64,000 nt of DNA, from contig JADHWH010000002.1 in the NCBI GenBank assembly GCA_016783555.1, forward strand, positions 2,037 through 66,036, in the 5' to 3' direction. The DNA is from Candidatus Omnitrophota bacterium. GTDB lineage: Bacteria; Omnitrophota; Gorgyraeia; JABMRJ01. How positions within the stretch are numbered: position 1 is the stretch's first letter; every line of letters begins with the position of its first letter. The notes beneath the pieces are model-generated. The model worked only from the letters and a program-made list of their open reading frames with translations. It did not search any database and was not told where the DNA came from. The position numbers were made by a program, and so were the translations under genes. Of the stretch, positions 1 to 64,000 are shown one piece after another.

Positions 1-1
1 A

Positions 2-121
2 AAGCTTCAAAAAGGAACATTGAAAGGCGCCGAGAGTCTATGTAAACCCGGTTCAGGAAAAGGCTATGGAATAGAAAAGACCATATGCGATCATCCAAAT
101 GAGGAAAATCACAAACACTAA
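2..121 (+). CDS. 3' end of an upstream ORF entering from the window edge (product unknown)
   Basis: Frame 2 is open from position 2 to TAA at 119-121 (40 codons, ...GSGKGYGIEKTICDHPNEENHKH). No recognisable domain. Confidence 0.2.
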   Translation, partial: KLQKGTLKGAESLCKPGSGKGYGIEKTICDHPNEENHKH

Positions 122-140
122 TTAAAAAGGAGGAGGCGCC

Positions 141-515
141 ATGAAAATTTGCGTTACTTCTGAGGGGGGCAATTTAGATTCTAAGGTCGATCCCCGTTTT
201 GGCAGGTGTCAGTATTTTATCATTGTAGACACCGATACTCTAGCGCTTGAGGCGATAGAGAATCCGAATATCGAATCAATGGGCGGCGCGGGAATTCAAT
301 CCGGCCAGTTTGTTGCGGAAAAAAAAGTAAAAGCAGTGCTTACTGGCAATGTCGGACCCAATGCTTTTCAGACTTTGCAGTCAGCTGCGGTAGACGTGGT
401 TACCGGGATTTCAGGTACCGTTAAAGAAGCCGTAGGAAAATATAAAAAGGGCGAATTGAAACCAACACAAGGCCCGAGCGTAAGTTCGAAATTTGGCATG
501 CCGCCAAACAAATAG
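141..515 (+). CDS. NifX/NifB-C-terminal-like (dinitrogenase FeMo-cofactor-binding domain) protein
   Basis: Strong SD AGGAGGAGG upstream of ATG. 124 aa with MKIxVxSxG...FGRxxYFIIVD architecture typical of the NifX/NafY small-domain family. Heads a cluster with MinD-ferredoxin ATPases. Confidence 0.8.
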   Translation: MKICVTSEGGNLDSKVDPRFGRCQYFIIVDTDTLALEAIENPNIESMGGAGIQSGQFVAEKKVKAVLTGNVGPNAFQTLQSAAVDVVTGISGTVKEAVGKYKKGELKPTQGPSVSSKFGMPPNK

Positions 516-545
516 GGAGAATTAAAAATACAGGGGGTGGATAAA

Positions 546-770
546 ATGCCAGGTGGAAACGGAACAGGACTATTCGGGCAAGGCTCGGGAAGAGGCAGAG
601 GTATGGGAAGAGGCGGCGGAAGAGGTAGAATGGGTGGAAATCGTCCAGGTGCAGGGCCAGGCGGAAATTGTATTTGCCCTAGTTGTGGCGCAAAGGCACC
701 TCACCAAGCTGGGGCACCATGTGGTTCCTTAGAATGCCCGAAATGCGGAAACAGGATGATACGGGAGTAG
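546..770 (+). CDS. DUF5320-like Gly/Arg-rich protein with C-terminal zinc ribbon
   Basis: MPGGNGTG start followed by GRGRG low-complexity stretch, then CPSCG...CPKCG (CxxC-x16-CxxC). ATG at 546 has SD GGGGGTGG; the track start at 537 is GTG in the same frame. Confidence 0.6.
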   Translation: MPGGNGTGLFGQGSGRGRGMGRGGGRGRMGGNRPGAGPGGNCICPSCGAKAPHQAGAPCGSLECPKCGNRMIRE

Positions 771-773
771 TTC

Positions 774-1385
774 TTGGAAGAGAGATTGTTAGAAAACCAC
801 AAAAGATATTTAGAGAGAATGAACTTTTACAAGGATTTTGGCTATGATGTTGAAAAGGAGAGAAAGTTTATTTTAGAAAAGTCCTATCCTCTTTTTGGTG
901 ATATATTAGAAGTTGGAACAGGCAAAGGATATTTTACTGTTGAGCTTGCCAGGGAAGGGTATGATTTTGTAAGCGTAGATGTTTCCAGCGAAGAGCAAGA
1001 ATTTGCCAGACTCAATATAAAGTATTTTGGCTTTGAGAAATTCGTGGACTTTAGGATAGAGAACGCAGAGTCTTTAAGTTTTGGTAATTCCAGTTTTGAT
1101 ATAGTGTTTTCCATAAACACAGTACATCATCTTACTAATCCGGTCAAAGTAACAGAGGAGCTGATAAGGATAACTACCCCTGAAGGAAAGATTGTCTTGA
1201 GCGATTTTACCGAAGATGGCCTGAAAATTATAGACAAAATCCACGCTTCAGAAGGAAAGGTGCACGAGGCGGGACGGATAAGCTTATCAAACGTGGGTGA
1301 TTATTTGGAGGAGAGGAGATTTGGTGTTGAGAGGCACAGAGACAAATTTCAAGAGGTCCTTATTGCATACCACCAAATCGTATAA
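774..1385 (+). CDS. class I SAM-dependent methyltransferase
   Basis: Motif I LEVGTGKGYFT, acidic motif FVSVDVS, motif III-like FDIVFS. TTG start at 774 (alternative in-frame ATG at 819). Confidence 0.7.
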   Translation: MEERLLENHKRYLERMNFYKDFGYDVEKERKFILEKSYPLFGDILEVGTGKGYFTVELAREGYDFVSVDVSSEEQEFARLNIKYFGFEKFVDFRIENAESLSFGNSSFDIVFSINTVHHLTNPVKVTEELIRITTPEGKIVLSDFTEDGLKIIDKIHASEGKVHEAGRISLSNVGDYLEERRFGVERHRDKFQEVLIAYHQIV

Positions 1386-1390
1386 TAGCT

Positions 1391-2227
1391 ATGATTATTT
1401 CAATTGCTAGCGGAAAAGGCGGAACAGGAAAGACCACGATAGCTACTAGTCTTACACTTTCTATAAATAACGGTGTCCAACTATTAGACTGTGATGTAGA
1501 AGAGCCGAATGCACATATTTTCTTAAAACCTAGAATTAAGCAAAGCACCACTGTTTCTATTCCAGTGCCAAAAATAGATGAATCGAAGTGCACCTTTTGT
1601 GGTAAATGCGCAGAAATTTGCGCTTACAACGCCCTGGCCGTTCTTAATGATAGAGTTTTAACATTTCCTCATTTATGTCATGGATGCGGAGGCTGCAGTC
1701 TTATGTGTCCCAACAAAGCAATTACAGAAGTCGATAAAGAAATAGGAGTTGTCGAGATTGGCACCTCAAATAAACTACAATTCATACATGGAAAGCTGAA
1801 TATTGGGGAAGTAATGTCTCCACCCTTAATCATGGCAGTCAAAGAGTACATTAATCCAACGAGAATAGCAGTTGTAGATGCCCCGCCGGGAACATCCTGC
1901 CCTGTCGTTGAAGCAGTTAAGGGGAGCGATTTCTGTATTCTGGTTACTGAACCAACCCCTTTCGGCTTAAACGACCTGATACTAGCGGTAGAGATTCTAA
2001 GGAAATTAAATATACCCTTTGGAGTCGTAATAAACCGTTCTGATATAGGGGATGATAAGTTAAACAGTTATTGCAAAAAAGAGGGCATCTCTGTCTTAAT
2101 GCAGATCCCTCTTAAAAAGGAGATAGCCATTGCTTATTCAGATGGTGTTACTATTGTAGAGGCATTTCCATACTACAAGAAGGCATTTACCGCGCTATAT
2201 GAAAAAGTTGCGAGAAGGGTACGATGA
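1391..2227 (+). CDS. MinD/ParA-superfamily P-loop ATPase with inserted 2x[4Fe-4S] ferredoxin domain (CooC/Mrp-like)
   Basis: Deviant Walker A GKGGTGKTT; CTFCGKCAEIC and CHGCGGCSLMC cluster motifs; Walker B-like ILVTEP. Confidence 0.85.
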   Translation: MIISIASGKGGTGKTTIATSLTLSINNGVQLLDCDVEEPNAHIFLKPRIKQSTTVSIPVPKIDESKCTFCGKCAEICAYNALAVLNDRVLTFPHLCHGCGGCSLMCPNKAITEVDKEIGVVEIGTSNKLQFIHGKLNIGEVMSPPLIMAVKEYINPTRIAVVDAPPGTSCPVVEAVKGSDFCILVTEPTPFGLNDLILAVEILRKLNIPFGVVINRSDIGDDKLNSYCKKEGISVLMQIPLKKEIAIAYSDGVTIVEAFPYYKKAFTALYEKVARRVR

Positions 2228-3069
2228 AACAAATAGTGATAATAAGCGGAAAAGGCGGAACAGGTAAGACGATACTAACCGCATCATTTGCTGCTTTATC
2301 TAAGAATGCAGTATTTGCAGACTGCGATGTAGATGCGGCAGACCTACATTTATTATTAAATCCTAATATAAGAGAAAGACACGAGTTTAGAAGCGGAAAG
2401 ACCGCAAGAGTTGATAAGGAACTGTGTCAGCAATGCGAAGAGTGCGTAAGAGTTTGTCGTTTTGCCGCAATAGATACAAATATTATAGTTGATCCTATTT
2501 CATGTGAGGGATGTGGTGTCTGTAGTTATATTTGCCCGGTTGGGGCAATTAAAATGGAAGAAAACATAGCCGGAGATTTGTTTATATCGGATACAAAATA
2601 TGGCCCGATGGTTCATGCAAAGCTAGGCATAGCAGAAGAAAATTCAGGCAAACTTGTTACATTAGTTAGGCAAAAGGCAAAAGAGATGGCTGAAAGGAAT
2701 AACAGCTCCAAGATCATTATTGACGGTCCACCCGGGATAGGGTGCCCAGTGATCGCCTCTTTGACAGGTGCAGATCTAGCCGTGATAGTTACAGAACCTA
2801 CGCTTTCAGGTATCCATGATATGGAAAGAATAGCTGATGTTACTAAACATTTTGGTATTCATGCTAAGGTAGTCGTAAATAAATACGATATTAATTTGAG
2901 CAACACTCAAATAATTAAAAGGGTATGCCAGGGCAGAGATATGGAGGTTATAGCTCAGTTACCCTTTTCAGAAGATGTAAGCCGTTCATTAGTTAAGAAA
3001 ATACCCATCGTAGAATATTGCAATGAAAGAATATCAAAGGATATTATCGGACTATGGAAGAAGATTTAA
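2224..3069 (+). CDS. MinD/ParA-superfamily P-loop ATPase with inserted 2x[4Fe-4S] ferredoxin domain (paralog)
   Basis: GKGGTGKT Walker A; CQQCEECVRVC and CEGCGVCSYIC; ATGA overlap with the upstream paralog. Confidence 0.85.
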   Translation: MKQIVIISGKGGTGKTILTASFAALSKNAVFADCDVDAADLHLLLNPNIRERHEFRSGKTARVDKELCQQCEECVRVCRFAAIDTNIIVDPISCEGCGVCSYICPVGAIKMEENIAGDLFISDTKYGPMVHAKLGIAEENSGKLVTLVRQKAKEMAERNNSSKIIIDGPPGIGCPVIASLTGADLAVIVTEPTLSGIHDMERIADVTKHFGIHAKVVVNKYDINLSNTQIIKRVCQGRDMEVIAQLPFSEDVSRSLVKKIPIVEYCNERISKDIIGLWKKI

Positions 3070-3434
3070 CCAGTTATCCTGAAAATATTATAAAGTTTGC
3101 TAAAGACCCAAAACACTTTGGCAGAATGACAGATCCCACGAGCGCGGCATGCATCAAAGGCCCGTGCGGTGACGAAATGGAAGTGTATCTAGTTATTAGT
3201 GATAGAGTGATAAAAAACATCAAATTTTATACTAAAGGGTGCATCGCTACAGTTGTTTGTGGATCTGCGGTTGCTCAACTGGCTTCAGGAAGATCTGTTG
3301 ACGAGGCCTTAGGCATTTCTCCGAAACAGGTCATAGACATGTTAAACGGGCTGCCGGAAGACCGCTGTCATTGCTCGATTTTGGCTGTCAGTACTCTTCA
3401 TAGAGCTATCGCAGATTACCTGCTTAAGAAATGA
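3054..3434 (+). CDS. IscU/NifU N-terminal-domain Fe-S cluster scaffold-like protein
   Basis: Aligns to IscU by eye: GPCGDEM, KGCIATV, HCSILA...AIADY (three ligand Cys plus His). Confidence 0.8.
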   Translation: MEEDLTSYPENIIKFAKDPKHFGRMTDPTSAACIKGPCGDEMEVYLVISDRVIKNIKFYTKGCIATVVCGSAVAQLASGRSVDEALGISPKQVIDMLNGLPEDRCHCSILAVSTLHRAIADYLLKK

Positions 3435-3449
3435 ATTTAGCTAAATAAT

Positions 3450-4160
3450 ATGCAGATAAAAATACTTTTTGATAGCATGGCTTTGGATAAGAGATTTCAA
3501 ACCGGATGGGGTATTTCATATTTAATTGATGGAACAATTCTATTTGATACAGGCGAGAAATCAAGCTCGTTGCTTAGAAATATGAGAAATATGGGCGTAG
3601 ATGCCCCCAGTTTAAAAACAGTAGTTATCTCTCATGACCATTGGGATCACAGAGGCGGGTTGTGGGGGATTTTGAAAGAAAATCCCAAACTAAAAGTTTA
3701 TGCCTGCCCAAATTTTAGTAAAAGATTTAAGAATAGGGTCAGATTTTATAGTGGTCAACTAATCGAAGTTGATAAATTTACTCAAGTGTACAAAAATCTC
3801 TATACAACCGGAGAAATAAAAGGAAGATACGACGGTAAGCGCATGCCAGAGCAAAGTTTGATTTTAGCGGCATCTAAAGGTTTAGCTATTCTTACAGGTT
3901 GTGCCCATCCAGGGATAATAAGGATTGTTGAAAATGTAAAACGAAGCATATCTGGCAATATTTATCTTGTTATGGGCGGTTTTCATCTAGTTGGCAAGCA
4001 TAAAGAGACAATTAAAGCCATTGTCGGCCAATTTAAACGCTTAGGCGTAAAGAAAATTGCACCTTGCCATTGCACGGGGAAAAATGCTACAAAGTTATTT
4101 AAAGAAGCATATGGCGATAATTTTATTGAAGTAAAAGTTGGTGAAGTAATAGAGATATAA
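3450..4160 (+). CDS. MBL-fold metallo-hydrolase
   Basis: HxHxDH motif (SHDHWDH) with downstream His/Asp ligands (CAHPG, GGFH, CHCTG). Confidence 0.75.
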   Translation: MQIKILFDSMALDKRFQTGWGISYLIDGTILFDTGEKSSSLLRNMRNMGVDAPSLKTVVISHDHWDHRGGLWGILKENPKLKVYACPNFSKRFKNRVRFYSGQLIEVDKFTQVYKNLYTTGEIKGRYDGKRMPEQSLILAASKGLAILTGCAHPGIIRIVENVKRSISGNIYLVMGGFHLVGKHKETIKAIVGQFKRLGVKKIAPCHCTGKNATKLFKEAYGDNFIEVKVGEVIEI

Positions 4161-4232
4161 CTGTTTGTCGTAGATTTGAGTAGATATTTCTGTTAAATTT
4201 AGTATAATATCCTTGAAGAAAGGGTAGTCTGA

Positions 4233-4526
4233 ATGGTTATTCCAAGAAGCAATTATTTTAAGAGTATACTGCTCTTAATAGTTATAATCTTTATATTTCT
4301 GTCTGTGGGGGTAGAATTTCTGCATAATCACAGCGATTCGGAATTTCATAATGACTGCCCTGCATGTATTTGGCTAATCAATTTGGTATTTATCTTTTTT
4401 GTTTTCCTTCTTCTTCCAGGTATATTGTTGCGTTTTGGACACATTTCTTTAAATTTCCTGCGGATTTTCATAAGTAAAACCTACCAAGCCTTACAACGCC
4501 CTCGCTCTCCGCCAAGTTTAGTATAA
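4233..4526 (+). CDS. hypothetical small membrane protein
   Basis: 97 aa with two hydrophobic helices separated by an HNHSDSEFHNDCPAC segment. No family recognised; could be non-coding. Confidence 0.3.
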   Translation: MVIPRSNYFKSILLLIVIIFIFLSVGVEFLHNHSDSEFHNDCPACIWLINLVFIFFVFLLLPGILLRFGHISLNFLRIFISKTYQALQRPRSPPSLV

Positions 4527-4593
4527 CCCATAAAATTACTAATCTTTCCCAAGACTTATCTTTATTTATTAAAATAGAAGGGGGGAAGTGTAG

Positions 4594-6006
4594 ATGAGAA
4601 AAATTTCGATTTTTATGTTTTCTGTTTTTACATTTGTATTTTTTTCGATGACTCCCTGTGCGCTGTCCCAGGAGAAAAAAGATGATGAAATTGCAGAATT
4701 GAAAACGCTTATCAAGGGTCTAAAAAGCGAAATCGATGAAATGCAGAGATGCCATAGGCAAGAAGTGAATGCCTTGAGAGAAGATATAAGAGAAATCCGC
4801 GAAACTCGCGGCATTGCGGCAAAAGAAGAGTCTGACGTTGAAGCATTACGACGCCTTGCCCAAGAGGAGGCCGTGAAAGAAGAGGAGAGAAAAGAGCCCG
4901 ATGACACTGTATTTAAACATGGCGGGCTTGCCCTGCAAAAACTTAATCCGGAGATAAGCATTACAGGGGACATGGTTAACGCATATACGGTTGACGCCGC
5001 TACCGATAGGTACGATTTTGATTTTAGAAACCTTGGCATACATTTTGAATCCTATCTCGATCCGTATACACGTTTCAAAGCCGCTATTCCGGTCACTACA
5101 AGTTCGGCTAGCATAGGAGAGGCATATTTAACACGATATGGCGTTTTAAAAGACGTTAATCTTACTATGGGTAAGTTTAGGCAGCAATTCGGTGTTGTTA
5201 ACCGATGGCACAAACATGCCTTAGATCAGGTTGATTTTCCTCTTGTATTGCGTCAAATATTCGGCAATGGGGGCCTTAATCAATCCGGAATATCACTTGA
5301 TTGGACTATGCCGACCTTATTCGGCTCATCGCAGGAGCTTATAGTGCAAGGCACCAATGGTGAAAACGATCGTGTTTTTTCCGGAAATGTCATAAGTATC
5401 CCAAGCGTCTTAGCGCGTTATAAAAATTATAGAGATCTGTCTAAAAATACATATCTTGAATTGGGCCTCACAGGACTTCTTGGTTGGAATAGAGACTGGG
5501 ATGTGAGGATGGGAGGGGCAACTATTACGAAGAAAGATTACAAACACGCCGCCTGTTTTGGCGCTGATTTCACAGTGCTTTGGGAACCGACTGAGCGTAT
5601 GCGGCACCGCAATCTTGAATGGAGGAGTGAGCTCTATTGGCTTAACAAGGGTATTTTGGCCCCTGATGATTCAGGTAGCGACACGCTCAACGCCTGGGGG
5701 ACTTACAGCTATCTACAAGCCAAGGTATCGCGGACGCTAGATATCGGTATCCGCGGTGATTTCTATATGCCCGATGATAAAGATTATGCTAGTGTTCCCG
5801 GCCTTTCCCTTGCGCCACTTGCTCATACTGAAGATAATGCATATCAATGGCAGATCGGTCCGTATATTACGTGGTGGCAAAGCCCTTTTGTGAAATTCAG
5901 GCTGGAATATAATCATTTGGACGGAGAACGCCTTGCCGAGCCTGAAGACAAGATAATGCTCCAGGCTGTATTTGCTGTTGGTCCACACAAGCATGAAAGA
6001 TACTAA
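4594..6006 (+). CDS. putative outer-membrane beta-barrel (porin-like) protein with N-terminal coiled coil
   Basis: Signal peptide (FFSMTPCALS), about 70-aa heptad/charged coiled coil, then a long domain of alternating amphipathic strands rich in Y/W/G/N. Heads the metal ABC operon. Confidence 0.5.
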   Translation: MRKISIFMFSVFTFVFFSMTPCALSQEKKDDEIAELKTLIKGLKSEIDEMQRCHRQEVNALREDIREIRETRGIAAKEESDVEALRRLAQEEAVKEEERKEPDDTVFKHGGLALQKLNPEISITGDMVNAYTVDAATDRYDFDFRNLGIHFESYLDPYTRFKAAIPVTTSSASIGEAYLTRYGVLKDVNLTMGKFRQQFGVVNRWHKHALDQVDFPLVLRQIFGNGGLNQSGISLDWTMPTLFGSSQELIVQGTNGENDRVFSGNVISIPSVLARYKNYRDLSKNTYLELGLTGLLGWNRDWDVRMGGATITKKDYKHAACFGADFTVLWEPTERMRHRNLEWRSELYWLNKGILAPDDSGSDTLNAWGTYSYLQAKVSRTLDIGIRGDFYMPDDKDYASVPGLSLAPLAHTEDNAYQWQIGPYITWWQSPFVKFRLEYNHLDGERLAEPEDKIMLQAVFAVGPHKHERY

Positions 6007-6023
6007 TGATATGGAGGGTAATC

Positions 6024-7091
6024 ATGAGAAGAGTATGCTTAGTTATGTTATTCTTACTGATTATAGTATGCTGTTATCAGAGTGCGGGCATTTGTGAAGG
6101 CAAAAGTCTCCTCAGGGTGGTGACAACACTTCCTGACTACGCATTTTTTGTAGAGAGAATAGGAAGAGAGCGCGTTTCCGTAACTCATATAGTCCATGGA
6201 GACCAGGATGCGCATTTCATTCGCCCTAAGCCTTCCTTCGTTACTCTTGTCCGTGATGCGGATGTATTGATTTCAACCGGATTAGATCTTGAACTATGGT
6301 TGCCAACGATCATAAATAAATCCGGCAATACTCATATTCGCAGCGGACAACCTGGTTACGTTTCAGCCGCGCACGGTATGAACCTTTTGGAAAAGCCGAT
6401 GACTATATCAAGGATAGAGGGCGGCGTTCATATTTACGGCAATCCGCACGTTACCTCGAGCCCCATTAATATGAAGATTGCCGCCCGCAATATCGCAACC
6501 GGCCTGATTAAAAATGACCCCGAAGGAAAGGAAGTGTATCTGGCAAATCTTAAGAATCTGCTGGATGAGATAGACAGACGTCTTTTTGGTGAGGAGCTTG
6601 TTCAGATTCTTGGGGGTGATACTTTATGTAGTATGGCCGAAAAGAGGACATTGATACCGTTTCTTAAGAAGCGTAAGTTACATGATAAGCCACTCATTGA
6701 CTATCTTGGCGGATGGATGAAGAAAACACTTTTTATTCGGGACACTTCCATTGTTACTTATCACAAGAACTGGGTTTACTTTTTAAGGCTATTCGGCCTT
6801 GAAGAAGCCGGGACTATAGAGCCGAAGCCGGGAATCCCCCCATCACCTAAACATGTGACAGGCCTTGTTGAGTTGATGCGCGCGAGAGATCTTAGAGTTA
6901 TCCTTGCAGCAAATTACTTCGATGAACAAAAGATCCGGACGGTTGCTAATAAAGTGGATGCCGAAGCGGTGATTGTCCCGCTTTACGTTGGCGGCGAGGC
7001 GGGTGTTAAGGACTATTTTCAGCTTGTTGACCGCTGGATCAATGGTCTTATTGCCGCGTATCATGAAAAAGGCCTTTTGAATAGGGGGTAA
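6024..7091 (+). CDS. metal (Zn/Mn/Fe) ABC transporter substrate-binding protein, TroA/ZnuA family
   Basis: Signal peptide/lipobox-like N-terminus and TroA-family His ligands (VTHIVHGDQDAHF). SD GGAGGG before ATG 6024 (track start 6006 is in frame). Confidence 0.8.
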   Translation: MRRVCLVMLFLLIIVCCYQSAGICEGKSLLRVVTTLPDYAFFVERIGRERVSVTHIVHGDQDAHFIRPKPSFVTLVRDADVLISTGLDLELWLPTIINKSGNTHIRSGQPGYVSAAHGMNLLEKPMTISRIEGGVHIYGNPHVTSSPINMKIAARNIATGLIKNDPEGKEVYLANLKNLLDEIDRRLFGEELVQILGGDTLCSMAEKRTLIPFLKKRKLHDKPLIDYLGGWMKKTLFIRDTSIVTYHKNWVYFLRLFGLEEAGTIEPKPGIPPSPKHVTGLVELMRARDLRVILAANYFDEQKIRTVANKVDAEAVIVPLYVGGEAGVKDYFQLVDRWINGLIAAYHEKGLLNRG

Positions 7092-7110
7092 CACTCAAAC
7101 GGAGGTCGGG

Positions 7111-7923
7111 ATGTCAGAGACCTTAAGTTTTTTTGCGATACAGATTACATTTTTGGCAGTGGTTCTAATTCTACACACCTATCTTGGGCTTCACGTCATC
7201 AGGCGAACCATTGTCTTTTCGGATCTTGTGCTTGATCAACTGGCGGCCTTTGGCGCCTTGGTCGGGATAGGGATAGGGATCCGATACGGAACAGCGAGTT
7301 CCTACCTGGTTTCGTTGATAGCCGTTATTTTTGGCGCTGTGCTGCTTGCTGTAATTAAACCCAAGAATCGATTGATACCAAGAGAAGCCGTTATCGGCAT
7401 AATGTATGCCTTAGCCCTTGCGGCATCCCTTTTATTAGCGGACAAACTTTCAGGGGGAGAGACTTATGTTACCAAGACCCTTTCCGGTTCTATGTTGTGG
7501 GTAACCTGGCCTCTTGTTATCGCAACAGTCGTTGCTTATATAATTTTATTATTGTTTCACTTCAAATTCCGTAGTCAGTTTATAACTTTAACCGAAAAGA
7601 AACTCATTATTAAAAATGAGAGATTCTGGGACTTTTTATTTTTTACCACCCAAGGTATTATTACGGTTCTTGTTGTTCCGATTGCCGGGGTTTTGCTGGC
7701 TTACGCATTTCTTATGATTCCGGCAGCGATCGTTGCGATGTTTACGAGAAAATGGGCCATTGCCGTGGCAATAGGATGGGGTATAGGGTTTATGGCCTGC
7801 ACGATAGGCCTTTTTGCCTCATATTTCTTCGATCTGCCTTATGGGCCTAGTCTTGTTTTATCATTGGGAGGTTTTTTTGTATGCGCTGTGATTATTCGCG
7901 CCTTTTTGCCGCAAAGGGCCTGA
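7111..7923 (+). CDS. metal ABC transporter permease (ABC-3 family, TroC/ZnuB-like)
   Basis: Polytopic; conserved YLGxHVIxRxxxFxxDxLxQxAAxG N-terminal ABC-3 signature. Confidence 0.8.
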   Translation: MSETLSFFAIQITFLAVVLILHTYLGLHVIRRTIVFSDLVLDQLAAFGALVGIGIGIRYGTASSYLVSLIAVIFGAVLLAVIKPKNRLIPREAVIGIMYALALAASLLLADKLSGGETYVTKTLSGSMLWVTWPLVIATVVAYIILLLFHFKFRSQFITLTEKKLIIKNERFWDFLFFTTQGIITVLVVPIAGVLLAYAFLMIPAAIVAMFTRKWAIAVAIGWGIGFMACTIGLFASYFFDLPYGPSLVLSLGGFFVCAVIIRAFLPQRA

Positions 7924-7940
7924 TCTGAAAAAGAAAGGAT

Positions 7941-8786
7941 TTGGCTATGCCACAACTCATTCAAATCTTTAGCCAACCGTTTTTAGTGTGCCTAACGATG
8001 GTCTTCATTTTGGGCTATATGGGTATCCATGTTCTCAAGAGAGAGGTAATATTCATTGACATTGCTCTGGCTCAGATTGCGGCAGTAGGGGCAATTGTTG
8101 CCCATGTTGCCTTTGAAGCGCACGGAGATTCACTTTTTAGTTATTCTTTCGCATTTGGTTTTACGCTGGTTGCATCCGTTTTCTATTCTCTCGTTCGTAG
8201 GAAGGTTAATCAGATCCCATTAGAGGCGGTTATCGGCATTTCCTACGCGATCGCGGCCGCAGCAGCGCTCTTTCTGGTTGGGATAGCTCCGGGCGGCCAC
8301 ATTCATGTGCACCAGATGCTATCCGGAAGTATTCTCTGGGCAACATGGAAAGACTTTTTATTATGTGTTTTTGTTTTTTCGGTAGTCGGTTTTTGCTTCT
8401 ACGTTTTCCGAAAACCCTTTAAGGAGATATCTGATAATTACGAAGCCGCTCTCAAGAAAGGAATAAAAGTAGTGTGGTGGGATTTTCTCTTCTATGCGTT
8501 ATTCGGCATTGTGATCACACTGGCTGTTAGGATTGGCGGCGTGGTGGTAATTTTTGCCTTCCTTATCATACCGGCAACAATCTCTTCCTTATTTTCTTCA
8601 AATTGGGTAAGGCGTTTGGTTATTAGCTGGGTAATCGGTGTAGGAGCGATAGTAGCGGGACTCTTGTTTGCAGACCATTTCGATTTTTCTATTGGTTCCT
8701 CTATTTCCTTTTTTCTGGGAGTGGCATTGGTTTTTGCTGGGCTTTTTCGGATAGGCCGACAGCGTATTGCTATAGCAAAAAAATGA
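7941..8786 (+). CDS. metal ABC transporter permease (ABC-3 family, TroD-like)
   Basis: Paralog of the upstream permease (YMGIHVLKREVIFIDIALAQIAAVG). Confidence 0.8.
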   Translation: MAMPQLIQIFSQPFLVCLTMVFILGYMGIHVLKREVIFIDIALAQIAAVGAIVAHVAFEAHGDSLFSYSFAFGFTLVASVFYSLVRRKVNQIPLEAVIGISYAIAAAAALFLVGIAPGGHIHVHQMLSGSILWATWKDFLLCVFVFSVVGFCFYVFRKPFKEISDNYEAALKKGIKVVWWDFLFYALFGIVITLAVRIGGVVVIFAFLIIPATISSLFSSNWVRRLVISWVIGVGAIVAGLLFADHFDFSIGSSISFFLGVALVFAGLFRIGRQRIAIAKK

Positions 8787-9547
8787 AAAGACTCATTTAC
8801 TCGATAGCAGTTGTAGGGATGGTAACAGTTTTGTGTTCTTGCGCAAGCACGCCTATTAAACCGCCAGACTATTCCAGAATGGATATTATTACGCAGCCCG
8901 CTACTCCTATCTTAAGGAAAGATATTATTCATAAGGTAGCCCCTGGAGAGACGGTTTGGCGCATCGCTAAGATGTATGATATTAGAATAGAAGATATCAT
9001 GCAGGCGAATACTCTAAAGAAGCCAAAAGAGCTAAAAATGGGCCAAAGCCTTCTTATACCAGATGCTGCGCCGCTGGAAGCAGTCATTCCTCTTTATCCT
9101 TCTAAAAAATGGAGATATATTATTATTCACCATAGCGCAACCGATGAGGGATGTGCGCTGCATTTCCATTTTGCGCATCATTCAAGAGGATTTAAGAGAG
9201 GTTTAGGCTACCATTTTGTTATTAATAATGGGACAAGGGAAAAAGACGATGGATATATTGAAATTTCGCCTCGTTGGTTAAAGCAGCTGAATGGCGCGCA
9301 CTGTAAAGCCTCAGGGATGAATAAGAAGGGAATAGGCATTTGTCTTGTGGGCAATTTTAGTAAAGAACGAATTTCTGAAAAACAGATGGATTCATTATTA
9401 TATTTGGTGAATTGTCTGAGAAAATACTATAAGATTTCTCTAAAAAACATAATGGGACATGGCCAAGTTTTTGGAGCAAGAACAGAATGTCCGGGTAAGA
9501 ATTTTCCTTTCGGTAAGCTTAAGAAACAACTCAAAGTATCAGATTAA
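8783..9547 (+). CDS. LysM-domain N-acetylmuramoyl-L-alanine amidase (amidase_2/PGRP fold) lipoprotein
   Basis: Lipobox LCSCAS; LysM (HKVAPGETVWRIAKMYDIRIEDIMQAN); amidase_2 motifs (IIIHHSAT, GYHFVI, Cys near the C-terminus). Confidence 0.75.
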   Translation: MKRLIYSIAVVGMVTVLCSCASTPIKPPDYSRMDIITQPATPILRKDIIHKVAPGETVWRIAKMYDIRIEDIMQANTLKKPKELKMGQSLLIPDAAPLEAVIPLYPSKKWRYIIIHHSATDEGCALHFHFAHHSRGFKRGLGYHFVINNGTREKDDGYIEISPRWLKQLNGAHCKASGMNKKGIGICLVGNFSKERISEKQMDSLLYLVNCLRKYYKISLKNIMGHGQVFGARTECPGKNFPFGKLKKQLKVSD

Positions 9548-9634
9548 AAGAATGTAAATAGAAAAATACAAAATAGCTTGACAAGCCCGCTAATATGTGC
9601 TACTTTAGTAAAAAAAGTAATACCAAGATAGCCC

Positions 9635-10051
9635 ATGTCAGAATTATTTAGATTTGGAGTTTCATTGCCGAAGGGATTACTTAATAAGTTCGATGAACTT
9701 ATTAAGAAGAGAAGTTATTCTAACCGCTCCGAAGCGTTTCGCGACTTAATCCGCAACGAATTAATAAAGAAAGAGTGGCAAGAGGGTAAAGAGATCGCAG
9801 GAGCAATAATCCTCATTTACGATCACCATAAAAGAGAACTGGTTAACAAACTCGTGGACATTCAGCATGATTACCAGAATCTAATTGTTTCCGCTCAGCA
9901 TATTCACTTAGATCATAGTAACTGTTTAGAGATGATTGCGGTGAAAGGCAAGCCCAAAAATGCTCAAAAACTGGCTGACACGTTGAAATCAGTAAAAGGC
10001 GTAAAGCATGGAATCTTAAGTATGTCAAGTACAGGCAAAAGGCTTGCGTAA
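9635..10051 (+). CDS. nikR: nickel-responsive regulator NikR (ribbon-helix-helix + metal-binding ACT-like domain)
   Basis: RHH N-terminus (RFGVSLPKGLLNKFDELIKKRSYSNRSEAFRDLIR) and C-terminal H..H..C nickel-site residues (HHKRE, HIHLDH, NC). Confidence 0.8.
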   Translation: MSELFRFGVSLPKGLLNKFDELIKKRSYSNRSEAFRDLIRNELIKKEWQEGKEIAGAIILIYDHHKRELVNKLVDIQHDYQNLIVSAQHIHLDHSNCLEMIAVKGKPKNAQKLADTLKSVKGVKHGILSMSSTGKRLA

Positions 10052-10115
10052 GCGGTAATATTTTTTTGTTCTTTAGTAACACGAATTTAGGAAACGTAGT
10101 AACAGGGGGGTGGTA

Positions 10116-11399
10116 ATGAAAAGAGTATTGTTTTTATGTGGGTTTATGGTTCTCATTGTCTCAGCAGGCGTCTTTGCCGATGAAGGTGAGGTAACGACGA
10201 AAGATCTTATGAAAGAAATACAGTACCTTAAAAATAGAGTGAAGGAGCTTGAGGACAAGGTCGAACGGCAGGAGGTGACTTTAAAGAAGCAGGAAGAGGA
10301 GGTAAAAGAGACGAAAAGCGTGTTTATAAAGTATGAACCCGGAGAAGGCATATCTATCGAACCTACCGGCCCGTCATTAAGCGCAGGTGCTACCGTTGTT
10401 ACTCAAATGGCACTCGATCCAAATACAGCAAATGATGCATCCGGGGATAATGATGTCACCGATGCAAGTTACAGTATTGACATCGAGATAGAACAAGAGA
10501 TAGGCGAGATCGGCCTTGCGTATCTTCATCTTGAAGGCGGCGAGGGGGCCGGCCTAGATGGTGATGAGATAGCCACATTCAGCGGGGTCAACAGGGACGC
10601 CGGAGACAGCGGCAGCCACGTCGACATAACAGAGGTATGGTACGAGCATTACCTGTTCGATAAGATGCTTACCCTGCGGGGCGGAAAACTTGATCCGACT
10701 GTTGTTCTTGATACTAGCGCTATCGCAAACGACGAATGCACGCAGTTTTTATCAGCGACTTTCAGGAACTCGACTGCGCTCGAGTTCCCAGATGATAATG
10801 CCTATGGCATCTGGACAAATATCGAACTTTTTGAATGGATGGCTTTAGAGGGCGGGATCTATGATGACAACGCAGACTGGGAAGATCCCTTAAGAGATAT
10901 GTTTACTTATGCCCAGCTCAATATAAAGCCAGGACTTTTTGGCAGAGAAGGTAATTATAGAAATTACTTCTGGTACGATGATTCAAACCATACCAAGTGG
11001 GATGATCCCGGCACGACTACACAGCCCAATTTCGGATTCGGTATAAGCTGCGACCAGAAGATTCTCGACTATCTTACCTGGTTCGGCAGGTGGGGGTGGG
11101 AGGACCCCGATGTGTCGGTGGTTGAATGGGCATGGAGCACAGGACTTCAAGTTGACGGTACCCCCTGGGGCAGAGATAATGATTACTTAGGGGTAGCGAT
11201 TGGAATGGATATTGCAAGCGATGATTATGAAAACGCCGGCAATCCCGGAGATGCCGAAGGGCATGTTGAGCTATATTACAATATCCACCTAAACGACAAT
11301 GTCAGCATATCGCCGAATTACCAGCTTGTTTGGAATCCCAACGGAGAAGACAGGGATCCTATAAATATATTTGGATTAAGAAGTCAAATCGATTTTTAA
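10116..11399 (+). CDS. putative outer-membrane beta-barrel protein with N-terminal coiled coil (paralogous architecture to 4594..6006)
   Basis: Signal peptide, coiled coil (LKNRVKELEDKVERQEVTLKKQEEEVKE), acidic Asp/Gly-rich region, C-terminal strand ending ...GLRSQIDF (terminal Phe). SD GGGGGG before ATG 10116. Confidence 0.5.
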   Translation: MKRVLFLCGFMVLIVSAGVFADEGEVTTKDLMKEIQYLKNRVKELEDKVERQEVTLKKQEEEVKETKSVFIKYEPGEGISIEPTGPSLSAGATVVTQMALDPNTANDASGDNDVTDASYSIDIEIEQEIGEIGLAYLHLEGGEGAGLDGDEIATFSGVNRDAGDSGSHVDITEVWYEHYLFDKMLTLRGGKLDPTVVLDTSAIANDECTQFLSATFRNSTALEFPDDNAYGIWTNIELFEWMALEGGIYDDNADWEDPLRDMFTYAQLNIKPGLFGREGNYRNYFWYDDSNHTKWDDPGTTTQPNFGFGISCDQKILDYLTWFGRWGWEDPDVSVVEWAWSTGLQVDGTPWGRDNDYLGVAIGMDIASDDYENAGNPGDAEGHVELYYNIHLNDNVSISPNYQLVWNPNGEDRDPINIFGLRSQIDF

Positions 11400-11412
11400 A
11401 AGGAGGTGAATT

Positions 11413-12051
11413 ATGCACATTCCGGACGGTTTTTTAGCGGCGAATACATGGATACCTGCCTGGATCTTGTCTATCGGCGGTTTAGGATTTTGCATAAAGA
11501 AAGCGCAGGAGGCTTTGAAGGAGAAACTTATACCGCTGATGGGCGTTGTAGCGGCCTTTATCTTTGCCGCTCAGATGTTGAATTTTCCTGTGGCCGGCGC
11601 TACATCCGGTCATCTTTTAGGAGGGGTATTGGCGGTTGTGCTGCTGGGTCCATACGGCGGGGCCATAGTAATAGCTATAGTCCTTGTTATACAATGCCTA
11701 GTCTTTCAAGACGGAGGTGTTACAACTTTAGGGGCAAACATCTTTAATATGTCTATAATCGGATCCATGGGAGGCTATTATCTTTACAATGTGATTAGAA
11801 AAAGGATAGATGGTGACAGGGGCATATTGATAGGTACGGCTATAGCCGCATGGTTATCTGTTGTAGCAGCATCAGCCTTCTGCGCTGTTGAGTTGGCCAT
11901 ATCAGGGACATCGCCGCTACATATCGCTCTCCCGGCAATGGCTCTGGTTCATATGCTTATAGGGATAGGTGAGGCTATAATAAGCGTGCTTGTCGTCTCA
12001 TTTGTATTGAAAACGAGGTCTGACTTAATATATAATAAGGAGGAACTATGA
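11413..12051 (+). CDS. cbiM: Ni/Co ECF-type transporter substrate-capture subunit CbiM/NikM
   Basis: Canonical MHIPDGFL N-terminus and polytopic profile. Confidence 0.85.
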   Translation: MHIPDGFLAANTWIPAWILSIGGLGFCIKKAQEALKEKLIPLMGVVAAFIFAAQMLNFPVAGATSGHLLGGVLAVVLLGPYGGAIVIAIVLVIQCLVFQDGGVTTLGANIFNMSIIGSMGGYYLYNVIRKRIDGDRGILIGTAIAAWLSVVAASAFCAVELAISGTSPLHIALPAMALVHMLIGIGEAIISVLVVSFVLKTRSDLIYNKEEL

Positions 12052-12335
12052 AGCCGCAAGACATTATTATCGGTTTAGGAATAGCTTTTATTCTCGCTAT
12101 ATTTATTTCTCCGTTCGCGTCACCTTTTTTGGATGGTTTAGAGAAGGTAGCTGAACAAAAGGGGTTTCTGGAGAAAGGAGAAGAGGCGGTATTGAGCTCG
12201 CCCATTCCCGATTACATCTGGCCTGGCGTTAAAAATGAAGGAGTGGCTACAGCTATAGCTGGTGTGGCCGGGACAGTAGTTACTTTTTTTGCAGCATGGA
12301 GCCTGGCCTTGCTTTTGAGGCGCTCCCAGCCTTAA
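12048..12335 (+). CDS. PDGLE-domain membrane protein (CbiN/NikL-like accessory subunit)
   Basis: SPFLDGLEKVAEQ (PDGLE motif) flanked by two TM helices; ATGA coupling to cbiM. Confidence 0.6.
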   Translation: MKPQDIIIGLGIAFILAIFISPFASPFLDGLEKVAEQKGFLEKGEEAVLSSPIPDYIWPGVKNEGVATAIAGVAGTVVTFFAAWSLALLLRRSQP

Positions 12336-12353
12336 GACACTGAAAGAACTTTC

Positions 12354-13127
12354 ATGGAACACTTATTTATAGACCAATATAGTGGCCTCGATAGCATTAT
12401 TCACCGGTTGGATCCTAGGACAAAGATAGTAACGCTTATTATCTTTGTCATTTTTATAGTCCTGACTCCACCCACTTATTTTCTGCAGTTTTTGTTATAC
12501 TTTGTTGTTATAGGAGGCCTAATTTTACTGTCCAAGGTTCCGTTTATCTTTGTGTTTAGAAGAGTCCTGGCGGTAATGCCATTTGTTATAGTGATAGGAT
12601 TATTTATACCTTTTATTAAGGAAGGAGAGATAGCCGGTGCATATTCGCTTGGTAACATAAAATTAAACGTTACATATTCAGGCCTTATCATTTTTTGGAA
12701 CATATGTATAAAGGCATTTTTGACAGTTATGTGCCTTACGCTTCTAACATCTACAACATCATTTCCGTTTTTCCTGAAAGGGCTTGAAAAATTATGGGTT
12801 CCAGGCATTTTTATTATGGTACTTTCTTTTATGTATCGATATCTATTTGTGAGTATAGATGAATTAATGCGCATGAAACATGCGAAAGACTCAAGGACCA
12901 TCAAGCCTAAAAGACTCTTTGAAATCAAGACATTAGCGAATATGCTGGGCAGCCTTTTTATAAGAAGCTACGAACGGGGCGAAAGCGTTTATCTTGCCAT
13001 GTGCTCAAGGGGTTTTAATGGAAGTATAAAGACATTGGACAATTCCTCTTTCGGGTACAAAGATGCTATTTTCAGCGTCGGATTAACATCCATTCTTGTT
13101 TTGATACGATTGACGGGGATTCTATGA
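12354..13127 (+). CDS. cbiQ: ECF transporter transmembrane component CbiQ/NikQ
   Basis: Polytopic 257 aa between the M/N and O components; CbiQ-like topology. Confidence 0.75.
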   Translation: MEHLFIDQYSGLDSIIHRLDPRTKIVTLIIFVIFIVLTPPTYFLQFLLYFVVIGGLILLSKVPFIFVFRRVLAVMPFVIVIGLFIPFIKEGEIAGAYSLGNIKLNVTYSGLIIFWNICIKAFLTVMCLTLLTSTTSFPFFLKGLEKLWVPGIFIMVLSFMYRYLFVSIDELMRMKHAKDSRTIKPKRLFEIKTLANMLGSLFIRSYERGESVYLAMCSRGFNGSIKTLDNSSFGYKDAIFSVGLTSILVLIRLTGIL

Positions 13128-13858
13128 ATGATTTAGCGCTTGAAGTGAAGAATTTGAGTTTTACATACCCGGATGGTACACAAGCCCTAAGTGGTATAAA
13201 CTTTTCAGTAAGAGACGGAGAGCGTGTCGGTTTTATAGGCGGAAACGGGGCCGGCAAGTCAACACTCCTATTGCACTTAAATGGTACGCTGAGGAGCAAC
13301 GGTAGCGTAAAGATATTTGGCCTTGAGATAAATGACAAGAACATTCATTGCATAAGAAAGAGAGTCGGGCTCATCTTTCAAAATCCTGATGATCAACTCT
13401 TTATGCCGACTGTATTTGACGATGTCTCTTTCGGGCCTGTAAACATGAATTTAGAAAAAGACGAAATTATTAGGCGTAGCAGGGAAGCATTGAGTGTGGC
13501 CGGCATGGAGCATAACATAAAAAGATCAAGCCATCATTTGAGTTTTGGCGAAAAAAAGAGGGTCTCCTTTGCTACAGTGCTTTCGATGAAGCCGGATATT
13601 ATTTTACTGGACGAGCCTACGGCAAACCTGGACCCGGGAGGAAGGCGAGAACTCATAGATTTCTTAAAGACTATCAAGACTACCAAAATAATAGCCAGCC
13701 ATGACCTCGAGATGATATATAGACTCTGCGGTAGAACTATGCTTCTCAATAAAGGCAGAATAATAGCAGACGGCGAAACGCAAGAGATGCTCATAGATAA
13801 AGAGCTTCTCGAATCCAACGCGCTGGAAGCCCCTCTCGCTTTATATCTATCGGGATAA
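13124..13858 (+). CDS. cbiO: ECF transporter ATPase CbiO/NikO
   Basis: Walker A GGNGAGKST, ABC signature LSFGEKKRV, Walker B ILLDEP. Confidence 0.85.
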   Translation: MNDLALEVKNLSFTYPDGTQALSGINFSVRDGERVGFIGGNGAGKSTLLLHLNGTLRSNGSVKIFGLEINDKNIHCIRKRVGLIFQNPDDQLFMPTVFDDVSFGPVNMNLEKDEIIRRSREALSVAGMEHNIKRSSHHLSFGEKKRVSFATVLSMKPDIILLDEPTANLDPGGRRELIDFLKTIKTTKIIASHDLEMIYRLCGRTMLLNKGRIIADGETQEMLIDKELLESNALEAPLALYLSG

Positions 13859-14120
13859 TCAAGATTTAATCCTTGTGCTCAGATGAAATAGCACCTACCC
13901 AAAACAAAAATCTTCTAACTTGCTTGAAGTCATCCGTCTGACAAAGTCCTTGCCGCCAATAGGGTTTAATGATATCATAATACCAAAAGGCGGTAAAAAC
14001 GTGAAAACGTGAACTAAAACGTGGAGTGGGGGCCATTTCGTATATAAAACAGGCCGAATCTTGGCACCTTTTCAAAATAGGGGTCCCCAAAATGCAAAAT
14101 GACTAAAGAGGAGATAAAGA

Positions 14121-14621
14121 ATGGCTAAAGAAAATTCATCGTTCGATATTATCGCGGAAGCGAACCTTCAGGAGGTAGACAACGCTGTTAATCAGACAAA
14201 GAAGGAGCTTTCGCAGAGATTCGATTTTAAGGGAAGTAAAGCTTCGATAGAATATAACCGCAATGAAAAGAAGATAACGCTGATCGGAGATGATAATTTT
14301 AAATTGCGCGCCCTTAAAGACATTTTTGCCACTAGACTTGCCAAGAGGGGGGTTTCTATAAAACTCCTGATATTTAAAGAACCGCAGAAGGTTTTCGATG
14401 GCTGTATTCAGCAGATAGTCGATCTTGTATCAGGAATACCCCACGAGAAAGCAAAGGAGATCACCAAGATAATAAAAAAACTGGGACTCAAAGTCCAGGT
14501 CCAGATAGAGGGAGAGAAGATAAGGGTATTTTCTCCAAAAAAAGATAACCTCCAACTTGTAATAGCGCACCTGCGAAAAATAGACTTTCCAATAGCACTT
14601 ACTTTTTGTAATTATAGGTAG
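14121..14621 (+). CDS. yajQ: YajQ-family (UPF0234) nucleotide-binding protein
   Basis: Collinear with E. coli YajQ: SFDIIAE.NLQEV.NAVNQ...SQRFDFKG...KLKVQVQIEGEKIRV. Confidence 0.8.
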   Translation: MAKENSSFDIIAEANLQEVDNAVNQTKKELSQRFDFKGSKASIEYNRNEKKITLIGDDNFKLRALKDIFATRLAKRGVSIKLLIFKEPQKVFDGCIQQIVDLVSGIPHEKAKEITKIIKKLGLKVQVQIEGEKIRVFSPKKDNLQLVIAHLRKIDFPIALTFCNYR

Positions 14622-14712
14622 AAGTAAATTGAAAAATAGGGGATAGCCCGAAGGAGCCACCCTTCGACGCGCTCAGGGCATGCTTCTTGAGGTAAGACCT
14701 GGTACCTTGGGG

Positions 14713-14810
14713 CCTGTCCCCAAAACACCTGTTCCCAAAACACCCTGTTCCCAAAACACCCTGTTCCCAAAACACCCTGTTCCCAAAACACCCCAAAACA
14801 CAAAAAAACC
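14713..14810. repeat. tandem direct repeat, about 16-bp unit (TGTTCCCAAAACACCC) x about 5 with degenerate flanks
   Basis: Directly visible: ctgtccccaaaacacc / tgttcccaaaacaccc x3 / tgttcccaaaacacc / ccaaaacac. Confidence 0.85.
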
Positions 14811-14947
14811 CTAAAAACAAAGAAACCCAGTCTGCACATATGGGAAACAACATAAGCTTGTTAGAAGAAAAAAATCTAGATTTATTTGTTGTATTTTTTA
14901 TACAACAGTGGTATACTTGAAATAGGAAAAGAAAGGGGGTGCCGATA

Positions 14948-15319
14948 ATGGCAACAGGAAGGAGTTTTGGAAGCTTTTTCAAAGAGAAACGAATAGAGCT
15001 TTCTTTAACATTGCGGCAATTCTGCGAAAAATACAATTTAGATGCCGGCAATATAAGTAAAATGGAGAGAGGCATATTCCCTCCCCCAAAATCAGAAGGA
15101 CTTTTAAAAAAGTATGCCAAATTGCTTAATCTTAAAGAAGGGACAGATGATTGGTATCTTTTCTTCGATCTGGCTGCCGCTGAAACAGGAAGGTTCCCCA
15201 GGGAGCTTATGGAAAAGGACGTCTTAAAAAGAATGCCTCTTCTATTTAGGACGCTTCGAGGAAAGAAACTAACGAAAGAGAAACTTGATAAATTAATCAG
15301 GATTATCAAAGAGTCGTAG
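14948..15319 (+). CDS. XRE-family helix-turn-helix transcriptional regulator
   Basis: HTH (LTLRQFCEKYNLDAGNISKMERG); SD GGGGG before ATG 14948. Directly precedes an ImmA/IrrE peptidase gene. Confidence 0.7.
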   Translation: MATGRSFGSFFKEKRIELSLTLRQFCEKYNLDAGNISKMERGIFPPPKSEGLLKKYAKLLNLKEGTDDWYLFFDLAAAETGRFPRELMEKDVLKRMPLLFRTLRGKKLTKEKLDKLIRIIKES

Positions 15320-15925
15320 TTGAGTTTTGAGATCACAGCGCCTTATAAGAACCATAATTATATTGCTAAAGCCGCAGACCGTTTTCTTGCGAAATACCAC
15401 CCCGGAAAATCTTATCCTATCCCAATAGAGGAGATCGCAGAATTCCATTTGAAACTGGATATAATTCCTATTCCTGGTTTGCACAGAGCGTTTGATGTAG
15501 ACGGGTTCTTATCGTCAGATCGTAAAAGCATATCAATTGACGAAGGAGTTTATCAGAGCAGACCGGGACGTTATCGTTTTACTTTAGCTCATGAAATAGG
15601 GCATCTTGTTTTGCATAAAGATATATATGAACGGTATGAATTTGAGAATGTCGCGGAATGGAAAGAATTTATCAATAAGTTTCCGGAGAAGGAATATTCA
15701 TGGTTTGAATGGCAAGCATATGAATTTGCAGGTTTGGTTCTTGTGCCACCCGCTCATTTAAACAAAAGGGTTATTTACCATACGAAGGAAATCAAATCTT
15801 TAGGCATTCAAAATAAAGACGTAATAAATGACAGGGTAACAGAACTTTTAAGCGAAGATTTTGTCGTTTCGCGAGATGTAATCCAAAGAAGGCTTACCAA
15901 GGAAGCCAAAAAAAGCGAGGGATAA
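15320..15925 (+). CDS. ImmA/IrrE-family zinc metallopeptidase
   Basis: HEIGHLVLH (HExxH) with downstream E; typical partner of XRE repressors in phage and ICE modules. Confidence 0.75.
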   Translation: MSFEITAPYKNHNYIAKAADRFLAKYHPGKSYPIPIEEIAEFHLKLDIIPIPGLHRAFDVDGFLSSDRKSISIDEGVYQSRPGRYRFTLAHEIGHLVLHKDIYERYEFENVAEWKEFINKFPEKEYSWFEWQAYEFAGLVLVPPAHLNKRVIYHTKEIKSLGIQNKDVINDRVTELLSEDFVVSRDVIQRRLTKEAKKSEG

Positions 15926-16226
15926 GACATCGCGTTACCCAACAAGACTTTCCCTGACGTAAATCTCGAATACATTCTTCCTTAACCTTATCCTACATAT
16001 CTGTGATTTTGAGATTGCTTCGGCCGCCGAATGGGAAAGGGCAGACTAAAGTCTGCCCTATAAATGTATAAGGCGGCCTCGCAATGACGGGGGCATTACC
16101 TTGCCCCTCACCCTAACCCTCTCCCCAAAAAGCTTCGCTTTTTTGGGGAGAGGGAATCATGAGGGAATTACTATCTTGATATTATGGGGTAATTAGTGTA
16201 TATTATAATTTGCCTATATATGTAAA

Positions 16227-17336
16227 ATGTGGTGGGAAATGAGAAAAATCATAGTTGTTTCGTTAATGTTGTTGTTGCTAGTCGGGACGGCGCAGGCACA
16301 GGCGCAGTACTTCTGGATAAAAGGCTATAAATACTATCCCCTGTACTCGGTATGCCGTGGGAAGGATATAGATTATGACTGGGACTCATCCGGCAGGATC
16401 GCGACGCTTAAGAAGAACGGCGTCGAGGCGAAGATAAGGATAGGAAGCGATAGAATTTTAATAGACGGAAAGAAGCTCGAGGACATAGGCCCGCCTATTT
16501 ATTTTCACAAAGGCATGGTAGTAATCCCCAGCTCGTTTGCGAAGAGAGGTATCGATAGGATATTTAAGGAGAAGAGGACTGCATACCGGGCAAGGAGGGC
16601 GACTGCAAGAAAAAGCGCAGTCTCCCACAACACCATAAGGACCATAGTGCTTGATCCGGGCCACGGGGGGAAAGACCCCGGCGCTATCGGGAGGTATCAC
16701 AAACTTAGAGAGAAGGACATAAATTTGGATATCGCAAAGCGCCTAAAGAGACTGCTTTCAAATAGAGGCATGAAGGTCTATCTTACGCGTGAGAAGGATG
16801 TTTCTATGTCTCTTGAGAAGAGGGCAGCATTCGCCAAGAGAAAAGGCGCTGATTTTTTTATAAGCATACACGCAAATTCATCAAGGTCAAAGTGGCTGCG
16901 GGGTTTTGAGGTATATCATCTTTCGGAGAGGACAGATGACAATGAGCGCGCCAAAAAGGCCGCTAAGAACCAGGGTTTCGAATTAGAGAACGGCTCTATA
17001 GGCAGGTATGACAAGACAACAAATGCGATAGCATACGATTTGCAATTCACCGAAAATAGGATTGTATCGAAAGATCTCGCAAGGTGTCTACTAAAGGCTG
17101 TCAGGAAAGACGCATACGTAAGAAAGAATAGCTTAAGAAGCGCGAGGTTCCATGTCCTTAAGAACATAAAGACTGATATGCCCGCCATCTTGGTGGAGGT
17201 GGGATATCTGTCGAACAAAAAAGAAGAAGGGCTGCTTAGACTCTCTTCCTACAGAGACAAGATCGCCGAAGGATTAAAGAGGGGCATACTGGCATACAAG
17301 GGTGAGTATGAAAAGGCAGATGGGTTTACTCGTTGA
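16227..17336 (+). CDS. N-acetylmuramoyl-L-alanine amidase (AmiA/B/C type, amidase_3) with N-terminal targeting domain
   Basis: Signal peptide; amidase_3 motifs IVLDPGHGGKDPGAIG, DINLDIAKRL, SIHANS, GYLSN. Confidence 0.8.
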   Translation: MWWEMRKIIVVSLMLLLLVGTAQAQAQYFWIKGYKYYPLYSVCRGKDIDYDWDSSGRIATLKKNGVEAKIRIGSDRILIDGKKLEDIGPPIYFHKGMVVIPSSFAKRGIDRIFKEKRTAYRARRATARKSAVSHNTIRTIVLDPGHGGKDPGAIGRYHKLREKDINLDIAKRLKRLLSNRGMKVYLTREKDVSMSLEKRAAFAKRKGADFFISIHANSSRSKWLRGFEVYHLSERTDDNERAKKAAKNQGFELENGSIGRYDKTTNAIAYDLQFTENRIVSKDLARCLLKAVRKDAYVRKNSLRSARFHVLKNIKTDMPAILVEVGYLSNKKEEGLLRLSSYRDKIAEGLKRGILAYKGEYEKADGFTR

Positions 17337-18133
17337 TGGATAGAAGACCTATAGGTGTATTCGATTCCGGGCTTGGAGGGCTTACTGTAATAAGGGAGAT
17401 AAAGAAGGTCCTTCCCGGCGAAGATATAGTATATTTCGGCGATACCGCGAGGCTCCCCTACGGCAACAAATCAAAAGAGACCGTAACGCGGTTTTCGAAA
17501 GAGAACGTAAGATTCTTATTGAAATTTAAGGTTAAGCTTATAGTGGTTGCCTGCAATACCGCCTCGAGCGTGAGCCTGCCGGCGCTGGCAAGGTTATTCG
17601 ACGTCCCCGTCATAGGGGTTATACGGCCCGGCGTTGAAAGGGCGTTAGAGGTCTCGGACGGAAGCGCCGTAGGGGTAATAGGGACACGCGCTACGATATC
17701 AAGCGACGCCTATAAGAGGCTCTTAAAGAGACGTATACCGGAGGTAAAGATTATAAGTAAGCCCTGCCCGTTATTTGTGCCGCTGGTAGAGGAAGGCTGG
17801 CTTGATAATAATATTACTTTACGGATAGTAAGTGAGTATCTGGGCGATCTTAAGAAGGCAGGGGTGAAGACCTTGATCTTAGGCTGCACGCATTACCCGC
17901 TCTTAAAAAGCGCCATAAATAAATTTATGGGTAAGGGCGTCAGGCTTGTGGATTCGGCGCATGAGACCGCCAGGACGGTTAAGCGCGTTTTAAAAGAGAG
18001 CTCCCTTTTATCGGATAGAACCAAATCTCGGTCTCATAGGTATTTTGTGACTGATGAACCGGCGAATTTTAAGAAAGTCGGTGAGATGTTTTTGGGTACC
18101 AGGATAGGTTTTATAAAGAAGGTCAACATTTGA
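17333..18133 (+). CDS. murI: glutamate racemase
   Basis: GVFDSGLGGLTV, VACNTAS, GCTHYPLL motifs. Confidence 0.9.
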   Translation: MMDRRPIGVFDSGLGGLTVIREIKKVLPGEDIVYFGDTARLPYGNKSKETVTRFSKENVRFLLKFKVKLIVVACNTASSVSLPALARLFDVPVIGVIRPGVERALEVSDGSAVGVIGTRATISSDAYKRLLKRRIPEVKIISKPCPLFVPLVEEGWLDNNITLRIVSEYLGDLKKAGVKTLILGCTHYPLLKSAINKFMGKGVRLVDSAHETARTVKRVLKESSLLSDRTKSRSHRYFVTDEPANFKKVGEMFLGTRIGFIKKVNI

Positions 18134-18191
18134 TTCTGCTTCGCCGAGCTTTTGCTAGATGCAAGCTTGGCTTCGCAGAAAGAAGGTGTTT

Positions 18192-18551
18192 ATGTACGAG
18201 ATTATGGTTAAATCTGATTTCAGCTCGGCCCATAAATTGAGGAATTATCACGGCAAATGCGAAAGGCTCCACGGGCACAATTGGATCATAGAAGCAGCCG
18301 TCTCTTCAAAGACTTTAAACAGAGACGGGCTCTTAATCGATTTTAAGATACTAAAGAGCAGGTTAAACAAGATCCTGGAAGGACTCGACCATACCAATCT
18401 GAATGACGAACCGCCTTTTAAGACCAAGAACCCTACGTCGGAGAATATAGCAAAGTTTATCTTCGACATGCTCAAGAAAGACGGTATAACCCCCCAGAGG
18501 GTTTCGGTATGGGAGAGCGATTCATCCTGCGCAACATATTTCGGTAGATGA
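18192..18551 (+). CDS. queD: 6-carboxy-5,6,7,8-tetrahydropterin synthase
   Basis: CERLHGHNW zinc motif; start moved to ATG 18192 (MYEIMVKSDFSSAHKL) on length and SD (GAAGGTG). Confidence 0.85.
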   Translation: MYEIMVKSDFSSAHKLRNYHGKCERLHGHNWIIEAAVSSKTLNRDGLLIDFKILKSRLNKILEGLDHTNLNDEPPFKTKNPTSENIAKFIFDMLKKDGITPQRVSVWESDSSCATYFGR

Positions 18552-19222
18552 CGAAAAAGAAAGCGGTAGTATTATTGTCGGGAGGCGTAGATTCGGCCAC
18601 AACTCTCTTTATGGCTAAAGAGAAGGGCTACGAATGCCTTCCCCTTATCTTCGACTACGGCCAGAGGCACAAGAGAGAGCTTGAATCGGCCAAGAAGATA
18701 TCGGATAGCGCCGGCTGCAGGCATAAGGTATTAAAGATAGAACTTCCGTGGAAAGGAAGCGCCCTTCTAAACAAGAAGAAGAAGTTACCGAACAATAGAT
18801 CCTTTAAAGAGATAAAAAAAGGTATTCCTTCAACGTATGTACCTGCGAGAAATACGATATTTTTGAGCTTTGCGTTGAGTTACGCCGAGGCCATAGGCGC
18901 GTACAAGATATTTATCGGCGCAAACGCCGTTGATTTTTCGGGATACCCGGATTGCAGGCCCGCGTTTTTAAAGGCCTTCGAAAACGTCATAAGAGACGGG
19001 ACAAGAAGAGGCATGGAAGGAAAGCGGATCGCCATCGAAGCGCCTCTTATATTAAAGACCAAATCGCAGATCATAGAAGAGGGAGAGAGGCTTAAAGTCC
19101 CTTATGAATATACATGGTCGTGCTATGCCGGAGAGAGTTCCCCCTGCGGCAATTGCGACTCCTGCATCATAAGAAAGAAGGGGTTTGAGGGGGCGGGCAT
19201 AAAAGACCCGCTTGTAGAATAA
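18548..19222 (+). CDS. queC: 7-cyano-7-deazaguanine synthase
   Basis: PP-loop VVLLSGGVDSAT; C-terminal zinc site CYAGESSPCGNCDSC. Confidence 0.9.
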   Translation: MTKKKAVVLLSGGVDSATTLFMAKEKGYECLPLIFDYGQRHKRELESAKKISDSAGCRHKVLKIELPWKGSALLNKKKKLPNNRSFKEIKKGIPSTYVPARNTIFLSFALSYAEAIGAYKIFIGANAVDFSGYPDCRPAFLKAFENVIRDGTRRGMEGKRIAIEAPLILKTKSQIIEEGERLKVPYEYTWSCYAGESSPCGNCDSCIIRKKGFEGAGIKDPLVE

Positions 19223-19935
19223 TGGAAAAAGAGAGAAGCCCGAAAGCGGATGTACTTGAGATATTCTCTTCGGTCCAGGGCGAAGGCCCGTTCGTCGGCA
19301 TAAAGCAGATATTTATAAAGTTTGCCGCTTGTAACGTAACGTGCAAATTCTGCGATTTAGAGCGCAATCTACCCCCGAAGGAATTTTCCATCGAGAAACT
19401 CTTAAGTGTCGTGAAACAGATTTGCGTGAATTCAGGCGATCACCATTCCATGTCTCTTACCGGCGGAGAACCGCTTCTCTATAAAAACTTTCTAAAAGAT
19501 TTCCTTCCGAGGATTAAAAAGGAGCATAAGGATTTAAAGGTCTACCTTGAGACCAACTCCACGCTTGTTCATTCCTTAAAAGAGATAATAGACTTTGTCG
19601 ATATAATAGCTATGGATTTTAAACTGCCGACTTCTACAGGGACTAAGGATTACTGGAAGGAGCATAAAGAGTTCTTAAGCGTGGCGCGCAAGAAGAACTG
19701 TTTCGTCAAGGTAGTAATAACAAACGAGACGAGAGAAAGTGATATTAAGAAGGCGGTAAACGTAATTTGCGGCATAGACAAAGATTTATTATTAGTGCTT
19801 CAGCCGGTATGGCCCGTAAGGAATATAGAACGAGCAAAGACCTCACTTTTGTTCGATTATCTATTTTTGGCGGAGAGACGGCTGAACAATGTCAGGATAA
19901 TGCCGCAGATGCACAAAGTTCTTAGGGTAAGATAA
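19222..19935 (+). CDS. queE: 7-carboxy-7-deazaguanine synthase (radical SAM)
   Basis: CNVTCKFCD cluster motif; QueE-like length; operon position. Confidence 0.85.
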   Translation: MEKERSPKADVLEIFSSVQGEGPFVGIKQIFIKFAACNVTCKFCDLERNLPPKEFSIEKLLSVVKQICVNSGDHHSMSLTGGEPLLYKNFLKDFLPRIKKEHKDLKVYLETNSTLVHSLKEIIDFVDIIAMDFKLPTSTGTKDYWKEHKEFLSVARKKNCFVKVVITNETRESDIKKAVNVICGIDKDLLLVLQPVWPVRNIERAKTSLLFDYLFLAERRLNNVRIMPQMHKVLRVR

Positions 19936-19936
19936 T

Positions 19937-20461
19937 ATGAGAAAATCCGAAATCCGAAATCCGAAATCCGAAACAAATCCAAAATCGCAAATTTCAAATT
20001 ATGAAGGGTTGCAAGCAGACATCAGAAATTTAAGGACACCAAAAATAGACGTCTGGGAGAACAAATATCCCGAAAAGGAATACACGGTCAATCTAGAGAG
20101 TGCGGAGTTTACATGCATATGCCCGAAGACGGGGCTCCCGGATTTCGCGACTATAAAGTTAAAATACAGACCGGATAAGCGGTGCGTAGAGCTTAAGTCA
20201 TTTAAACTCTATATAATCTCTTATCGCGGCGTGGGTATATTCCACGAACACGCCGTTAATAAGATCTTGGACGATTTTGTCAAGGCATGCTCGCCCCGCT
20301 GGGCGCACATTGAGATGGTGTTTAACCCCAGAGGAGGCATAACGACTACAGTAGAAGCGGAGTATGCCAAGAGCGAAAAACTCAAAGCGCAAAGCGCAAA
20401 ACTAAAAGGTAAAACTAAAAATGAAAAAAATAAATACAAGAAAGATAAAACAAATAGTTAG
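19937..20461 (+). CDS. queF: NADPH-dependent 7-cyano-7-deazaguanine reductase (type I QueF) with repeat-encoded N-terminal and Lys-rich C-terminal tails
   Basis: FTCICPKTGLPDFA and ELKSFKLY motifs. The 5' end contains an AAATCCG x4 DNA repeat. Confidence 0.8.
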   Translation: MRKSEIRNPKSETNPKSQISNYEGLQADIRNLRTPKIDVWENKYPEKEYTVNLESAEFTCICPKTGLPDFATIKLKYRPDKRCVELKSFKLYIISYRGVGIFHEHAVNKILDDFVKACSPRWAHIEMVFNPRGGITTTVEAEYAKSEKLKAQSAKLKGKTKNEKNKYKKDKTNS

Positions 20462-21263
20462 TCAGCTATGCATTGAGGCGAATATGAACTTAAGAAAAGA
20501 TATCCTCAATGCATTGAAGAAAGCCCTTAAGGTTGAAAGAAATAAAAGAGCGAAAAGGATATTAAGAGAGATTATCGATAACGCAAGGATAGCGAAGACT
20601 GAGAGACTGCCCATATGTCAGGATACGGGCGTAGCCGTAGTCTATTGCGAGATAGGCCAGGATGTCTCAATTGTGGGGAGTGAGTTTGAGAAGGCCGTTA
20701 ATGAGGGGGTAAGAGAAGGTTACAGGAAGGGAAATTTAAGAAAGTCCGTCGTCTCTTCCCCTATCGAAAGAGAGAATACGCGCACAAACACACCCGCCGT
20801 TATTCATACGCGGATTGTGCCGGGAAACAAATTAAGAATAACGGTCTGCCCGAAGGGATTCGGCAGTGAAAATAAGAGCGATATCAGGATGTTTGAGCCA
20901 ACCGCGACTACTAAGGATATAAAAGATTTTGTGCTGGATGTCGTAAGGAATTGCGGCGCCGAGGCATGCCCCCCGTTAGTCTTAGGTATCGGCATCGGAG
21001 GGACTTTTGAAAAGGCGGCAGGGCTTGCCAAATTATCATTACTGCGCCCTATTGGCAAAAGAAATCCTAAAAAGCATATCGGGAGATTAGAGAGAGAACT
21101 CTTAGGCGATATTAACAGGCTGAATATAGGGCCGATGGGGCTCGGCGGCAAGACGACGGCGTTGGCCGTGAATATCCTGGAATTTCCGACGCATATCGCG
21201 GGATTGCCCGTTGCGGTCTGCGTATCATGCCACGCCACAAGAAGCGCCAAGAAGGTATTATGA
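20421..21263 (+). CDS. class I (Fe-S) fumarate hydratase, alpha (N-terminal domain) subunit
   Basis: ICQDTGVAVVY and downstream Cys ligands. 5' end overlaps the queF tail, so the true start may be later. Confidence 0.85.
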   Translation: MKKINTRKIKQIVSQLCIEANMNLRKDILNALKKALKVERNKRAKRILREIIDNARIAKTERLPICQDTGVAVVYCEIGQDVSIVGSEFEKAVNEGVREGYRKGNLRKSVVSSPIERENTRTNTPAVIHTRIVPGNKLRITVCPKGFGSENKSDIRMFEPTATTKDIKDFVLDVVRNCGAEACPPLVLGIGIGGTFEKAAGLAKLSLLRPIGKRNPKKHIGRLERELLGDINRLNIGPMGLGGKTTALAVNILEFPTHIAGLPVAVCVSCHATRSAKKVL

Positions 21264-21787
21264 TAAAGATAGAATTGCCACTCGACAGAAAGAAGAGAGT
21301 CTCCTTAAAAACAGGCCAGAGACTCCTTTTATACGGGAAGTTATATACAGCCAGGGATATGGCGCATAAAAGACTTAGAGAGATGATAAGAAAAAGATCG
21401 CCCCTTCCTATTTCTTTAAAGGGCGAGATACTGTATTATTGCGGCCCTACGCCGCCTCCGCCGGGAAGGCCGATCGGCTCCTGCGGCCCTACCACCAGCT
21501 CCAGGATGGACCCTTTTACCATACCGCTTCTTAAGAAAGGGTTGGGCGGCATGATAGGGAAAGGTAGAAGGTCGCCCGATATACGCAGGGCGATAAAGAG
21601 CCACAGGGGCGTCTATTTAATAGCCACAGGGGGAGCGGGGGCGCTTCTCTCCGGCAAGGTAAAGAGAGCGAGTATCGTGGCCTTTCGCGATCTTGGGCCC
21701 GAGGCGATATATGAACTGGAAGTGGAGGGCTTTCCTGTAATTGTGGCCATAGACAGTAGAGGGAGAGATATTTATGATGAGAAATAA
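21260..21787 (+). CDS. class I (Fe-S) fumarate hydratase, beta (C-terminal domain) subunit
   Basis: [25 protein letters not shown]; start set at ATG 21260 (ATGA overlap, SD GAAGG). Confidence 0.85.
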
Positions 21788-22502
21788 TGGAAGAAAACAC
21801 GACGTTTTAAGAAAGATTAAGATCACGCGCAACTATATGAACTTCGCAGAGGGCTCTTGTCTTATAGAGATCGGTAAGACAAAGGTTGTCTGTACCGCCT
21901 CTGTCGAAGCCGGCGTGCCTATATTTTTAAGGGGTAAGGGTAGAGGCTGGCTTACGGCGGAATACGGGATGCTTCCGCGTTCCTGTAAAAGTCGTGTTGC
22001 AAGAGAATCTTCGAGAGGCAGGGTCGGCGGAAGGACCCACGAGATCCAGCGGCTTATAGGAAGGTCCTTGAGGTCAGTCGCCTCTTTAGATTCCCTTGGC
22101 GAGCGGACAATCTGGATGGATTGCGATGTTATCCAGGCTGATGGGGGGACGAGGACCGCAGGTATAACCGGCAGCTTTATAGCCCTGGTAGACGCCCTGA
22201 AGTCTTTAAAGGAAGACGGGGTTTTGACTGACATCCCGCTGTGCGGTTATGTGGCAGCGGTGAGCGTGGGCATAGTTGACGGTAAGAAATTTTTAGATCT
22301 TGACTACGACGAAGACGTCAGGGCGGAAGTTGATATGAATATTGTTATGACGGATTCGGGCAGGTTTATCGAGGTGCAGGGAACGGCCGAAGGCACGCCA
22401 TTCAGTGGTACAGAGCTTAACGGATTGATCAATCTGGCCAATAAGGGTATAAAAGGAATCGTGAGCGCCCAAAAGAAGGCCTTGGGCAAAGATGCCTTAT
22501 GA
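21774..22502 (+). CDS. rph: ribonuclease PH
   Basis: RPDGR-like N-terminus ([11 protein letters not shown]), [33 protein letters not shown]. Confidence 0.9.
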
Positions 22503-23116
22503 AGCGGGAGCTTGTAATATCTACTAGAAATAAGAAGAAATTCAGAGAGATCAAAAGGCTCTTTAAAGGTTCTAATATAAAGATATCCTCTTTAAATAGA
22601 TTTCCAGGCATACCCCGGGTCATTGAAGACAAGAAGACCTTCAATGGCAACGCCGTAAAGAAGGCGCTTCTTGTATCAAGGCGCACTAAGAGACTGGTCC
22701 TGGCGGATGATTCAGGCCTTGAGGTCTATTCTCTCCACGGAAGACCCGGAGTCTTCTCTTCCCGCTACGCAGGGCCGGGAAAGAGCGACAGGCTCAACTG
22801 CCTTAAACTGCTTCGGGCTTTGAGAAATAAGCCACCCGGCAAAAGAAAGGCCCGCTTCAGATGCGCTGTAGCGATAGCAGATGAGGGAGGGCTTATCAAA
22901 GTTATTGAGAAATCTTGCTCGGGTAAGATCGGGTATGATATGGAGGGTGGATCCGGCTTTGGATACGACCCTCTATTTATACCCCGCGGCTATAAAAAGA
23001 GTTTCGCGCAATTAGGTTCGAAGGTAAAAGATAAGCTGAGCCACAGAGGAAAGGCATTACGGCGGGCAAAGGGTTTTATCGAAAAATATCTTTCAGGATC
23101 CCCTCGACCTCTTTAA
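22499..23116 (+). CDS. rdgB: non-canonical purine NTP pyrophosphatase (RdgB/HAM1)
   Basis: [27 protein letters not shown] motifs. Confidence 0.85.
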
Positions 23117-24758
23117 ACTCACCCTTGAAGATTTCCTTGACGGGCGCTGAACTCATTTTATATTGAGGCTCTTTCAATGTGCCGGTAATCTTCACCCTCC
23201 CCATATAATTACCGGCCTCTGAAATAAGAAGATTGGCTATCTGGGAGGCGTCCGAAGTCCCTTCTACTAAATCCTGTATTATATGCGTCTTCATCAAGAG
23301 ATCTATATTTTGATCGAAATCGACAGAGCCCATAAGGGTCATATTTACCTTTTCGCTGAAAAAAGTAAGGTCTTCGGTTGATATCTTTCTTTGGCCCACG
23401 ATGAAGTTGCCAAACGCCTCTTGGAATGTTACGGAATCAAGACCGGAAAGCTTCAGCAATTCCGCTGCACCGCCCAATAACGGCAATTCCCAGAGATGGC
23501 CGTCTATAACTTTAACCCAGCCGTTGCCGCGCAGGGTCTCTGTCGAAGCCGCCTTTCCGTTAAGGAAGAACTTGCTTGATATAAAACCTTTCATCTTCTC
23601 CTGCCCGAAATTCATATCAGCTGAAAATTTTGCCAGGTTTAGGTCTCTTAGCTCGAAGCTTACGGAATATGGAATATCTTTTTTATCGAGCTCCGCGGAT
23701 ATAATCACAGCCAGATGCCCAAGATACGGCTTTAGGGTAAACCTCTCTGTATTGAGACGCCCGTCTTTTAACCTCAGGTCTAAGTTGAGGTCATCAAGGG
23801 CGAGCCCATGCAGAAAGACCTTATTGGACTTTAATTTCACACTGGCCTCGGAAGCCTCAATCTCGCTTAAGTTCCCGTTAAAAAATACGGCGGCATGACA
23901 CAACCCGGCGGGATTTAATGAATCCTGTATATATCCGGATCTGGGGAGGGCCTTCTTTAAATCCGCAAGATCTAAGCTGGCTTCGCCATAGATATTGATT
24001 AGCGGGTCGGTCAGACCTTTAATCTCCCCCATGATCTCAAAAGAGGATCCGAGAAACGTCCCGCCGATCTTCTCTATCTTCAGGTAGTCATACTTAAGGA
24101 TGAAGTTCCCTTCAGATTTTAGCATAGGAGATGTAAGAGATAGCCGGCCCTGCGGGGAGTCTTTATCCAGATCTGTTATACTGCCTTCTATATTGTAGAC
24201 CGTGTTCTTATATTTAAGGAAGGTGTCATCCAGGCGGATGGTCTCTTTGTCTAAATTTACCTCCCCTGAGATGTTCTCTATTTCAGTGGGCAGGCCGGGG
24301 GCCTCTACGGAAAAATTCGCGAATTTCACAGTCCCATCAAGACCTTTAAAAAATAAGCGTTGCTCCGCGGCCTCGCTTTTTCTTAATGATATATACACAA
24401 CACCGCTTAACTTTGTGGAATTATGTGTGAGATCCTTCAGCCCCACACGCGCCTTGATATCCCTTTCTTTCAAAAGCGGCCAGAGGCTGATGTTGAAAGA
24501 TAGCTCGTTTAGGATTATTAACGGATTACTGGAGGGCGTGTTATCATAGATAGTGATGTCATTGAGATAGAATTGGCTGATCGGCAGATAATTAATGCTG
24601 CCGATGGAGACACTGCGGCCGGTCTTCTCTTCCAGGAAATTTGTAACAAGGCCTTTTATCTTGACGGGCAGTACGTATTTATTTATGTACCAGACGCCAA
24701 TAAGAAGGCCGAACAATATCGTCAATATTATGATTATAACGGTTATTTTTGTTTTCAT
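23076..24758 (-). CDS. AsmA-family outer-membrane biogenesis protein (probable)
   Basis: N-terminal TM anchor then a large, repeat-like, beta-rich periplasmic region with Lys-rich C-terminus. Convergent with and overlapping rdgB. Confidence 0.5.
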   Translation of the reverse strand: MKTKITVIIIILTILFGLLIGVWYINKYVLPVKIKGLVTNFLEEKTGRSVSIGSINYLPISQFYLNDITIYDNTPSSNPLIILNELSFNISLWPLLKERDIKARVGLKDLTHNSTKLSGVVYISLRKSEAAEQRLFFKGLDGTVKFANFSVEAPGLPTEIENISGEVNLDKETIRLDDTFLKYKNTVYNIEGSITDLDKDSPQGRLSLTSPMLKSEGNFILKYDYLKIEKIGGTFLGSSFEIMGEIKGLTDPLINIYGEASLDLADLKKALPRSGYIQDSLNPAGLCHAAVFFNGNLSEIEASEASVKLKSNKVFLHGLALDDLNLDLRLKDGRLNTERFTLKPYLGHLAVIISAELDKKDIPYSVSFELRDLNLAKFSADMNFGQEKMKGFISSKFFLNGKAASTETLRGNGWVKVIDGHLWELPLLGGAAELLKLSGLDSVTFQEAFGNFIVGQRKISTEDLTFFSEKVNMTLMGSVDFDQNIDLLMKTHIIQDLVEGTSDASQIANLLISEAGNYMGRVKITGTLKEPQYKMSSAPVKEIFKGEFKEVEGILKDIFR

Positions 24759-24880
24759 AATGCGATCTTCTTTAAAATCAATCTATTATATACTACATAG
24801 AACGCATATTCAAGCCAATTTTGCAGCCTCTAAGCCGGGTAAAATTGTCAGGCCGGCCTCTAAGATCATTTGACAAATAT

Positions 24881-25912
24881 ATGATTTCAATATATACTTT
24901 TAGAAAAGAGGTGCATGTGAGAATAGAGAGAAATATTAGATACTCGGTTTTGGCAGCAGTTTTTTTATCTTCTATCCTTTTACCTGTATTTACCGCAGAA
25001 GGAAAGGGATCGGAAAAAAAATCCGAAATAGAAGAGCAGGCGCTTTACAAACGGCAGAAGGATGCTCGCAATCTATACGATGTAAAGTTTCCCGAAAAAA
25101 AAGAAAAGTCAGATCTGGAAAAGCATCTTGAAACCAGGATCGCGGGATTGAGAGAGCTTTTTGAAGAAGAGAGGAAGGCCGAAAGGGAAGAGAGGAAGAG
25201 AAAGACGAGGGAGGCGGTAGAGGCCCGTAAGAAGGCGAAGAAGCAGTCGATCCCGGAGAAAAGAGCTCGCAGAGAAGAGGTACGCCGAAAAAGGAAAGAA
25301 TTATTACAGGAGAAGAGAGATAAGCTTAAAAAAGAGCTTGAGAGGCGGAAGCGAGAAAGGCAAGAAGCGCGGGAAGAGAAGATTAGTAAAGAGAAAGAGG
25401 CCAAGCTTAAAAAGAGGGCCGAAAGAAAGGCCCAGCTTAAAGAAGATAAAAAGAGATTGAGAGAAGAAAGGGAGAGAAAGAAGGCCGAGAAAAAGGCTAA
25501 GATAGAAGAGAAGCGGAAGAGATTGAAAGAAGAAAGAGAGAGGCGAAAGGCCGAGAGAAAAGCAAGGCTTGAAGAGAAGAAGAGGAAGAAAGAAGAAGAA
25601 AAGAAAAGACGAGAAGCAGAGAAAAGACCTGAGCCCGAAAAGAAAGAGATAAAAGAAGAACGAAAAGAGAGAGAAGAAGATAAGGCCGAGGAAGAGAGAG
25701 GGTTAGAAGAAGTTAAGAGAGAAGAGCAGGCTGATCTGAAAAAGATTGCCGAGGAAGAGATGGCCTATGCCATAAGGCATAGAGGTTCACACCGATTCAT
25801 TGACTTGCTGCTTGAAGAAGGAGATATCTTATTTAACGAAGGAAAATACGAAGAGGCAGCCAAGAGGTATTTTAAGGTCAACCGCGCCGTTGCCGGCGAA
25901 GTTGTCGAGTAA
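24881..25912 (+). CDS. secreted Lys/Glu/Arg-rich low-complexity (charged coiled-coil) protein with short C-terminal TPR-like segment
   Basis: Hydrophobic signal-like segment (VLAAVFLSSILLPVFTAEG), then about 250 aa of KE/R repeats. Start is uncertain: 24821, 24881 and GTG 24911 are all in frame. Confidence 0.45.
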   Translation: MISIYTFRKEVHVRIERNIRYSVLAAVFLSSILLPVFTAEGKGSEKKSEIEEQALYKRQKDARNLYDVKFPEKKEKSDLEKHLETRIAGLRELFEEERKAEREERKRKTREAVEARKKAKKQSIPEKRARREEVRRKRKELLQEKRDKLKKELERRKRERQEAREEKISKEKEAKLKKRAERKAQLKEDKKRLREERERKKAEKKAKIEEKRKRLKEERERRKAERKARLEEKKRKKEEEKKRREAEKRPEPEKKEIKEERKEREEDKAEEERGLEEVKREEQADLKKIAEEEMAYAIRHRGSHRFIDLLLEEGDILFNEGKYEEAAKRYFKVNRAVAGEVVE

Positions 25913-25975
25913 AAAATAGGGACAGGTCCATTTTTCCCGAGAGAGACATTGAAAAATGGACCTGTCCCTATTTTT
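25912..25975. terminator. bidirectional rho-independent terminator (24-bp perfect inverted repeat flanked by A- and T-runs)
   Basis: AAAAATAGGGACAGGTCCATTTTT-N16-AAAAATGGACCTGTCCCTATTTTT between the convergent KE-rich gene and tRNA-Arg. Confidence 0.7.
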
Positions 25976-25981
25976 ATAAAT

Positions 25982-26058
25982 TGGCGCGCCTGGCAGGACT
26001 CGAACCTGCAACCAAGTGGTTCGAAGCCACCTACTCTATCCATTGAGCTACAGGCGCG
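25982..26058 (-). tRNA. tRNA-Arg (anticodon TCG)
   Basis: Reverse complement folds as a cloverleaf with anticodon loop CTTCGAA, T-loop GTTCGAGTC, CCA end encoded. Confidence 0.85.
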
Positions 26059-26350
26059 GGATCAACTTCAACTTAACCGGCGGGCTTCTCGTTGTCGTCG
26101 CCGGTCAACGACTTTTGCGCGTTCTTGAATTCCTTTATAGCCTTCCCCAGAGACCTTGCTATTTTAGGCAAGTTTTTAACATCGAACAAGACAAGGCAGA
26201 TGACCAATATTACTATAATCTCGGGAAGGCCTATCCCAAACATGAAGACCCCTTTTTGTTATTACAAGAATAGCATATGCGCGCCGAAAATTCAAGATTA
26301 AAAACGTTGACTATCCCATACAATATTACTATAATATTACCATATAAAAC

Positions 26351-26428
<78 letters not shown>

Positions 26429-26585
26429 GAATTGCTACTTTGAAATTCATCGGGTGTTGTGAGAGGATTCGAAGCGAGCGAGCGCCGAGCAAAGCGAGGA
26501 TAAGGCCGATAGCCGCGAAGCGGCGAGGCCGTAAGCGAGTGAGGGGAGCCTACGCAGCGAGCGCATAAGCGCGAGCGTAGTAGGC

Positions 26586-26606
26586 GAATCCTCTCACCCC
26601 GACCAG
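26586..26606. repeat. 21-bp perfect direct repeat of the tRNA-Pro 3' end (GAATCCTCTCACCCCGACCAG); att-like scar
   Basis: Identical to 26409..26429. A partial inverted copy (GTGAGAGGATTCGAA) lies at 26460..26474. Confidence 0.8.
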
Positions 26607-26614
26607 GGTAACGT

Positions 26615-26691
26615 GCGCCTGTAGCTCAGTTGGATAGAGCATCTGCCTTCTAAGCCGAGGGTCGCAGGTTCGAATCCTGCCAGGCGTACCA
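26615..26691 (+). tRNA. tRNA-Arg (anticodon TCT)
   Basis: GCGCCTGTAGCTCAGTTGGATAGAGC...anticodon loop CTTCTAA...GGTTCGAATCC...ACCA; one mismatch in the anticodon stem. Confidence 0.8.
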
Positions 26692-26794
26692 ATTCCGCCA
26701 AAGGCGGAAATGATCCTGAGCGAGTACTTGACATCGAAGATGTCAAGTACGAAGCGAAGGACCTTAAGATATTTCGCCGAAGGCGGAAATTTAC

Positions 26795-26872
26795 GGTGGG
26801 TGTAGCTCAGTTGGTCAGAGCACTTGACTGTGGCTCAAGTGGTCGGGAGTTCAAGTCTCCTCACCCACCCCA
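26795..26872 (+). tRNA. tRNA-His (anticodon GTG) with encoded G-1
   Basis: Extra 5' G pairing with discriminator C; anticodon loop CTGTGGC; CCA encoded. Confidence 0.85.
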
Positions 26873-26925
26873 GTGTTTGATTTTTTACGAAAGTTAACAA
26901 GAAACAGAAAAAAAATGGAGAAGAT

Positions 26926-27291
26926 ATGAAGTCAAAAAAGGTATTGGTAATCGATGACGAAAAGGATCTGCTTGAGTTGTTGACAACCAGGCTTCAGGGC
27001 GAAGGCTTTGAAGTCACCTGCGCATTTAACGGGAAAGAGGGGCTGGACAAGGCCGCTGAATGGAAACCGGATTTAATACTTCTGGATATCATGATGCCCG
27101 AGATGGACGGCATTCAGACATTGAAGGTATTAAAAGAGACGTCCGAGACAAGGACCATACCCGTGATTATGCTTACCTGTAAAGGAGAGACAGAGAGTAT
27201 ATTTAAGACAGAGAAGCTGGGATCGACAGATTATATCATAAAACCGTTTGACTCGACTGAATTGCTCAGTCTGGTTAAGAGGTATATCTAA
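26926..27291 (+). CDS. stand-alone response-regulator receiver (CheY-like)
   Basis: VLVIDDE...phospho-acceptor D in LILLDIMMPEMDG...conserved T and K. Confidence 0.85.
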   Translation: MKSKKVLVIDDEKDLLELLTTRLQGEGFEVTCAFNGKEGLDKAAEWKPDLILLDIMMPEMDGIQTLKVLKETSETRTIPVIMLTCKGETESIFKTEKLGSTDYIIKPFDSTELLSLVKRYI

Positions 27292-27299
27292 CCAAAGAG

Positions 27300-27686
27300 A
27301 TGGCAAAAGAGAAGATACTCGTTATCGATGACGAAAAAGAATTCTTAAGCCTGCTTGAGAGCCGGCTTGGGGCGGAGGGCTATGAGGTCATCACCGCTTC
27401 AAACGGTATTGAGGGCTTAGAGAGGGTTAGAGAACAGAAACCGGATTTAGTGGTCTGCGATATAGGGATGCCCTTGAAAGACGGTTTTGAAGTTCTAAAG
27501 GAGATAAGGGAAGGGGTAGACAAGCGCCTTCCCGTTATCATAGCTTCAGTTGTAGATGATTTCGATAAGATCACCAAGGTCTATGAAGACGAAGCGGATT
27601 TTTTTGTATCCAAACCGGTCGAGATTATAACGCTTTCGAAGAATATAAGAACCCTGCTTAATCTGTGCAAAGGTAAACGCGAGTAG
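27300..27686 (+). CDS. stand-alone response-regulator receiver (CheY-like)
   Basis: ILVIDDEKEF...DLVVCDIGMPLKDG. Confidence 0.85.
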   Translation: MAKEKILVIDDEKEFLSLLESRLGAEGYEVITASNGIEGLERVREQKPDLVVCDIGMPLKDGFEVLKEIREGVDKRLPVIIASVVDDFDKITKVYEDEADFFVSKPVEIITLSKNIRTLLNLCKGKRE

Positions 27687-27708
27687 TAACTATTGTAGAA
27701 AGCAGAAG

Positions 27709-28461
27709 ATGCCCAGAATAGAAGCGATAAACATATTATTTAAAAGGACGAAACTTTTCATCCAGGATCCCCGTAAATTCATTCAGGATGCCCGCAGATT
27801 CCTGCGCCCTGTGCCCGGAGAATACAGGAAGTGGTCCAGCATGAGTTTGAAGGATTGGCTTTTATATCACCAAAAGGAGATAGTCTTTGATAAGTGTCAC
27901 TGGATGGGCAAACGCGCATTCAAGAACCCATTCGACGCGTGGATATATCAGGAGATAATCTATGAGGTCAAACCCGATCTTATAATAGAGATAGGGAGCG
28001 CAGAAGGCGGAAGCACGCTCTATTTTGCCCATCTCCTTGATATAATCGGAAAAGGAAAGATAGTCTCAATTGATATCGAGAGGTCAAAATTTAATGTAAG
28101 GCATAGAAGGATTGATGTGATTACAGGCGACAGCTCAAGCCCTGAAACAGTTGCCAAGGTATCTAGGCTATGCCGGGGTAGATCCGTTATGGTAATACAT
28201 GACGGCGACCATTCGAAGGGCCAGGTTCTTAAAGACCTGAAGGCCTATTCGAATTTTGTAAGCATGGGAAGTTATCTTATTGTAGAGGATGGTATAATAG
28301 ACCTGTTTAAACCGGGCGACGGCATAGGGACATATGTAGACGGGCCGTATAATGCGGTAAATGACTTCCTGGAAGATCACCCGAATTTTATAGTGGATAA
28401 AGAACGGGAACGTTATATAATGACATATAATCCAAGAGGTTTTCTAAAGAGGATTAAATAA
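27709..28461 (+). CDS. CmcI-family (cephalosporin-hydroxylase-like) class I methyltransferase
   Basis: W..MG...KNPFDAWIYQEIIYEVKPDLIIEIGSAEGGSTLYFAHLL signature of the CmcI/rhamnosyl O-methyltransferase family. Confidence 0.65.
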   Translation: MPRIEAINILFKRTKLFIQDPRKFIQDARRFLRPVPGEYRKWSSMSLKDWLLYHQKEIVFDKCHWMGKRAFKNPFDAWIYQEIIYEVKPDLIIEIGSAEGGSTLYFAHLLDIIGKGKIVSIDIERSKFNVRHRRIDVITGDSSSPETVAKVSRLCRGRSVMVIHDGDHSKGQVLKDLKAYSNFVSMGSYLIVEDGIIDLFKPGDGIGTYVDGPYNAVNDFLEDHPNFIVDKERERYIMTYNPRGFLKRIK

Positions 28462-28462
28462 A

Positions 28463-28957
28463 GTGGAGACGTTCGATTCCATAGAAAGAAGAGCAAGTGT
28501 AAGGGGGTATCAGTCCAAGGCTGTTTCAAAAGAGCTGTTGGAAAGAGTTGTCGACGCCGGAAGGCGGGCGCCTACCGCAAGGGGAGAGGAACCCTGGGAA
28601 TTTGTGGTCATTGTAAATAAGGAGACCCTAAAAGAGCTTGGCGGAATAGCAAACTCCGGCAGCTTTATTAAGGATGCGGCCGCATGCATAGCAATATTCT
28701 GCAGGGATACCAAATATTATCTCGAAGACGGCTGCGCCGCTACCGAAAATATCCTCATTGCCGCTCAAGACCTGGGTTTGGGGGCATGCTGGGTAGCCGG
28801 TGATAAGAAGCCCTACATAGGTGAAGTTTCCAGGCTCTTGGCGGCTCCTCAAGGCTCAAGATTAATAAGTCTAATCTCACTGGGCTGGCCGGCGGAGAAG
28901 ATCAAACAGAATAAGACCCGGCAGTTAAGAGACGTTCTTCACTGGGAAAGATTTTGA
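28463..28957 (+). CDS. nitroreductase-family flavoprotein
   Basis: RRASVRGYQ..., PTARGEEPWEFVVI, AAQDLGLGACWV motifs; GTG start. Confidence 0.75.
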   Translation: METFDSIERRASVRGYQSKAVSKELLERVVDAGRRAPTARGEEPWEFVVIVNKETLKELGGIANSGSFIKDAAACIAIFCRDTKYYLEDGCAATENILIAAQDLGLGACWVAGDKKPYIGEVSRLLAAPQGSRLISLISLGWPAEKIKQNKTRQLRDVLHWERF

Positions 28958-29002
28958 CGTCTTTATCAAAAGAGAAAAGAGCGAAAAGAAAATAGGTAAC
29001 TT

Positions 29003-30052
29003 ATGAACACACGTCTACTTATAATCGGCGGTGATGAAAGGGTAGTGAATCTCCTTAAGGCACTGAGAGAGCTTAGGGGTATTAAGCTGGAGGGGCTTTG
29101 TGATAAAAGAGAGGACTCTCCCGGCATGAACTACGCCCGCAAGATAGCGCTCGATACTTATACCGACTTTAAGACGTGCATATCCGAAAAAAGACCCGAT
29201 ATTATAATCAATACGTCAGGCTGCAAAAAATTCCAAAAAGCGCTTAAGGACCTGAAAAAGAGGGATATCAAGATAATAGATTTAAAGACAGCCGGCCTCT
29301 TATTAGATATTGCCTCCGAGGAGATAAGATCAAAGAAAGAGGTCGATAAGATGAAGACGGAATTTATCTCTGCCACTTCTCACGAATTAAGGACGCCCCT
29401 GACAGCGATAAAAGAGTCGGTTATGCTTGTATTGGACGGCACCGCAGGCAAGGTATCCCCTCAGCAGATACGTTTTTTGAATATTACCAGGAAGAATATA
29501 AATAGACTGGCCGAATTAATAAATAATCTGCTCGATATATCTAAGATAGAGAGCGGCAGGCTAAAGCTCAAAAAAGAATTATGCAGCATATCCGGGCTTG
29601 TGATATACACAGTAAGATCCATGAAGCCCCTTGTCAGAGAGAATAGGCTTAAATTGAAGCTGGATATACCAAAGGCGCTGCCTAAGGTTTACTGCGATCA
29701 CGACAGAGTAGAACAAGTTCTTCTTAATTTTGTAGACAACGCTGCTAAATATACCCCGGCAGGCGGCAACATTAATATTAAGGCCTCGGAGCTCGTTGTT
29801 AAAAAGAAGAGATTCATGCAGATCTCTGTTAGGGATACCGGTATAGGCATAGCCAAGAAAGATATACCCAAGCTTTTTATCAGATTTGAACAGCTGGATA
29901 AATCTCTTACGAGAAGACCCGGCGGGGCAGGCCTCGGGCTTGCTATATGCAGAAAGCTTATCGAGATGCACGGCGGGCGTGTGTGGGTAGACTCTAGACC
30001 AGGCGGGGGTTCGATATTCAGTTTTACATTGCCGGTTGACGGCAGGAAGTGA
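29003..30052 (+). CDS. cytoplasmic sensor histidine kinase (N-terminal uncharacterised domain + HisKA + HATPase_c)
   Basis: H-box SHELRTPL, N-box NAAKYT, G1 DTGIGI, G2 GGAGLGL. No TM segments. Confidence 0.85.
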   Translation: MNTRLLIIGGDERVVNLLKALRELRGIKLEGLCDKREDSPGMNYARKIALDTYTDFKTCISEKRPDIIINTSGCKKFQKALKDLKKRDIKIIDLKTAGLLLDIASEEIRSKKEVDKMKTEFISATSHELRTPLTAIKESVMLVLDGTAGKVSPQQIRFLNITRKNINRLAELINNLLDISKIESGRLKLKKELCSISGLVIYTVRSMKPLVRENRLKLKLDIPKALPKVYCDHDRVEQVLLNFVDNAAKYTPAGGNINIKASELVVKKKRFMQISVRDTGIGIAKKDIPKLFIRFEQLDKSLTRRPGGAGLGLAICRKLIEMHGGRVWVDSRPGGGSIFSFTLPVDGRK

Positions 30053-30079
30053 ACCGGCATTGAAAACGAGGGGGTAGAT

Positions 30080-30484
30080 ATGGCAAAATTGAAGATCTTA
30101 TTGATAGATGACGAAAAAGATTTTCTCGAGCTTATGGGCAGGGTTATAAAGATGTGGGGCTATGATCTGATTACGGCCTTAAACGGAAAGGACGGAATAG
30201 ACGCGGTGAAAAAAAAGAGCCCGGATATCATAATATTAGATTATATAATGCCGGATTTAGACGGACTCTCTACGCTCAAAAAAATAAGGAGAATCGACAG
30301 AAAGATTCCCGTTATCATGTTTACGGCGCACCCCGACGGCAAATCATTAGGTCATACGGAAAGATTAGGGGTATCTTCATATATACCCAAGATGAGCGCA
30401 TATTCCGATACTCACGCTACGCTAAAGGCGGCTATCGAGATGGCGACAAAGAAATTGGGCGATAGGGGGTTACGAGATGGATAA
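30080..30484 (+). CDS. stand-alone response-regulator receiver
   Basis: ILLIDDEKDF...DIIILDYIMPDLDG. Confidence 0.85.
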   Translation: MAKLKILLIDDEKDFLELMGRVIKMWGYDLITALNGKDGIDAVKKKSPDIIILDYIMPDLDGLSTLKKIRRIDRKIPVIMFTAHPDGKSLGHTERLGVSSYIPKMSAYSDTHATLKAAIEMATKKLGDRGLRDG

Positions 30485-30848
30485 GAAGAGAATATTATTG
30501 GTTGATGATGAAAAAGACCTGGTTGAGACATTGACCTTCAGGCTGAAGGCAAATAATTACGAAGTAATCCCGGCCTATGACGGACAGGACGCATTCGACA
30601 AGGCGAAGAAAGAAAAACCGGATATAATAATATTGGATTTAATGCTCCCCAAGATGGACGGATATAAAGTCTGCGGCCTGCTTAAGGCTGATGCCAGATA
30701 CAGGAGTATCCCTATAGTCTTGTTTACCGCCCGCGCCCAGGATTCAGACAGGAAGATGGGTGAAGAAGTCGGCGCAGACGCGTATGTCACCAAGCCTTTT
30801 GAACCGCAGGTCTTGCTTGCAAAGATCAAAGAGTTATTAGAAAAATAA
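30477..30848 (+). CDS. stand-alone response-regulator receiver
   Basis: ILLVDDEKDL...DIIILDLMLPKMDG; ATGA overlap with the upstream receiver. Confidence 0.85.
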   Translation: MDKKRILLVDDEKDLVETLTFRLKANNYEVIPAYDGQDAFDKAKKEKPDIIILDLMLPKMDGYKVCGLLKADARYRSIPIVLFTARAQDSDRKMGEEVGADAYVTKPFEPQVLLAKIKELLEK

Positions 30849-30857
30849 GGAGATTAC

Positions 30858-32405
30858 ATGGCACGCGCTAAGGTAAAACAGAGAGGCGATGATTACCGAG
30901 AGCTTGTAGAAGGGCTTAAGAAGGCGAATGAAGAACTGAACAAAATAAATCAGATGAAATCCGATTTCATATCAGCGGTCTCTCATGAAATCCGCACGCC
31001 GTTGGCCTTGATCAAAGAGGGGGTTACGCAGGTATTAGACGGGACACTGGGGAGCCTCGCCAAAGATCAAGAGAGGTCCTTATCTATTGCGTGGGATAGT
31101 ATCGATAGGCTGTCAAAGGTGGTGGATTCTCTCTTGGATATCTCCAAGCTTGATGCGGGAAGGGTTGAGCTCAGAAGGACCCACGTAGATATGCCTGAAG
31201 TCGTAGAGGGCGTAGTCGAAGAATTCCGGCGCCTTGCCGAGAGCAAACGGATCAGTTTAAAATACAACAGGCCTGAAGAAAATTTCGAGATGTTTATAGA
31301 CGCAGAGAACATCAGGGGGGTTATTTCAAACCTTCTCTCAAACGCATTCAAGTTTACAAAAGAGGGCGGGGAGATTACAGTTGACTTGGAGGATAAAGGT
31401 AAGCATATGATTATGTCGGTAAAGGACACCGGCATCGGGATTGCGAAGGCTAATGTACCGAAGTTGTTTGATAAATATTCTCAATTCGGCCAAGCCCCCG
31501 CAGGCTACAAAGAAAAAGGCACGGGCCTGGGCCTCGCTATCGCTAAGGGGGTAGTAGAGATGCATAACGGCCGCATCTGGGCAGAATCGGCATTGGGCAA
31601 AGGAAGCACGTTTATATTTATGATTCCCAGGTTAAGCAGCGAAACCGTATTCAGGGAATATATATCTTACGGAATTAAAGAAGCCATTAATAAGGAGTCT
31701 TTCTTATCCATAGTGGTCTTGCGGCTAGAGGGCTATAAAGAACTACAGAAGAAGTTAAAGTCCGATGAGACCATAACTATATTGACCGGTCTGGAAGGAG
31801 ATGTAAGGAAGATACTCAGAAGCAATACAGACATATTCTTAAGAGACACCGGCGAATGCGTAATAGTGCTTTTCGGCACGGACAGAAGCGGGGTTATGGT
31901 CGTTAAGAACAAGGTTATAGAAGCGGCGAGAAGATATATAGACCAGGTTCAAAAAAAGCGTAAGACCATACTTAAAATCAGCATAGGGATATCCACCTAC
32001 CCCGAAGAAGCCAGGACGAGCGAAGAGATGCTCTTTAAGGCCCGTGTTAGATTAATCCCCATGTATACCGGCCCCGAGAGGAGGCAGTATTACCGTAAGA
32101 TCTGCAAGATTGACGCGAGGGCTGTTAAGGAGGAGAAAGAGCTTATGGAGCTTGAGACGGTTGATGTAAGCGAAGGGGGAGTCTGTATATTTACTGATTC
32201 GCCGGTCAAAAAAGGCTCAATGCACGAATTTATCTTTGACTTGCCGAGAGGGCTTGGAACCATAAAGACGAAGGTCAAAGCGATATGGGCAATAAAAGAA
32301 GAAGGAAGAGAGAGTTATAGAACCGGTTTTCAGTTTACTGAAGTGAGCAATGAGGATTTAAAGAAACTCAGGAGTTTTATATATTCCGGTTCCAGGGGAG
32401 AATAG
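30858..32405 (+). CDS. cytoplasmic histidine kinase fused to a degenerate GGDEF-like domain and a C-terminal PilZ domain
   Basis: HisKA (SHEIRTPL) + HATPase_c (DTGIGI, GTGLGL); middle domain with GGDEF-like fold (IVVLRLEGYKEL...RDTGECVIVL) lacking the GG(D/E)EF active site; PilZ motifs RRQYYR and DVSEGG. Confidence 0.7.
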   Translation: MARAKVKQRGDDYRELVEGLKKANEELNKINQMKSDFISAVSHEIRTPLALIKEGVTQVLDGTLGSLAKDQERSLSIAWDSIDRLSKVVDSLLDISKLDAGRVELRRTHVDMPEVVEGVVEEFRRLAESKRISLKYNRPEENFEMFIDAENIRGVISNLLSNAFKFTKEGGEITVDLEDKGKHMIMSVKDTGIGIAKANVPKLFDKYSQFGQAPAGYKEKGTGLGLAIAKGVVEMHNGRIWAESALGKGSTFIFMIPRLSSETVFREYISYGIKEAINKESFLSIVVLRLEGYKELQKKLKSDETITILTGLEGDVRKILRSNTDIFLRDTGECVIVLFGTDRSGVMVVKNKVIEAARRYIDQVQKKRKTILKISIGISTYPEEARTSEEMLFKARVRLIPMYTGPERRQYYRKICKIDARAVKEEKELMELETVDVSEGGVCIFTDSPVKKGSMHEFIFDLPRGLGTIKTKVKAIWAIKEEGRESYRTGFQFTEVSNEDLKKLRSFIYSGSRGE

Positions 32406-32408
32406 CAT

Positions 32409-34106
32409 ATGGCGAGGAAGGTCAAGAAGGCGTTAGGCGAAAGCCTGGTAGATGCGGGGATTATAACGCGCGACCAGCTTAAAGAGGCGCAGGATGAAGA
32501 ACAGAAGACCGGCCAGCGCCTGCGCACGGTTTTAGTGAAGACGGGGTTAATCGCGGAAGAAGACCTTGTGGCGTTCTTAAGCGATAAATTAGGCGTGCCG
32601 AGAATCGAACTGGGCAACTATTTAATAGACTCAAAGATAGTGGAATTAATACCGGAGGAACTCGCAAGAAAGCACGGACTTATCCCGGTATTAAAGATAG
32701 GAAACCGCCTTACCTGCGTCATGGTCGACCCCTGGAATGTATTTGCGCTCGATGAGATAAGGTTGAGGACCAATCTTATTATCGAGCCGGCGGTGGCTAC
32801 CGAGTCCGAAATCAAGAAGGCCCAGAATGAGCATTACGGCGCAAAGGGGACGATGGAGGATGTAATAAAGAGTGTCGAGAAAGAGAAAGTCGAGATAAAA
32901 GCGGGAGAGACGGATGTCAGGAGGTTAGAAGGGGTAGCTGAGGAGCCTGTTGTCGTAAGATTGGTTAATGTGATAATCATGAAGGCCGTTGGGGAAAGGG
33001 CAAGTGATATACATATTGAACCGGAAGAGACGGCGCTTAAGACGCGATTCAGGGTTGACGGCATGCTTCATGAGGTCCAGTCTCCGCCTAAGCATCTGCA
33101 GTCTGCTATAATCTCAAGGATTAAGATAATGGCAAATTTAGACATCGCCGAGAGGAGGATCCCCCAGGACGGAAGATTCGACATAAATATAGCGGGTAGA
33201 AAGATCGATGTCCGCGTATCATGTGTGCCTACCGTATACGGCGAGAATGTAGTCATGCGGCTTTTGGACGTAGCCACGACGCTTTTGACGCTTAGGGATA
33301 TAGGGTTTTCCAAAGAGATTCTCCTTGAATATCAGAAGCTCATTTCGCGGCCGCACGGCATAATATTGGTTACAGGCCCTACCGGCAGCGGAAAGACAAC
33401 TACGCTCTATGCGTCTTTAGACAAGATAAACACCGTTGAGAAAAATATAATCACTATTGAAGATCCCGTTGAATATAAACTCGCGGGCATAAGGCAGATT
33501 CAGGTAAATGAGAAAGTGAATCTTACCTTCGCCAATGGGCTGAGGTCCATATTGAGACAGGATCCGGATATAATAATGATAGGCGAGATAAGAGACTATG
33601 ATGCCGCTGAGATCGCAATCCACGCCGCTCTTACCGGCCATCTTGTCTTTTCCACGCTCCATACTAACGACGCGCCGGGCGCCGTAACGAGATTGCTGGA
33701 TATAGGCCTGGAGCCGTTTTTAGTCTCCTCTTCTATAATAGGCATCCTGGCCCAGAGGCTTATAAGGACAGTCTGCAAGGATTGCAAAGAGGAATATACG
33801 CCTACCGAAGAAGAGTTGAGAGATATCGGGTTATTAGAAAGAAGCCAGAAAAAAATAAAATTCTATAGGGGCAAGGGGTGTCAGAAGTGTATGAATACAG
33901 GCTACAAGGGCAGAATAGGGATCTTTGAGCTGATGCCTATTACCGATAAGATTCGAAATCTAATCGTTGCCAAGGCCCCCGTAGAAGATATAAGAAGAGA
34001 GGCGCTTTCGTTGAAAATGGTTACATTGACAGCGAACGGCATAGATAAGATTGTGGAAGGCCTTACCACAGCGGAAGAGGTGCTGCGGGTGACTCAGGAG
34101 GAGTAA
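32409..34106 (+). CDS. pilB: type IV pilus assembly ATPase PilB/GspE with N-terminal MshEN-type domain
   Basis: Two MshEN-like motifs (ALGESLVDAGIITRDQLKEAQ, RLRTVLVKTGLIAEEDLVAFLSDKLG); Walker A GPTGSGKTT; tetracysteine CKDC...CQKC. Confidence 0.85.
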   Translation: MARKVKKALGESLVDAGIITRDQLKEAQDEEQKTGQRLRTVLVKTGLIAEEDLVAFLSDKLGVPRIELGNYLIDSKIVELIPEELARKHGLIPVLKIGNRLTCVMVDPWNVFALDEIRLRTNLIIEPAVATESEIKKAQNEHYGAKGTMEDVIKSVEKEKVEIKAGETDVRRLEGVAEEPVVVRLVNVIIMKAVGERASDIHIEPEETALKTRFRVDGMLHEVQSPPKHLQSAIISRIKIMANLDIAERRIPQDGRFDINIAGRKIDVRVSCVPTVYGENVVMRLLDVATTLLTLRDIGFSKEILLEYQKLISRPHGIILVTGPTGSGKTTTLYASLDKINTVEKNIITIEDPVEYKLAGIRQIQVNEKVNLTFANGLRSILRQDPDIIMIGEIRDYDAAEIAIHAALTGHLVFSTLHTNDAPGAVTRLLDIGLEPFLVSSSIIGILAQRLIRTVCKDCKEEYTPTEEELRDIGLLERSQKKIKFYRGKGCQKCMNTGYKGRIGIFELMPITDKIRNLIVAKAPVEDIRREALSLKMVTLTANGIDKIVEGLTTAEEVLRVTQEE

Positions 34107-35320
34107 TGAGCAGATTTGCCTACAGGGCGCGTGATACTATGGGAAAACCCGTCAAGGGCTCGATAGAAGCAGATACAAAGACAGAAGTCATAGACAGGCT
34201 TAATAAGATGAACTATATGGCGACGTATGTTGGTGAAATCAGACCCAGCACGAAGTTAGAATCGATGCTCCAGGGGTTAAAGAGGGTTAGAAGTGATGAC
34301 ATGCTGCTGTTTTTTATTCAATTCTCCAACATGATAAATGCGGGTATACCCATTCTTACGTGCCTTCACACGCTCGAGGCGCAGATAGAGAATGTAGTCT
34401 TAAAGAAGACCGTGCGCGGCGTGGCAAATAACGTTGAAGGCGGGGATAGTCTTTCTCAGGCATTTGCGGGATTTCCCTTTATATTTCCCAGGCTATTTAC
34501 AAATATGATAAAGGCCGGCGAGGCAAGCGGAAAGCTCGATACTGTTTTGGCAAGATACGCCCAGTTTTTTGAACATCAGGAGGATTTAAGACAGCAGGTA
34601 AAGGGGGCGCTTATATATCCTATAATACTTTTATGCGCGGGGCTTGTCGTTATTCTTATCATAGTTACTTTTGTTATCCCTCAGTTTGCCGAGATCTACA
34701 TGAAGGCAGGCATAAGGCTGCCGATACCGACGCTGATCGTCTATAATATCGGCACAGCGATCAGGCATTATTGGTATCTCTTCGTTTTAGCTCTTCTCCT
34801 TATCTCAACCGGCATTAAATATTATTCAAGGACCAAGAGAGGCACGCTTAAATTTGATAGATTGAAATTGAAGATACCCGTCATCGGGCCGCTCAACCGC
34901 AAGGTAGCTATCGCCAGATTCTCAAGGACGCTGGCGACGCTTGTCGGAAGTGGTGTCCCTATATTGGAGTCGTTGGATATAACAAGGGGCGTTATAGAGA
35001 ATGAAATATTGGCGCGGGTTATAGATAATATGCGAGGCTGTGTCGAGAAGGGCGATAGGATGGCCGGGTCTTTAAAGATAAGCGAAGAATTTCCGTCAGA
35101 TGTGATTCAGATGATCAATGTGGGGGAAGAGACCGGAAGTCTCGATACGATGTTAAATAAGATCGCGGACTTCTATGATATGACGGTTGGATACGCTGTA
35201 AGGAGATTGACCACTCTTATCGAGCCGTTCTTTTTAGTCATAATGGGCGTTATGATAGGGTTTATAATGGCATCGATGCTTCTGCCCATTTTTGATATGA
35301 TAAAGACCTTGCGCCATTGA
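34106..35320 (+). CDS. pilC: type IV pilus inner-membrane platform protein PilC/GspF
   Basis: Two GspF repeats and 3 TM segments; ATGA overlap with pilB. Confidence 0.85.
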   Translation: MSRFAYRARDTMGKPVKGSIEADTKTEVIDRLNKMNYMATYVGEIRPSTKLESMLQGLKRVRSDDMLLFFIQFSNMINAGIPILTCLHTLEAQIENVVLKKTVRGVANNVEGGDSLSQAFAGFPFIFPRLFTNMIKAGEASGKLDTVLARYAQFFEHQEDLRQQVKGALIYPIILLCAGLVVILIIVTFVIPQFAEIYMKAGIRLPIPTLIVYNIGTAIRHYWYLFVLALLLISTGIKYYSRTKRGTLKFDRLKLKIPVIGPLNRKVAIARFSRTLATLVGSGVPILESLDITRGVIENEILARVIDNMRGCVEKGDRMAGSLKISEEFPSDVIQMINVGEETGSLDTMLNKIADFYDMTVGYAVRRLTTLIEPFFLVIMGVMIGFIMASMLLPIFDMIKTLRH

Positions 35321-35340
35321 GATGGAAGAGGGGGTGAAGT

Positions 35341-35568
35341 ATGCAAGTATTTATGGAAATGTTCTTAACGGTTGCGTCTTTAATCTTTTTGCTTGTCGGC
35401 GCACTCTTTTTGCTCTCTCCACAGACCGTTGTCAAGATCTCTAATTTTTTAAATCTGACCGCATTTACCATAGATGAAAAGATGCACAGGATGCGGAGGG
35501 CGGTCGGGGCATTCTTTCTTGTCTTGAGTATTGTGTTGTGGTATATTGGTTTTCCAGGTCCGCGTTAA
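35341..35568 (+). CDS. hypothetical small two-TM membrane protein
   Basis: 75 aa with two hydrophobic helices, lying between pilC and the pilin gene. Confidence 0.35.
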   Translation: MQVFMEMFLTVASLIFLLVGALFLLSPQTVVKISNFLNLTAFTIDEKMHRMRRAVGAFFLVLSIVLWYIGFPGPR

Positions 35569-35610
35569 GGGAATTTATTATAAAAAAAGAGATAAAAAGG
35601 AGGATTAAGG

Positions 35611-36039
35611 ATGAAGAGAGGCTTTACGATTCTCGAACTTCTGATAGTCATAGCTGTAATATCCATCCTGGTCGGCATAGCGCTTCCGCGATTCAGGGGC
35701 ATGCAGGTGGAAGGGCTCTACGCGCAGGCAAAAGGAGAATTGCGCACACTCCAGACCGCCGTGGAGAGCTATTATATCCACAATGGCGCTTATCCTTCTA
35801 CTTTTCCCGATGATGTCGAAGGGGCAACCCCTAATATTATCGGCGCCACTGCTCCTACGGATCCATTTACCACCAGCAGTGATTATGGATATGATACCAC
35901 GGGAAATTATTACATCATATGGTCGGTAGGCCCCGGCGGCACGGCGACCATTTCCGGGATTGATACGAATGGAGCTCTTGAAGGCACAACCGGCGATGAT
36001 ATATACGCCTCTAATGCCTTTGCTACTATAGGCGGCTGA
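35611..36039 (+). CDS. type IV major pilin (class III signal peptide)
   Basis: MKRG|FTILELLIVIAVISIL prepilin cleavage/methylation motif with Glu at +5; strong SD AAAAAGGAGG. Confidence 0.8.
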   Translation: MKRGFTILELLIVIAVISILVGIALPRFRGMQVEGLYAQAKGELRTLQTAVESYYIHNGAYPSTFPDDVEGATPNIIGATAPTDPFTTSSDYGYDTTGNYYIIWSVGPGGTATISGIDTNGALEGTTGDDIYASNAFATIGG

Positions 36040-36049
36040 TCGGACATAT

Positions 36050-36448
36050 ATGGGGGACTCGATTCGCGGTTTTACATTATTGGAGGTCCTTATCGCTACT
36101 GTCATTATGACGGCAGGGATGCTGGCGATAATGTGGGCCTTTAGTGCGGGGATATTCGCCATAAGCGACGTCGAGAATGTAGAAGATACCCTGAATGCCG
36201 GCCAGTTGAAGATGGAGGAGGTCTTCGCCGAACTAAAAGATATAAATTTTTCTGTGTTGACTGACCAGAATGTGCAGGATTTTGAAGATAGAAAGAGCGG
36301 CACGGTTTCGGGATACGATGTGACCGTAGACTTATATGAAGATGATCTTGATTCAGGAGATCTTATGCAGATAGATGTGAAGGTTGAATGGGATGTAAAA
36401 GGCGGAACAGCAGAACTTATCTTAACAACGTTAGCAGCCGACTATTAA
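36050..36448 (+). CDS. type IV minor pilin (prepilin-type N-terminus)
   Basis: IRG|FTLLEVLIATVIMTAG; acidic globular domain. Confidence 0.6.
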   Translation: MGDSIRGFTLLEVLIATVIMTAGMLAIMWAFSAGIFAISDVENVEDTLNAGQLKMEEVFAELKDINFSVLTDQNVQDFEDRKSGTVSGYDVTVDLYEDDLDSGDLMQIDVKVEWDVKGGTAELILTTLAADY

Positions 36449-37620
36449 TGAAGAAGATGCGGGGTGCGAATCACGCGTTCACAATTATAGAATTGATGAT
36501 GACGATTGTGCTCTTTGTCATTTTAACCGTAGTCTCAATCTTTCTATTCCGTACGATTTTATTAAGCTGGTCCAGCCAGGAGACCAGGGCGGGTATCGAT
36601 ATAGATATCGATTTTGCAGTGGAGAATATGGTGCGGGACCTGAGGGAGGCCCAGATAGTAGGTTTTGCCAATGCCGATGAGATAAGATTTACACAAGGCC
36701 TCAACGACGACACTAATAATTACATATATTACCTTTATGACTCCAGTGATTCCTATCCGCCCGATTTTGACCAGGATACATACCAATTAAGAAAGGCCGG
36801 CTTAACCGGCGTAAGCGGCCGGGATCTGTCAACGGGGACTTTTACCTATGGCGAGGGAGATATTATCACAACCGATGTGATATCGCCCAATGACGCGGAT
36901 GATCCATCGGATCTGTCGTTCAGGGTGCCGGAGGCGTTTTATTATGTACTCCACGCAGGCAACCTCTATACAGGCGACGATATTACTTTTCAAGGTTCCA
37001 GCGGAACGATCACCGGTGATTTAAGTGCCTCTGATAAAGTATCACAAGAAAGCGGCATGACGATAAACGGGACTATATACGAGATGGGCGACTCCAATAC
37101 GACTCTGCCTATCGTGGGACTCTCTTACTACGGGAGTATCGCTGATTATTCTTACACAACCAACCAGACATTTTCGGCAGATCCGGCGGCTGGGATACAC
37201 TACATAGACGGCAATGTCACAATAACGAGCAACGTGACTATTGACAACGCAACGATTATCGCTACGGAAGGTATTACCCTGCGGAATGCCACGGGTTTGA
37301 CCGTAAGCCCGGCATATCCTTATCCCGCCCTAGTCGCAGGGAGCAGTATTAACGCAAGCGGGGCAGAGGGCACTATAAACGGCCTGGTCTATGCTGCTGG
37401 TAACGTAGATTTAGATCAGGCGAACATTATCCTTAATGGTACGATGGTTGCGGGCGGCACCATTACTATGACCGACGGGACCTTTACGTGTACCTATGAT
37501 TCTGATATACAATCTGTCTCACCCCCATATTTTTATTACAGCACTATTACTTTAGATTTATGCGTCGAAAGCGACGACGAGAAGATAGAATCGAGCACAA
37601 AGGTAAGGCCGAGATTATGA
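36448..37620 (+). CDS. large pseudopilin (prepilin-type N-terminus + N/T/G-rich beta-helix-like repeat domain)
   Basis: Start set at ATG 36448 (TAATG overlap): MKKMRGANHA|FTIIELMMTIVLFVIL; C-terminal repeats (NVTITSNVTIDNATIIATEGITL...TINGLVYAAGNVDL). Confidence 0.6.
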   Translation: MKKMRGANHAFTIIELMMTIVLFVILTVVSIFLFRTILLSWSSQETRAGIDIDIDFAVENMVRDLREAQIVGFANADEIRFTQGLNDDTNNYIYYLYDSSDSYPPDFDQDTYQLRKAGLTGVSGRDLSTGTFTYGEGDIITTDVISPNDADDPSDLSFRVPEAFYYVLHAGNLYTGDDITFQGSSGTITGDLSASDKVSQESGMTINGTIYEMGDSNTTLPIVGLSYYGSIADYSYTTNQTFSADPAAGIHYIDGNVTITSNVTIDNATIIATEGITLRNATGLTVSPAYPYPALVAGSSINASGAEGTINGLVYAAGNVDLDQANIILNGTMVAGGTITMTDGTFTCTYDSDIQSVSPPYFYYSTITLDLCVESDDEKIESSTKVRPRL

Positions 37621-38726
37621 AGGGGATAATCACTTTTAATGAAAAAGGCGCGGCGCTATTGTTCACCTTTATGATAATGGCAACGCTTGTCATATTTACG
37701 GTCTTCTTTCTATTTATGACATCGACGCAACTAAGACGCTCGGCTTTTGATAAACAGGGCTCCCAGGCGCTATGGATAGCCGAAGGGGGGCTGCAGCGAT
37801 ATATATATCTTCTTAGCGACGGGACATATGATAGCGGCAATCATCCGGATTTAAGCGATAGCATATCGGTAGACGGCACGACAATCGGAGATTATGAGGT
37901 AACATCCACTTATAATGCGGGGACGAGTACCTTTACCATTACCTCGACCGGGACAGTAGGGGTCGTGGATAGAGAGGTAGCGCAGGACGTTACAGTAACG
38001 ACAACGGAAGCTATTCTGACCCGGGCCATACATTCCGACGGAAGCCTATTAGATTTTGAAGGGTCCGACGGAACCATAAACGGAGATATGAGCTGCCATG
38101 TTCAGGTGGCCAATGAGGAGAGCCTGACATTGATAAACTGCACCATATATGAAGGTCTCGTCAAACTCAACCCTACGGTAGATTTCCCTACCTATGAGGT
38201 CCTCGCCGATGCGGTCGGCCAGTCTGTGACGATTAATCTTACGTTTGAAGACGCTACTTATGCGGGAGTATGGTACACAACGAAAAAGGCTACTATAGGT
38301 AATAACGCTACCATTAACGGCTCCGTCTTTGCCGAAGGGGCCATCGACTTTGTCAACAGCGCGACTAATATCACCATAAACCCCAACAATAATTATCCCG
38401 CACTCGCTACGCAGTCCAGCATTAGCAGTTCCGATACCGGCCCGCCTGCCGCAAGGACCGGCTTGAACGACGCTACTATAAACGGCATGGTCTATGCCTT
38501 GCAGAATATTACATTGGATTATATGAATAAGAATACTGCGAACAGCGTCACCATCGACGGCACTATAATCGCAGGAAGTAATATTACAATAAAGAACGGC
38601 ACCAATTTTACTATTATTTACAATGAAGATATTTATGATCCCATGCCGCCGGGCGTAGATCTCGGCGTCACGACAACGATCAATGTTACACCAAAAGATT
38701 GGGACGAGAATATCCCAGTCTCCTAG
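37617..38726 (+). CDS. PilX-like large minor pilin with beta-helix-like repeat domain (paralog of upstream gene)
   Basis: PilX_N-like N-terminus (EKGAALLFTFMIMATLVIF...STQLRRSAF); C-terminal repeats share YPAL...TINGMVYA...TIDGTIIAG with the upstream gene; ATGA overlap. Confidence 0.55.
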   Translation: MKGIITFNEKGAALLFTFMIMATLVIFTVFFLFMTSTQLRRSAFDKQGSQALWIAEGGLQRYIYLLSDGTYDSGNHPDLSDSISVDGTTIGDYEVTSTYNAGTSTFTITSTGTVGVVDREVAQDVTVTTTEAILTRAIHSDGSLLDFEGSDGTINGDMSCHVQVANEESLTLINCTIYEGLVKLNPTVDFPTYEVLADAVGQSVTINLTFEDATYAGVWYTTKKATIGNNATINGSVFAEGAIDFVNSATNITINPNNNYPALATQSSISSSDTGPPAARTGLNDATINGMVYALQNITLDYMNKNTANSVTIDGTIIAGSNITIKNGTNFTIIYNEDIYDPMPPGVDLGVTTTINVTPKDWDENIPVS

Positions 38727-38735
38727 AGATTACTT

Positions 38736-40325
38736 ATGGGAATATTTAAGAAAGATTATATTGTAGGACTGGATATAGGTAGTTCCTCGATAAAGCTGGC
38801 TCAATTTGTAAAGAGGCAGGATGGCCTCTATCTTGTAAAAGCCGATTTAAAAGAGATTAAAACCACTGGTAATGATACCCTTGATGAGGGGATAATAGTA
38901 GGTTCTCTTAATGAGTTTTTAAGGGATGTTAATATTAAGAGGTCTAAGTTTGTCGTTGCCATTAATTGCCCCAAGACATGCGTGAGGACAGTCGTTGTCC
39001 CTTACATGCCGAAGAATGAATTGCAGGAAGGGATAAGGCTTGCGGCAAAGAATTATTTTCCGTTTCCTGTGGATGATGTATTGATGGATTTTGAGATATT
39101 GGGCGAGATATTAGAAAAGGGCGTTAGGAAATACCAGTTGTCTGTGGCCGTATCGCCGAAGACGACCGTCGATAGATATATTGCTTTATTGCGCAAGGCC
39201 GGCATAAGGCCTTCTTTATTTATACCTCTCCCTTTGGCGCTGCAGAAGGTGATAGAGCGGGCATGCCCCGAGGAGAAAGATGTTAAGGCGGCGCTCGACA
39301 TAGGGGAGTGTTTTACGGAGCTGGCCATATTCACGGGCAAAAATTTAGTCTTCTGCCGTAAGATCCCGGTAGCGGGCAGCGATATTACCAGGGCGATGAC
39401 GGATGTCTTGGCTTCGGATATAGGAAAGACATCATTGTCCATGGAAGATGCAGAGAGGTTGAAGCGCGAGCATGGAATACCCAGGGAGGGCGACGCGAGG
39501 ATTATAGAAAATAAAATCTCCACACAACAGATCTTATCCATGGTAAGGCACCCGTTAGAAAATATGGCCAACGAGATAGATAGATGTTTTGATTATTACA
39601 GGGAAGAATCGGGCGGCGGAACGATAGATTCTATGCTGCTATTCGGAGGAGGGGCGTTTTTAAGAGGCCTGCCGGAGTTTCTAACTGAGGAACTTGGCAT
39701 AGAGGTCAAGCTCGGCAATCCTCTCAAAAACCTTAAGATCAAGACCGGCAAGGTAATTGAGAAGAAGGGCATATCCAACCGATTAGCGACGTCAATAGGC
39801 GCGGCTTTAAGTTTTGCTAAAGGGATGAACCTGCTTCCCGTAGAGGTAAAAGAAGAGACCAAGCGCACCGTTAAGCGCGTAACCGCGTTTGGTGCTGTTA
39901 CGGCAGTTATTCTCTCTTTGATTCTTTTGTATGTAGGCATGAAGATACAACTCACAGCTTTTCAAAGAAGGATCGGCGCTGCAAAGAGAGAGTATATAAG
40001 CATCATGCCTCAGCTTAAGCTGGCCGAGACGCAGGCGATGGCCGACAAGACATTGACAAACGAGCCTTATTGGGAAGACGTCTTTATGGAGATAAGCAAT
40101 GTTATACCAGGAAATATTTATCTTACGGAATTAAACATGAAGGATGGAGCTAAGGATGGAGCTATTGAGATAAAAGGGATTGTAGATATAGAAGAAGGCG
40201 AGGGAGTCCTTTCAGACTTTATCCTTGCCCTGGAAAAAGGGATATTTAAAAACGTAAAACTTATTACGACAAAAGATATAGAAGATACAAAAAGCAGGTT
40301 TGAGATAAAATGCAGGGCGGATTAA
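38736..40325 (+). CDS. PilM-PilN fusion protein (actin-like ATPase domain + TM + PilN domain)
   Basis: PilM N-terminus (GLDIGSSSIKLAQF) over about 350 aa, then TM helix (VTAFGAVTAVILSLILLYVGM) and a PilN-like periplasmic region. Confidence 0.75.
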   Translation: MGIFKKDYIVGLDIGSSSIKLAQFVKRQDGLYLVKADLKEIKTTGNDTLDEGIIVGSLNEFLRDVNIKRSKFVVAINCPKTCVRTVVVPYMPKNELQEGIRLAAKNYFPFPVDDVLMDFEILGEILEKGVRKYQLSVAVSPKTTVDRYIALLRKAGIRPSLFIPLPLALQKVIERACPEEKDVKAALDIGECFTELAIFTGKNLVFCRKIPVAGSDITRAMTDVLASDIGKTSLSMEDAERLKREHGIPREGDARIIENKISTQQILSMVRHPLENMANEIDRCFDYYREESGGGTIDSMLLFGGGAFLRGLPEFLTEELGIEVKLGNPLKNLKIKTGKVIEKKGISNRLATSIGAALSFAKGMNLLPVEVKEETKRTVKRVTAFGAVTAVILSLILLYVGMKIQLTAFQRRIGAAKREYISIMPQLKLAETQAMADKTLTNEPYWEDVFMEISNVIPGNIYLTELNMKDGAKDGAIEIKGIVDIEEGEGVLSDFILALEKGIFKNVKLITTKDIEDTKSRFEIKCRAD

Positions 40326-40326
40326 G

Positions 40327-40869
40327 ATGAGGCTTGAAAAAGATAAATTAAAAATGATTATAGCAGGCACTTCTTTAATTTGCGCTTTGGGGATATACCT
40401 CTTTTTATACAAACCCTTGGTAATAGACTTAAAGAAGGCATACCGGGAGAGCAGAAACTGGGAGATCAAGGTGCTCGATGCCCGGGGTTTTATTGAGTCT
40501 GTTAAGATAACGCGGGCCAAGAGCACGGTCCTGGCCGAAGAAGACATCTCGCTTGCAATAGACGAGCTTACCAGATTCGGCAGGTTAAAAAACGTCAATT
40601 ATATTTCTATGACGCCCAAAGAGGGCCGGAAGAAGAAACACTTACATTACCAGATATTACCTATCGAGATAGAGACGGAGTCCACTTATGAAGACTTGGG
40701 TGAATTCCTGGGTTCCCTCGATGAACTAGAGCACAGTTTAATCACAGTAGATAGTTTTAGAATCACTCCCCATAAGGCAAAGGAGATAAGCGACGAAGGT
40801 GATCTATCAAACATTAAATCAAAGTTGGTTATAAATATGTATCTTATAGGCAGAGTTTATGCAGAATAA
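40327..40869 (+). CDS. PilO-like pilus assembly protein
   Basis: N-terminal TM helix, coiled-coil and PilO-like periplasmic fold; operon position. Confidence 0.55.
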   Translation: MRLEKDKLKMIIAGTSLICALGIYLFLYKPLVIDLKKAYRESRNWEIKVLDARGFIESVKITRAKSTVLAEEDISLAIDELTRFGRLKNVNYISMTPKEGRKKKHLHYQILPIEIETESTYEDLGEFLGSLDELEHSLITVDSFRITPHKAKEISDEGDLSNIKSKLVINMYLIGRVYAE

Positions 40870-41275
40870 AAAATTAATAATACTGGTAATATTGATTATC
40901 GGGGCCATAGCCAGCCTGATATACGGCATAAACGCCCCGCCGAAAACAAAATATGGAGTCCAAAGAGCGCCGTCATCAGTTGAGGAAAGAATCGAGATGG
41001 CAAAGAGGACTATCTCGGTTAAGCGCAGGGCCAGGAAGACCGAATATACCGTATGGGGTAGAAACCCCTTTGTGCCGGAACTAACCCCGAAAGAGCGGCT
41101 TGTAAAGCTTACCCTAAACGGCATACTCTGGGATGAAGATTACCCCAGCGCTATATTAAATAAGAGCATTGTAAAGATAGGCGATGTTGTGGACGGAAAT
41201 ACCATTGTAGATATAGGGCCTGATAAGGTCATACTGAATGACGGGACAGGCGACTTCGAACTCAGACTGGAATAG
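40859..41275 (+). CDS. PilP-like lipoprotein/periplasmic pilus assembly protein
   Basis: TM/signal anchor, GRNPF motif (PilP RDPF-like), beta-rich C-terminus. Confidence 0.4.
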   Translation: MQNKKLIILVILIIGAIASLIYGINAPPKTKYGVQRAPSSVEERIEMAKRTISVKRRARKTEYTVWGRNPFVPELTPKERLVKLTLNGILWDEDYPSAILNKSIVKIGDVVDGNTIVDIGPDKVILNDGTGDFELRLE

Positions 41276-41307
41276 CTAGCCCCACAAGCCCTTATTTTTT
41301 ATAATAT

Positions 41308-41336
41308 TTGCCTAAGTTTTATGCATCTGGTATAAT
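41308..41336 (+). promoter_or_regulatory. sigma70-like promoter upstream of glnA (TTGCCT-17-TATAAT)
   Basis: -35 at 41308..41313, 17-nt spacer, -10 at 41331..41336, 27 nt before the glnA start. Confidence 0.4.
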
Positions 41337-41362
41337 TTTAACATTAAACTCGGAGGATTAAT

Positions 41363-44061
<2,699 letters not shown>

Positions 44062-44079
44062 CACTTTTAAGGAAAAGAC

Positions 44080-44107
44080 TTGACAAAAATTTTTTATATG
44101 TTATAAT
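44080..44107 (+). promoter_or_regulatory. consensus sigma70 promoter (TTGACA-16-TATAAT)
   Basis: Perfect -35 and -10 hexamers directly visible; about 35 nt upstream of a terminator hairpin. Confidence 0.45.
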
Positions 44108-44141
44108 TGTATTGACAGTGAAGTCATAGAAGGCGAAGCAG

Positions 44142-44168
44142 CCCCGAATTAAATTTCGGGGTTTTTTT
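44142..44168 (+). terminator. rho-independent terminator hairpin (CCCCGAA...TTCGGGG + T7)
   Basis: 7-bp GC-rich stem, 6-nt loop, TTTTTTT tail; 80 nt after the gdhA stop. Confidence 0.6.
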
Positions 44169-44281
44169 ATTTGTAGGCCTTTGTAGGGGCCTTAAGGGCA
44201 AAGATGCCTTTTTTGGATATCCTAATATTGCGATATCCGAAAAGGCTTTTATTTTTTAAAATCAAAAAAAGGAGGTAAAAA

Positions 44282-45871
44282 ATGAATTTACAACGGCCAA
44301 ACGCAAATGATGTCACGAGAACTTACAACCGTTCGAAAAACGTGGTACCTTGTTCCGGGTTGTGTTCGAGATGCCTTGAGACATGCAGGGGAAACTGCGA
44401 GATATTTAAGTCTTCATTCAGAGGAAGAGAGGTCATCTACCCGGGGCCTTTCGGAGAAGGCACTGCCGGGGCAGACAAAGATTACCCTGTGGATTACTCG
44501 CATCTAAACATTCAGGGTTATGCGCTTGGCGCCAAAGGTCTTCCTAAAGGTGTCAGGCCCAGCCCGGATTCCACAAAGTTTCCGGATGTTGATACGGAAA
44601 TCTCATATGGATGGAAGAGAAAGGTTAAGATGAAAGTGCCCATCTTTACGGGGGCGCTAGGGTCAACGGATGTAGCCAGAAAGAACTGGGATAATTTTGC
44701 AATAGGGGCGGCAATATCGGGGATAACGATTGTCTGCGGAGAGAATGTCTGCGGTATAGACCCCAAACTGGAATCGAATTCCAAGGGTAAGATTATAAAG
44801 GCACCCGACATGGATCATAGAATAGAGGTATACAAAAGATTCCATGAGGGCTATGGGGAGATGCTCGTCCAGATGAATGTGGAAGATACGCGCCTTGGAG
44901 TGGCGGAGTACGTCAGAAAAAAACATAAACTCGAATCGATAGAGCTTAAATGGGGCCAGGGCGCGAAGTGTATAGGCGGAGAGATAAAGGTCCGCTCACT
45001 TGAGAGGGCGCTGGAATTGCAAAGAAGAGGATACATAGTCACGCCTGACCCCAGTGTACATGCGAATCAGCAAGCGTTTAAAGACGGCGGGTTAAAAGAG
45101 TATGAGAGGCACTCAAGGCTCGGTTTTATATCAGAAGAGTCTTTTATTAAAGAAGTAGAGAGATTGAGGGAGATGGGCTTTAAGAGAATCACCTTAAAGA
45201 CCGGCGCCTATTCAATGCGTGAGCTTGCCATGGCTATTAAGTATGCGTCTATGGCAGAGATAGATTTACTGACTATAGACGGAGCCCCCGGCGGGACCGG
45301 CATGAGCCCATGGAGGATGATGGTCGAATGGGGAATCCCTACTTTTTACCTTGAATCCTTGAGTTATGAATTTTGCGAAAGGCTCTCCAGGAAGGGTATG
45401 AAGGTACCGGATATTGCCATCGCGGGCGGTTTTTCTTTAGAGGACCATCTCTTTAAGGCCATAGCGATGGGCGCGCCGTATGTAAAGGCGGTATGTATGG
45501 GCAGGGCCCTTATGATACCGGGTTTTGTGGGGAGAAATATAAGTGAGTGGATATCGAAGAACGACCTGCCCAAAAGCGTGCTGGAATTCGGCAGAAAGCC
45601 CAAAGAGATATTTGTCTGCTACGATGAGTTGGAAGATAAATACGGAAAGGATATGAAGAATATACCTCTCGGGGCTGTGGGGGTTTATACATTTACGCAG
45701 AGGATAAAGGTGGGATTGCAGCAGCTTATGGCGGGAAGCAGAAATTTCCGGATAGATACGATTTCGCGTCGAGACCTTATGTCTTTGACGGAAGAGGCAG
45801 CCAAGATCTCAGGTATCCCTTATGTGATGGACGCCTACCGCGAAGAGGCGGATAAGGTCCTTAAGGGGTAA
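44282..45871 (+). CDS. glutamate synthase-related protein (FMN-binding GltS domain, archaeal-type large subunit)
   Basis: N-terminal Cys cluster CSGLCSRCLETCRGNC; TIM-barrel FMN motifs (IDGAPGGTGMSP, AIAGGF). Confidence 0.8.
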   Translation: MNLQRPNANDVTRTYNRSKNVVPCSGLCSRCLETCRGNCEIFKSSFRGREVIYPGPFGEGTAGADKDYPVDYSHLNIQGYALGAKGLPKGVRPSPDSTKFPDVDTEISYGWKRKVKMKVPIFTGALGSTDVARKNWDNFAIGAAISGITIVCGENVCGIDPKLESNSKGKIIKAPDMDHRIEVYKRFHEGYGEMLVQMNVEDTRLGVAEYVRKKHKLESIELKWGQGAKCIGGEIKVRSLERALELQRRGYIVTPDPSVHANQQAFKDGGLKEYERHSRLGFISEESFIKEVERLREMGFKRITLKTGAYSMRELAMAIKYASMAEIDLLTIDGAPGGTGMSPWRMMVEWGIPTFYLESLSYEFCERLSRKGMKVPDIAIAGGFSLEDHLFKAIAMGAPYVKAVCMGRALMIPGFVGRNISEWISKNDLPKSVLEFGRKPKEIFVCYDELEDKYGKDMKNIPLGAVGVYTFTQRIKVGLQQLMAGSRNFRIDTISRRDLMSLTEEAAKISGIPYVMDAYREEADKVLKG

Positions 45872-45892
45872 TCCAACCTTAAGCAAAAGGGT

Positions 45893-46064
45893 AGAGGGGA
45901 CGTTTCACCTTGTTATTACTCCTTTATCCGTAAGCAGTTACGGTAGTAAGCGGTACACTTTTCGACAAAATGATTTAACCTGAAAAGATGTACCGGTTGA
46001 ATTTGTAACTTCTTACCATATAAGTAGTAATATAAGGGTGAAACGTCCCCTCTTTATTTTTTTG
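45893..46064 (+). terminator. long inverted repeat (17-bp perfect arms about 130 bp apart) followed by T-run
   Basis: AGAGGGGACGTTTCACC (45893..45909) pairs with GGTGAAACGTCCCCTCT (46037..46053), then TTTATTTTTTT. Contains nested hairpins. Confidence 0.4.
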
Positions 46065-46070
46065 TGGAAA

Positions 46071-46102
46071 TTGTAAACTAGAAATGATAAAATGGTTTAC
46101 AA
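46071..46102. promoter_or_regulatory. BirA-type bio operator (TTGTAAAC-N16-GTTTACAA)
   Basis: Half-sites match the canonical BirA operator consensus, directly upstream of and overlapping the bioB start. Confidence 0.55.
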
Positions 46103-47001
46103 TGGAAGTGTTAAAGACGTCCCTTACAGAGCTGATGGCTCAGGCCCATAAGATCAGGAAGGAATCGATAGGCGAGAAGCTTGAGCTCTGCAGTATAATA
46201 AACGCCAAATCCGGCCTCTGCGGCGAGGATTGTAAGTTCTGCGCGCAATCCTCCCGTCACAACGCCGACATATCTAAGTATCCCCTTAAAGGCAAGAATG
46301 AGATTGTGAGGGCCGCAGAGACTGCGAAGGATATCGGCGCCGGGAGATTCGGCATAGTAACGAGCGGAAACAAGCTTACCCCTAAAGAACTGGATGAGAT
46401 CGCAGGCGCGGTAAGAGATATAAAAAGGGATGTCGGAATAGCCGTATGCGGTTCATTAGGCGCGTTGAAGAAAGACGAATTGGCAGTCTTAAAAGACGCA
46501 GGCCTATCGCGCTATCACCATAATATAGAGACCTCACCCAATTTTTATTCAAAAATCGTAACGACTCACGGCTTTCAAGAGAGAATAAACACAATCAATG
46601 CCGCCAAAGAGAGAGGCCTTGAAGTCTGCTCAGGCGGCATAATAGGTATGGGCGAGACATGGCAGGACAGGATAGATATAGCGAACCTATTGATGGATCT
46701 GGATGTCGATTCTGTCCCTATTAATTTTCTCATTCCCATGAAAGGCACGCCGCTTGAATCTGCAGAGACTATCTCCTGTAACGATGCCATAAGGACGATA
46801 TCTATATTTAGAATTATCCTAAAAGAGAAGACCATAAAGATAGCAGCGGGAAGAGAGACCGTATTGAAAGATTCTCAAAAATTGGGATTCTTAGCCGGCG
46901 CGAACGGCATGCTCATCGGCGGATACCTCACAGTGAAGGGGAGAGACGTCGAAGCCGACCAGGAACTAATAAGAGAGATAAAGAGAGTATGGACAGAATA
47001 G
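46102..47001 (+). CDS. bioB: biotin synthase (radical SAM)
   Basis: CGEDCKFCAQS radical-SAM motif and 2Fe-2S ligands; start moved to ATG 46102 (MEVLKT...) because the track start lies inside the operator. Confidence 0.9.
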   Translation: MEVLKTSLTELMAQAHKIRKESIGEKLELCSIINAKSGLCGEDCKFCAQSSRHNADISKYPLKGKNEIVRAAETAKDIGAGRFGIVTSGNKLTPKELDEIAGAVRDIKRDVGIAVCGSLGALKKDELAVLKDAGLSRYHHNIETSPNFYSKIVTTHGFQERINTINAAKERGLEVCSGGIIGMGETWQDRIDIANLLMDLDVDSVPINFLIPMKGTPLESAETISCNDAIRTISIFRIILKEKTIKIAAGRETVLKDSQKLGFLAGANGMLIGGYLTVKGRDVEADQELIREIKRVWTE

Positions 47002-48143
47002 ATGAATTCTTGAAAGAGAGGAATACCAAAAATCTATTAAGGGTGCTACGTCCCGCAAGACAGAGGAATGAGGGTCTTATCTATTTTAAAGATAAGAGAT
47101 ATATAGATTTTTCATCGAATGACTATTTGGGGTTGTCGAACCACCCTAAGCTCAAAGAGGCATCGAAAAAAGCGACATATGAGTTTGGAACCAGTTCTTC
47201 CGCCTCGAGACTCTTAAGCGGGAGCTTAGAACTGCACAAGAGGCTGGAGGATAAGACAGCCGCGTTTAAAAAGAAAGAGAAGGCCTTAGTCTTTAATTCC
47301 GGCTATCAGGCCAACTTAGGCATAATAAGTTCTCTTTTTGGTAAAGACGATGTAATCTTTACCGATAGGTTGAGCCATGCCAGCATTATAGACGGGATCC
47401 TCTTATCGAAAAGTAGGTTTTTTAGGTTTAAGCACAATGATATGGGGCATCTCGAAGGGCTTCTTAAAAGGGAAAGAAGAAGATACAAGGAATCACTTAT
47501 CGTAACAGAGACGATATTCAGCATGGACGGGGATAGAGCCCCTCTTAGAGAACTCGTCCGGCTAAAGAAGAGATACGATTGTAAGCTGATGGTGGATGAG
47601 GCGCACGCAACGGGCATATTCGGCAGGAACGGAAGCGGTGTCGTTGAGGAAGAGGGTTTGGCGGAGGAGATAGATTTAATCATGGGGACTTTTAGCAAGG
47701 CGCTCGGCAGTTTCGGGGCGTATCTGGCGTCATCTAAAAAGATGGTCGATTACCTGGTGAATTCCTGCAGGAGTTTTATATACTCTACGGCCCTGCCACC
47801 GGGGGTAATAGCGGCAAATCTGGCGGGCCTGGAATTGATTAAAGAAGAGCCTTTTAGGAGAAGGACCCTTTTAGAGAATGCGGGATATTTTCGTAAGGGG
47901 CTGGAGAAATGCGGATTTGAGACGAAGGGCTCATCCCAGACAATCCCCCTTATTATAGGAGAGGCAAAGAAGACAATCGCGCTTGGCGAAAGGCTTCAAG
48001 AGAGAGGCTATTGGGCCCTGCCGATAAGACCGCCGACAGTTCCGGCCGGGGAGTCGAGACTAAGATTTTCATTGAACTATAACCACACAAAAGGGATATT
48101 AAAAAAATTTTTAGATGATATCTCGGAAGCCAAATCAGTTTAA
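46989..48143 (+). CDS. bioF: 8-amino-7-oxononanoate synthase
   Basis: PLP lysine motif GTFSKALG; class II aminotransferase fold. Confidence 0.85.
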   Translation: MDRIDEFLKERNTKNLLRVLRPARQRNEGLIYFKDKRYIDFSSNDYLGLSNHPKLKEASKKATYEFGTSSSASRLLSGSLELHKRLEDKTAAFKKKEKALVFNSGYQANLGIISSLFGKDDVIFTDRLSHASIIDGILLSKSRFFRFKHNDMGHLEGLLKRERRRYKESLIVTETIFSMDGDRAPLRELVRLKKRYDCKLMVDEAHATGIFGRNGSGVVEEEGLAEEIDLIMGTFSKALGSFGAYLASSKKMVDYLVNSCRSFIYSTALPPGVIAANLAGLELIKEEPFRRRTLLENAGYFRKGLEKCGFETKGSSQTIPLIIGEAKKTIALGERLQERGYWALPIRPPTVPAGESRLRFSLNYNHTKGILKKFLDDISEAKSV

Positions 48144-48171
48144 ATATGTAGAGAGAAGAAAGAGAGAGTCG

Positions 48172-48789
48172 ATGGCCTTAATTCCCGGCTGGGCGACCGA
48201 TTACAGGATATTCGACTCTCTGGATTTAGATTTTAATTATCTGGTACCTGTGGGCTTTTCCCCGGATAGCTTCGAAGAAGACCTCATCGAGGCGTTAAAA
48301 GAACATAATATTAAGAACCTCTCTCTATTCGGTTATTCCCTGGGAGGATTTCTGGCATCCCGCTTTGCATCAAGATACCCGGCCCTTATCGATGAGCTTA
48401 TCCTGGTAGGGATAAGAGTGAAGTACAATAAAGAGGAACTCGATATGGTAAGAGCGAGCTTAAGAAGAAGTAAGAAGGGGTATCTCTATAAATTCTATGC
48501 GCAGTCTTTTGTTAAGGAAGAAGAGATGCGCTATTTTAAGAAGAATCTGCTTAGATACTATCTGGAAGAGATGGATCTCGATTATTTATTAAGGACATTG
48601 GATTATTTAGGGACTTGCGAGTTTAAGCCGGAGGAGTTAAGAGAGGTAAGAAAGATAAAGATAGTACACGCGAGGGACGACAAGATCGCTCCTATTGAGG
48701 AGGCGTTCCGGATTAAGGCGGAGCTTCCCCAGGCAGAGATGATAACACTGAAAGACGGCGGCCACTCCCCATGGATAAAGAGGCTATAA
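48172..48789 (+). CDS. pimeloyl-ACP methyl ester esterase (BioH/BioG-type alpha/beta hydrolase)
   Basis: Nucleophile elbow GYSLGG, C-terminal DGGHSP (His of the triad); position in the bio operon. Confidence 0.6.
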   Translation: MALIPGWATDYRIFDSLDLDFNYLVPVGFSPDSFEEDLIEALKEHNIKNLSLFGYSLGGFLASRFASRYPALIDELILVGIRVKYNKEELDMVRASLRRSKKGYLYKFYAQSFVKEEEMRYFKKNLLRYYLEEMDLDYLLRTLDYLGTCEFKPEELREVRKIKIVHARDDKIAPIEEAFRIKAELPQAEMITLKDGGHSPWIKRL

Positions 48790-49535
48790 AGAAAAATTTT
48801 TCAAGATACGCGCGATCTTACGATACTTATTCCACGGTTCAGGATCACTGCGCGGCCGGGCTGATTGCAAAGATTAAATCCAACGGCTTCAGAAAGATCC
48901 TGGATATAGGCTGCGGCACCGGTAACTACACAAGGCTATTAAAGGAGAGGTATCCTCAAGCAAGCATTAAGGCGGTAGATATATCAGAAGAGATGGTTGA
49001 TGTAGCCAGGGAGAAACTAGACGGCCAAAGAGTGGATTTTCTTGTGAGAGACGCCGAAGCGATAGACTTAGATGATGAGTTCGATCTTATAAGCTCCAAT
49101 GTAAGTTTTCAATGGTTTGAGGATTTAAAGGATCCCCTGTCAAGATACAGCGGTCTACTTAAAGAAAGCGGCATTATAGCCTTTTCTCAATTCGGCCCAA
49201 AGACATTCTATGAGCTTAATAGCTCTTTAAGGATACTTTTTGGTAAAGACGTCTCAATAAGCGCGTATAATTTTGTAGAGAAAGACGAGATAGAGACCCT
49301 GCTTAAGCGCCATTTTAAGATGGTTGAGGCAGCTGAAGAGATATACAGAGAGAGCCACAATTCATTAAGAGAGCTCTTAACGAAGATAAGGTATACAGGC
49401 ACAAGGGGGCGGGGATTAAATAACGGGAACCTCTGGACTCCAAAGGTTATCAATAATCTTGAAGATATCTACAGAGAGAGGTTTAAAGGCATTACGGCAA
49501 CATATCAGGTATTTTACTTAAAAGGTGTAAAATGA
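48771..49535 (+). CDS. bioC: malonyl-ACP O-methyltransferase
   Basis: SAM motif ILDIGCGTGNYTRLL; bio operon context. Confidence 0.8.
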   Translation: MDKEAIKKNFSRYARSYDTYSTVQDHCAAGLIAKIKSNGFRKILDIGCGTGNYTRLLKERYPQASIKAVDISEEMVDVAREKLDGQRVDFLVRDAEAIDLDDEFDLISSNVSFQWFEDLKDPLSRYSGLLKESGIIAFSQFGPKTFYELNSSLRILFGKDVSISAYNFVEKDEIETLLKRHFKMVEAAEEIYRESHNSLRELLTKIRYTGTRGRGLNNGNLWTPKVINNLEDIYRERFKGITATYQVFYLKGVK

Positions 49536-49536
49536 G

Positions 49537-49652
49537 CCCCGTTAGACCTCTAACAAAGGCTAAGAGGGGATAACATTCAGGATTTGTAGCCCAGGTTTAA
49601 ACCTGGGCTACAAATCCGGGAGGAAATACAATTGATAGGAGGTCTAACGGGG
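49537..49652 (+). promoter_or_regulatory. intercistronic palindromic element that sequesters the SD and GTG start of bioD
   Basis: CCCCGTTAGACCTC (49537..49550) is complementary to GAGGTCTAACGGGG (49639..49652, overlaps SD GGAGG and the GTG start); inner perfect 32-bp palindrome at 49583..49614. Confidence 0.5.
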
Positions 49653-50263
49653 TGAGAGGGATATTCGTTACGGGGACAGATACGGGTGTCGGCAAGACCG
49701 TGGTTACGGGATTATTGGCGCGGTATCTTTCTGACGGAGGATATAGCGTTATTACGCAGAAGTGGATAGAGACAGGCAGCAAAGGCTTTTCGAAAGATAT
49801 AGATATGCACCTTAAACTGATGGGAAAGAGAAGGAAGGATATAAAAGATTTTCTGCCTCACGTATCTCCTTATGTATTTAAGTTCGCCTCATCGCCGCAC
49901 CTCGCGGCGAAGCTTGAAAGAGAGAGGATTAATAAAGATAAGATTAAAAAGAGTTTTAGGGTTTTGCAAAAGAGACATGACTTTGTAATAGTAGAAGGGG
50001 TAGGAGGCGCGCTGGTTCCTTATAACGAGAAGAGATTGGTTATAGATATAGCAAAGGAGCTTAAATTGCCCGTCATAGTCGTTGCGGAAAATAGATTGGG
50101 CGCTATTAATCACACGCTGCTTACAATCGAGGCGATAAAAGCGAGAAAGATGAAAGTAGTAGGGGTAATATTCAATGATTGGCGGGGAAAGACCGATAGA
50201 AAAATCCTTAAGGATAATATACGCATAATAAAAAAATGGATAGCTGGATTAAAAAAGATCTAA
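49652..50263 (+). CDS. bioD: dethiobiotin synthetase
   Basis: P-loop GTDTGVGKT; GTG start. Confidence 0.85.
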   Translation: MRGIFVTGTDTGVGKTVVTGLLARYLSDGGYSVITQKWIETGSKGFSKDIDMHLKLMGKRRKDIKDFLPHVSPYVFKFASSPHLAAKLERERINKDKIKKSFRVLQKRHDFVIVEGVGGALVPYNEKRLVIDIAKELKLPVIVVAENRLGAINHTLLTIEAIKARKMKVVGVIFNDWRGKTDRKILKDNIRIIKKWIAGLKKI

Positions 50264-51582
50264 AGCATATATGGCATCCCTATACGCAGATGAAGGATTG
50301 CAAGATACTTCCTCCTATTCTTATAGAGAAAGCCAGAGGGCTTAAGCTCTATGATAATAAAGGCAGTTTCTATTACGACACAATCTCAAGCTGGTGGTGC
50401 AATGTCCACGGCCATAATCATCCCAGGATAAAGAATGCCATAAAAAGGCAGCTCGATTCTTTAGACCACGTATTATTTGCCGGATTTACGCACAAGCCGG
50501 CGATACTCCTGGCCGAGAGGCTCATCTCTATAACCCCGGGAAACCTTAAGAAGGTATTTTTTTCCGATAACGGTTCTACGGCGGTTGAGACCGCCCTCAA
50601 GATGTCATTTCAATATTGGCAGAATTCGGGCAGGGAAAAAAAGAAAAATTTCATCTCTTTGGATTATGGCTATCACGGCGATACTATAGCAGCTATGTCG
50701 GTAAGCGGCGTGGATCTATTTAACGAAATATTCGCGCCGTTATTTTTTAAATCTTATAAAATACCCTCTCCTTATTGCTATCGATGCCCGATGAAGAAGA
50801 AGAGGACCTTTTGCGATATAGAGTGCATAGGACCGTTAGAGAGGTTATTGCGAAGAAGGAATTCTGAAATCGCAGCTATAATTATAGAGCCGCTCGTTTT
50901 GGCGGCAGGCGGCATGATAGTATACCCTAAGGAATATTTAAAGAGAGCAGCGCATCTCGCAAGAAAATACAACGTCCACCTAATACTGGATGAAGTTGCT
51001 ACCGGCTTCGGCAGGACCGGCAAGATGTTCGCATGCGAACATGCAAAGGTCAAACCGGACTTTATGTGCCTTTCAAAAGGCATAACTGCAGGCTTTCTTC
51101 CGTTAGGGGCGACATTGACCACAGATGAGATATACGGCGCCTTTTATGATGATTATAAGAAGGGAAAGACTTTCTACCACGGCCACACTTATACGGCTAA
51201 TCCCATCTCATGCTCGGCGGCGCTGGCCAGCCTCGACGTCTTTAAAAGGGAAGATACCCTAAGGAAGGCGGAGGGGCTCATATCGATATTTCATAATAGG
51301 CTTGAGAGGTTTCGCGGCCTTGATATAGTGGGGGATGTAAGATGCATAGGCATGATAGGGGCGCTTGAGCTGGTTAGGGATAAAAAGGGCAAAAAAAAGT
51401 TCGGCATTAACGAGAGAATCGGATTGAGGATTTATAAGAAGGGATTAAGAGAGAGCCTTATACTGCGGCCGCTTGGGGATATTGTATATTTCTATCTTCC
51501 GTTCTCTATAACAAAAGACGAGATAGGTGTTATTGTAGATAAGACATTTGATATTATAAAAAACGAAAGAAGCGTGAGATAA
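50236..51582 (+). CDS. bioA: adenosylmethionine-8-amino-7-oxononanoate aminotransferase
   Basis: Class III aminotransferase; PLP lysine in DEVATGFGRTGK. Confidence 0.9.
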   Translation: MDSWIKKDLKHIWHPYTQMKDCKILPPILIEKARGLKLYDNKGSFYYDTISSWWCNVHGHNHPRIKNAIKRQLDSLDHVLFAGFTHKPAILLAERLISITPGNLKKVFFSDNGSTAVETALKMSFQYWQNSGREKKKNFISLDYGYHGDTIAAMSVSGVDLFNEIFAPLFFKSYKIPSPYCYRCPMKKKRTFCDIECIGPLERLLRRRNSEIAAIIIEPLVLAAGGMIVYPKEYLKRAAHLARKYNVHLILDEVATGFGRTGKMFACEHAKVKPDFMCLSKGITAGFLPLGATLTTDEIYGAFYDDYKKGKTFYHGHTYTANPISCSAALASLDVFKREDTLRKAEGLISIFHNRLERFRGLDIVGDVRCIGMIGALELVRDKKGKKKFGINERIGLRIYKKGLRESLILRPLGDIVYFYLPFSITKDEIGVIVDKTFDIIKNERSVR

Positions 51583-51669
51583 TAAAAGAAGCGTTTGCCA
51601 GATTGAGATTAACCTTGAGATATTTCGGCGCATAAGATATAATAATAAAACTAAAATCAGGAGCAAGAT

Positions 51670-51903
51670 ATGACGGTAGATTTAACACAGGTAAGGCCGG
51701 GAGAAAGCGGCATTGTAGCGGATATTCAAGGCGGCCACGGTATGACAGAGAGAGTCCAGGCCATGGGTGTAAGGCCGGGAAAGAGAATAACCAAGATCAG
51801 CTCGCATTTCTGGAGGGGGCCGCAGACCGTGCAGGTCGATAATACCCAAGTTGCCATAGGCTTTGGTATGGCGAGAAGGATTTTAATAGAAGTCGAGAGA
51901 TGA
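51670..51903 (+). CDS. feoA: ferrous iron transport protein A
   Basis: 77-aa SH3-like FeoA (LTQVRPGESGIVADI...RVQAMGVRPG). Confidence 0.8.
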   Translation: MTVDLTQVRPGESGIVADIQGGHGMTERVQAMGVRPGKRITKISSHFWRGPQTVQVDNTQVAIGFGMARRILIEVER

Positions 51904-51904
51904 A

Positions 51905-51952
51905 CCCCGTTAGACCTAATAAGAGGTCGACGGGGCGGGAGGTCTAACGGGG
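51905..51952 (+). promoter_or_regulatory. second copy of the SD/start-sequestering palindromic element, before feoB
   Basis: CCCCGTTAGACCT (51905..51917), imperfect partner GAGGTCGACGGGG (51923..51935), perfect partner GGAGGTCTAACGGGG (51938..51952) ending in the GTG start. Confidence 0.5.
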
Positions 51953-53670
51953 TGAAAGAGATAAATAAGATATTATTGATGGGTAATCCTAACGTGGGGA
52001 AGAGCGCCATATTCTCCAGGCTTACAGGCGCTAAGGTGGTGATCTCTAACTATCCCGGCACAACGGTGGAATTTACCCAGGGCCATGTGAAGATTGACGG
52101 CGCGAGGCCCATGATAATAGACGTTCCCGGGACTTATACATTGGAGCCAACCAGCAAGGCCGAAGAGGTAGCCGTCCAGATGTTAAAGGAGGGAGACTTC
52201 GTTATTAACATCGTCGATGCTACGAACCTCGAGAGAAATCTTTATCTTACATTACAGCTTATAGAGAAAGGTATTCCCCTCGTTGTGGCTTTAAATATGT
52301 GGGATGAGACGAAGCACCAGGGGATAGAGATAGATATTAAGAGGCTGGAAGAGAGATTGGGTGTGTCGATAGTCCCCACCTGCGGCCTTACGGGGGAAGG
52401 GATAAGAGAGCTTGTAGCCCGCATATCGGAAGCAAGGCCTTTAAAGAGACACCTCTTTACGGAGAGAAAGAAATGGGAGAGCATAGGAAGAATAGTTAAT
52501 GAGGTCCAGCGGCTTACCCACCACCACCATACATTCTTGCAGAGACTGGAGGAGTTAAGCATAAAACCTGTTACGGGGCTGCCTATAGCGGCGGGTGTTA
52601 TGTTCTGCGCGTTTTTAATTATCCGTTTTATAGGCGAAGGCTTAATAGGCTATCTATTTGAGCCTCTGTTTAATAATATATGGCTTCCAGTGATGACGAG
52701 ACTAAGCTTGATATTAGGCGGAGAGACATTTTTGCACCATATATTTATAGGCAAACTTATTAATGGCGGGATAGATTTCGGGCAGTCCTTCGGGCTTTTT
52801 ACCACAGGGTTATTTGTGCCTATAGCCATGGTCTTACCGTATCTATTCAGTTTCTATTTAGTATTGGGACTCCTGGAAGACTTCGGCTATCTGCCGCGCC
52901 TTGCCGTACTGCTCGACAATCTTATGCATCGAATGGGGCTTCACGGATATGCTATAATACCGCTCATCCTGGGATTGGGCTGCAATGTCCCTGGGGCCTT
53001 AGCCACCAGGTTATTGGAAGGAAAGAGGGAGAAGTTTATCGCGGCGACTTTGATGGCGGTCGCCGTTCCCTGTATGGCCCAGATTGCCATGATTGTAGGA
53101 TTGGTAGGCGAGAGGGGAGGAAGGTATCTAGCCATTGTATTCGGCACGCTTTTTTTGGTTTTAATCATAAAGGGGCTTATTTTAAATAGAGTCATGAAAG
53201 GCCCGAGTCCCGAGATACTGGTTGAGATCCCCCCGTATAGAATCCCTCAGCCTATTGCGGTTGTAAAAAAAGTCTGGATGCGCGTCTTTGGTTTCTTGAA
53301 AGAGGCCCTTCCTTACGTGCTTTTAGGCATACTCTTTGTTAATGTCCTCCATGTGCTAAAGATCATAGATTATCTCGCAAGACTATTCAGTCCGCTCGTA
53401 ACAAATGTGTGGGGGCTTCCAAAAGAGGCGATATCGGCGCTTATTATCGGGTTCTTGAGGAAGGATGTCGCTGTCGGAATGCTGGGGCCGCTTGACCTTA
53501 CTACCAAACAGCTTGTCATAGGCTCTACGGTCCTGGCCATCTACTTTCCCTGCATTGCCACTTTTGCTGTATTGGTGCGCGAGTTGGGCATAAGGGATAT
53601 GTTGAAATCAGCCGCTATCATGATTGGCGTGGCGCTATTGGTAGGAGGATTGCTTAATATAATATTGTAA
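51952..53670 (+). CDS. feoB: ferrous iron transporter B (GTPase + membrane domain)
   Basis: G1 GNPNVGKS, G2/G3 TVE/DVPG, G4 NMWD; polytopic C-terminal domain. Confidence 0.85.
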   Translation: MKEINKILLMGNPNVGKSAIFSRLTGAKVVISNYPGTTVEFTQGHVKIDGARPMIIDVPGTYTLEPTSKAEEVAVQMLKEGDFVINIVDATNLERNLYLTLQLIEKGIPLVVALNMWDETKHQGIEIDIKRLEERLGVSIVPTCGLTGEGIRELVARISEARPLKRHLFTERKKWESIGRIVNEVQRLTHHHHTFLQRLEELSIKPVTGLPIAAGVMFCAFLIIRFIGEGLIGYLFEPLFNNIWLPVMTRLSLILGGETFLHHIFIGKLINGGIDFGQSFGLFTTGLFVPIAMVLPYLFSFYLVLGLLEDFGYLPRLAVLLDNLMHRMGLHGYAIIPLILGLGCNVPGALATRLLEGKREKFIAATLMAVAVPCMAQIAMIVGLVGERGGRYLAIVFGTLFLVLIIKGLILNRVMKGPSPEILVEIPPYRIPQPIAVVKKVWMRVFGFLKEALPYVLLGILFVNVLHVLKIIDYLARLFSPLVTNVWGLPKEAISALIIGFLRKDVAVGMLGPLDLTTKQLVIGSTVLAIYFPCIATFAVLVRELGIRDMLKSAAIMIGVALLVGGLLNIIL

Positions 53671-53673
53671 GCT

Positions 53674-54885
53674 CTACTCTTTTATAGGTCTTTCTTTCAG
53701 GGGTTTAAATGCATAACCGCTGTCGGCAGAAGGAAGGCCCGCCGCAGGCTCAACCAGCAGGAAATCACCCTTTTTAATCCATTCTTTCAATGTCTTTGCA
53801 ATCTCAAGCGCTTTCGGGTAACTGGAAAGCGGAGCCGTGGGCACATCCCTGCCCTGAACCTTTATTGTGCCGCTTTTAAGCTCTTCATAATTGACTTCAC
53901 CCAGACTCCCGGATTTCCCCTGCGGATAATCTTGACCATAATCGACTATCTGTGCCCATATCTCTTTATCGCTTACGGCGGTATATCGGCATATCTCCTC
54001 GTTTAGTATCGGGATGGGGATACCTATACCTATGGTAAGCGTTACGCCATATCCCTGGAAGGAGGTTCCCACCAGATATTTGGGCGACATATTCTTTAGA
54101 TCTCCCAATAGGGCCAATGTGCCTGCCGGTACTTGAGGCACGCCGTTACCCTTGCGCTTAACACCGGGGTTATGCTGCGTGCCGTGCCAGACGATATAAC
54201 CTACACCGCCGCCCAAAAATACCCTTGTCCCTATGCCGATAGTCTTATAGTAGGGGTCGTTTAAGAGGGGAGAAAGCTGTCCGGCAGAACAGTAATTGGC
54301 ATTGCCTAAGTGGGGTTTTAGCGCGCCCATGTAGGTATAGATAATTTTGTCAGAGAGGTTTACCGCTGCGTTGTAATTCTGGTAGACGTTTCTGGGATTA
54401 AACAAGACCGCCTCGTTTAAATCCTTTATGTTAATAAGAGTCTCGAGCTTCTTTCTGGGATAGCAGTCGGTGCCGTAGGTGGTAGCGGTCAGCTTCAGGT
54501 CTTTTCCCGCTACCAAGTCCTGTATTACGTGGGCGCCGCCGTATTTGAATTCTCCCGGATAGACTTTGTTTCTGGGATCATCGTCAGGCAGGATGGTGGC
54601 GCCGACATAAATGTCAACCGCGGCAAAACCGCCATACGCAGGGACGTCATTTATATATACCTTACCTCCGCCCAGCTTGATCTTCGGTTTGGAGTGGCCT
54701 GTATTGAAATAAGCGCCGGATGAGCACATAGGCCCGAATGTGCCTGTAGTAACTATATCGACTTCCTCAGCCGCCTGCTTCGACCCCTTCTTATTGACGA
54801 TTTCTATTATCTCTTCCGCTGTCGCAACTACTACTTTACCTTTTTTAATCTTTTCATTAATCTCTTTTATGGTCTTGGCCATCAC
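53674..54885 (-). CDS. DUF39/COG1900-like protein (putative sulfur-incorporating homocysteine biosynthesis enzyme)
   Basis: About 400-aa protein with Cys-containing motifs (GPMCSSG, TDCYP), in an operon with cysK and an Rrf2 regulator. Family assignment is from memory. Confidence 0.45.
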   Translation of the reverse strand: MMAKTIKEINEKIKKGKVVVATAEEIIEIVNKKGSKQAAEEVDIVTTGTFGPMCSSGAYFNTGHSKPKIKLGGGKVYINDVPAYGGFAAVDIYVGATILPDDDPRNKVYPGEFKYGGAHVIQDLVAGKDLKLTATTYGTDCYPRKKLETLINIKDLNEAVLFNPRNVYQNYNAAVNLSDKIIYTYMGALKPHLGNANYCSAGQLSPLLNDPYYKTIGIGTRVFLGGGVGYIVWHGTQHNPGVKRKGNGVPQVPAGTLALLGDLKNMSPKYLVGTSFQGYGVTLTIGIGIPIPILNEEICRYTAVSDKEIWAQIVDYGQDYPQGKSGSLGEVNYEELKSGTIKVQGRDVPTAPLSSYPKALEIAKTLKEWIKKGDFLLVEPAAGLPSADSGYAFKPLKERPIKE

Positions 54886-54938
54886 AACCTCCGCTTAGGT
54901 TTATTATACAACAAATTGTTATTACGTCACTAAAAAAA

Positions 54939-55880
54939 TTATCCTCTAAAAGGCCATGTGCTTAAGTATCGTTCCCCCGTATCCGGCAGTATAAGAACGA
55001 TCATCTTGCCTCTATTTTCAGGCCTCCCGGCTACTTCTATAGCCGCCCATGCTGCCGCGCCGCTTGATATACCTGCAAATATCCCTTCCTCCCTGGCCAG
55101 TCTTCCGGCAAGCCTGCCTGCGTCATCGTTTGTGACTTTTATAATCTCGTCAATTATCTTTGTGTTCAAGATCTTAGGAATGAATCCGGCTCCTATGCCT
55201 TGAATTTTGTGCGGTCCAGGCTTTTCGCCTGATAAGACGGGAGAATCTGCCGGTTCGACAGCCACCGCTTTAAACTCCGGCTTCTTCTTCTTTATGGCTT
55301 CGGCTACCCCCGTAATAGTGCCTCCCGTGCCGACACCGCTTACCAAGATGTCAACCTTGCCGTCCGTATCCCGCCATATCTCCTCGGCTGTAGTCTCTCT
55401 ATGTATTTTAGTATTGGCCGGATTATTAAATTGCTGGGGCACAAAGGTATCAGGGTTATCTCTTGCCAGTTCTTCAGCCTTCTTAACCGCTCCGAGCATA
55501 CCTTCATGGCCGGGCGTCAATACTAGTTCAGCGCCTAATATAGATAGTAAATGCCTGCGCTCAACAGACATAGTATCCGGCATCGTCAGGATTAAGTGGT
55601 AACCCCTTGCCGCGCAGACGAAGGCGAGGGCGATGCCGGTGTTTCCGCTGGTAGGTTCTATTATAATTGTATTCTTCTTTATCAGTCCCCTGTCCTCCGC
55701 ATCGCGAATCATAGATACGCCTATCCTGTCTTTTATGCTGGAAAGGGGGTTGAATGATTCAAGCTTGGCAATTACCTCCGCTTTCAAGCCCTCGGTTATC
55801 CTGTTTAATCTTACCAGCGGCGTGTTTCCTATTAATTCGGTTACGTCTTTGGCTATCTTTGGCATATTTTCCTCCGGCAT
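54939..55880 (-). CDS. cysK: cysteine synthase A (O-acetylserine sulfhydrylase)
   Basis: [16 protein letters not shown] lysine SSIKDR, GTGGT loop. Confidence 0.9.
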
Positions 55881-56323
55881 TAAATATTATAAATTAAAGA
55901 GGTCTCGAGTTTCTCCTTCCGGCGCCCTAGCAGATCCTGAAGGGTTATAGATTCCAGGGTGCGGGTTATATTCTCTTTCAGCTCTTTCCATACGTCTATG
56001 GTAATACAGTAATTAGTCCTATGGCAGAGGGCGGGGTTGTCGACGCATCTTACCGGCGCCAGCGACCCCTCCATTGTCTCCACTATATCTTTTAAGTTTA
56101 TTTTAGATGGGGATTTTGCAAGGGCATACCCGCCATGCGCTCCACGGCCCGAAGTCACCAGGCCCGCTGCTTTAAGAGGAGGCAGAAGGTGTTCCAGATA
56201 ACCTACAGATATCTCCTGTCTCCTGGCGATATCTTTCAATAAGATATTGCCCTTGCCATAATGTGAGGCGAGATCTATCATTAATCTCGCGCCATACCGC
56301 GATTTAGTTGAGAGTCGCATCAT
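55880..56323 (-). CDS. Rrf2-family transcriptional regulator with three-Cys (IscR/CymR-like) cluster site
   Basis: w[21 protein letters not shown]...; Cys triad [14 protein letters not shown]. Confidence 0.8.
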
Positions 56324-56426
56324 TACTATTTACCTCCGGTTACAATAACCTACTAATCTTATTAGATTAATAGGAATTATATATCAATGGGTAAGGTTTG
56401 TCAAGAATTTTTTTATAAAATTTTAC

Positions 56427-56474
56427 TTTAAAGATCCTTCGCCCTATAGGCCTCAGGATCAAGTCAAATTTGCT
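56427..56474. promoter_or_regulatory. 48-bp conserved box with near-perfect palindrome (GATCCTTCGCCCTATAGGSCTCAGGATC), copy 1
   Basis: 47/48 identical to 57151..57198. Sits upstream of a TTGACA -35 and a further 11-bp-arm palindrome, in the divergent region between Rrf2/cysK and the 56556 ORF. Confidence 0.45.
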
Positions 56475-56555
56475 GATGCAAATTTGACTTGACAAATATA
56501 GCTAATACAGCTAATTTATTATAACTGCCACAAAGACATAGATGAGGTCTAGGAT

Positions 56556-57113
56556 ATGGGCTACGCCCAAGCTGTAGAAAAGGCATGGAATGATATTACG
56601 GCTTTAGCCGGAGATAACAAATATTCAGTAAAATTTTTAGCAGATACTTACGATGTGGATCTGGATAAAAGAGAGGTCATCTCTCTATCCTGCAACACGC
56701 CTGCAAAAGAATATATAATTGTACTTCTATTGCACTACCTTAAAAAGAGGCTCAAGCTTAAGATCCTGCCTGCGCCTACAGGGGAATGGATAAATTTCAA
56801 GCAGCTTGAAGGAGGTGACGGGTATTACCCCGCCTTTAAAAAGCGAACCATAGATGTCGTATTAAGGAAATACCGAGCCAATCCACAGGCCATACTGGAT
56901 TTAATCGGCCGTTTTTGCGCAAAGAGGGTCCAGATAGGGGATCTCGGGGTTGTTATAGAGGCCTTAGAAAAAGTACCTATCCTTATAACCTTATGGAAAG
57001 GGGATGAAGAATTCGGCCCTGAGGCAAATATACTATTCGATGCCGGCATAGCCGAGATATTCTGCACCGAGGATATAGTAGTGCTTACCGAATTCCTGGT
57101 CCATTTACTGTGA
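56556..57113 (+). CDS. hypothetical protein (possibly DUF3786-like)
   Basis: 185 aa, no motif I can assign confidently; preceded by the conserved box. Confidence 0.4.
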   Translation: MGYAQAVEKAWNDITALAGDNKYSVKFLADTYDVDLDKREVISLSCNTPAKEYIIVLLLHYLKKRLKLKILPAPTGEWINFKQLEGGDGYYPAFKKRTIDVVLRKYRANPQAILDLIGRFCAKRVQIGDLGVVIEALEKVPILITLWKGDEEFGPEANILFDAGIAEIFCTEDIVVLTEFLVHLL

Positions 57114-57150
57114 GCGCTGGCGGGGGTTGCCTCCGCTTAAATTTTTAAAT

Positions 57151-57198
57151 AAAATTTTACTTTAAAGATCCTTCGCCCTATAGGGCTCAGGATCAAGT
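57151..57198. promoter_or_regulatory. 48-bp conserved palindromic box, copy 2
   Basis: Near-identical to copy 1; followed by palindrome AGTTAATT-N11-AATTAACT and promoter TTGACA-17-TATCAT. Confidence 0.45.
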
Positions 57199-57282
57199 TA
57201 ATTGTTTAAATAAAAATTAACTTGACATAATGATACTAATATGGTATCATTTAAAAGGAAGCAAAAAAGAGGGAGGTAAACA

Positions 57283-57360
57283 ATGCATCTCGGAATAAGA
57301 TATATGTTGAGGCCGGTTGCGCACTGCAAAGAAGGGTGTTGTAGCAAGTCCCGGGCATGA
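57283..57360 (+). CDS. 25-codon Cys-rich upstream ORF (MHLGIRYMLRPVAHCKEGCCSKSRA) with very strong SD
   Basis: AAGAGGGAGG-6nt-ATG. Followed by a GC-rich hairpin (GCGCCGCTCGCTT...AAGCAAGCGGCGC) and then the second Rrf2 gene. Below the ORF-track size cutoff. Confidence 0.3.
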   Translation: MHLGIRYMLRPVAHCKEGCCSKSRA

Positions 57361-57448
57361 CGTTAAACCGCCCCTAGCACTATGATTGCGCCGCTCGCTT
57401 CTTTAATATGCAAAATAAGCAAGCGGCGCAAAACATGGGGGAATTATT

Positions 57449-57862
57449 ATGAAACTTATTACGCGAGATACGGATTATGCGATAAGGGCCATGTGTGTTA
57501 TCGCTAAGCGGAAAGATAAGGTGGTCTCTGTCAAAGACTTGACCGATTACCTCAAGGTTCCGAGACCGTTTTTAAGGAAGATACTACAGATTTTAAATAA
57601 AAGAGGACTGCTAAAATCATATAAAGGTATAGGCGGCGGTTTTACGATAGCTCTTTCGCCGAAGAAGATATCATTAGTTAAATTAATAGAGGTCTTCCAG
57701 GGGCCGATAAGACTTAGTGAGCATAAATTAAAGAAGAAGATCTGTCCAGAGGCCAAGATCTGCCTTTTAAAAAAGAGATTGGATAATATTGAGAAGTACG
57801 TTAAGGCTAGATTAGAAGCCATTACATTAGAGACTTTGATTGAGGAAGCAGGGAGGATTTAG
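57449..57862 (+). CDS. Rrf2-family transcriptional regulator (second copy)
   Basis: wHTH MKLITRDTDYAIRAMCVIA...; C-terminal Cys pair CPEAKIC. Confidence 0.8.
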   Translation: MKLITRDTDYAIRAMCVIAKRKDKVVSVKDLTDYLKVPRPFLRKILQILNKRGLLKSYKGIGGGFTIALSPKKISLVKLIEVFQGPIRLSEHKLKKKICPEAKICLLKKRLDNIEKYVKARLEAITLETLIEEAGRI

Positions 57863-57864
57863 AG

Positions 57865-58704
57865 ATGGCAAAGAGGAAGATTATAAAGATCGATGAAGAT
57901 AAATGCAACGGCTGTGGGCTCTGTATACCGAACTGCCCAGAAGGGGCCTTACAGCTAATAGACGATAAGGCGCGCCTTATAAGCGATCTCTTCTGTGACG
58001 GGTTGGGTGCCTGCATCGGCCACTGCCCCGAAGGCGCTATTACTATAGAGGAAAGAGAAGCCGAGCCGTATAACGAAAAGAGGGTCATGGAGAATATAGC
58101 CAAACAGGGAAAGAATACTATAAAAGCGCATCTGGAGCATCTTAAGGAACATGGCGAAAACATTTATCTTAACGAAGCGATACAGGCCTTGAAAGATAAA
58201 GGTATAGAAGTCCCTGACTTGGAAAAGGGACCCGCCGGCGCGCATACACACCATGGAGATTCTTCTGAATGCCCCGGCTCGAAGATGGTGGAATTAAGAC
58301 CAAAGGCCGGCAAAGATAAACCGGGAGCCAAAGGAATGCCGCAATTAAGACAGTGGCCGGTCCAGATAATGCTTGTGCGGCCGTCCGCGCCGTATTTAAA
58401 CAACGCAGACCTTTTAATAGCGGCCGATTGCGTTCCGTTTGCTTATGCGGATTTCCATCGCGATTTACTGAAAGGCAAGGTTTTGCTTGTAGGCTGTCCT
58501 AAACTGGATGACATTGGATTTTATAAAGATAGGTTTACAGAAATTTTTAAAAACAATCATATAAAATCTGTGACGTATGCCCACATGGAAGTTCCATGCT
58601 GTTCTGGTATGATAAAGGCCGTTGAATCGGCTATTTCTCTATCGGGTAAAAAAATCCCCTTCAAAGAGATTACTATAAGCATAAAGGGAGAGAGGCTAAA
58701 ATGA
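57865..58704 (+). CDS. 4Fe-4S ferredoxin-domain protein with uncharacterised Cys-containing C-terminal domain
   Basis: CNGCGLCIPNCP and CDGLGACIGHCP cluster motifs; C-terminal VGCPKLDD...PCCSG. Confidence 0.6.
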   Translation: MAKRKIIKIDEDKCNGCGLCIPNCPEGALQLIDDKARLISDLFCDGLGACIGHCPEGAITIEEREAEPYNEKRVMENIAKQGKNTIKAHLEHLKEHGENIYLNEAIQALKDKGIEVPDLEKGPAGAHTHHGDSSECPGSKMVELRPKAGKDKPGAKGMPQLRQWPVQIMLVRPSAPYLNNADLLIAADCVPFAYADFHRDLLKGKVLLVGCPKLDDIGFYKDRFTEIFKNNHIKSVTYAHMEVPCCSGMIKAVESAISLSGKKIPFKEITISIKGERLK

Positions 58705-58955
58705 CTGTAAAATGTCCCGGCTCACAGACCTTTAGCCAGCCCCATCCGGATTTTATAAGATGTCCTTTCTGCAAGGCCGAAGTGGAGATATGGTCGGATG
58801 AGGCTAAGACGAAATGCCCGGGGTGCAAAAAGACCGTTTTGCGCGACCAAGGCCAGAGCTGTCTCGACTGGTGCAGGTACGCAAAGGAGTGCGTAGGAGA
58901 GGAGCAATTTAAGAAATTCTTAAAAAATAAAAGGCTTAACAAATCAGATAAGTAG
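58701..58955 (+). CDS. small Cys-rich zinc-ribbon protein
   Basis: CPFCK...CPGCKK pairs plus CLDWCRYAKEC; ATGA overlap with the upstream gene. Confidence 0.4.
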   Translation: MTVKCPGSQTFSQPHPDFIRCPFCKAEVEIWSDEAKTKCPGCKKTVLRDQGQSCLDWCRYAKECVGEEQFKKFLKNKRLNKSDK

Positions 58956-58988
58956 TATATAATCATAAGATAAAGCAAAGAGGAGGGT

Positions 58989-59222
58989 ATGATGGAATTA
59001 AAAGAAAAAGTAATGGGTGTGCTGAATAAGAAGATAAAGCCGTGGCTTAAGGCGGACGGCGGGGATTGCGAGCTGGTAGATGTCACTACTGACGGTGTGG
59101 TCAAGGTGAAATTAACCGGCGCATGCGGCACATGCCCCATGAGCCAGATGACACTCCAGATGGGAGTAGGAAGGGTATTAAAAGAAGAGATACCTGAGGT
59201 AAAAGAGGTCGTTGCCGTATAA
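58989..59222 (+). CDS. NifU C-terminal-domain (Nfu-type) Fe-S cluster carrier protein
   Basis: IKPWLKADGGDCELVDV...KLTGACGTCPMS (CxxC) signature. Confidence 0.8.
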   Translation: MMELKEKVMGVLNKKIKPWLKADGGDCELVDVTTDGVVKVKLTGACGTCPMSQMTLQMGVGRVLKEEIPEVKEVVAV

Positions 59223-59245
59223 CGGCGATAAGAGTTTTAAAGAGA

Positions 59246-59959
59246 ATGGTCGAATTCGATACAGAAGTAGTAGATGTAATAGAGATGACCTATAATGTAA
59301 AGAGCTTCAGGTTTAGAGCCGGAGATGATGCGGTTTTTAGGCCCGGACAGTTCTTCTTTGTTACGATAAAAGCTGAAGACCGGGATATGACGAAACATTT
59401 CTCTTTTTCGAATTCGCCTACGGAAAAAGGTTATGTAGAATTTACCAAGAGGATTACCGGAAGCCCGTTTTCTAAAGCGCTTGACGGATTAAAAAGAGGC
59501 GATTGGGCGCACTTGAGGATGCCGTACGGTAACTTTACGTTTGAGGGAGGGCATGATAGAATAGCCTTTCTTTCCGGCGGCATAGGCGTAACGCCTATAA
59601 GGTCTATGTGTAAGTATGCCGGAGACATGAAATTAGAGAGAGATATAGTCTTACTCTATGGCAACAGTGAGGAGAGGGATATTATATTCAGGCGGGATTT
59701 AGACGAGATAAGCTCGAAAATTAAGAATATCCGCGTACTATACACCTTGACCTCTCAAGACGTTGATAACTCTACTTGGGCCGGGAGGATAGGTTACATA
59801 GATAGTAAGATGGTAAGAGAAGAAATCCCCGATTACAATAAAAGGATCTTTTATATATGCGGCCCGCCTAATATGGTAGAGGGTTTAAAAAATATCTTAA
59901 GAGACGATCTCGGCGTTAAAGAAGGCAGTATTAAATATGAGAATTTTTCAGGGTATTGA
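59246..59959 (+). CDS. ferredoxin-NADP reductase-like FAD/NAD(P)-binding oxidoreductase
   Basis: FAD motif RxYS-like (FSFSNSP), NAD motif AFLSGGIGVTPIRSM, C-terminal YICGPPNMV. Confidence 0.7.
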   Translation: MVEFDTEVVDVIEMTYNVKSFRFRAGDDAVFRPGQFFFVTIKAEDRDMTKHFSFSNSPTEKGYVEFTKRITGSPFSKALDGLKRGDWAHLRMPYGNFTFEGGHDRIAFLSGGIGVTPIRSMCKYAGDMKLERDIVLLYGNSEERDIIFRRDLDEISSKIKNIRVLYTLTSQDVDNSTWAGRIGYIDSKMVREEIPDYNKRIFYICGPPNMVEGLKNILRDDLGVKEGSIKYENFSGY

Positions 59960-60007
59960 TCTTGAGTGAGGCGGTCTATTTTGATTTCGCAAGATAGGAG
60001 GATAATA

Positions 60008-60586
60008 ATGGGAAAGTCCGTGAAAGGAACTAAGACAGAAAAGAATCTACTCGCTTCTTTCGCCGGTGAATCGCAGGCGAGAAACCGCTATACATATTTT
60101 GCCGGTGTGGCCAAAAAGGCCGGTTACGAGCAGATTGCGGCCATATTCTTAGAGACCGCCGATAATGAGAAAGAGCATGCCAAGAGGTTCTTCAAGCTTT
60201 TGGAAGGTGGGGAAGTAGAGATCGCGGCTTCATACCCTGCGGGGGTGATAGGAGATACCCCGGCAAATCTTAAGGCCGCCGCAGAAGGCGAAAACCTCGA
60301 ATGGACAAAGCTTTACAAGGAGGCGGAAGAGAGAGCGCGCAAAGAGGGTTTTGAAGAGATTGCCGAACAGTTTAAAGAGATTGCCGAAGTAGAAGAAGAG
60401 CACGAAAAGAGATACCGCAGGCTCCTTCGGAATATAAAAGAGAAGAAGGTCTTTAAGAGAGAGACCGTCGTTAAATGGAAATGCCGAAACTGCGGATATC
60501 TCCATGAGGGCAAAGAGGCACCGGAAGAGTGCCCCGCCTGCGCCCATCCACAGGCGTACTACGAACTTCTGTGCGAGAATTATTAA
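60008..60586 (+). CDS. rbr: rubrerythrin (diiron ferritin-like domain + C-terminal rubredoxin-like domain)
   Basis: ExxH diiron motifs (NEKEHAKRF, EEEHEKRY) and CRNCG...CPACAH; SD AGGAGG before ATG 60008. Confidence 0.9.
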   Translation: MGKSVKGTKTEKNLLASFAGESQARNRYTYFAGVAKKAGYEQIAAIFLETADNEKEHAKRFFKLLEGGEVEIAASYPAGVIGDTPANLKAAAEGENLEWTKLYKEAEERARKEGFEEIAEQFKEIAEVEEEHEKRYRRLLRNIKEKKVFKRETVVKWKCRNCGYLHEGKEAPEECPACAHPQAYYELLCENY

Positions 60587-60612
60587 AAGTAATGCGGTGA
60601 AAAGGAATGATT

Positions 60613-60749
60613 AAATTCGAAATCCGAATATCGAAATCCGAAACAATATCGAATTACCGAAATTCGAATGTTCCAAACCAAGTGTTTTGGTCATTTGAAA
60701 ATTCGGATTTCGTATTTGTTTCGAATTTCGGATTTCGTGCTTCGAATTT
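60613..60749. repeat. about 137-bp imperfect palindromic element built from CGAAATCCGAA / TTCGGATTTCG motifs
   Basis: Left half carries two direct CGAAATCCGAA units, right half two inverted units, centre CCAAACCAAGTGTTTTGG. The same motif occurs as a tandem repeat at 19942..19985. Confidence 0.5.
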
Positions 60750-60789
60750 AACAAGCAGATAAACATATTATACGAGGGAGGTGCGAATC

Positions 60790-61233
60790 ATGAAAGGGTA
60801 TGTGTGTAAAGTATGTAAATATATCTCTATAAACGGAAGCGCGCCGGATAAGTGCCCGGTCTGCGGGGCGCCGAAGACGGCTTTTGAAGAGAAGGATAAC
60901 GCCGCATCGGCCGCTAAAGACACAAATAACCTGACCGAATTGGAGAAGAAGCACATACCGGTTATTACCGTCTTAAAAGAGTGCGGCTTAATACCCGAAG
61001 GCTGCATGGATGTACATGTAAAGATGGGAGAGATCAAACACCCTATGCAGGCCGACCATTACATCGTACACATCGACTTCTATATAGAGAACGAGTTTAT
61101 ATCGAGGGTTATATTGACTCCTGATAGACTTAATCCGGCAGCCGCGCTCCACCTTAACGCAAAGAGCGGCAGGCTTACGGTTATAGAGCTCTGCAATATA
61201 CATGGGGCTTGGGTTAAAGAGGCAAATCTATAA
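60790..61233 (+). CDS. superoxide reductase (desulfoferrodoxin-like: N-terminal Cys4 domain + C-terminal SOR domain)
   Basis: CKVCKY...CPVCG N-domain; SOR ligands H (KKHIPVI), H (IKHPM), H (ADHYIVH), C-x2-H (ELCNIHG); SD GAGGGAGG before ATG 60790. Confidence 0.8.
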   Translation: MKGYVCKVCKYISINGSAPDKCPVCGAPKTAFEEKDNAASAAKDTNNLTELEKKHIPVITVLKECGLIPEGCMDVHVKMGEIKHPMQADHYIVHIDFYIENEFISRVILTPDRLNPAAALHLNAKSGRLTVIELCNIHGAWVKEANL

Positions 61234-61250
61234 AAGAGGGGGGAGACTTT

Positions 61251-61730
61251 ATGGGCAACATATTTTCTGGAAGCGAGATAGTAGAGATGGGAATCCAGAT
61301 TGAGAAGAACGGCAAGGCCTTTTATGACAGGTTGACCGAAAAGTCCAGCAATGGTGAAGCCAAAGATATTTTTAAATTTTTGGCCGGAGAGGAAGAGAAG
61401 CACATAGTTCTATTCAAAAAGATATTGGAGGCGGTAGGTAAATTCCAGCCGCAGGAGACCTATCCAGGCGAGTATTACGAATATATGAACGCCTTGGCCG
61501 GAGAGTATATCTTTACCCAGAAAGGGAAAGGCCAGGAAGTGGCCGCCGGGGTAAAGGATGATAAGGATGCGGTAAATCTTGGCATAGGCTTTGAGAAGGA
61601 TTCGATTATCTTCTACGACGGGCTTAAGAGAGTCGTGCCGGAATACGACCAGAAGACAGTAGATACATTAATAACAGAGGAGAAGGCCCATTTAAGAAAG
61701 CTGTACGGTCTGAAGAGGAAGATCGGATAA
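61251..61730 (+). CDS. rubrerythrin-family ferritin-like diiron protein (erythrin-like, no rubredoxin domain)
   Basis: Two ExxH-type pairs (EEEKHI, EEKAHL) in a four-helix-bundle-sized protein. Confidence 0.6.
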   Translation: MGNIFSGSEIVEMGIQIEKNGKAFYDRLTEKSSNGEAKDIFKFLAGEEEKHIVLFKKILEAVGKFQPQETYPGEYYEYMNALAGEYIFTQKGKGQEVAAGVKDDKDAVNLGIGFEKDSIIFYDGLKRVVPEYDQKTVDTLITEEKAHLRKLYGLKRKIG

Positions 61731-61743
61731 GAAGGATCTACAG

Positions 61744-62784
61744 ATGGAGAGAGAACCGACTTGCCCCCACTGCGAAGAGAGAACGCCATTATACAAAAAT
61801 AAGACTTTTATCGTATCCTCTATACTGATATCGGCGGCTCTTTTATCTTATATCGTACCTATCATGGAACCTTTTAGAAGATCCCTTTTTGTATATTTTA
61901 AGACTATATGGTGGGCGATCCTCCTCGGTTTTTTGCTTGGCGGCGCGATAGACCACTATGTCCCGCGTGAATATATATCGCATATCTTAGCGAGGCCGAG
62001 GAAGAGGACGATATTCTATTCTGTAATCCTGGGCTTTTTTATGAGCGCATGCTCGCACGGGATACTCGCCCTTTCTATCGAGCTCCACAAGAAAGGAGCG
62101 TCGAATCCAGCGGTGGTGGCATTCCTTCTCGCGAGCCCCTGGGCCAATCTTACTCTTACGATAATGCTGATAGGGTTTTTCGGCTTAAAGGCGTTATATA
62201 TTATAGTTTCGGCTATTGTAATTGCCGTGATCACAGGATTTATATTCCAATTTTTAGAGTCGAAGAATCTCATCGAAAAGAATGATAATATCGTAAATAC
62301 CGAAGAAACCTTTTCTATCGTTAATGATATCAGGAAGAGATTCGGCGATTATGAATTCTCCTTTAATGCTGTTAGATCTGATATAAGAGGCATTTTAAAC
62401 GGGGCGCTTTCGTTAAGCAATATGGTATTATGGTGGGTTCTGATAGGTGTGGGGATTGCGAGCTTAGCTGGGGGTTATGTCCCGTCAGGTATATTCCAGA
62501 GATTTATGGGGCCAACCATGCTCGGACTCGCCGTAACGCTTATCGTCGCTACAATCATAGAGGTATGCTCCGAAGGTTCGGCGCCGATGGCGTTTGAGAT
62601 ATTCAGGCAGACCGGCGCGCTGGGAAACAGCTTTGTCTTCCTTATGGCGGGCGTCGTGACTGATTATACGGAGATAGGGCTCCTGTGGCATAATGTGGGA
62701 AGAAGGGTAGCTATCTGGCTGCCGATAATTACGGTACCGCAGGTTGTCTTATTGGGCATAATAGCCAATAATATATTTAAATGA
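61744..62784 (+). CDS. DUF318-family predicted permease
   Basis: N-terminal CPHC, about 8 TM helices, two-repeat organisation with a CSHG motif. Confidence 0.55.
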   Translation: MEREPTCPHCEERTPLYKNKTFIVSSILISAALLSYIVPIMEPFRRSLFVYFKTIWWAILLGFLLGGAIDHYVPREYISHILARPRKRTIFYSVILGFFMSACSHGILALSIELHKKGASNPAVVAFLLASPWANLTLTIMLIGFFGLKALYIIVSAIVIAVITGFIFQFLESKNLIEKNDNIVNTEETFSIVNDIRKRFGDYEFSFNAVRSDIRGILNGALSLSNMVLWWVLIGVGIASLAGGYVPSGIFQRFMGPTMLGLAVTLIVATIIEVCSEGSAPMAFEIFRQTGALGNSFVFLMAGVVTDYTEIGLLWHNVGRRVAIWLPIITVPQVVLLGIIANNIFK

Positions 62785-62826
62785 GGCCATGACTTACGGA
62801 ACGAAGTGAACGTAAGTCATATGGCC
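62785..62826 (+). terminator. stem-loop immediately after the permease stop (GGCCATGACTTACG...CGTAAGTCATATGGCC)
   Basis: 14-bp stem with a 2-nt bulge; no T-run, so terminator function is uncertain. Confidence 0.35.
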
Positions 62827-62832
62827 GAATTT

Positions 62833-62900
62833 ACCCAGCACTAATTTTATGAAATATTGGGTCTATGTATTAAAAAATAGGAATAAAATTAGTGCTGGGT
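62833..62900. promoter_or_regulatory. 16-bp perfect inverted repeat (ACCCAGCACTAATTTT-N36-AAAATTAGTGCTGGGT)
   Basis: Directly visible; followed at 62941..62969 by a second perfect 12-bp-stem hairpin just before trxB. Confidence 0.3.
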
Positions 62901-62984
62901 TTAATGCGACCTTTCATAGAAGAGAAACAGAGGAGATAAACTTACGAAAAATCGGAGATTTTTCGTAAGTTTAGGTCTTATTAA

Positions 62985-63887
62985 ATGCGCGACTTGATTA
63001 TTATAGGGGCAGGGCCGGCCGGCATAACAGCCGGCATATACGCTATCCGCCAGGGGCTTGATCTCCTGGTTATATCGAAAGATATCGGCGGCCAGACCGT
63101 CTGGAGCGGCGACATCGAAAATTATACGGGCTATCAATTTATTTCAGGCCCCGAGCTTACGGGCAAGTTCGAAGAGCATATGCGCAAATATGGGATCGAA
63201 CTGAAAAATGAGGAGGAGGTAACTAAACTTGAGAAGACCGGTGGCGGTGTCACGATTGAGACTGTGGAAGGTCAGTATGAGTCGCGGACAGCGATAATCG
63301 CCTCGGGAAAGAGATCAAAAGAGCTTAACGTGCCGGGTGAGAAGGAATTTAAAAACCGGGGTCTTACGTATTGCGCAACCTGTGACGGCCCGCTGTTCGC
63401 GAAGAAGGATGTTGCGATAATAGGCGGCGGAAACTCCGCCATGGACGCGGCCCTCAAGCTTATAAAGATAGCCAACCGCATCTATATTATTAATAACACG
63501 CCCGCTCTCGGCGGCGACGCAATAATACGGCAGAAGGTGATTGAGAGCGATAAGGTATCGACCTTTAACTCCTCCCGGGTGGCATCTGTCTTTGGGGATA
63601 AACTGGTAAGCGGTATTAAGATAGTAAGCGGGAAGAATGAGAAGACGTTTTCAGTCCAGGGAGTCTTTGTGGAGATAGGTCTTGTGCCGAATTCCGGGTT
63701 TATAAAGGGTGTGGATAAGAACGAAGACGGGGAGATCAAGGTTAACAAAAGGAATGAAACCAATATACCCGGTATCTTTGCCGCAGGCGACGTCACCGAT
63801 GTGCCGGAGAAGCAGATTATAGTGGCGACCGGCGAAGGGGCTAAGGCGGCGCTTCAGGCCTTTAAATATCTGGCGCAGCAAAAATAA
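62985..63887 (+). CDS. trxB: thioredoxin-disulfide reductase
   Basis: FAD GxGxxG (IIIGAGPAG), redox-active CATCDG, NADPH GGGNSA. Confidence 0.85.
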   Translation: MRDLIIIGAGPAGITAGIYAIRQGLDLLVISKDIGGQTVWSGDIENYTGYQFISGPELTGKFEEHMRKYGIELKNEEEVTKLEKTGGGVTIETVEGQYESRTAIIASGKRSKELNVPGEKEFKNRGLTYCATCDGPLFAKKDVAIIGGGNSAMDAALKLIKIANRIYIINNTPALGGDAIIRQKVIESDKVSTFNSSRVASVFGDKLVSGIKIVSGKNEKTFSVQGVFVEIGLVPNSGFIKGVDKNEDGEIKVNKRNETNIPGIFAAGDVTDVPEKQIIVATGEGAKAALQAFKYLAQQK

Positions 63888-64000
63888 AGGATATGATTTC
63901 AAAGAAAAGATTGCTTAACGGTCTACATGAACTTGTGCATGTCGAGGAAGGGGCGGTTACGCTCTACGCAAATTTTACGAAGACCCTCTTGAGGCATGCG

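Follow-up and report, generated by a model that had tools for sequence, protein, structure and literature searches.

Probable nuclease-less copies of a small mobile element at the start codons of bioD and feoB in an Omnitrophota bacterium

The window, a stretch of 64 kb from Candidatus Omnitrophota that we analysed as a whole, carries the gene pairs bioC/bioD and feoA/feoB, and a short module with complementary ends lies at each of the two junctions (Table 1). The 12-nt arm CCCCGTTAGACC(T) occurs exactly on the + strand at 49537-49548 and 51905-51916, and its exact complement at 49641-49652 and 51941-51952, in each case within GGAGGTCTAACGGGGTGA, where bioD and feoB begin. Four exact 12-mer matches are thus seen, versus about 0.008 that simple arithmetic predicts by chance for 64 kb and both strands. 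These exact matches confirm the complementary boxes described in the first-pass annotation, except that the string common to both starts measures 18 nt rather than the 20 nt claimed. Both left arms begin 1 nt past the upstream stop codon, both right arms bear GGAGG, and the last base of each right arm is the G of the downstream GTG start. The identities of BioD and FeoB are backed by Pfam, and the N-termini of both proteins agree with those of their homologues.

Table 1. Coordinates of the two elements and their junctions in the window
Feature	Position	Strand	Description
Left junction, copy 1	49532..49536	+	ancestral bioD ATG 49532-34 overlaps bioC stop TGA 49533-35
Left target duplication, copy 1	49533-36	+	TGAG; from sequence
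Element copy 1, 116 nt	49537..49652	+	no nuclease ORF; 14-nt perfect inverted repeats, TGAG duplication
Left arm, copy 1	49537..49550	+	CCCCGTTAGACCTC; corresponds to PVRP codons in full-length elements
Vestigial uORF, copy 1	49532..49573	+	MSPVRPLTKAKRG, then stop; from ancestral ATG through left arm; translation
Inner 38-bp perfect palindrome, copy 1	49580..49617	+	GGATTTGTAGCCCAGGTTT/AAACCTGGGCTACAAATCC; from sequence
Right arm and SD, copy 1	49638..49652	+	GGAGGTCTAACGGGG; GGAGG 49638-42; corresponds to GGLTG codons in full-length elements; last G opens bioD GTG
Remade bioD start and right duplication	49652..49656	+	GTG 49652-54; TGAG 49653-56
Left junction, copy 2	51900..51904	+	ancestral feoB ATG 51900-02 overlaps feoA stop TGA 51901-03
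Left target duplication, copy 2	51901-04	+	TGAA; from sequence
Element copy 2, 48 nt	51905..51952	+	minimal form; from sequence and fold
Arms and SD, copy 2		+	left arm 51905-17; imperfect third arm 51924-35; SD GGAGG 51938-42; right arm 51940-52
Relay uORF, copy 2	51900..51947	+	MNPVRPNKRSTGREV, then stop; from ancestral ATG across entire hairpin
Remade feoB start and right duplication	51952..51956	+	GTG 51952-54; TGAA 51953-56
Element end pair			CCCCGTTAGACC...GGTCTAACGGGG

Both predicted hairpins greatly exceed shuffled controls in stability, at -63.4 kcal/mol for copy 1 (z -7.9) and -27.8 kcal/mol for copy 2 (z -5.3), and the proposed concealment of the Shine-Dalgarno (SD) sequence and start codon is borne out as predicted structure. 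The inner palindrome of copy 1 is perfect, as had been noted, but spans 38 bp and not 32; it occurs once in the window and in none of the 117 loci compared, apart from the same-strain contigs L001 and L002. Logan contigs end inside this palindrome. The overall architecture of copy 1 recurs in more than 50 elements elsewhere, and the N-terminus of its upstream ORF (uORF) is that of the family, M[N/S]PVRP. In copy 2 the reported third arm does exist (AGGTCGACGGGG), but instead of the suggested alternative pairings the predicted ensemble pairs the left with the right arm (P ~1.0). The same layout of arm, loop, imperfect arm, spacer and arm is found in L035, L048, L081 (twice) and L098.

Each element is flanked by 4-bp direct repeats, TGAG/TGAG for copy 1 and TGAA/TGAA for copy 2. 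Removal of copy 1 together with one TGAG yields GTAAAATGAGAGGGATATTC, the empty junction of the relative L010, whose BioD is 79% identical. The 4-nt ATGA overlap at bioC/bioD is also present in L011, L013-15, L215/216 and L217; altogether, empty ATGA junctions occur in five related Omnitrophota lineages at bioC/bioD and in two at feoA/feoB (L011 and L215). Conservation at orthologous positions was not observed: the module is absent from the bioC/bioD and feoA/feoB junctions of all relatives examined. Judged from these sequences, both copies are insertions into ancestral ATGA stop/start overlaps. The opposite polarity, with the element ancestral at both junctions and precisely excised in every relative, is mechanistically conceivable across a hairpin-bounded 4-bp duplication, but it calls for independent exact losses in the five and two lineages instead of one gain each, and we regard it as highly improbable. 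Whether by gain or by loss at these junctions, the element is mobile.

Further copies were sought in genome contigs with a 15-mer query that fixes the right arm and GGAGG and leaves the flanks free; the family frequencies given here describe a sample, the matches listed. The scan returned at least 102 stretches, with an exact left arm in at least 34 and a left arm with one or two mismatches in at least 18, located 48-310 nt upstream among the matches listed. The hosts include Omnitrophota, Planctomycetota (Planctomycetia), groundwater "Deltaproteobacteria", Nitrospirota, Clostridia and others, and some genomes hold several copies among these matches. The search for additional arm pairs near start codons, as the first-pass annotation had advised, was thus productive: more than 50 elements share the same ends and, among the matches listed, nearly all sit at [A/G]TGA[A/G] start codons. 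In this sample 37 elements duplicate TGAA and 10 duplicate TGAG, an A precedes the duplication in 75% and a G in 22%, and the upstream gene's TGA is the insertion site in about 19. Target sites have a native purine/G-rich SD region at -16 to -13, and in essentially every element listed the remade GTG opens a long ORF (46 to 856 codons). Even though the arms are symmetric over 13 nt, the GGAGG arm faces the host gene in about 50 listed cases versus 2. The arms covary between subfamilies (GTTAGAC/GTCTAAC, GTTAGAG/CTCTAAC, GTTACAA/TTGTAAC and CTGTTAGAG/CTCTAACAG); GGAGG is wholly absent from subfamily B, and the flanks of subfamily 'C' (TTTA...TGAA) are not duplicated. Between their ends, most short copies are related neither to the nuclease ORF described below nor to one another.

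Full-length members code for a protein. L019, L052 and L077 each comprise 268 nt with one single ORF that matches the Pfam GIY-YIG family (E 7e-16) and reads, in order, from the host ATG through the left arm (NPVRP), the nuclease and the right arm (GGLTG) to a TGA overlapping the remade GTG. Among the best 120 of 284 protein-search matches, 81 relatives are exactly 91 aa long, and those listed start with M[N/S]PVRP, end with GGLTG and are hypervariable at residue 7. Their genes overlap the neighbour on either side by 4 nt, as in the order MNT-GIY-HEPN, and at dozens of independent loci the start and stop of the nuclease ORF coincide with the element ends to the nucleotide. At their third positions the GGLTG codons are frozen, with entropies of 0-0.75 bits versus 1.5-1.9 bits for invariant Gly, Thr, Ser and Pro codons of the interior, and the confident AlphaFold core (residues 9-86) includes neither terminus. 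The element ends, whose arms covary as noted above, are constrained as nucleic acid. In sequence and in fold the enzyme is matched best by UPF0213 BH0048 and the SLX1 structure-specific nuclease domain, and by both measures it belongs to the Slx1/UPF0213-like branch rather than to the I-TevI/UvrC branch. No GIY-YIG gene is present within the 64-kb window.

We propose that the two window copies are, with good probability, internally deleted, nuclease-less members of this small mobile family, which inserts at start codons, preserves translational coupling and moves by means of its nuclease. The intact element of about 268 bp is one ORF and nothing else. Insertion at a translation start [A/G]TG-A-[A/G] duplicates the 4 bp TGA[A/G], and the captured host ribosome-binding site and ATG would start the element's ORF, comprising M-[N/S]-PVRP, a 91-residue single-domain GIY-YIG nuclease and GGLTG. 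Its TGA overlaps a new start composed of the element's last G and the TG of the duplication, and GGAGG of the right arm, 9 nt upstream of this GTG, would provide the new SD for the host gene. Sequence comparison indicates that the right arm donates both SD sequence and start codon. In the window copies the nuclease ORF may have been lost later or never copied in full; decay in place, truncated copying and mobilisation in trans are candidate origins of short copies.

Could the modules instead be RNA switches in cis (riboswitch, attenuator or thermometer), retained by the host for the regulation of bioD and feoB? Stable predicted structures do cover SD and start codon, and the third arm of the feo copy could in principle compete. 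However, a comparison with Rfam gives no match even with E values up to 10, conservation is confined to the 13-15-nt ends while the interiors vary in sequence and length (48-310 nt), and the left-arm/third-arm pairing is favoured in the predicted ensembles of 0 of 47 short copies. The modules precede functionally unrelated genes in several phyla, are missing from the orthologous junctions of the relatives examined and in full-length versions encode a nuclease. We therefore give almost no credence to the switch options of the first-pass annotation, whereas its mention of a mobile REP-like element bringing its own ribosome-binding site was essentially right in view of the duplications, empty sites, more than 50 copies and nuclease-coding forms. 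Occlusion of SD and start is, in our interpretation, a means of keeping translational coupling and not of sensing a signal. The closing helix is predicted to consist of left and right arm in all 47 short copies, with a median SD paired probability of 0.94. Since the left arm pairs with the right, translation of the host gene is probably still coupled to translation upstream.

Neutral scars would share this insertion history and start at a strong GGAGG/GTG, yet their arm pairing would play no translational role. This reading is less probable but deserves consideration: old copies lose the left arm and keep the right (L018, L058, L094 and others; L044 versus L102), so that the hairpin is dispensable for the host; subfamily B has no GGAGG; and the uORF of the bioC/D copy ends far from the GTG. 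On the other hand, a stable helix over SD and start blocks binding of free 30S subunits, as a perfect 13-14-bp GC-rich helix of -27.8 kcal/mol or stronger should do here, and the left arm begins 1 nt past the stop, close enough to be unwound by a ribosome that terminates there. In addition, read-through uORFs ending at right-arm stops are about threefold enriched. The right arm offers stop codons in two of three frames, and element lengths without such a stop are depleted (10 of 54 elements). An uORF is open from the ancestral start to the right-arm stop in 25 of 41 degenerate copies versus 8.5 expected from interior shuffles, none of 2000 of which attained 25, and in 14 of 26 copies of at least 90 nt versus 2.4 expected; recent in-frame descent from the ORF, rather than selection, could partly account for these open uORFs. 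Copy 2 represents the enriched relay type, with a TAA at 51945-47 in the right arm, 4 nt before the feoB GTG. In copy 1, whose length modulo 3 is 2, the relay would be less direct, because 78 nt, including the 38-bp palindrome, separate the end of the uORF from the GTG.

That the GIY-YIG nuclease drives mobility is most likely, and is the weakest part of the model, as we infer its role from co-location only. It would act on the single-stranded DNA hairpin of the two arms, as described for the related Ssn nucleases, with host repair or replication completing the insertion. GIY-YIG nucleases work by hydrolysis and have no known strand-transfer activity, and duplicating 4 bp of target is a trait more typical of DDE transposases; IS1380- and piggyBac-like transposons combine it with CC(C) ends. 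The elements might accordingly be ordinary MITEs of an unseen DDE transposon, with the GIY-YIG ORF as cargo or non-moving user of the ends. Terminal inverted repeats with a 4-bp duplication are a DDE hallmark, GIY-YIG enzymes are not known transposases, and the short copies carry no ORF. Against this, 19 partnerless right arms of more than 100 listed had no left arm of a longer element in loci of 0.7-8 kb, the sole coding form among the matches listed is the 268-nt GIY-YIG ORF whose ends match those of the element, and the orientation bias is unexpected for an orientation-blind DDE mechanism unless selection is strong; we consider a hidden DDE transposon unlikely. The family resembles MITEs and insertion sequences in its 13-15-bp terminal inverted repeats, 4-bp duplication, empty sites and ORF-less derivatives beside a coding form. 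Insertion sequences typically measure 700 bp or more, whereas this coding form has about 268 bp, a GIY-YIG instead of a DDE, HUH, DEDD, serine or tyrosine enzyme, a translation start as target and an ORF that depends on a borrowed start codon; unlike MITEs, its short copies are not homogeneous.

The closest published relative is the Ssn/NTS/SRM system, likewise with a single-domain GIY-YIG enzyme (about 91-94 aa in both), inverted repeats bracketing the gene and many ORF-less repeat copies in the genome. Ssn nucleases (94 aa) bind hairpin repeats flanking their own gene and cut adjoining single-stranded DNA just upstream of the hairpin, whose stem can come from two separate strands (PMC11893778); this last property fits family arms 268 nt apart. 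The NTS-ssnA-NTS layout is insertion-sequence-like according to its authors (Chenal et al. 2025, Nat Commun; PMC11893778), who make no mention of start codons, stop codons or duplications. NTS form a local hairpin on each side, whereas the family repeats are the first and last ORF codons and pair mutually; the repeat sequences also differ, as neither the window nor its two elements contain the SRM pattern given in that paper. REP/BIME-RAYT (IS200/IS605-like) systems are similar in having short palindromic repeats outside genes, on which a small domesticated or selfish nuclease probably acts in the form of single-stranded DNA hairpins, but the family lacks the GTAG/CGTC head, has a GIY-YIG rather than an HUH fold, duplicates its target and sits at start codons instead of downstream of genes. 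Seg proteins, free-standing GIY-YIG homing endonucleases, bind DNA through a domain of their own for that purpose, and their genes reach the corresponding locus of a homologous genome through double-strand-break repair; we know of no inverted repeats or duplication in seg homing; the ends and duplications of the family, in contrast, are identical at dozens of unrelated genes. Common to both is a selfish GIY-YIG gene between host genes that uses host expression signals, as in T4-like phages (PMC2988022).

The mobile element is apparently undescribed; we found no paper on elements that insert at start codons and donate a ribosome-binding site. Like Rickettsia palindromic elements, its copies are palindromic mobile repeats compatible with translation, so that they escape counter-selection; Rickettsia elements, however, are inserted in frame inside ORFs and translated within the host protein, whereas this family inserts at the start codon and rebuilds a separate initiation site. 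Ribosome-opened coupling hairpins are known from MS2 coat-replicase and ATGA-overlap operons, where, as proposed here, a downstream SD and start hidden in a helix are opened by a ribosome passing or terminating upstream. The difference is that the device is not the operon's own but would arrive ready-made with a mobile element that replaces the ATGA overlap. With the left arm pairing perfectly with the right and hiding SD and GTG, a ribosome ending at bioC or feoA would melt the left arm and free the new ribosome-binding site; alternatively, a ribosome restarting at the retained ATG would read the MSPVRP... or MNPVRP... uORF and melt it in passing. The coupling of bioD to bioC and of feoB to feoA would thereby outlast the insertions.

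A search of the window placed exact copies of CCCCGTTAGACC one nucleotide behind the stop codons of bioC and feoA, and its reverse complement at the starts of bioD and feoB; these 4 exact 12-mer matches compare with ~0.008 expected by chance. By Pfam, the neighbouring open reading frames (ORFs) are bioB, bioF, a BioH-like hydrolase, bioC, bioD, bioA, feoA and feoB. The downstream (right) arms contain the Shine-Dalgarno sequence GGAGG and end with the G of the bioD and feoB GTG start codons. With the upstream (left) arms they form perfect inverted repeats of 14/14 and 13/13 nt; in comparison with shuffled sequences, both regions fold much more stably (z -7.9 and -5.3). The complementary boxes are as the first-pass annotation described them; the identical string common to the two gene starts is also real but measures 18 nt instead of 20, and the inner palindrome of the bioD copy is present with 38 bp, not 32. 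BioD itself has 203 aa both here and in L010, a locus from another genome, compared with ~230 aa in most Omnitrophota homologues, and in both loci bioD overlaps bioA by 28 nt.

Coordinates of the two element copies and of other repeats in the window
Feature	Position (nt)	Remarks
bioC/bioD copy	49537-49652	116 nt; CCCCGTTAGACC from 49537, its reverse complement from 49641
Inner palindrome of bioC/bioD copy	49580-49617	38 bp
bioD	49652-50263	203 aa
feoA/feoB copy	51905-51952	48 nt; CCCCGTTAGACC from 51905, its reverse complement from 51941
Third, imperfect arm of feoA/feoB copy	51924-51935	
Upstream ORF (uORF) of feoA/feoB copy	51900-51947	
Hairpin between Glu_synthase-like ORF and bioB	45883-46065 (+)	near-perfect, ~180 nt; -86.3 kcal/mol, z -9.1; ends in U-run
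Tandem repeat	14717-14796	16-nt unit TCCCAAAACACCCTGT, ~5 copies
Simple repeats of AAATCCGAAAT type	19937-19999 and 60607-60751	direct and inverted, 40 kb apart; 60607-60751 forms a 68-nt inverted repeat
Inverted repeat adjoining two tRNA-like direct repeats	25912-25975; 26620-26829	25 nt, perfect
Direct repeat	56406-56484 and 57140-57218	79 nt, 85% identical, 734 nt apart

Both modules are bracketed by 4-nt direct repeats, with ...AAAATGAG/CCCC...GGGG/TGAGAGG... at bioC/bioD and ...GAGATGAA/CCCC...GGGG/TGAAAGA... at feoA/feoB. Deletion of the module and one repeat in silico yields an ATGA overlap, in which the stop codon of the upstream gene lies over the ATG of the downstream gene. Except for one flank substitution, this predicted empty site is found as GGCGTAAAATGAGAGGGATATTC in L010, whose BioD is 79% identical. 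The 4-nt overlap of bioC and bioD also occurs in the loci L011, L013-15, L215/216 and L217, and that of feoA and feoB in L011 and L215. The target-site duplications TGAG and TGAA could be verified against the empty ATGA junctions of L010, L011, L013, L215 and L217, and the arms are absent from these orthologous junctions. The window belongs to a Candidatus Omnitrophica MAG (its BioD is 100% identical to P0001); the insertion is present in all same-strain contigs, and comparison of the junctions points to a single gain at each of them in the window lineage as the parsimonious reading.

A DNA scan with GGAGGTCTAACGGGG at one genome per species, in which the query fixes the right arm and leaves the flanks unconstrained, returned at least 102 stretches. 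Among the matches listed, the left arm is exact in 34 and carries 1-2 mismatches in 18, at a distance of 48-310 nt upstream. The hosts among these matches include Omnitrophota, Planctomycetia/Pirellulales/Sedimentisphaerales, groundwater 'Deltaproteobacteria', Nitrospirota/Thermodesulfovibrionia and Clostridia, and some of the metagenome-assembled genomes (MAGs) harbour 2-5 copies on separate contigs. Besides the two copies in the window, the element ends thus occur more than 50 times in genome contigs at unrelated loci; together with the duplications, the empty sites and coding relatives, these copies bear out the earlier suggestion of a mobile element with its own ribosome-binding site. Viral contigs gave 4 isolated 15-mer matches, none with a left arm, which are probably due to chance.

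The flanks of the matches listed are strikingly ordered. The duplication is TGAA in 37 and TGAG in 10 of them; the base preceding it is A in 75% and G in 22%, and 8-11 nt upstream of this A or G there is a purine- or G-rich stretch, which corresponds to the native Shine-Dalgarno region. Duplications of the rarer types, TGGG behind CA and TGTA behind CG, likewise follow the first base of a start codon. In essentially every case among these matches the terminal G of the element opens a long ORF with the following TG. About 19 elements resemble those of the window in that the duplicated TGA also terminates a long ORF upstream, and only in L026 and L067 does the GGAGG arm point away from the gene. 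This order identifies the target as the translation start [A/G]TG-A-[A/G] and not as an intergenic palindrome site. Tandem or nested elements, with the next left arm a few nucleotides after a right arm, were seen in L071, L027, L149, L136 (protein P0136) and L153, a group that includes proteins with internal arm-derived peptides; such arrangements are expected if the remade GTGA[A/G] start itself serves as a target.

Sorting of the copies by length revealed a full-length form. In the 268-nt copies L019, L052 and L077, an open frame extends from the host ATG to a TGA overlapping the new GTG and encodes a GIY-YIG protein of 91 aa (MNPVRP-WFYTYVL...FYTG...QHN...REKYLK...RLKGGLTG; Pfam GIY-YIG, E 7e-16); coding relatives with the same ends are also present in L135-L144. 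The full-length proteins are single-domain (PF01541 only). A protein search retrieved 284 relatives; among the best 120 of these, 81 comprise exactly 91 aa, P3-V4-R5-P6 is invariant next to a hypervariable residue 7, and the C-terminal GGLTG is found in ~100 and LKGGLTG in 69. The genes have a host gene on each side and overlap both by 4 nt; they separate, for example, MNT from HEPN in a toxin-antitoxin gene pair, or flank a DUF1156 methyltransferase gene on both sides. A putative defence/restriction operon (L126-L128) has the order helicase, GIY-YIG, DUF1156 methyltransferase, GIY-YIG, and hence two GIY-YIG mini-genes.

A protein-based scan of JGI metagenomes confirmed at least 451 of at least 600 candidate stretches. 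It also uncovered sister subfamilies with the same plan and covarying ends, such as TCCCGTTAGAGA...TCTCTAACGGGA/TGAA, which is devoid of GGAGG and whose terminal A remakes an ATG. Common to the subfamilies are a CCCGTTA/TAACGGG core and an element length of 268-290 bp. In one metagenomic sister subfamily (L180, L186, L199, L208, L175, L212, L188, L158 and L163) the left arm precedes the element's own ATG by 23-28 nt; the flanks, TTTA/CCCC...GGGG/TGAA, look inverted and not duplicated, a misfit to a simple 4-bp duplication. In plasmid and phage collections the GIY-YIG relatives were all distant, with no more than 42% identity, and PADLOC and PHROGs returned no match.

The ends of the coding element are constrained as nucleic acid and not as protein. 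Synonymous positions in the codons GGA GGT CTA ACG GGG are almost frozen, whereas those at invariant interior residues are near saturation; in the AlphaFold model (pLDDT 87) the core, residues 9-86, is confident and both termini are loose, and arm complementarity is kept across subfamilies by paired changes. This constraint fits either recognition of identical ends or pairing of the arms into a stem, in RNA or in single-stranded DNA, both being compatible with the data.

No GIY-YIG ORF is found in the window, as both copies retain the arms only. The feo copy displays a minimal layout of arm, loop, imperfect arm, spacer and arm, which is also seen in L035, L048, L081 (twice) and L098. The interior of the bioC/bioD copy holds an unrelated palindrome that occurs once in the window and, apart from the same-strain contigs L001 and L002, in 0/117 loci compared; in three Logan assemblies the contig breaks exactly inside it. 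Neither interior, as captured filler DNA, has a further copy elsewhere in the window. A MITE-like family amplified from a master copy would account for the terminal inverted repeats, the duplication, the copies at many loci and the coding relative, all of which are present. It would also predict a common internal sequence, but an all-against-all comparison of interiors revealed no shared MITE core and matched only orthologous pairs and a few ORF remnants, namely the plain internal deletions in L095, L040, L102 and L051. Because the interiors are mostly unrelated to each other, the short copies do not qualify as a classical amplified MITE; they appear to arise repeatedly, either via deletion in place or via incomplete copying. 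In an orthologous pair from two groundwater 'Deltaproteobacteria' MAGs, L017 carries an extra insert of ~190 nt relative to the 85-nt element of L082, and its uORF of 93 codons nevertheless runs uninterrupted as far as the TGA of the right arm.

Structure prediction gives the same outcome for each of the 47 short copies: left and right arms pair in a closing helix, and the Shine-Dalgarno sequence is hidden within it. The first-pass annotation had considered a riboswitch- or attenuator-like alternative pairing via the third arm and, as another option, a translational thermosensor. The third-arm pairing was never favoured in structure predictions of the 47 copies, and the left-right helix was dominant throughout. 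In addition, conservation is limited to the ends, the downstream genes are unrelated, and an Rfam search of 49400-52100 at E up to 10 returned noise only. Neither a conserved, covarying structured core before functionally related genes nor two competing structures of similar stability are present, and a riboswitch, RNA thermometer or attenuator is not supported.

The helix could instead serve translational coupling. A ribosome in termination unwinds the mRNA for several nucleotides beyond its A site, and one that terminates at the upstream stop codon would open a helix whose left arm starts 1 nt further on. Furthermore, the retained ancestral ATG opens a uORF beginning M[N/S]PVRP, for which the right arm supplies stop codons in 2/3 frames: one is a TGA that overlaps the GTG, the other a TAA that precedes the GTG by 4 nt (a class labelled 5 nt before GTG). 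The uORF is uninterrupted to the right-arm stop in 25/41 degenerate copies compared with 8.5 expected (0/2000 interior shuffles reach 25) and in 14/26 copies of at least 90 nt compared with 2.4 expected from interior shuffles, and 0/9 third-frame copies are fused to the host ORF. The feo copy is a model example, its uORF ending with TAA 4 nt before the feoB GTG; that of the bioC/bioD copy ends after 13 codons, so that only the left arm is traversed. Hairpin and uORF would together act as a relay maintaining coupling, by which the downstream gene stays dependent on the original initiation or termination event, although the open uORFs may be partly inherited from the nuclease ORF. Older copies have lost the left arm but kept the right arm; the helix is therefore not essential.

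With respect to sequence and fold or solved structure, the GIY-YIG protein has its nearest relatives in UPF0213 proteins and in the nuclease domain of the structure-specific endonuclease SLX1; I-TevI and UvrC are further away. The one group of such stand-alone proteins known to have been studied experimentally, the Ssn family (cd10448), binds hairpin repeats bracketing its own gene, cleaves single-stranded DNA just 5' of these repeats and accepts a stem built from two strands, and its repeat-gene-repeat layout was likened to an insertion sequence (PMC11893778). Ssn resembles the full-length elements in being a single-domain GIY-YIG protein (~94 aa compared with 91 aa here), in contrast to the window copies, which have no ORF. 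Neither the window nor the two elements contain a match to the Ssn SRM pattern HGTCWY...RNCYNB, and start codons, stop codons and duplications are not mentioned for Ssn (PMC11893778). By analogy with the hairpin binding, single-strand cleavage, two-strand stem and insertion sequence-like layout of Ssn, the two arms may pair in single-stranded DNA and the nuclease may cut the stem base adjoining TGAR. Host replication or repair would then finish the move, possibly by template switching on the 4-nt microhomology, which would also account for duplications being nearly always of the TGAA or TGAG type. As the element lacks its own start codon, the nuclease would be expressed only by copies landing on one, and this could alone enforce the start-codon bias. 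This putative mobility route is the weakest link of the explanation.

Integron attC sites follow the order 5'-RYYYAAC ... GTTRRRY-3' at the 3' end of a cassette; here GTTAGAC and GTCTAAC recall these boxes, but they occur in the opposite order (GTTRRRY first) and at gene starts. REP/BIME-RAYT elements have a GTAG or CGTC head on the palindrome and a RAYT gene in the genome; they are disfavoured by the absence of such a head, the arms beginning with CCCC. Mobilization by a DDE transposase (IS1380/piggyBac-like) would place such a gene between the same inverted repeats, and none was found there among the matches listed; likewise, for a longer autonomous element, no bounding partner left arm was detected across the whole 0.7-8-kb loci of 19 partnerless arms. 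Seg-like free-standing homing endonucleases combine a nuclease with a DNA-binding domain and spread to the same locus without inverted repeats or duplication, whereas the protein studied here is single-domain and its inverted repeats and duplications occur at many different loci. A 2006 survey of the superfamily treated prokaryotic stand-alone Slx1-like proteins as vertically inherited and assigned the selfish members to the other branch (PMC1564403).

In a bolder reading, to which we give less than even confidence, the 268-bp form would be an autonomous transposable element and the smallest one known. It would encode nothing but a 91-residue Slx1/Ssn-like GIY-YIG nuclease, which would recognize the stem of the element's own ends in single-stranded DNA and move the element specifically into translation starts. 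The element would have evolved to be nearly harmless: its ORF would be expressed from the ribosome-binding site and ATG of the host, and its inverted repeats, as an mRNA hairpin, would keep translation of the host gene tied to the original initiation signal. Apart from these insertions, the Glu_synthase-like ORF/bioB spacer measures 212 nt here compared with 77 nt in L010; the hairpin it contains probably represents either an oversized terminator or a further foldback element that was inserted.

Searches of the open-access literature retrieved neither the motif itself nor a description of such a GIY-YIG element in connection with start codons, duplications, MITEs, transposons or the host phyla. 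The nearest precedent is the Ssn paper (PMC11893778), and the finding can be classed as a repeat-flanked Ssn-like GIY-YIG element or its MITE-like remnant. Its undescribed properties are the start-codon insertion, the take-over of the host ribosome-binding site and the supply of a new start codon together with its Shine-Dalgarno sequence. The element accounts for a recurrent cross-phylum 15-nt motif at gene starts of uncultivated bacteria, and for GTG starts and odd intergenic hairpins met by gene callers. Its end sequences and nuclease could become a compact tool for start-codon insertion or single-stranded DNA cutting. By converting an ATGA overlap into a self-contained coupling device, it illustrates a route for a selfish element to reside inside operons without polar or null effects. 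If the GIY-YIG protein indeed drives mobility, it would represent a new enzymatic class of prokaryotic transposon and transposase, by far the smallest, and would provide a role for part of the large, mostly uncharacterized family of stand-alone Slx1/UPF0213/Ssn-like nucleases, of which 17,010 clusters at 50% identity reach E 1e-3.

Follow-up and report, generated by a model that had tools for sequence, protein, structure and literature searches.

A frame of 25 codons upstream of an Rrf2-family regulator gene is, as judged by its pattern of conservation, a real and unannotated mini-gene that is conserved across the uncultivated phylum Omnitrophota. Together with a compact pseudoknot at its 3' end, it probably represents a new element for the control of translation, not a classical cysteine attenuator.

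Results

Location and signals of the small ORF

The stretch of DNA analyzed here, referred to as the window, is 64 kb long. The small ORF, its GGAGG Shine-Dalgarno sequence, and a 12-bp GC hairpin were all found where the initial annotation had placed them (Table 1), and the three cysteines that it had counted within the last 11 residues of the peptide were confirmed. The Shine-Dalgarno sequence, which had been described as among the best in the window, does belong to the top tier but is not unique: the two strands together carry 22 sites of the form GGAGG-N4-9-ATG, this one included. The small ORF and the knot are present as a single copy in the window, and the whole element is about 110 nt long. 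An ORF of 25 codons alone is not beyond chance, and we regard this one as real because it is conserved.

Table 1 Features of the small ORF, the pseudoknot, and the flanking signals, in window coordinates.
Feature	Position	Strand	Details
Predicted sigma-70 promoter	57222-57250	+	-35 TTGACA 57222-57227; 17-nt spacer; extended -10 TGgTATCAT ending at 57250
Palindromic operator ATGATAC-N7-GTATCAT	57230-57250	.	Overlaps the spacer and the -10 box
Shine-Dalgarno sequence of the small ORF, AAGAGGGAGG	57267-57276	+	6 nt 5' of the ATG
Small ORF, MHLGIRYMLRPVAHCKEGCCSKSRA	57283-57360	+	25 codons; ATG at 57283, TGA stop 57358-57360
Conserved core of the small ORF	57295-57339	+	Codons 5-19
Cys15 codon	57325-57327	+	Invariant
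Cys19 codon	57337-57339	+	Invariant
Cys20 codon	57340-57342	+	Not conserved
H-type pseudoknot	57348-57373	+	26 nt; overlaps the end of the small ORF; from alignment A2 and pair counts
Knot stem S1	57348-57350 / 57359-57361	+	GUC pairs with GAC
Knot loop L1	57351 (plus 57352)	+	C at 57351
Knot stem S2	57353-57356 / 57370-57373	+	GGGC pairs with GCCC
Knot loop L2	57358	+	U
Knot loop L3	57362-57368	+	GUUAAAC
GC-rich hairpin	57388-57429	+	12 bp and one C.A mismatch; arms 57388-57400 and 57417-57429
Shine-Dalgarno sequence of the Rrf2 gene	57437-57441	+	GGGGG
Rrf2-family regulator gene	57449-57862	+	Pfam PF02082, E = 4e-30

The predicted promoter reaches a score of 11 of 12 with its TG extension and places the transcript start near 57257, which would make the small ORF the first cistron, behind a leader of some 26 nt. 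Among the matches listed, cTTGACAAATGATACTAnTATGGTATCATT is located 19-45 nt 5' of the ATG of the small ORF in 56 of 61 relatives in which the ORF is linked to an Rrf2 gene. The palindromic operator occurs once in the window, is located within the promoter in 56 of 61 Rrf2-linked loci, and is conserved before Rrf2 orthologues whether or not the small ORF accompanies them. It is presumed to be the binding site of the Rrf2 repressor, and the combination of an Rrf2 domain with a conserved inverted repeat overlapping the gene's own predicted promoter is that of an autoregulated Rrf2 operon.

The Rrf2 gene is the first long gene of the operon and is followed by genes for Fer4/AF_0155-like, Zn-ribbon, NifU-like, FNR-like, rubrerythrin, and desulfoferrodoxin proteins, a content that is alike in relatives. 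A cysK/HcyBio operon adjoins the regulon in the window and in loci L140 and L141; in the window, it forms a separate divergent unit. Across the family, the genes downstream of the small ORF encode Rrf2, YHS/TRASH, PNP_UDP_1, PEBP, Tpx, rubredoxin, CDF, and other proteins. The cysteine side of the cysteine/redox regulatory locus that the initial annotation had suggested was not supported: the downstream genes form an O2/NO-stress Rrf2 operon, or encode metal proteins and others, and are not genes of cysteine biosynthesis.

The peptide is conserved at the amino acid level

Metagenome contigs were scanned with a degenerate pattern for P[VI][AV]HCKE[GV]C, which yielded at least 120 matching contigs. 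The same peptide pattern gave no match in 2.9 million viral contigs, which serve as a specificity control. In every family match listed, the frame and an ATG at a fixed distance are kept, and a strong Shine-Dalgarno sequence was present in 123 of the 126 family members among the matches listed. A second sample of 17 loci was selected solely by the presence of an Rrf2 orthologue, without using the peptide as bait, and 13 of these loci have the small ORF no more than a few kb away from the Rrf2 gene. All 13 copies keep Leu9, Cys15, Glu17, and Cys19, and the substitutions among them are P11A, H14R, K16S, and G18V. Both the frame and the cysteine codons are thus kept in relatives, the point on which the initial annotation had proposed to test its ORF, with Cys15 and Cys19 found in every copy. 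This supports its claim of a genuine, in-frame conserved small ORF upstream of the gene that it would regulate. The third cysteine and the Cys-Cys pair are not conserved, Cys20 being present in only 13 of 97 class-A copies among the matches listed.

Conservation extends beyond the cysteine codons alone, as the segment [IV][RK]YMLRPVAHCKEGC, which in its family form reads MxxT[IV][RK]YMLRPVAHCKEGC, is conserved as amino acids. Positions 3-19 are nearly invariant at this level, with synonymous sites left free. Within codons 3-13, the fourfold-degenerate third positions carry 0.02-0.28 bits and the first and second positions 0.8-2.0 bits, and the 3-periodic conservation is also seen in codons that the search pattern left unconstrained. 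The third-position wobble in codons 1-19 therefore indicates selection at the protein level. The conserved part of the peptide stops exactly at Cys19, beyond which sequence and length (20 to 34 residues) are free. Four Rrf2 loci (L005, L136, L137, and L139) have no small ORF or only a decayed remnant of it, and it is therefore dispensable.

Searches of Pfam, NCBIfam, and PDB sequences with the peptide gave no match, a literature search for the string HCKEGC found nothing, and a 43-residue, artificially extended query against a protein database of 5.8 billion sequences retrieved only five unnamed clusters. The length of the small ORF, 20-27 codons, lies below the cut-offs of gene callers, which is why a gene conserved throughout a phylum stays invisible to annotation pipelines.

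A pseudoknot contains the stop codon

The end of the small ORF overlaps a conserved RNA element that the initial annotation had missed, an H-type knot in which the stop codon UGA occupies L2 and the 3' arm of S1, and a second in-frame UAA (57364-57366) sits in L3. Covariation is seen in both helices. In alignment A2, S1 pair 30-43 is GC 94 and CG 6, and pair 31-42 is UA 98 and CG 3; in S2, pair 36-54 is GC 93 and AU 7, pair 37-53 is GC 93, AU 4, and GU 4, and pair 35-55 is GC 77 and GU 20. Because G.U combinations are common and A.C combinations are not, the element is an RNA on the sense strand. Double changes affect 4 of the 5 pairs of S1 and 5 of the 6 pairs of S2, so both helices show compensatory changes. 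Overall, pairing is seen in 87% of the knot cells and falls to 25-50% once the partner strand is slid, and the observed pairing was reached by none of 500 shuffles for four of five measures and by 3 of 500 for the fifth. The knot motif matches once in the window, with none expected.

The loops in alignment A2 measure 1-2 nt for L1, which spans an S2 of 5-6 bp, 1 nt for L2, and 5-7 nt for the A-rich L3, which spans an S1 of 3-5 bp; by the general rules for pseudoknots, such lengths are sterically compatible with stacked helices. C33 and A47-A49 are the invariant unpaired bases. The simpler fold, a GGGCA/UGCCC hairpin closing a conserved loop, was rejected by the covariation in S1, where GUC/GAC changes to CUC/GAG and to GCC/GGC; this showed that the true fold is a pseudoknot. 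The knot was also rejected as an intrinsic terminator, having no consistent U-tract, with T-runs in a minority of copies only.

In peptide classes A, B, and C, the 5' arm of S2 opens at alignment column 34, always 12 nt from the Cys19 codon, and S1 is 6-8 nt from that codon. Five knot-less variants end in ...HCKEGC-stop, with the stop directly after Cys19.

No Rfam 15 family covers the small ORF or the knot at E <= 10 between positions 56000 and 58500, where the only hits are weak, far below threshold, and located on the GC hairpin and its flanks. Nothing except tRNAs reached the gathering score in the whole window, and 11 consensus-like loci gave nothing at E <= 1. The models for preQ1-I/II/III, SAM-II/V, fluoride, and guanidine-III riboswitches and the other Rfam 15 models did not match the knot. 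A long-range pairing of the Shine-Dalgarno sequence and AUG of the small ORF with the region past the ORF appears in the minimum free energy fold of the window and was discarded for want of conservation; RNAalifold on 97 and on 37 relatives gave no conserved long-range pairing, and none that would sequester the downstream ribosome-binding site.

Peptide subclasses and their link to the next gene

Among the matches listed, the small ORF is always co-oriented with a gene and located a short distance upstream of it, and its subclasses are associated with different genes. Class A is followed by Rrf2 in 64 of 89 of these matches, class B (MARNxIRW) never precedes Rrf2 and is found mostly before genes for YHS/TRASH proteins, and class C precedes a PNP_UDP_1 (phosphorylase) gene in four of four. 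Conservation as a peptide, a shared orientation, and a position immediately upstream of the gene that it might control give this short ORF the arrangement of an upstream-ORF sensor. Other placements occur: the small ORF lies after Rrf2 in L002, 1.5-2.5 kb downstream of Rrf2 in L007, L008, and L010, and before a ribonucleotide reductase gene in L134.

The gap to Rrf2 is typically AU-rich and about 30-45 nt long in relatives, and 88 nt long here. Four Rrf2 genes that begin 8-16 nt past the knot lack their own Shine-Dalgarno sequence, and the stop of the small ORF in L050 overlaps the Rrf2 ATG as UAAUG; both observations point to translational coupling. Among the matches listed, a separate Shine-Dalgarno sequence, about 30 nt past the knot, serves 56 of 67 Rrf2 genes, and the downstream gene may therefore be translated independently.

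These data bear on the main alternative to a cis-acting leader, a free small protein, in which the cationic His-Cys-x3-Cys peptide of 20-27 residues is itself the functional product and its gene travels with the regulon. It might be a mini-protein with metal or redox activity, the initial annotation having offered a small metal-binding peptide as its alternative, or it might partner the Rrf2 regulator or the stress proteins. The knot would then be an mRNA feature such as a 3' stabilizer, a processing barrier, or an intercistronic insulator. Selection on the amino acid sequence, the strong Shine-Dalgarno sequence, the varied positions relative to Rrf2 and the ribonucleotide reductase gene, and the prevalence of downstream genes with ribosome-binding sites of their own all agree with it. 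The C-x3-C spacing is also found in the metal site of YHS/TRASH domains, and YHS/TRASH genes are located directly 3' of class-B copies. However, three subclasses each tied to a different downstream family are a cis-like pattern, unusual for a trans-acting protein; a fixed spacing to a stop-containing knot would have no role; and conservation would not be expected to end exactly at Cys19 with the remainder free in sequence and length. Furthermore, no modification, export, or partner genes are found nearby, and the peptide belongs to no family in the domain and structure databases searched. We consider a free small protein possible and rather unlikely. As a separate observation, the coding signature would be produced equally by a stable free peptide and by a cis-acting leader.

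The GC hairpin and cysteine-codon attenuation

The initial annotation had suggested a possible cysteine-sensing leader, with attenuation by ribosome stalling at the Cys codons, and had noted the GC-rich stem that follows. The predicted fold of the gap region has an energy of -23.8 kcal/mol, with a z of -5.7 relative to shuffles. There is no T-run next to the hairpin on either strand, it is absent from the list of the terminator scan, and it was rejected as an intrinsic terminator for lack of a U-tract. As a repeated REP element it was likewise rejected, being unique within the window. Among the matches listed, 42 of 67 Rrf2-linked relatives have a gap without room for any hairpin, and the hairpins of other Rrf2-linked relatives are unrelated in sequence. 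The check for conservation in relatives thus turned out negative: by this comparison, the hairpin lies outside the conserved element and is a palindrome inserted, in a lineage-specific way, between the knot and the ribosome-binding site of Rrf2.

A classical attenuator, in which stalling at Cys codons under scarce Cys-tRNA remodels the hairpin or the knot and the peptide sequence is irrelevant, is improbable. In its favor, no copy lacks either of the two Cys codons, a ribosome stalled on Cys19 in its A site would lie directly before the knot and prevent it from closing, many products of the regulon are Cys-liganded metalloproteins, a cysK/HcyBio operon lies alongside (in the window and in L140/L141), and cysteine-responsive attenuators based on small ORFs exist in mycobacteria (bioRxiv 10.1101/834739). 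Yet Cys15 and Cys19 are split by Lys-Glu-Gly, leaving no cysteine run at the level of the family; fifteen residues other than cysteine are equally conserved, so the peptide is not free to vary; the GC hairpin is neither conserved nor followed by a U-tract; no conserved structure hides the downstream ribosome-binding site; and the downstream genes are not those of cysteine biosynthesis.

Recoding and RNA-only readings

In 23 of 41 loci with a short gap, the ATG of Rrf2 is in frame 0 with the small ORF, an excess that probably reflects shared ancestry. Between one and four in-frame stops separate the two genes, and no slippery heptamer of the form X XXY YYZ precedes the knot, where the sequence is GAG GGN UGY AGU; fusion to Rrf2 by frameshift or readthrough was rejected on these grounds. 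The His-Cys-Lys-Glu-Gly-Cys-Ser codons could form a 6-bp hairpin with 92% of cells paired, a figure obtained from codons that are fixed by the search pattern and in which every synonymous change keeps a G-Y pair.

It is very improbable that the element is purely an RNA (a riboswitch or protein-binding RNA with an incidental frame) or a recoding signal that extends the peptide by frameshift or readthrough: the 26-nt knot has the size of the smallest known aptamers and invariant unpaired bases, the possible codon hairpin and the frame-0 starts would fit, but free third positions beside constrained first and second positions in codons 3-13 are unexplainable by RNA structure, the start codon and Shine-Dalgarno sequence are kept everywhere, knot-less variants retain the peptide, no Rfam family matches, no slippery site precedes the knot, and both readthrough and the other frames meet stops.

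Discussion

Proposed mechanism

The reading that we prefer is that the element acts in cis as a leader, its nascent peptide and its knot pausing the ribosome at Gly18/Cys19, and on present evidence we give it an even chance. The small ORF would be a translated leader gene, the first cistron of an Rrf2 oxidative/nitrosative-stress operon that is transcribed from the operator-bearing promoter. The element has two conserved parts, an amino-acid-selected peptide with two cysteines and a compact H-type knot containing the stop, which may act together in cis. When the ribosome reaches the knot, its P and A sites would hold the Gly18 and Cys19 codons, and its exit tunnel would be filled by the conserved peptide. 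The knot, or in the knot-less variants the stop directly after Cys19, would hold the ribosome exactly there, so that in both arrangements translation would slow at the same residue. The dwell time could be set by the state of the His-Cys-x3-Cys segment or by Cys-tRNA supply, and could in turn set the expression of the next cistron via coupling/reinitiation or mRNA protection.

We infer the pausing and the cis effect from geometry alone; thiol, redox, metal, or cysteine supply are candidate signals. We found neither a terminator nor an alternative pairing between the knot and the ribosome-binding site downstream, and the peptide contains no known arrest motif (RAPP, RAGP, the TnaC W-D-P spacing, or similar). 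In its full form, the proposal is a hitherto undescribed two-part translational sensor, with a tunnel-length peptide whose invariant His-Cys-x3-Cys lies at the peptidyl-transferase end and a knot at the mRNA entry channel, whose pause would report thiol/metal/redox status or cysteine supply and set genes for oxidative stress and metal homeostasis across the Omnitrophota. We advance this full form tentatively and with less than even confidence.

The conserved peptide stands at a fixed distance from a knot that is absent from Rfam, and if the two cooperate in pausing, they would represent a new design of bacterial leader-peptide sensor, possibly the first to use the cysteines of a very short nascent chain. 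The operator, the Rrf2 gene, and the leader together would offer a regulatory handle on the O2/NO and metal defenses of uncultivated, anaerobic Omnitrophota.

Comparison with known systems

Compact H-type knots are known as luteovirus frameshift stimulators and as the aptamers of preQ1-I, SAM-II, and fluoride riboswitches. The knot described here resembles them in its two short helices, its L1 of 1-2 nt, and an A-rich L3 able to lie in the groove of S1, and it resembles the frameshift stimulators in its spacing of 6-8 nt from the decoding site. It differs in having no slippery site, in containing a stop, and in not overlapping a ribosome-binding site as the riboswitch knots do.

TnaC and SpeFL are arrest peptides that sense small molecules, and SecM, MifM, and the RAPP class monitor Sec. 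To our knowledge, no peptide of these groups has a pseudoknot at the ribosome entry channel. Like TnaC, SpeFL, SecM, MifM, and the RAPP class (PMC10987492, PMC10951233), the small ORF is a short leader ORF conserved as a peptide, and its conserved segment has approximately the length of the exit tunnel, ends at the stall site (here a proposed one), and is followed by variable sequence. No motif is shared with them, and the stall is a prediction here.

The mycobacterial polycysteine ORFs, defined by at least two consecutive Cys codons (bioRxiv 10.1101/834739), are likewise short, unannotated first cistrons with Cys codons, in which the position of the ribosome is proposed to remodel the mRNA structure. 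They are leaderless, located upstream of genes for cysteine metabolism, and free a sequestered ribosome-binding site (bioRxiv 10.1101/834739), whereas the small ORF has two separated cysteines in a fully conserved peptide, a strong Shine-Dalgarno sequence, and stress and metal genes downstream.

A further comparison is with CruR (DUF2946), the copper-responsive upstream ORF of Bordetella pertussis, in which cysteines of the nascent chain are proposed to act as the sensor (PMC9426467). CruR has about 120 residues, a signal peptide, a CXXC motif, a C-terminal RAPP, a long GC-rich intergenic region, and Rho-dependent termination (PMC9426467), whereas the element in Omnitrophota has a peptide of 20-27 residues with H-C-x3-C, no RAPP, an integral pseudoknot, and, typically in relatives, a short AU-rich gap; the two have no sequence similarity. 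What they share is an ORF that opens the operon and carries an invariant cysteine motif proposed to perceive the signal, and post-transcriptional control of the downstream genes (PMC9426467), which for the small ORF is a proposal. CruR homologues also head operons with related functions (PMC9426467), as does the element described here.

Organization of the sORF locus

The 25-codon small ORF (sORF), its strong Shine-Dalgarno sequence, the GC hairpin and the second Rrf2 gene behind them are all present as the initial annotation had described them. Two further elements, which it did not mention, lie upstream: the terminator of the preceding DUF3786 gene and a near-consensus sigma-70 promoter. The sORF therefore opens a separate transcript, behind a leader of only about 26 nt. 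The Shine-Dalgarno sequence is strong, but not unique, since it belongs to one of 22 GGAGG-ATG sites in the window, both strands counted. Between the terminator and the promoter, a perfect palindromic element, GATCCTTCGCCCTATAGGGCTCAGGATC, was observed at 57167-57194; similar pieces were found inside a long insertion of L039, a relative's locus, and the element may be a member of a REP- or MITE-like repeat family.

Features of the sORF locus (window positions)
Feature	Position	Strand	Details
Terminator of preceding DUF3786 gene	57119-57137		
Sigma-70 promoter	57222-57250	+	TTGACA, 17 nt, TGgTATCAT
Palindrome	within spacer and -10 box of the promoter		ATGATAC-N7-GTATCAT
Shine-Dalgarno sequence of the sORF	57267-57276	+	AAGAGGGAGG; 6-nt spacer to ATG
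sORF	57283-57360	+	25 codons, TGA at 57358-57360; encodes MHLGIRYMLRPVAHCKEGCCSKSRA
H-type pseudoknot	57348-57373	+	S1 3 bp, S2 4 bp
GC-rich hairpin	57388-57400 with 57417-57429	+	12 pairs and one mismatch
Rrf2 gene	start 57449	+	PF02082

Conservation of the peptide

A search with the Rrf2 protein alone as query yielded ten loci, all of them in MAGs of Candidatus Omnitrophota or in ones labelled 'Planctomycetia'. Four of them carry the sORF between the same promoter and Rrf2, and the differences among the four in the His-Cys-Lys-Glu-Gly-Cys codons are synonymous. A scan of metagenome contigs with a degenerate DNA pattern for P[VI][AV]HCKE[GV]C matched at least 120 contigs; the pattern had no match in 2.9 million viral contigs. 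Every match listed belonged to the family and had its ATG at a constant spacing; among these matches, 123 of 126 members carried a strong Shine-Dalgarno sequence.

The 97 distinct copies of peptide class A among the matches listed have the consensus M-[DRK]-[IV]-T-[IV]-[RK]-Y-M-L-R-P-V-A-H-C-K-E-G-C. In their codons free of the pattern, fourfold-degenerate third positions carry 0.02-0.28 bits, compared with 0.8-2.0 bits at first and second positions, a sequence signature indicative of selection at the protein level. As the pattern fixes residues 11-19, conservation of those residues rests on 13 copies found through Rrf2, and the cysteines were judged only on such loci to avoid circularity. The sORF lies within a few kb in 13 of 17 independent Rrf2-ascertained loci, and all 13 copies keep Leu9, Cys15, Glu17 and Cys19; substitutions occur as P11A (L133, L138), H14R (L002), K16S (L140) and G18V (L001). 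Of the Cys-rich ORF proposed initially, the frame and two cysteines are conserved; the window's third cysteine, at position 20, is found in only 13 of the 97 class-A copies listed. In another relative, L137, a decayed remnant (..NVTVECML-stop, 3740-3800) has lost the core and the knot, and a different 14-codon Cys-rich ORF, MLLLSVCCEGRCEG, stands in place of the sORF and overlaps the Rrf2 start codon.

The peptide had no match in Pfam, NCBIfam or PDB; in the protein database, only five unnamed clusters were matched, by artificially extended versions of it, and a literature search found no paper containing the motif. We infer that the family is restricted to Omnitrophota, judging from MAG titles and the names on Rrf2 homologues, as the metagenome contigs carry no taxonomy.

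A pseudoknot at the end of the sORF

From codon 20 on, conservation changes from codon-periodic to nucleotide-level, and the stop position varies (after codon 19, 20, 21, 23, 25 or 27). This region was aligned in 101 distinct copies among the matches listed (column n is window position 57318+n). Helix S1 pairs columns 30-32 with 41-43 (GUC/GAC), with compensatory changes to CUC/GAG in 6 copies and GCC/GGC in 3, and zero unpaired cells at all three pairs. Helix S2 pairs columns 35-39 with 51-55 (GGGCA/UGCCC), and its pairs vary as GC 93 and AU 7 (36-54), GC 93, AU 4 and GU 4 (37-53), and GC 77 and GU 20 (35-55). The whole knot is 87% paired, against 25-50% with partners slid; in 500 shuffles, the observed value was reached by none on four of five measures and by 3 of 500 for further pair types. 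Since G.U is frequent and A.C rare, the structure lies in the sense-strand RNA, and since the 5' arm of S2 sits in the S1 loop, its topology is that of an H-type pseudoknot. Loop L1 has 1-2 nt with an invariant C, L2 has 1 nt, and L3 reads (G)UUAAAC with three invariant A. The window's UGA stop falls within L2 and S1, with a second in-frame UAA in L3; the motif matches once in the window, where zero matches are expected. No Rfam model matched the knot, either in the window or in 11 consensus-like loci.

The GC hairpin singled out initially did not prove to be a conserved part: in 42 of 67 Rrf2-linked relatives among the matches listed, fewer than 30 nt separate the knot from the Shine-Dalgarno sequence of Rrf2, and longer gaps contain unrelated hairpins. 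The window's hairpin is without a U-tract, and no second copy was found in the window. The conserved RNA part, as predicted from the alignment, is the pseudoknot.

Several variations were observed around the knot. Some relatives have small palindromic insertions within L3, with TAAAC duplicated. Insertions of about 48 nt in L3, just past the sORF (L040, L119, L024; also L027, L104, L105), have terminal inverted repeats CCCCGTTAnAG...CTnTAACGGGG and duplicated TAAAC, and look like miniature mobile elements targeting that site. L068 (1690-1760) has one sORF followed by two tandem knots, the first with the compensatory variant GAGGCA/UGCCUC. The His-Cys-Lys...Cys-Ser codons can also form a 6-bp hairpin (columns 5-10 with 19-24; 57323-57328 with 57337-57342) with a Shine-Dalgarno-like AAGAGGG loop; 92% of its cells are paired, but all synonymous changes keep a G-Y pair.

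Downstream genes and Rrf2 autoregulation

Of about 113 loci among the matches listed that include downstream sequence, 67 have Rrf2 after the sORF. Elsewhere the next gene encodes a YHS/TRASH metal-binding secreted protein (9 loci), a PNP_UDP_1 phosphorylase (3), or PEBP, thiol peroxidase, rubredoxin, a CDF transporter, desulfoferrodoxin, DUF3786, a flavodoxin-like protein or ribonucleotide reductase. Peptide subclasses follow the downstream gene family: class A (MxxT[IV][RK]YMLRP...) is mostly ahead of Rrf2; class B (MARNxIRW[ML][IL]RP...) is, among the matches listed, never ahead of Rrf2 and mostly ahead of YHS proteins; class C (MKRY[ML][IM]RP...) has a phosphorylase downstream in 4 of 4 loci. 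The five knot-less copies, of which four belong to class B, end ...HCKEGC-stop. In L134 (12821-12985), the sORF and knot lie between the hybrid-cluster protein and ribonucleotide reductase genes, not beside Rrf2; the element can thus be found within operons as well.

The Rrf2 orthologue heads operons encoding Fer4/AF_0155-like, hybrid-cluster, flavodiiron, NifU-like and FNR-like proteins, rubredoxin, desulfoferrodoxin, rubrerythrin and ferritin, which is the O2/NO-detoxification set of anaerobes. The window's first Rrf2 gene (55880-56323, minus strand) heads a cysK and homocysteine-biosynthesis (HcyBio) operon (53674-56404) with a perfect TTGACA-17-TATAAT promoter (56404-56376, minus strand). 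This operon is paired divergently with the Rrf2 stress operon, an arrangement seen again in L140 and L141. L136 has both operons within 6 kb on the same strand.

The promoter palindrome occurs once in the 64 kb window. A palindrome-bearing promoter precedes the sORF in 56 of 61 Rrf2-linked loci among the matches listed, and, in loci without the sORF there, stands directly before Rrf2, which is then a leaderless gene. Because it is conserved before Rrf2 orthologues with or without the sORF, the palindrome is probably the Rrf2 operator, and its placement suggests Rrf2 autoregulation. In L002 (2357-2383), L008 and L010, where the sORF is missing ahead of the Rrf2 match, the Rrf2 ATG is only 6-7 nt past the -10 box, so that Rrf2 is made there from a leaderless or nearly leaderless mRNA.

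A possible cis-acting leader

The locus combines a translated-looking, peptide-constrained sORF with a knot at constant spacing, and the pair stays linked to a downstream gene in the same orientation. The conserved peptide ends at Cys19, and its length is roughly that of the ribosomal exit tunnel; S1 starts 6-8 nt past the Cys19 codon. In frameshift signals, a structure at this distance reaches the ribosome entry channel while the codons just before it are decoded. Knot-less variants have a stop codon at this position, immediately behind Cys19. The knot, or this stop codon, would slow the ribosome with ...RPVAHCKEG(C) at the peptidyl-transferase centre; peptide and knot would jointly set the pause, in cis, and the His-Cys-x3-Cys segment would probably be the sensing part. 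Since the knot and the knot-less stop would slow the ribosome at the same residues, we favour a cis-acting leader or cis-sensor, with about even credence.

Possible but doubtful is the main rival reading, in which the sORF product acts as a free small Cys peptide, with metal or redox activity or as an Rrf2 partner: it would account for the coding signature and the variable gene positions, but leaves the subclass-to-gene linkage and the knot unexplained. The cysteine attenuation proposed initially fits the two cysteines in every copy and the geometry; nevertheless, the sORF has no Cys-codon run, the full peptide is conserved, neither a terminator nor an anti-terminator is present, and the regulated genes are not of the expected kind, which makes it improbable. 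An RNA-only element or recoding signal is very improbable: the wobble pattern and the retained start signals contradict it, no slippery site is present, and stops intervene.

As for how a cis-acting leader would reach the downstream gene, four Rrf2 genes 8-16 nt past the knot without a Shine-Dalgarno sequence, and an sORF stop overlapping the Rrf2 start (UAAUG) in L050, point to translational coupling. Most Rrf2 genes, however, carry a Shine-Dalgarno sequence of their own, about 30 nt past the knot. Neither a conserved structure sequestering the downstream ribosome-binding site nor a terminator between the sORF and the downstream gene was found. Among 41 short-gap loci, 23 have the Rrf2 start in the frame of the sORF, with 1-4 stops intervening; this excess (binomial p = 0.002, relatedness ignored) is probably due to shared ancestry.

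Comparison with known systems

The nearest functional analogue, by our comparison, is CruR, a uORF in which a Cys motif of the nascent chain is proposed to sense copper; CruR acts on its operon through an arrest motif and Rho (PMC9426467). The two share no sequence, and CruR is five times longer, uses RAPP and is without a knot. Further analogues are the mycobacterial polycysteine sORFs, with at least 2 consecutive Cys codons ahead of cysteine-metabolism operons (bioRxiv 10.1101/834739), and TnaC and SpeFL-type sensors. Topology is all that the knot has in common with frameshift-stimulating and preQ1-type knots. On this comparison, the element is of the leader-peptide/uORF kind and represents a new, unannotated family of putative function with an integral pseudoknot.
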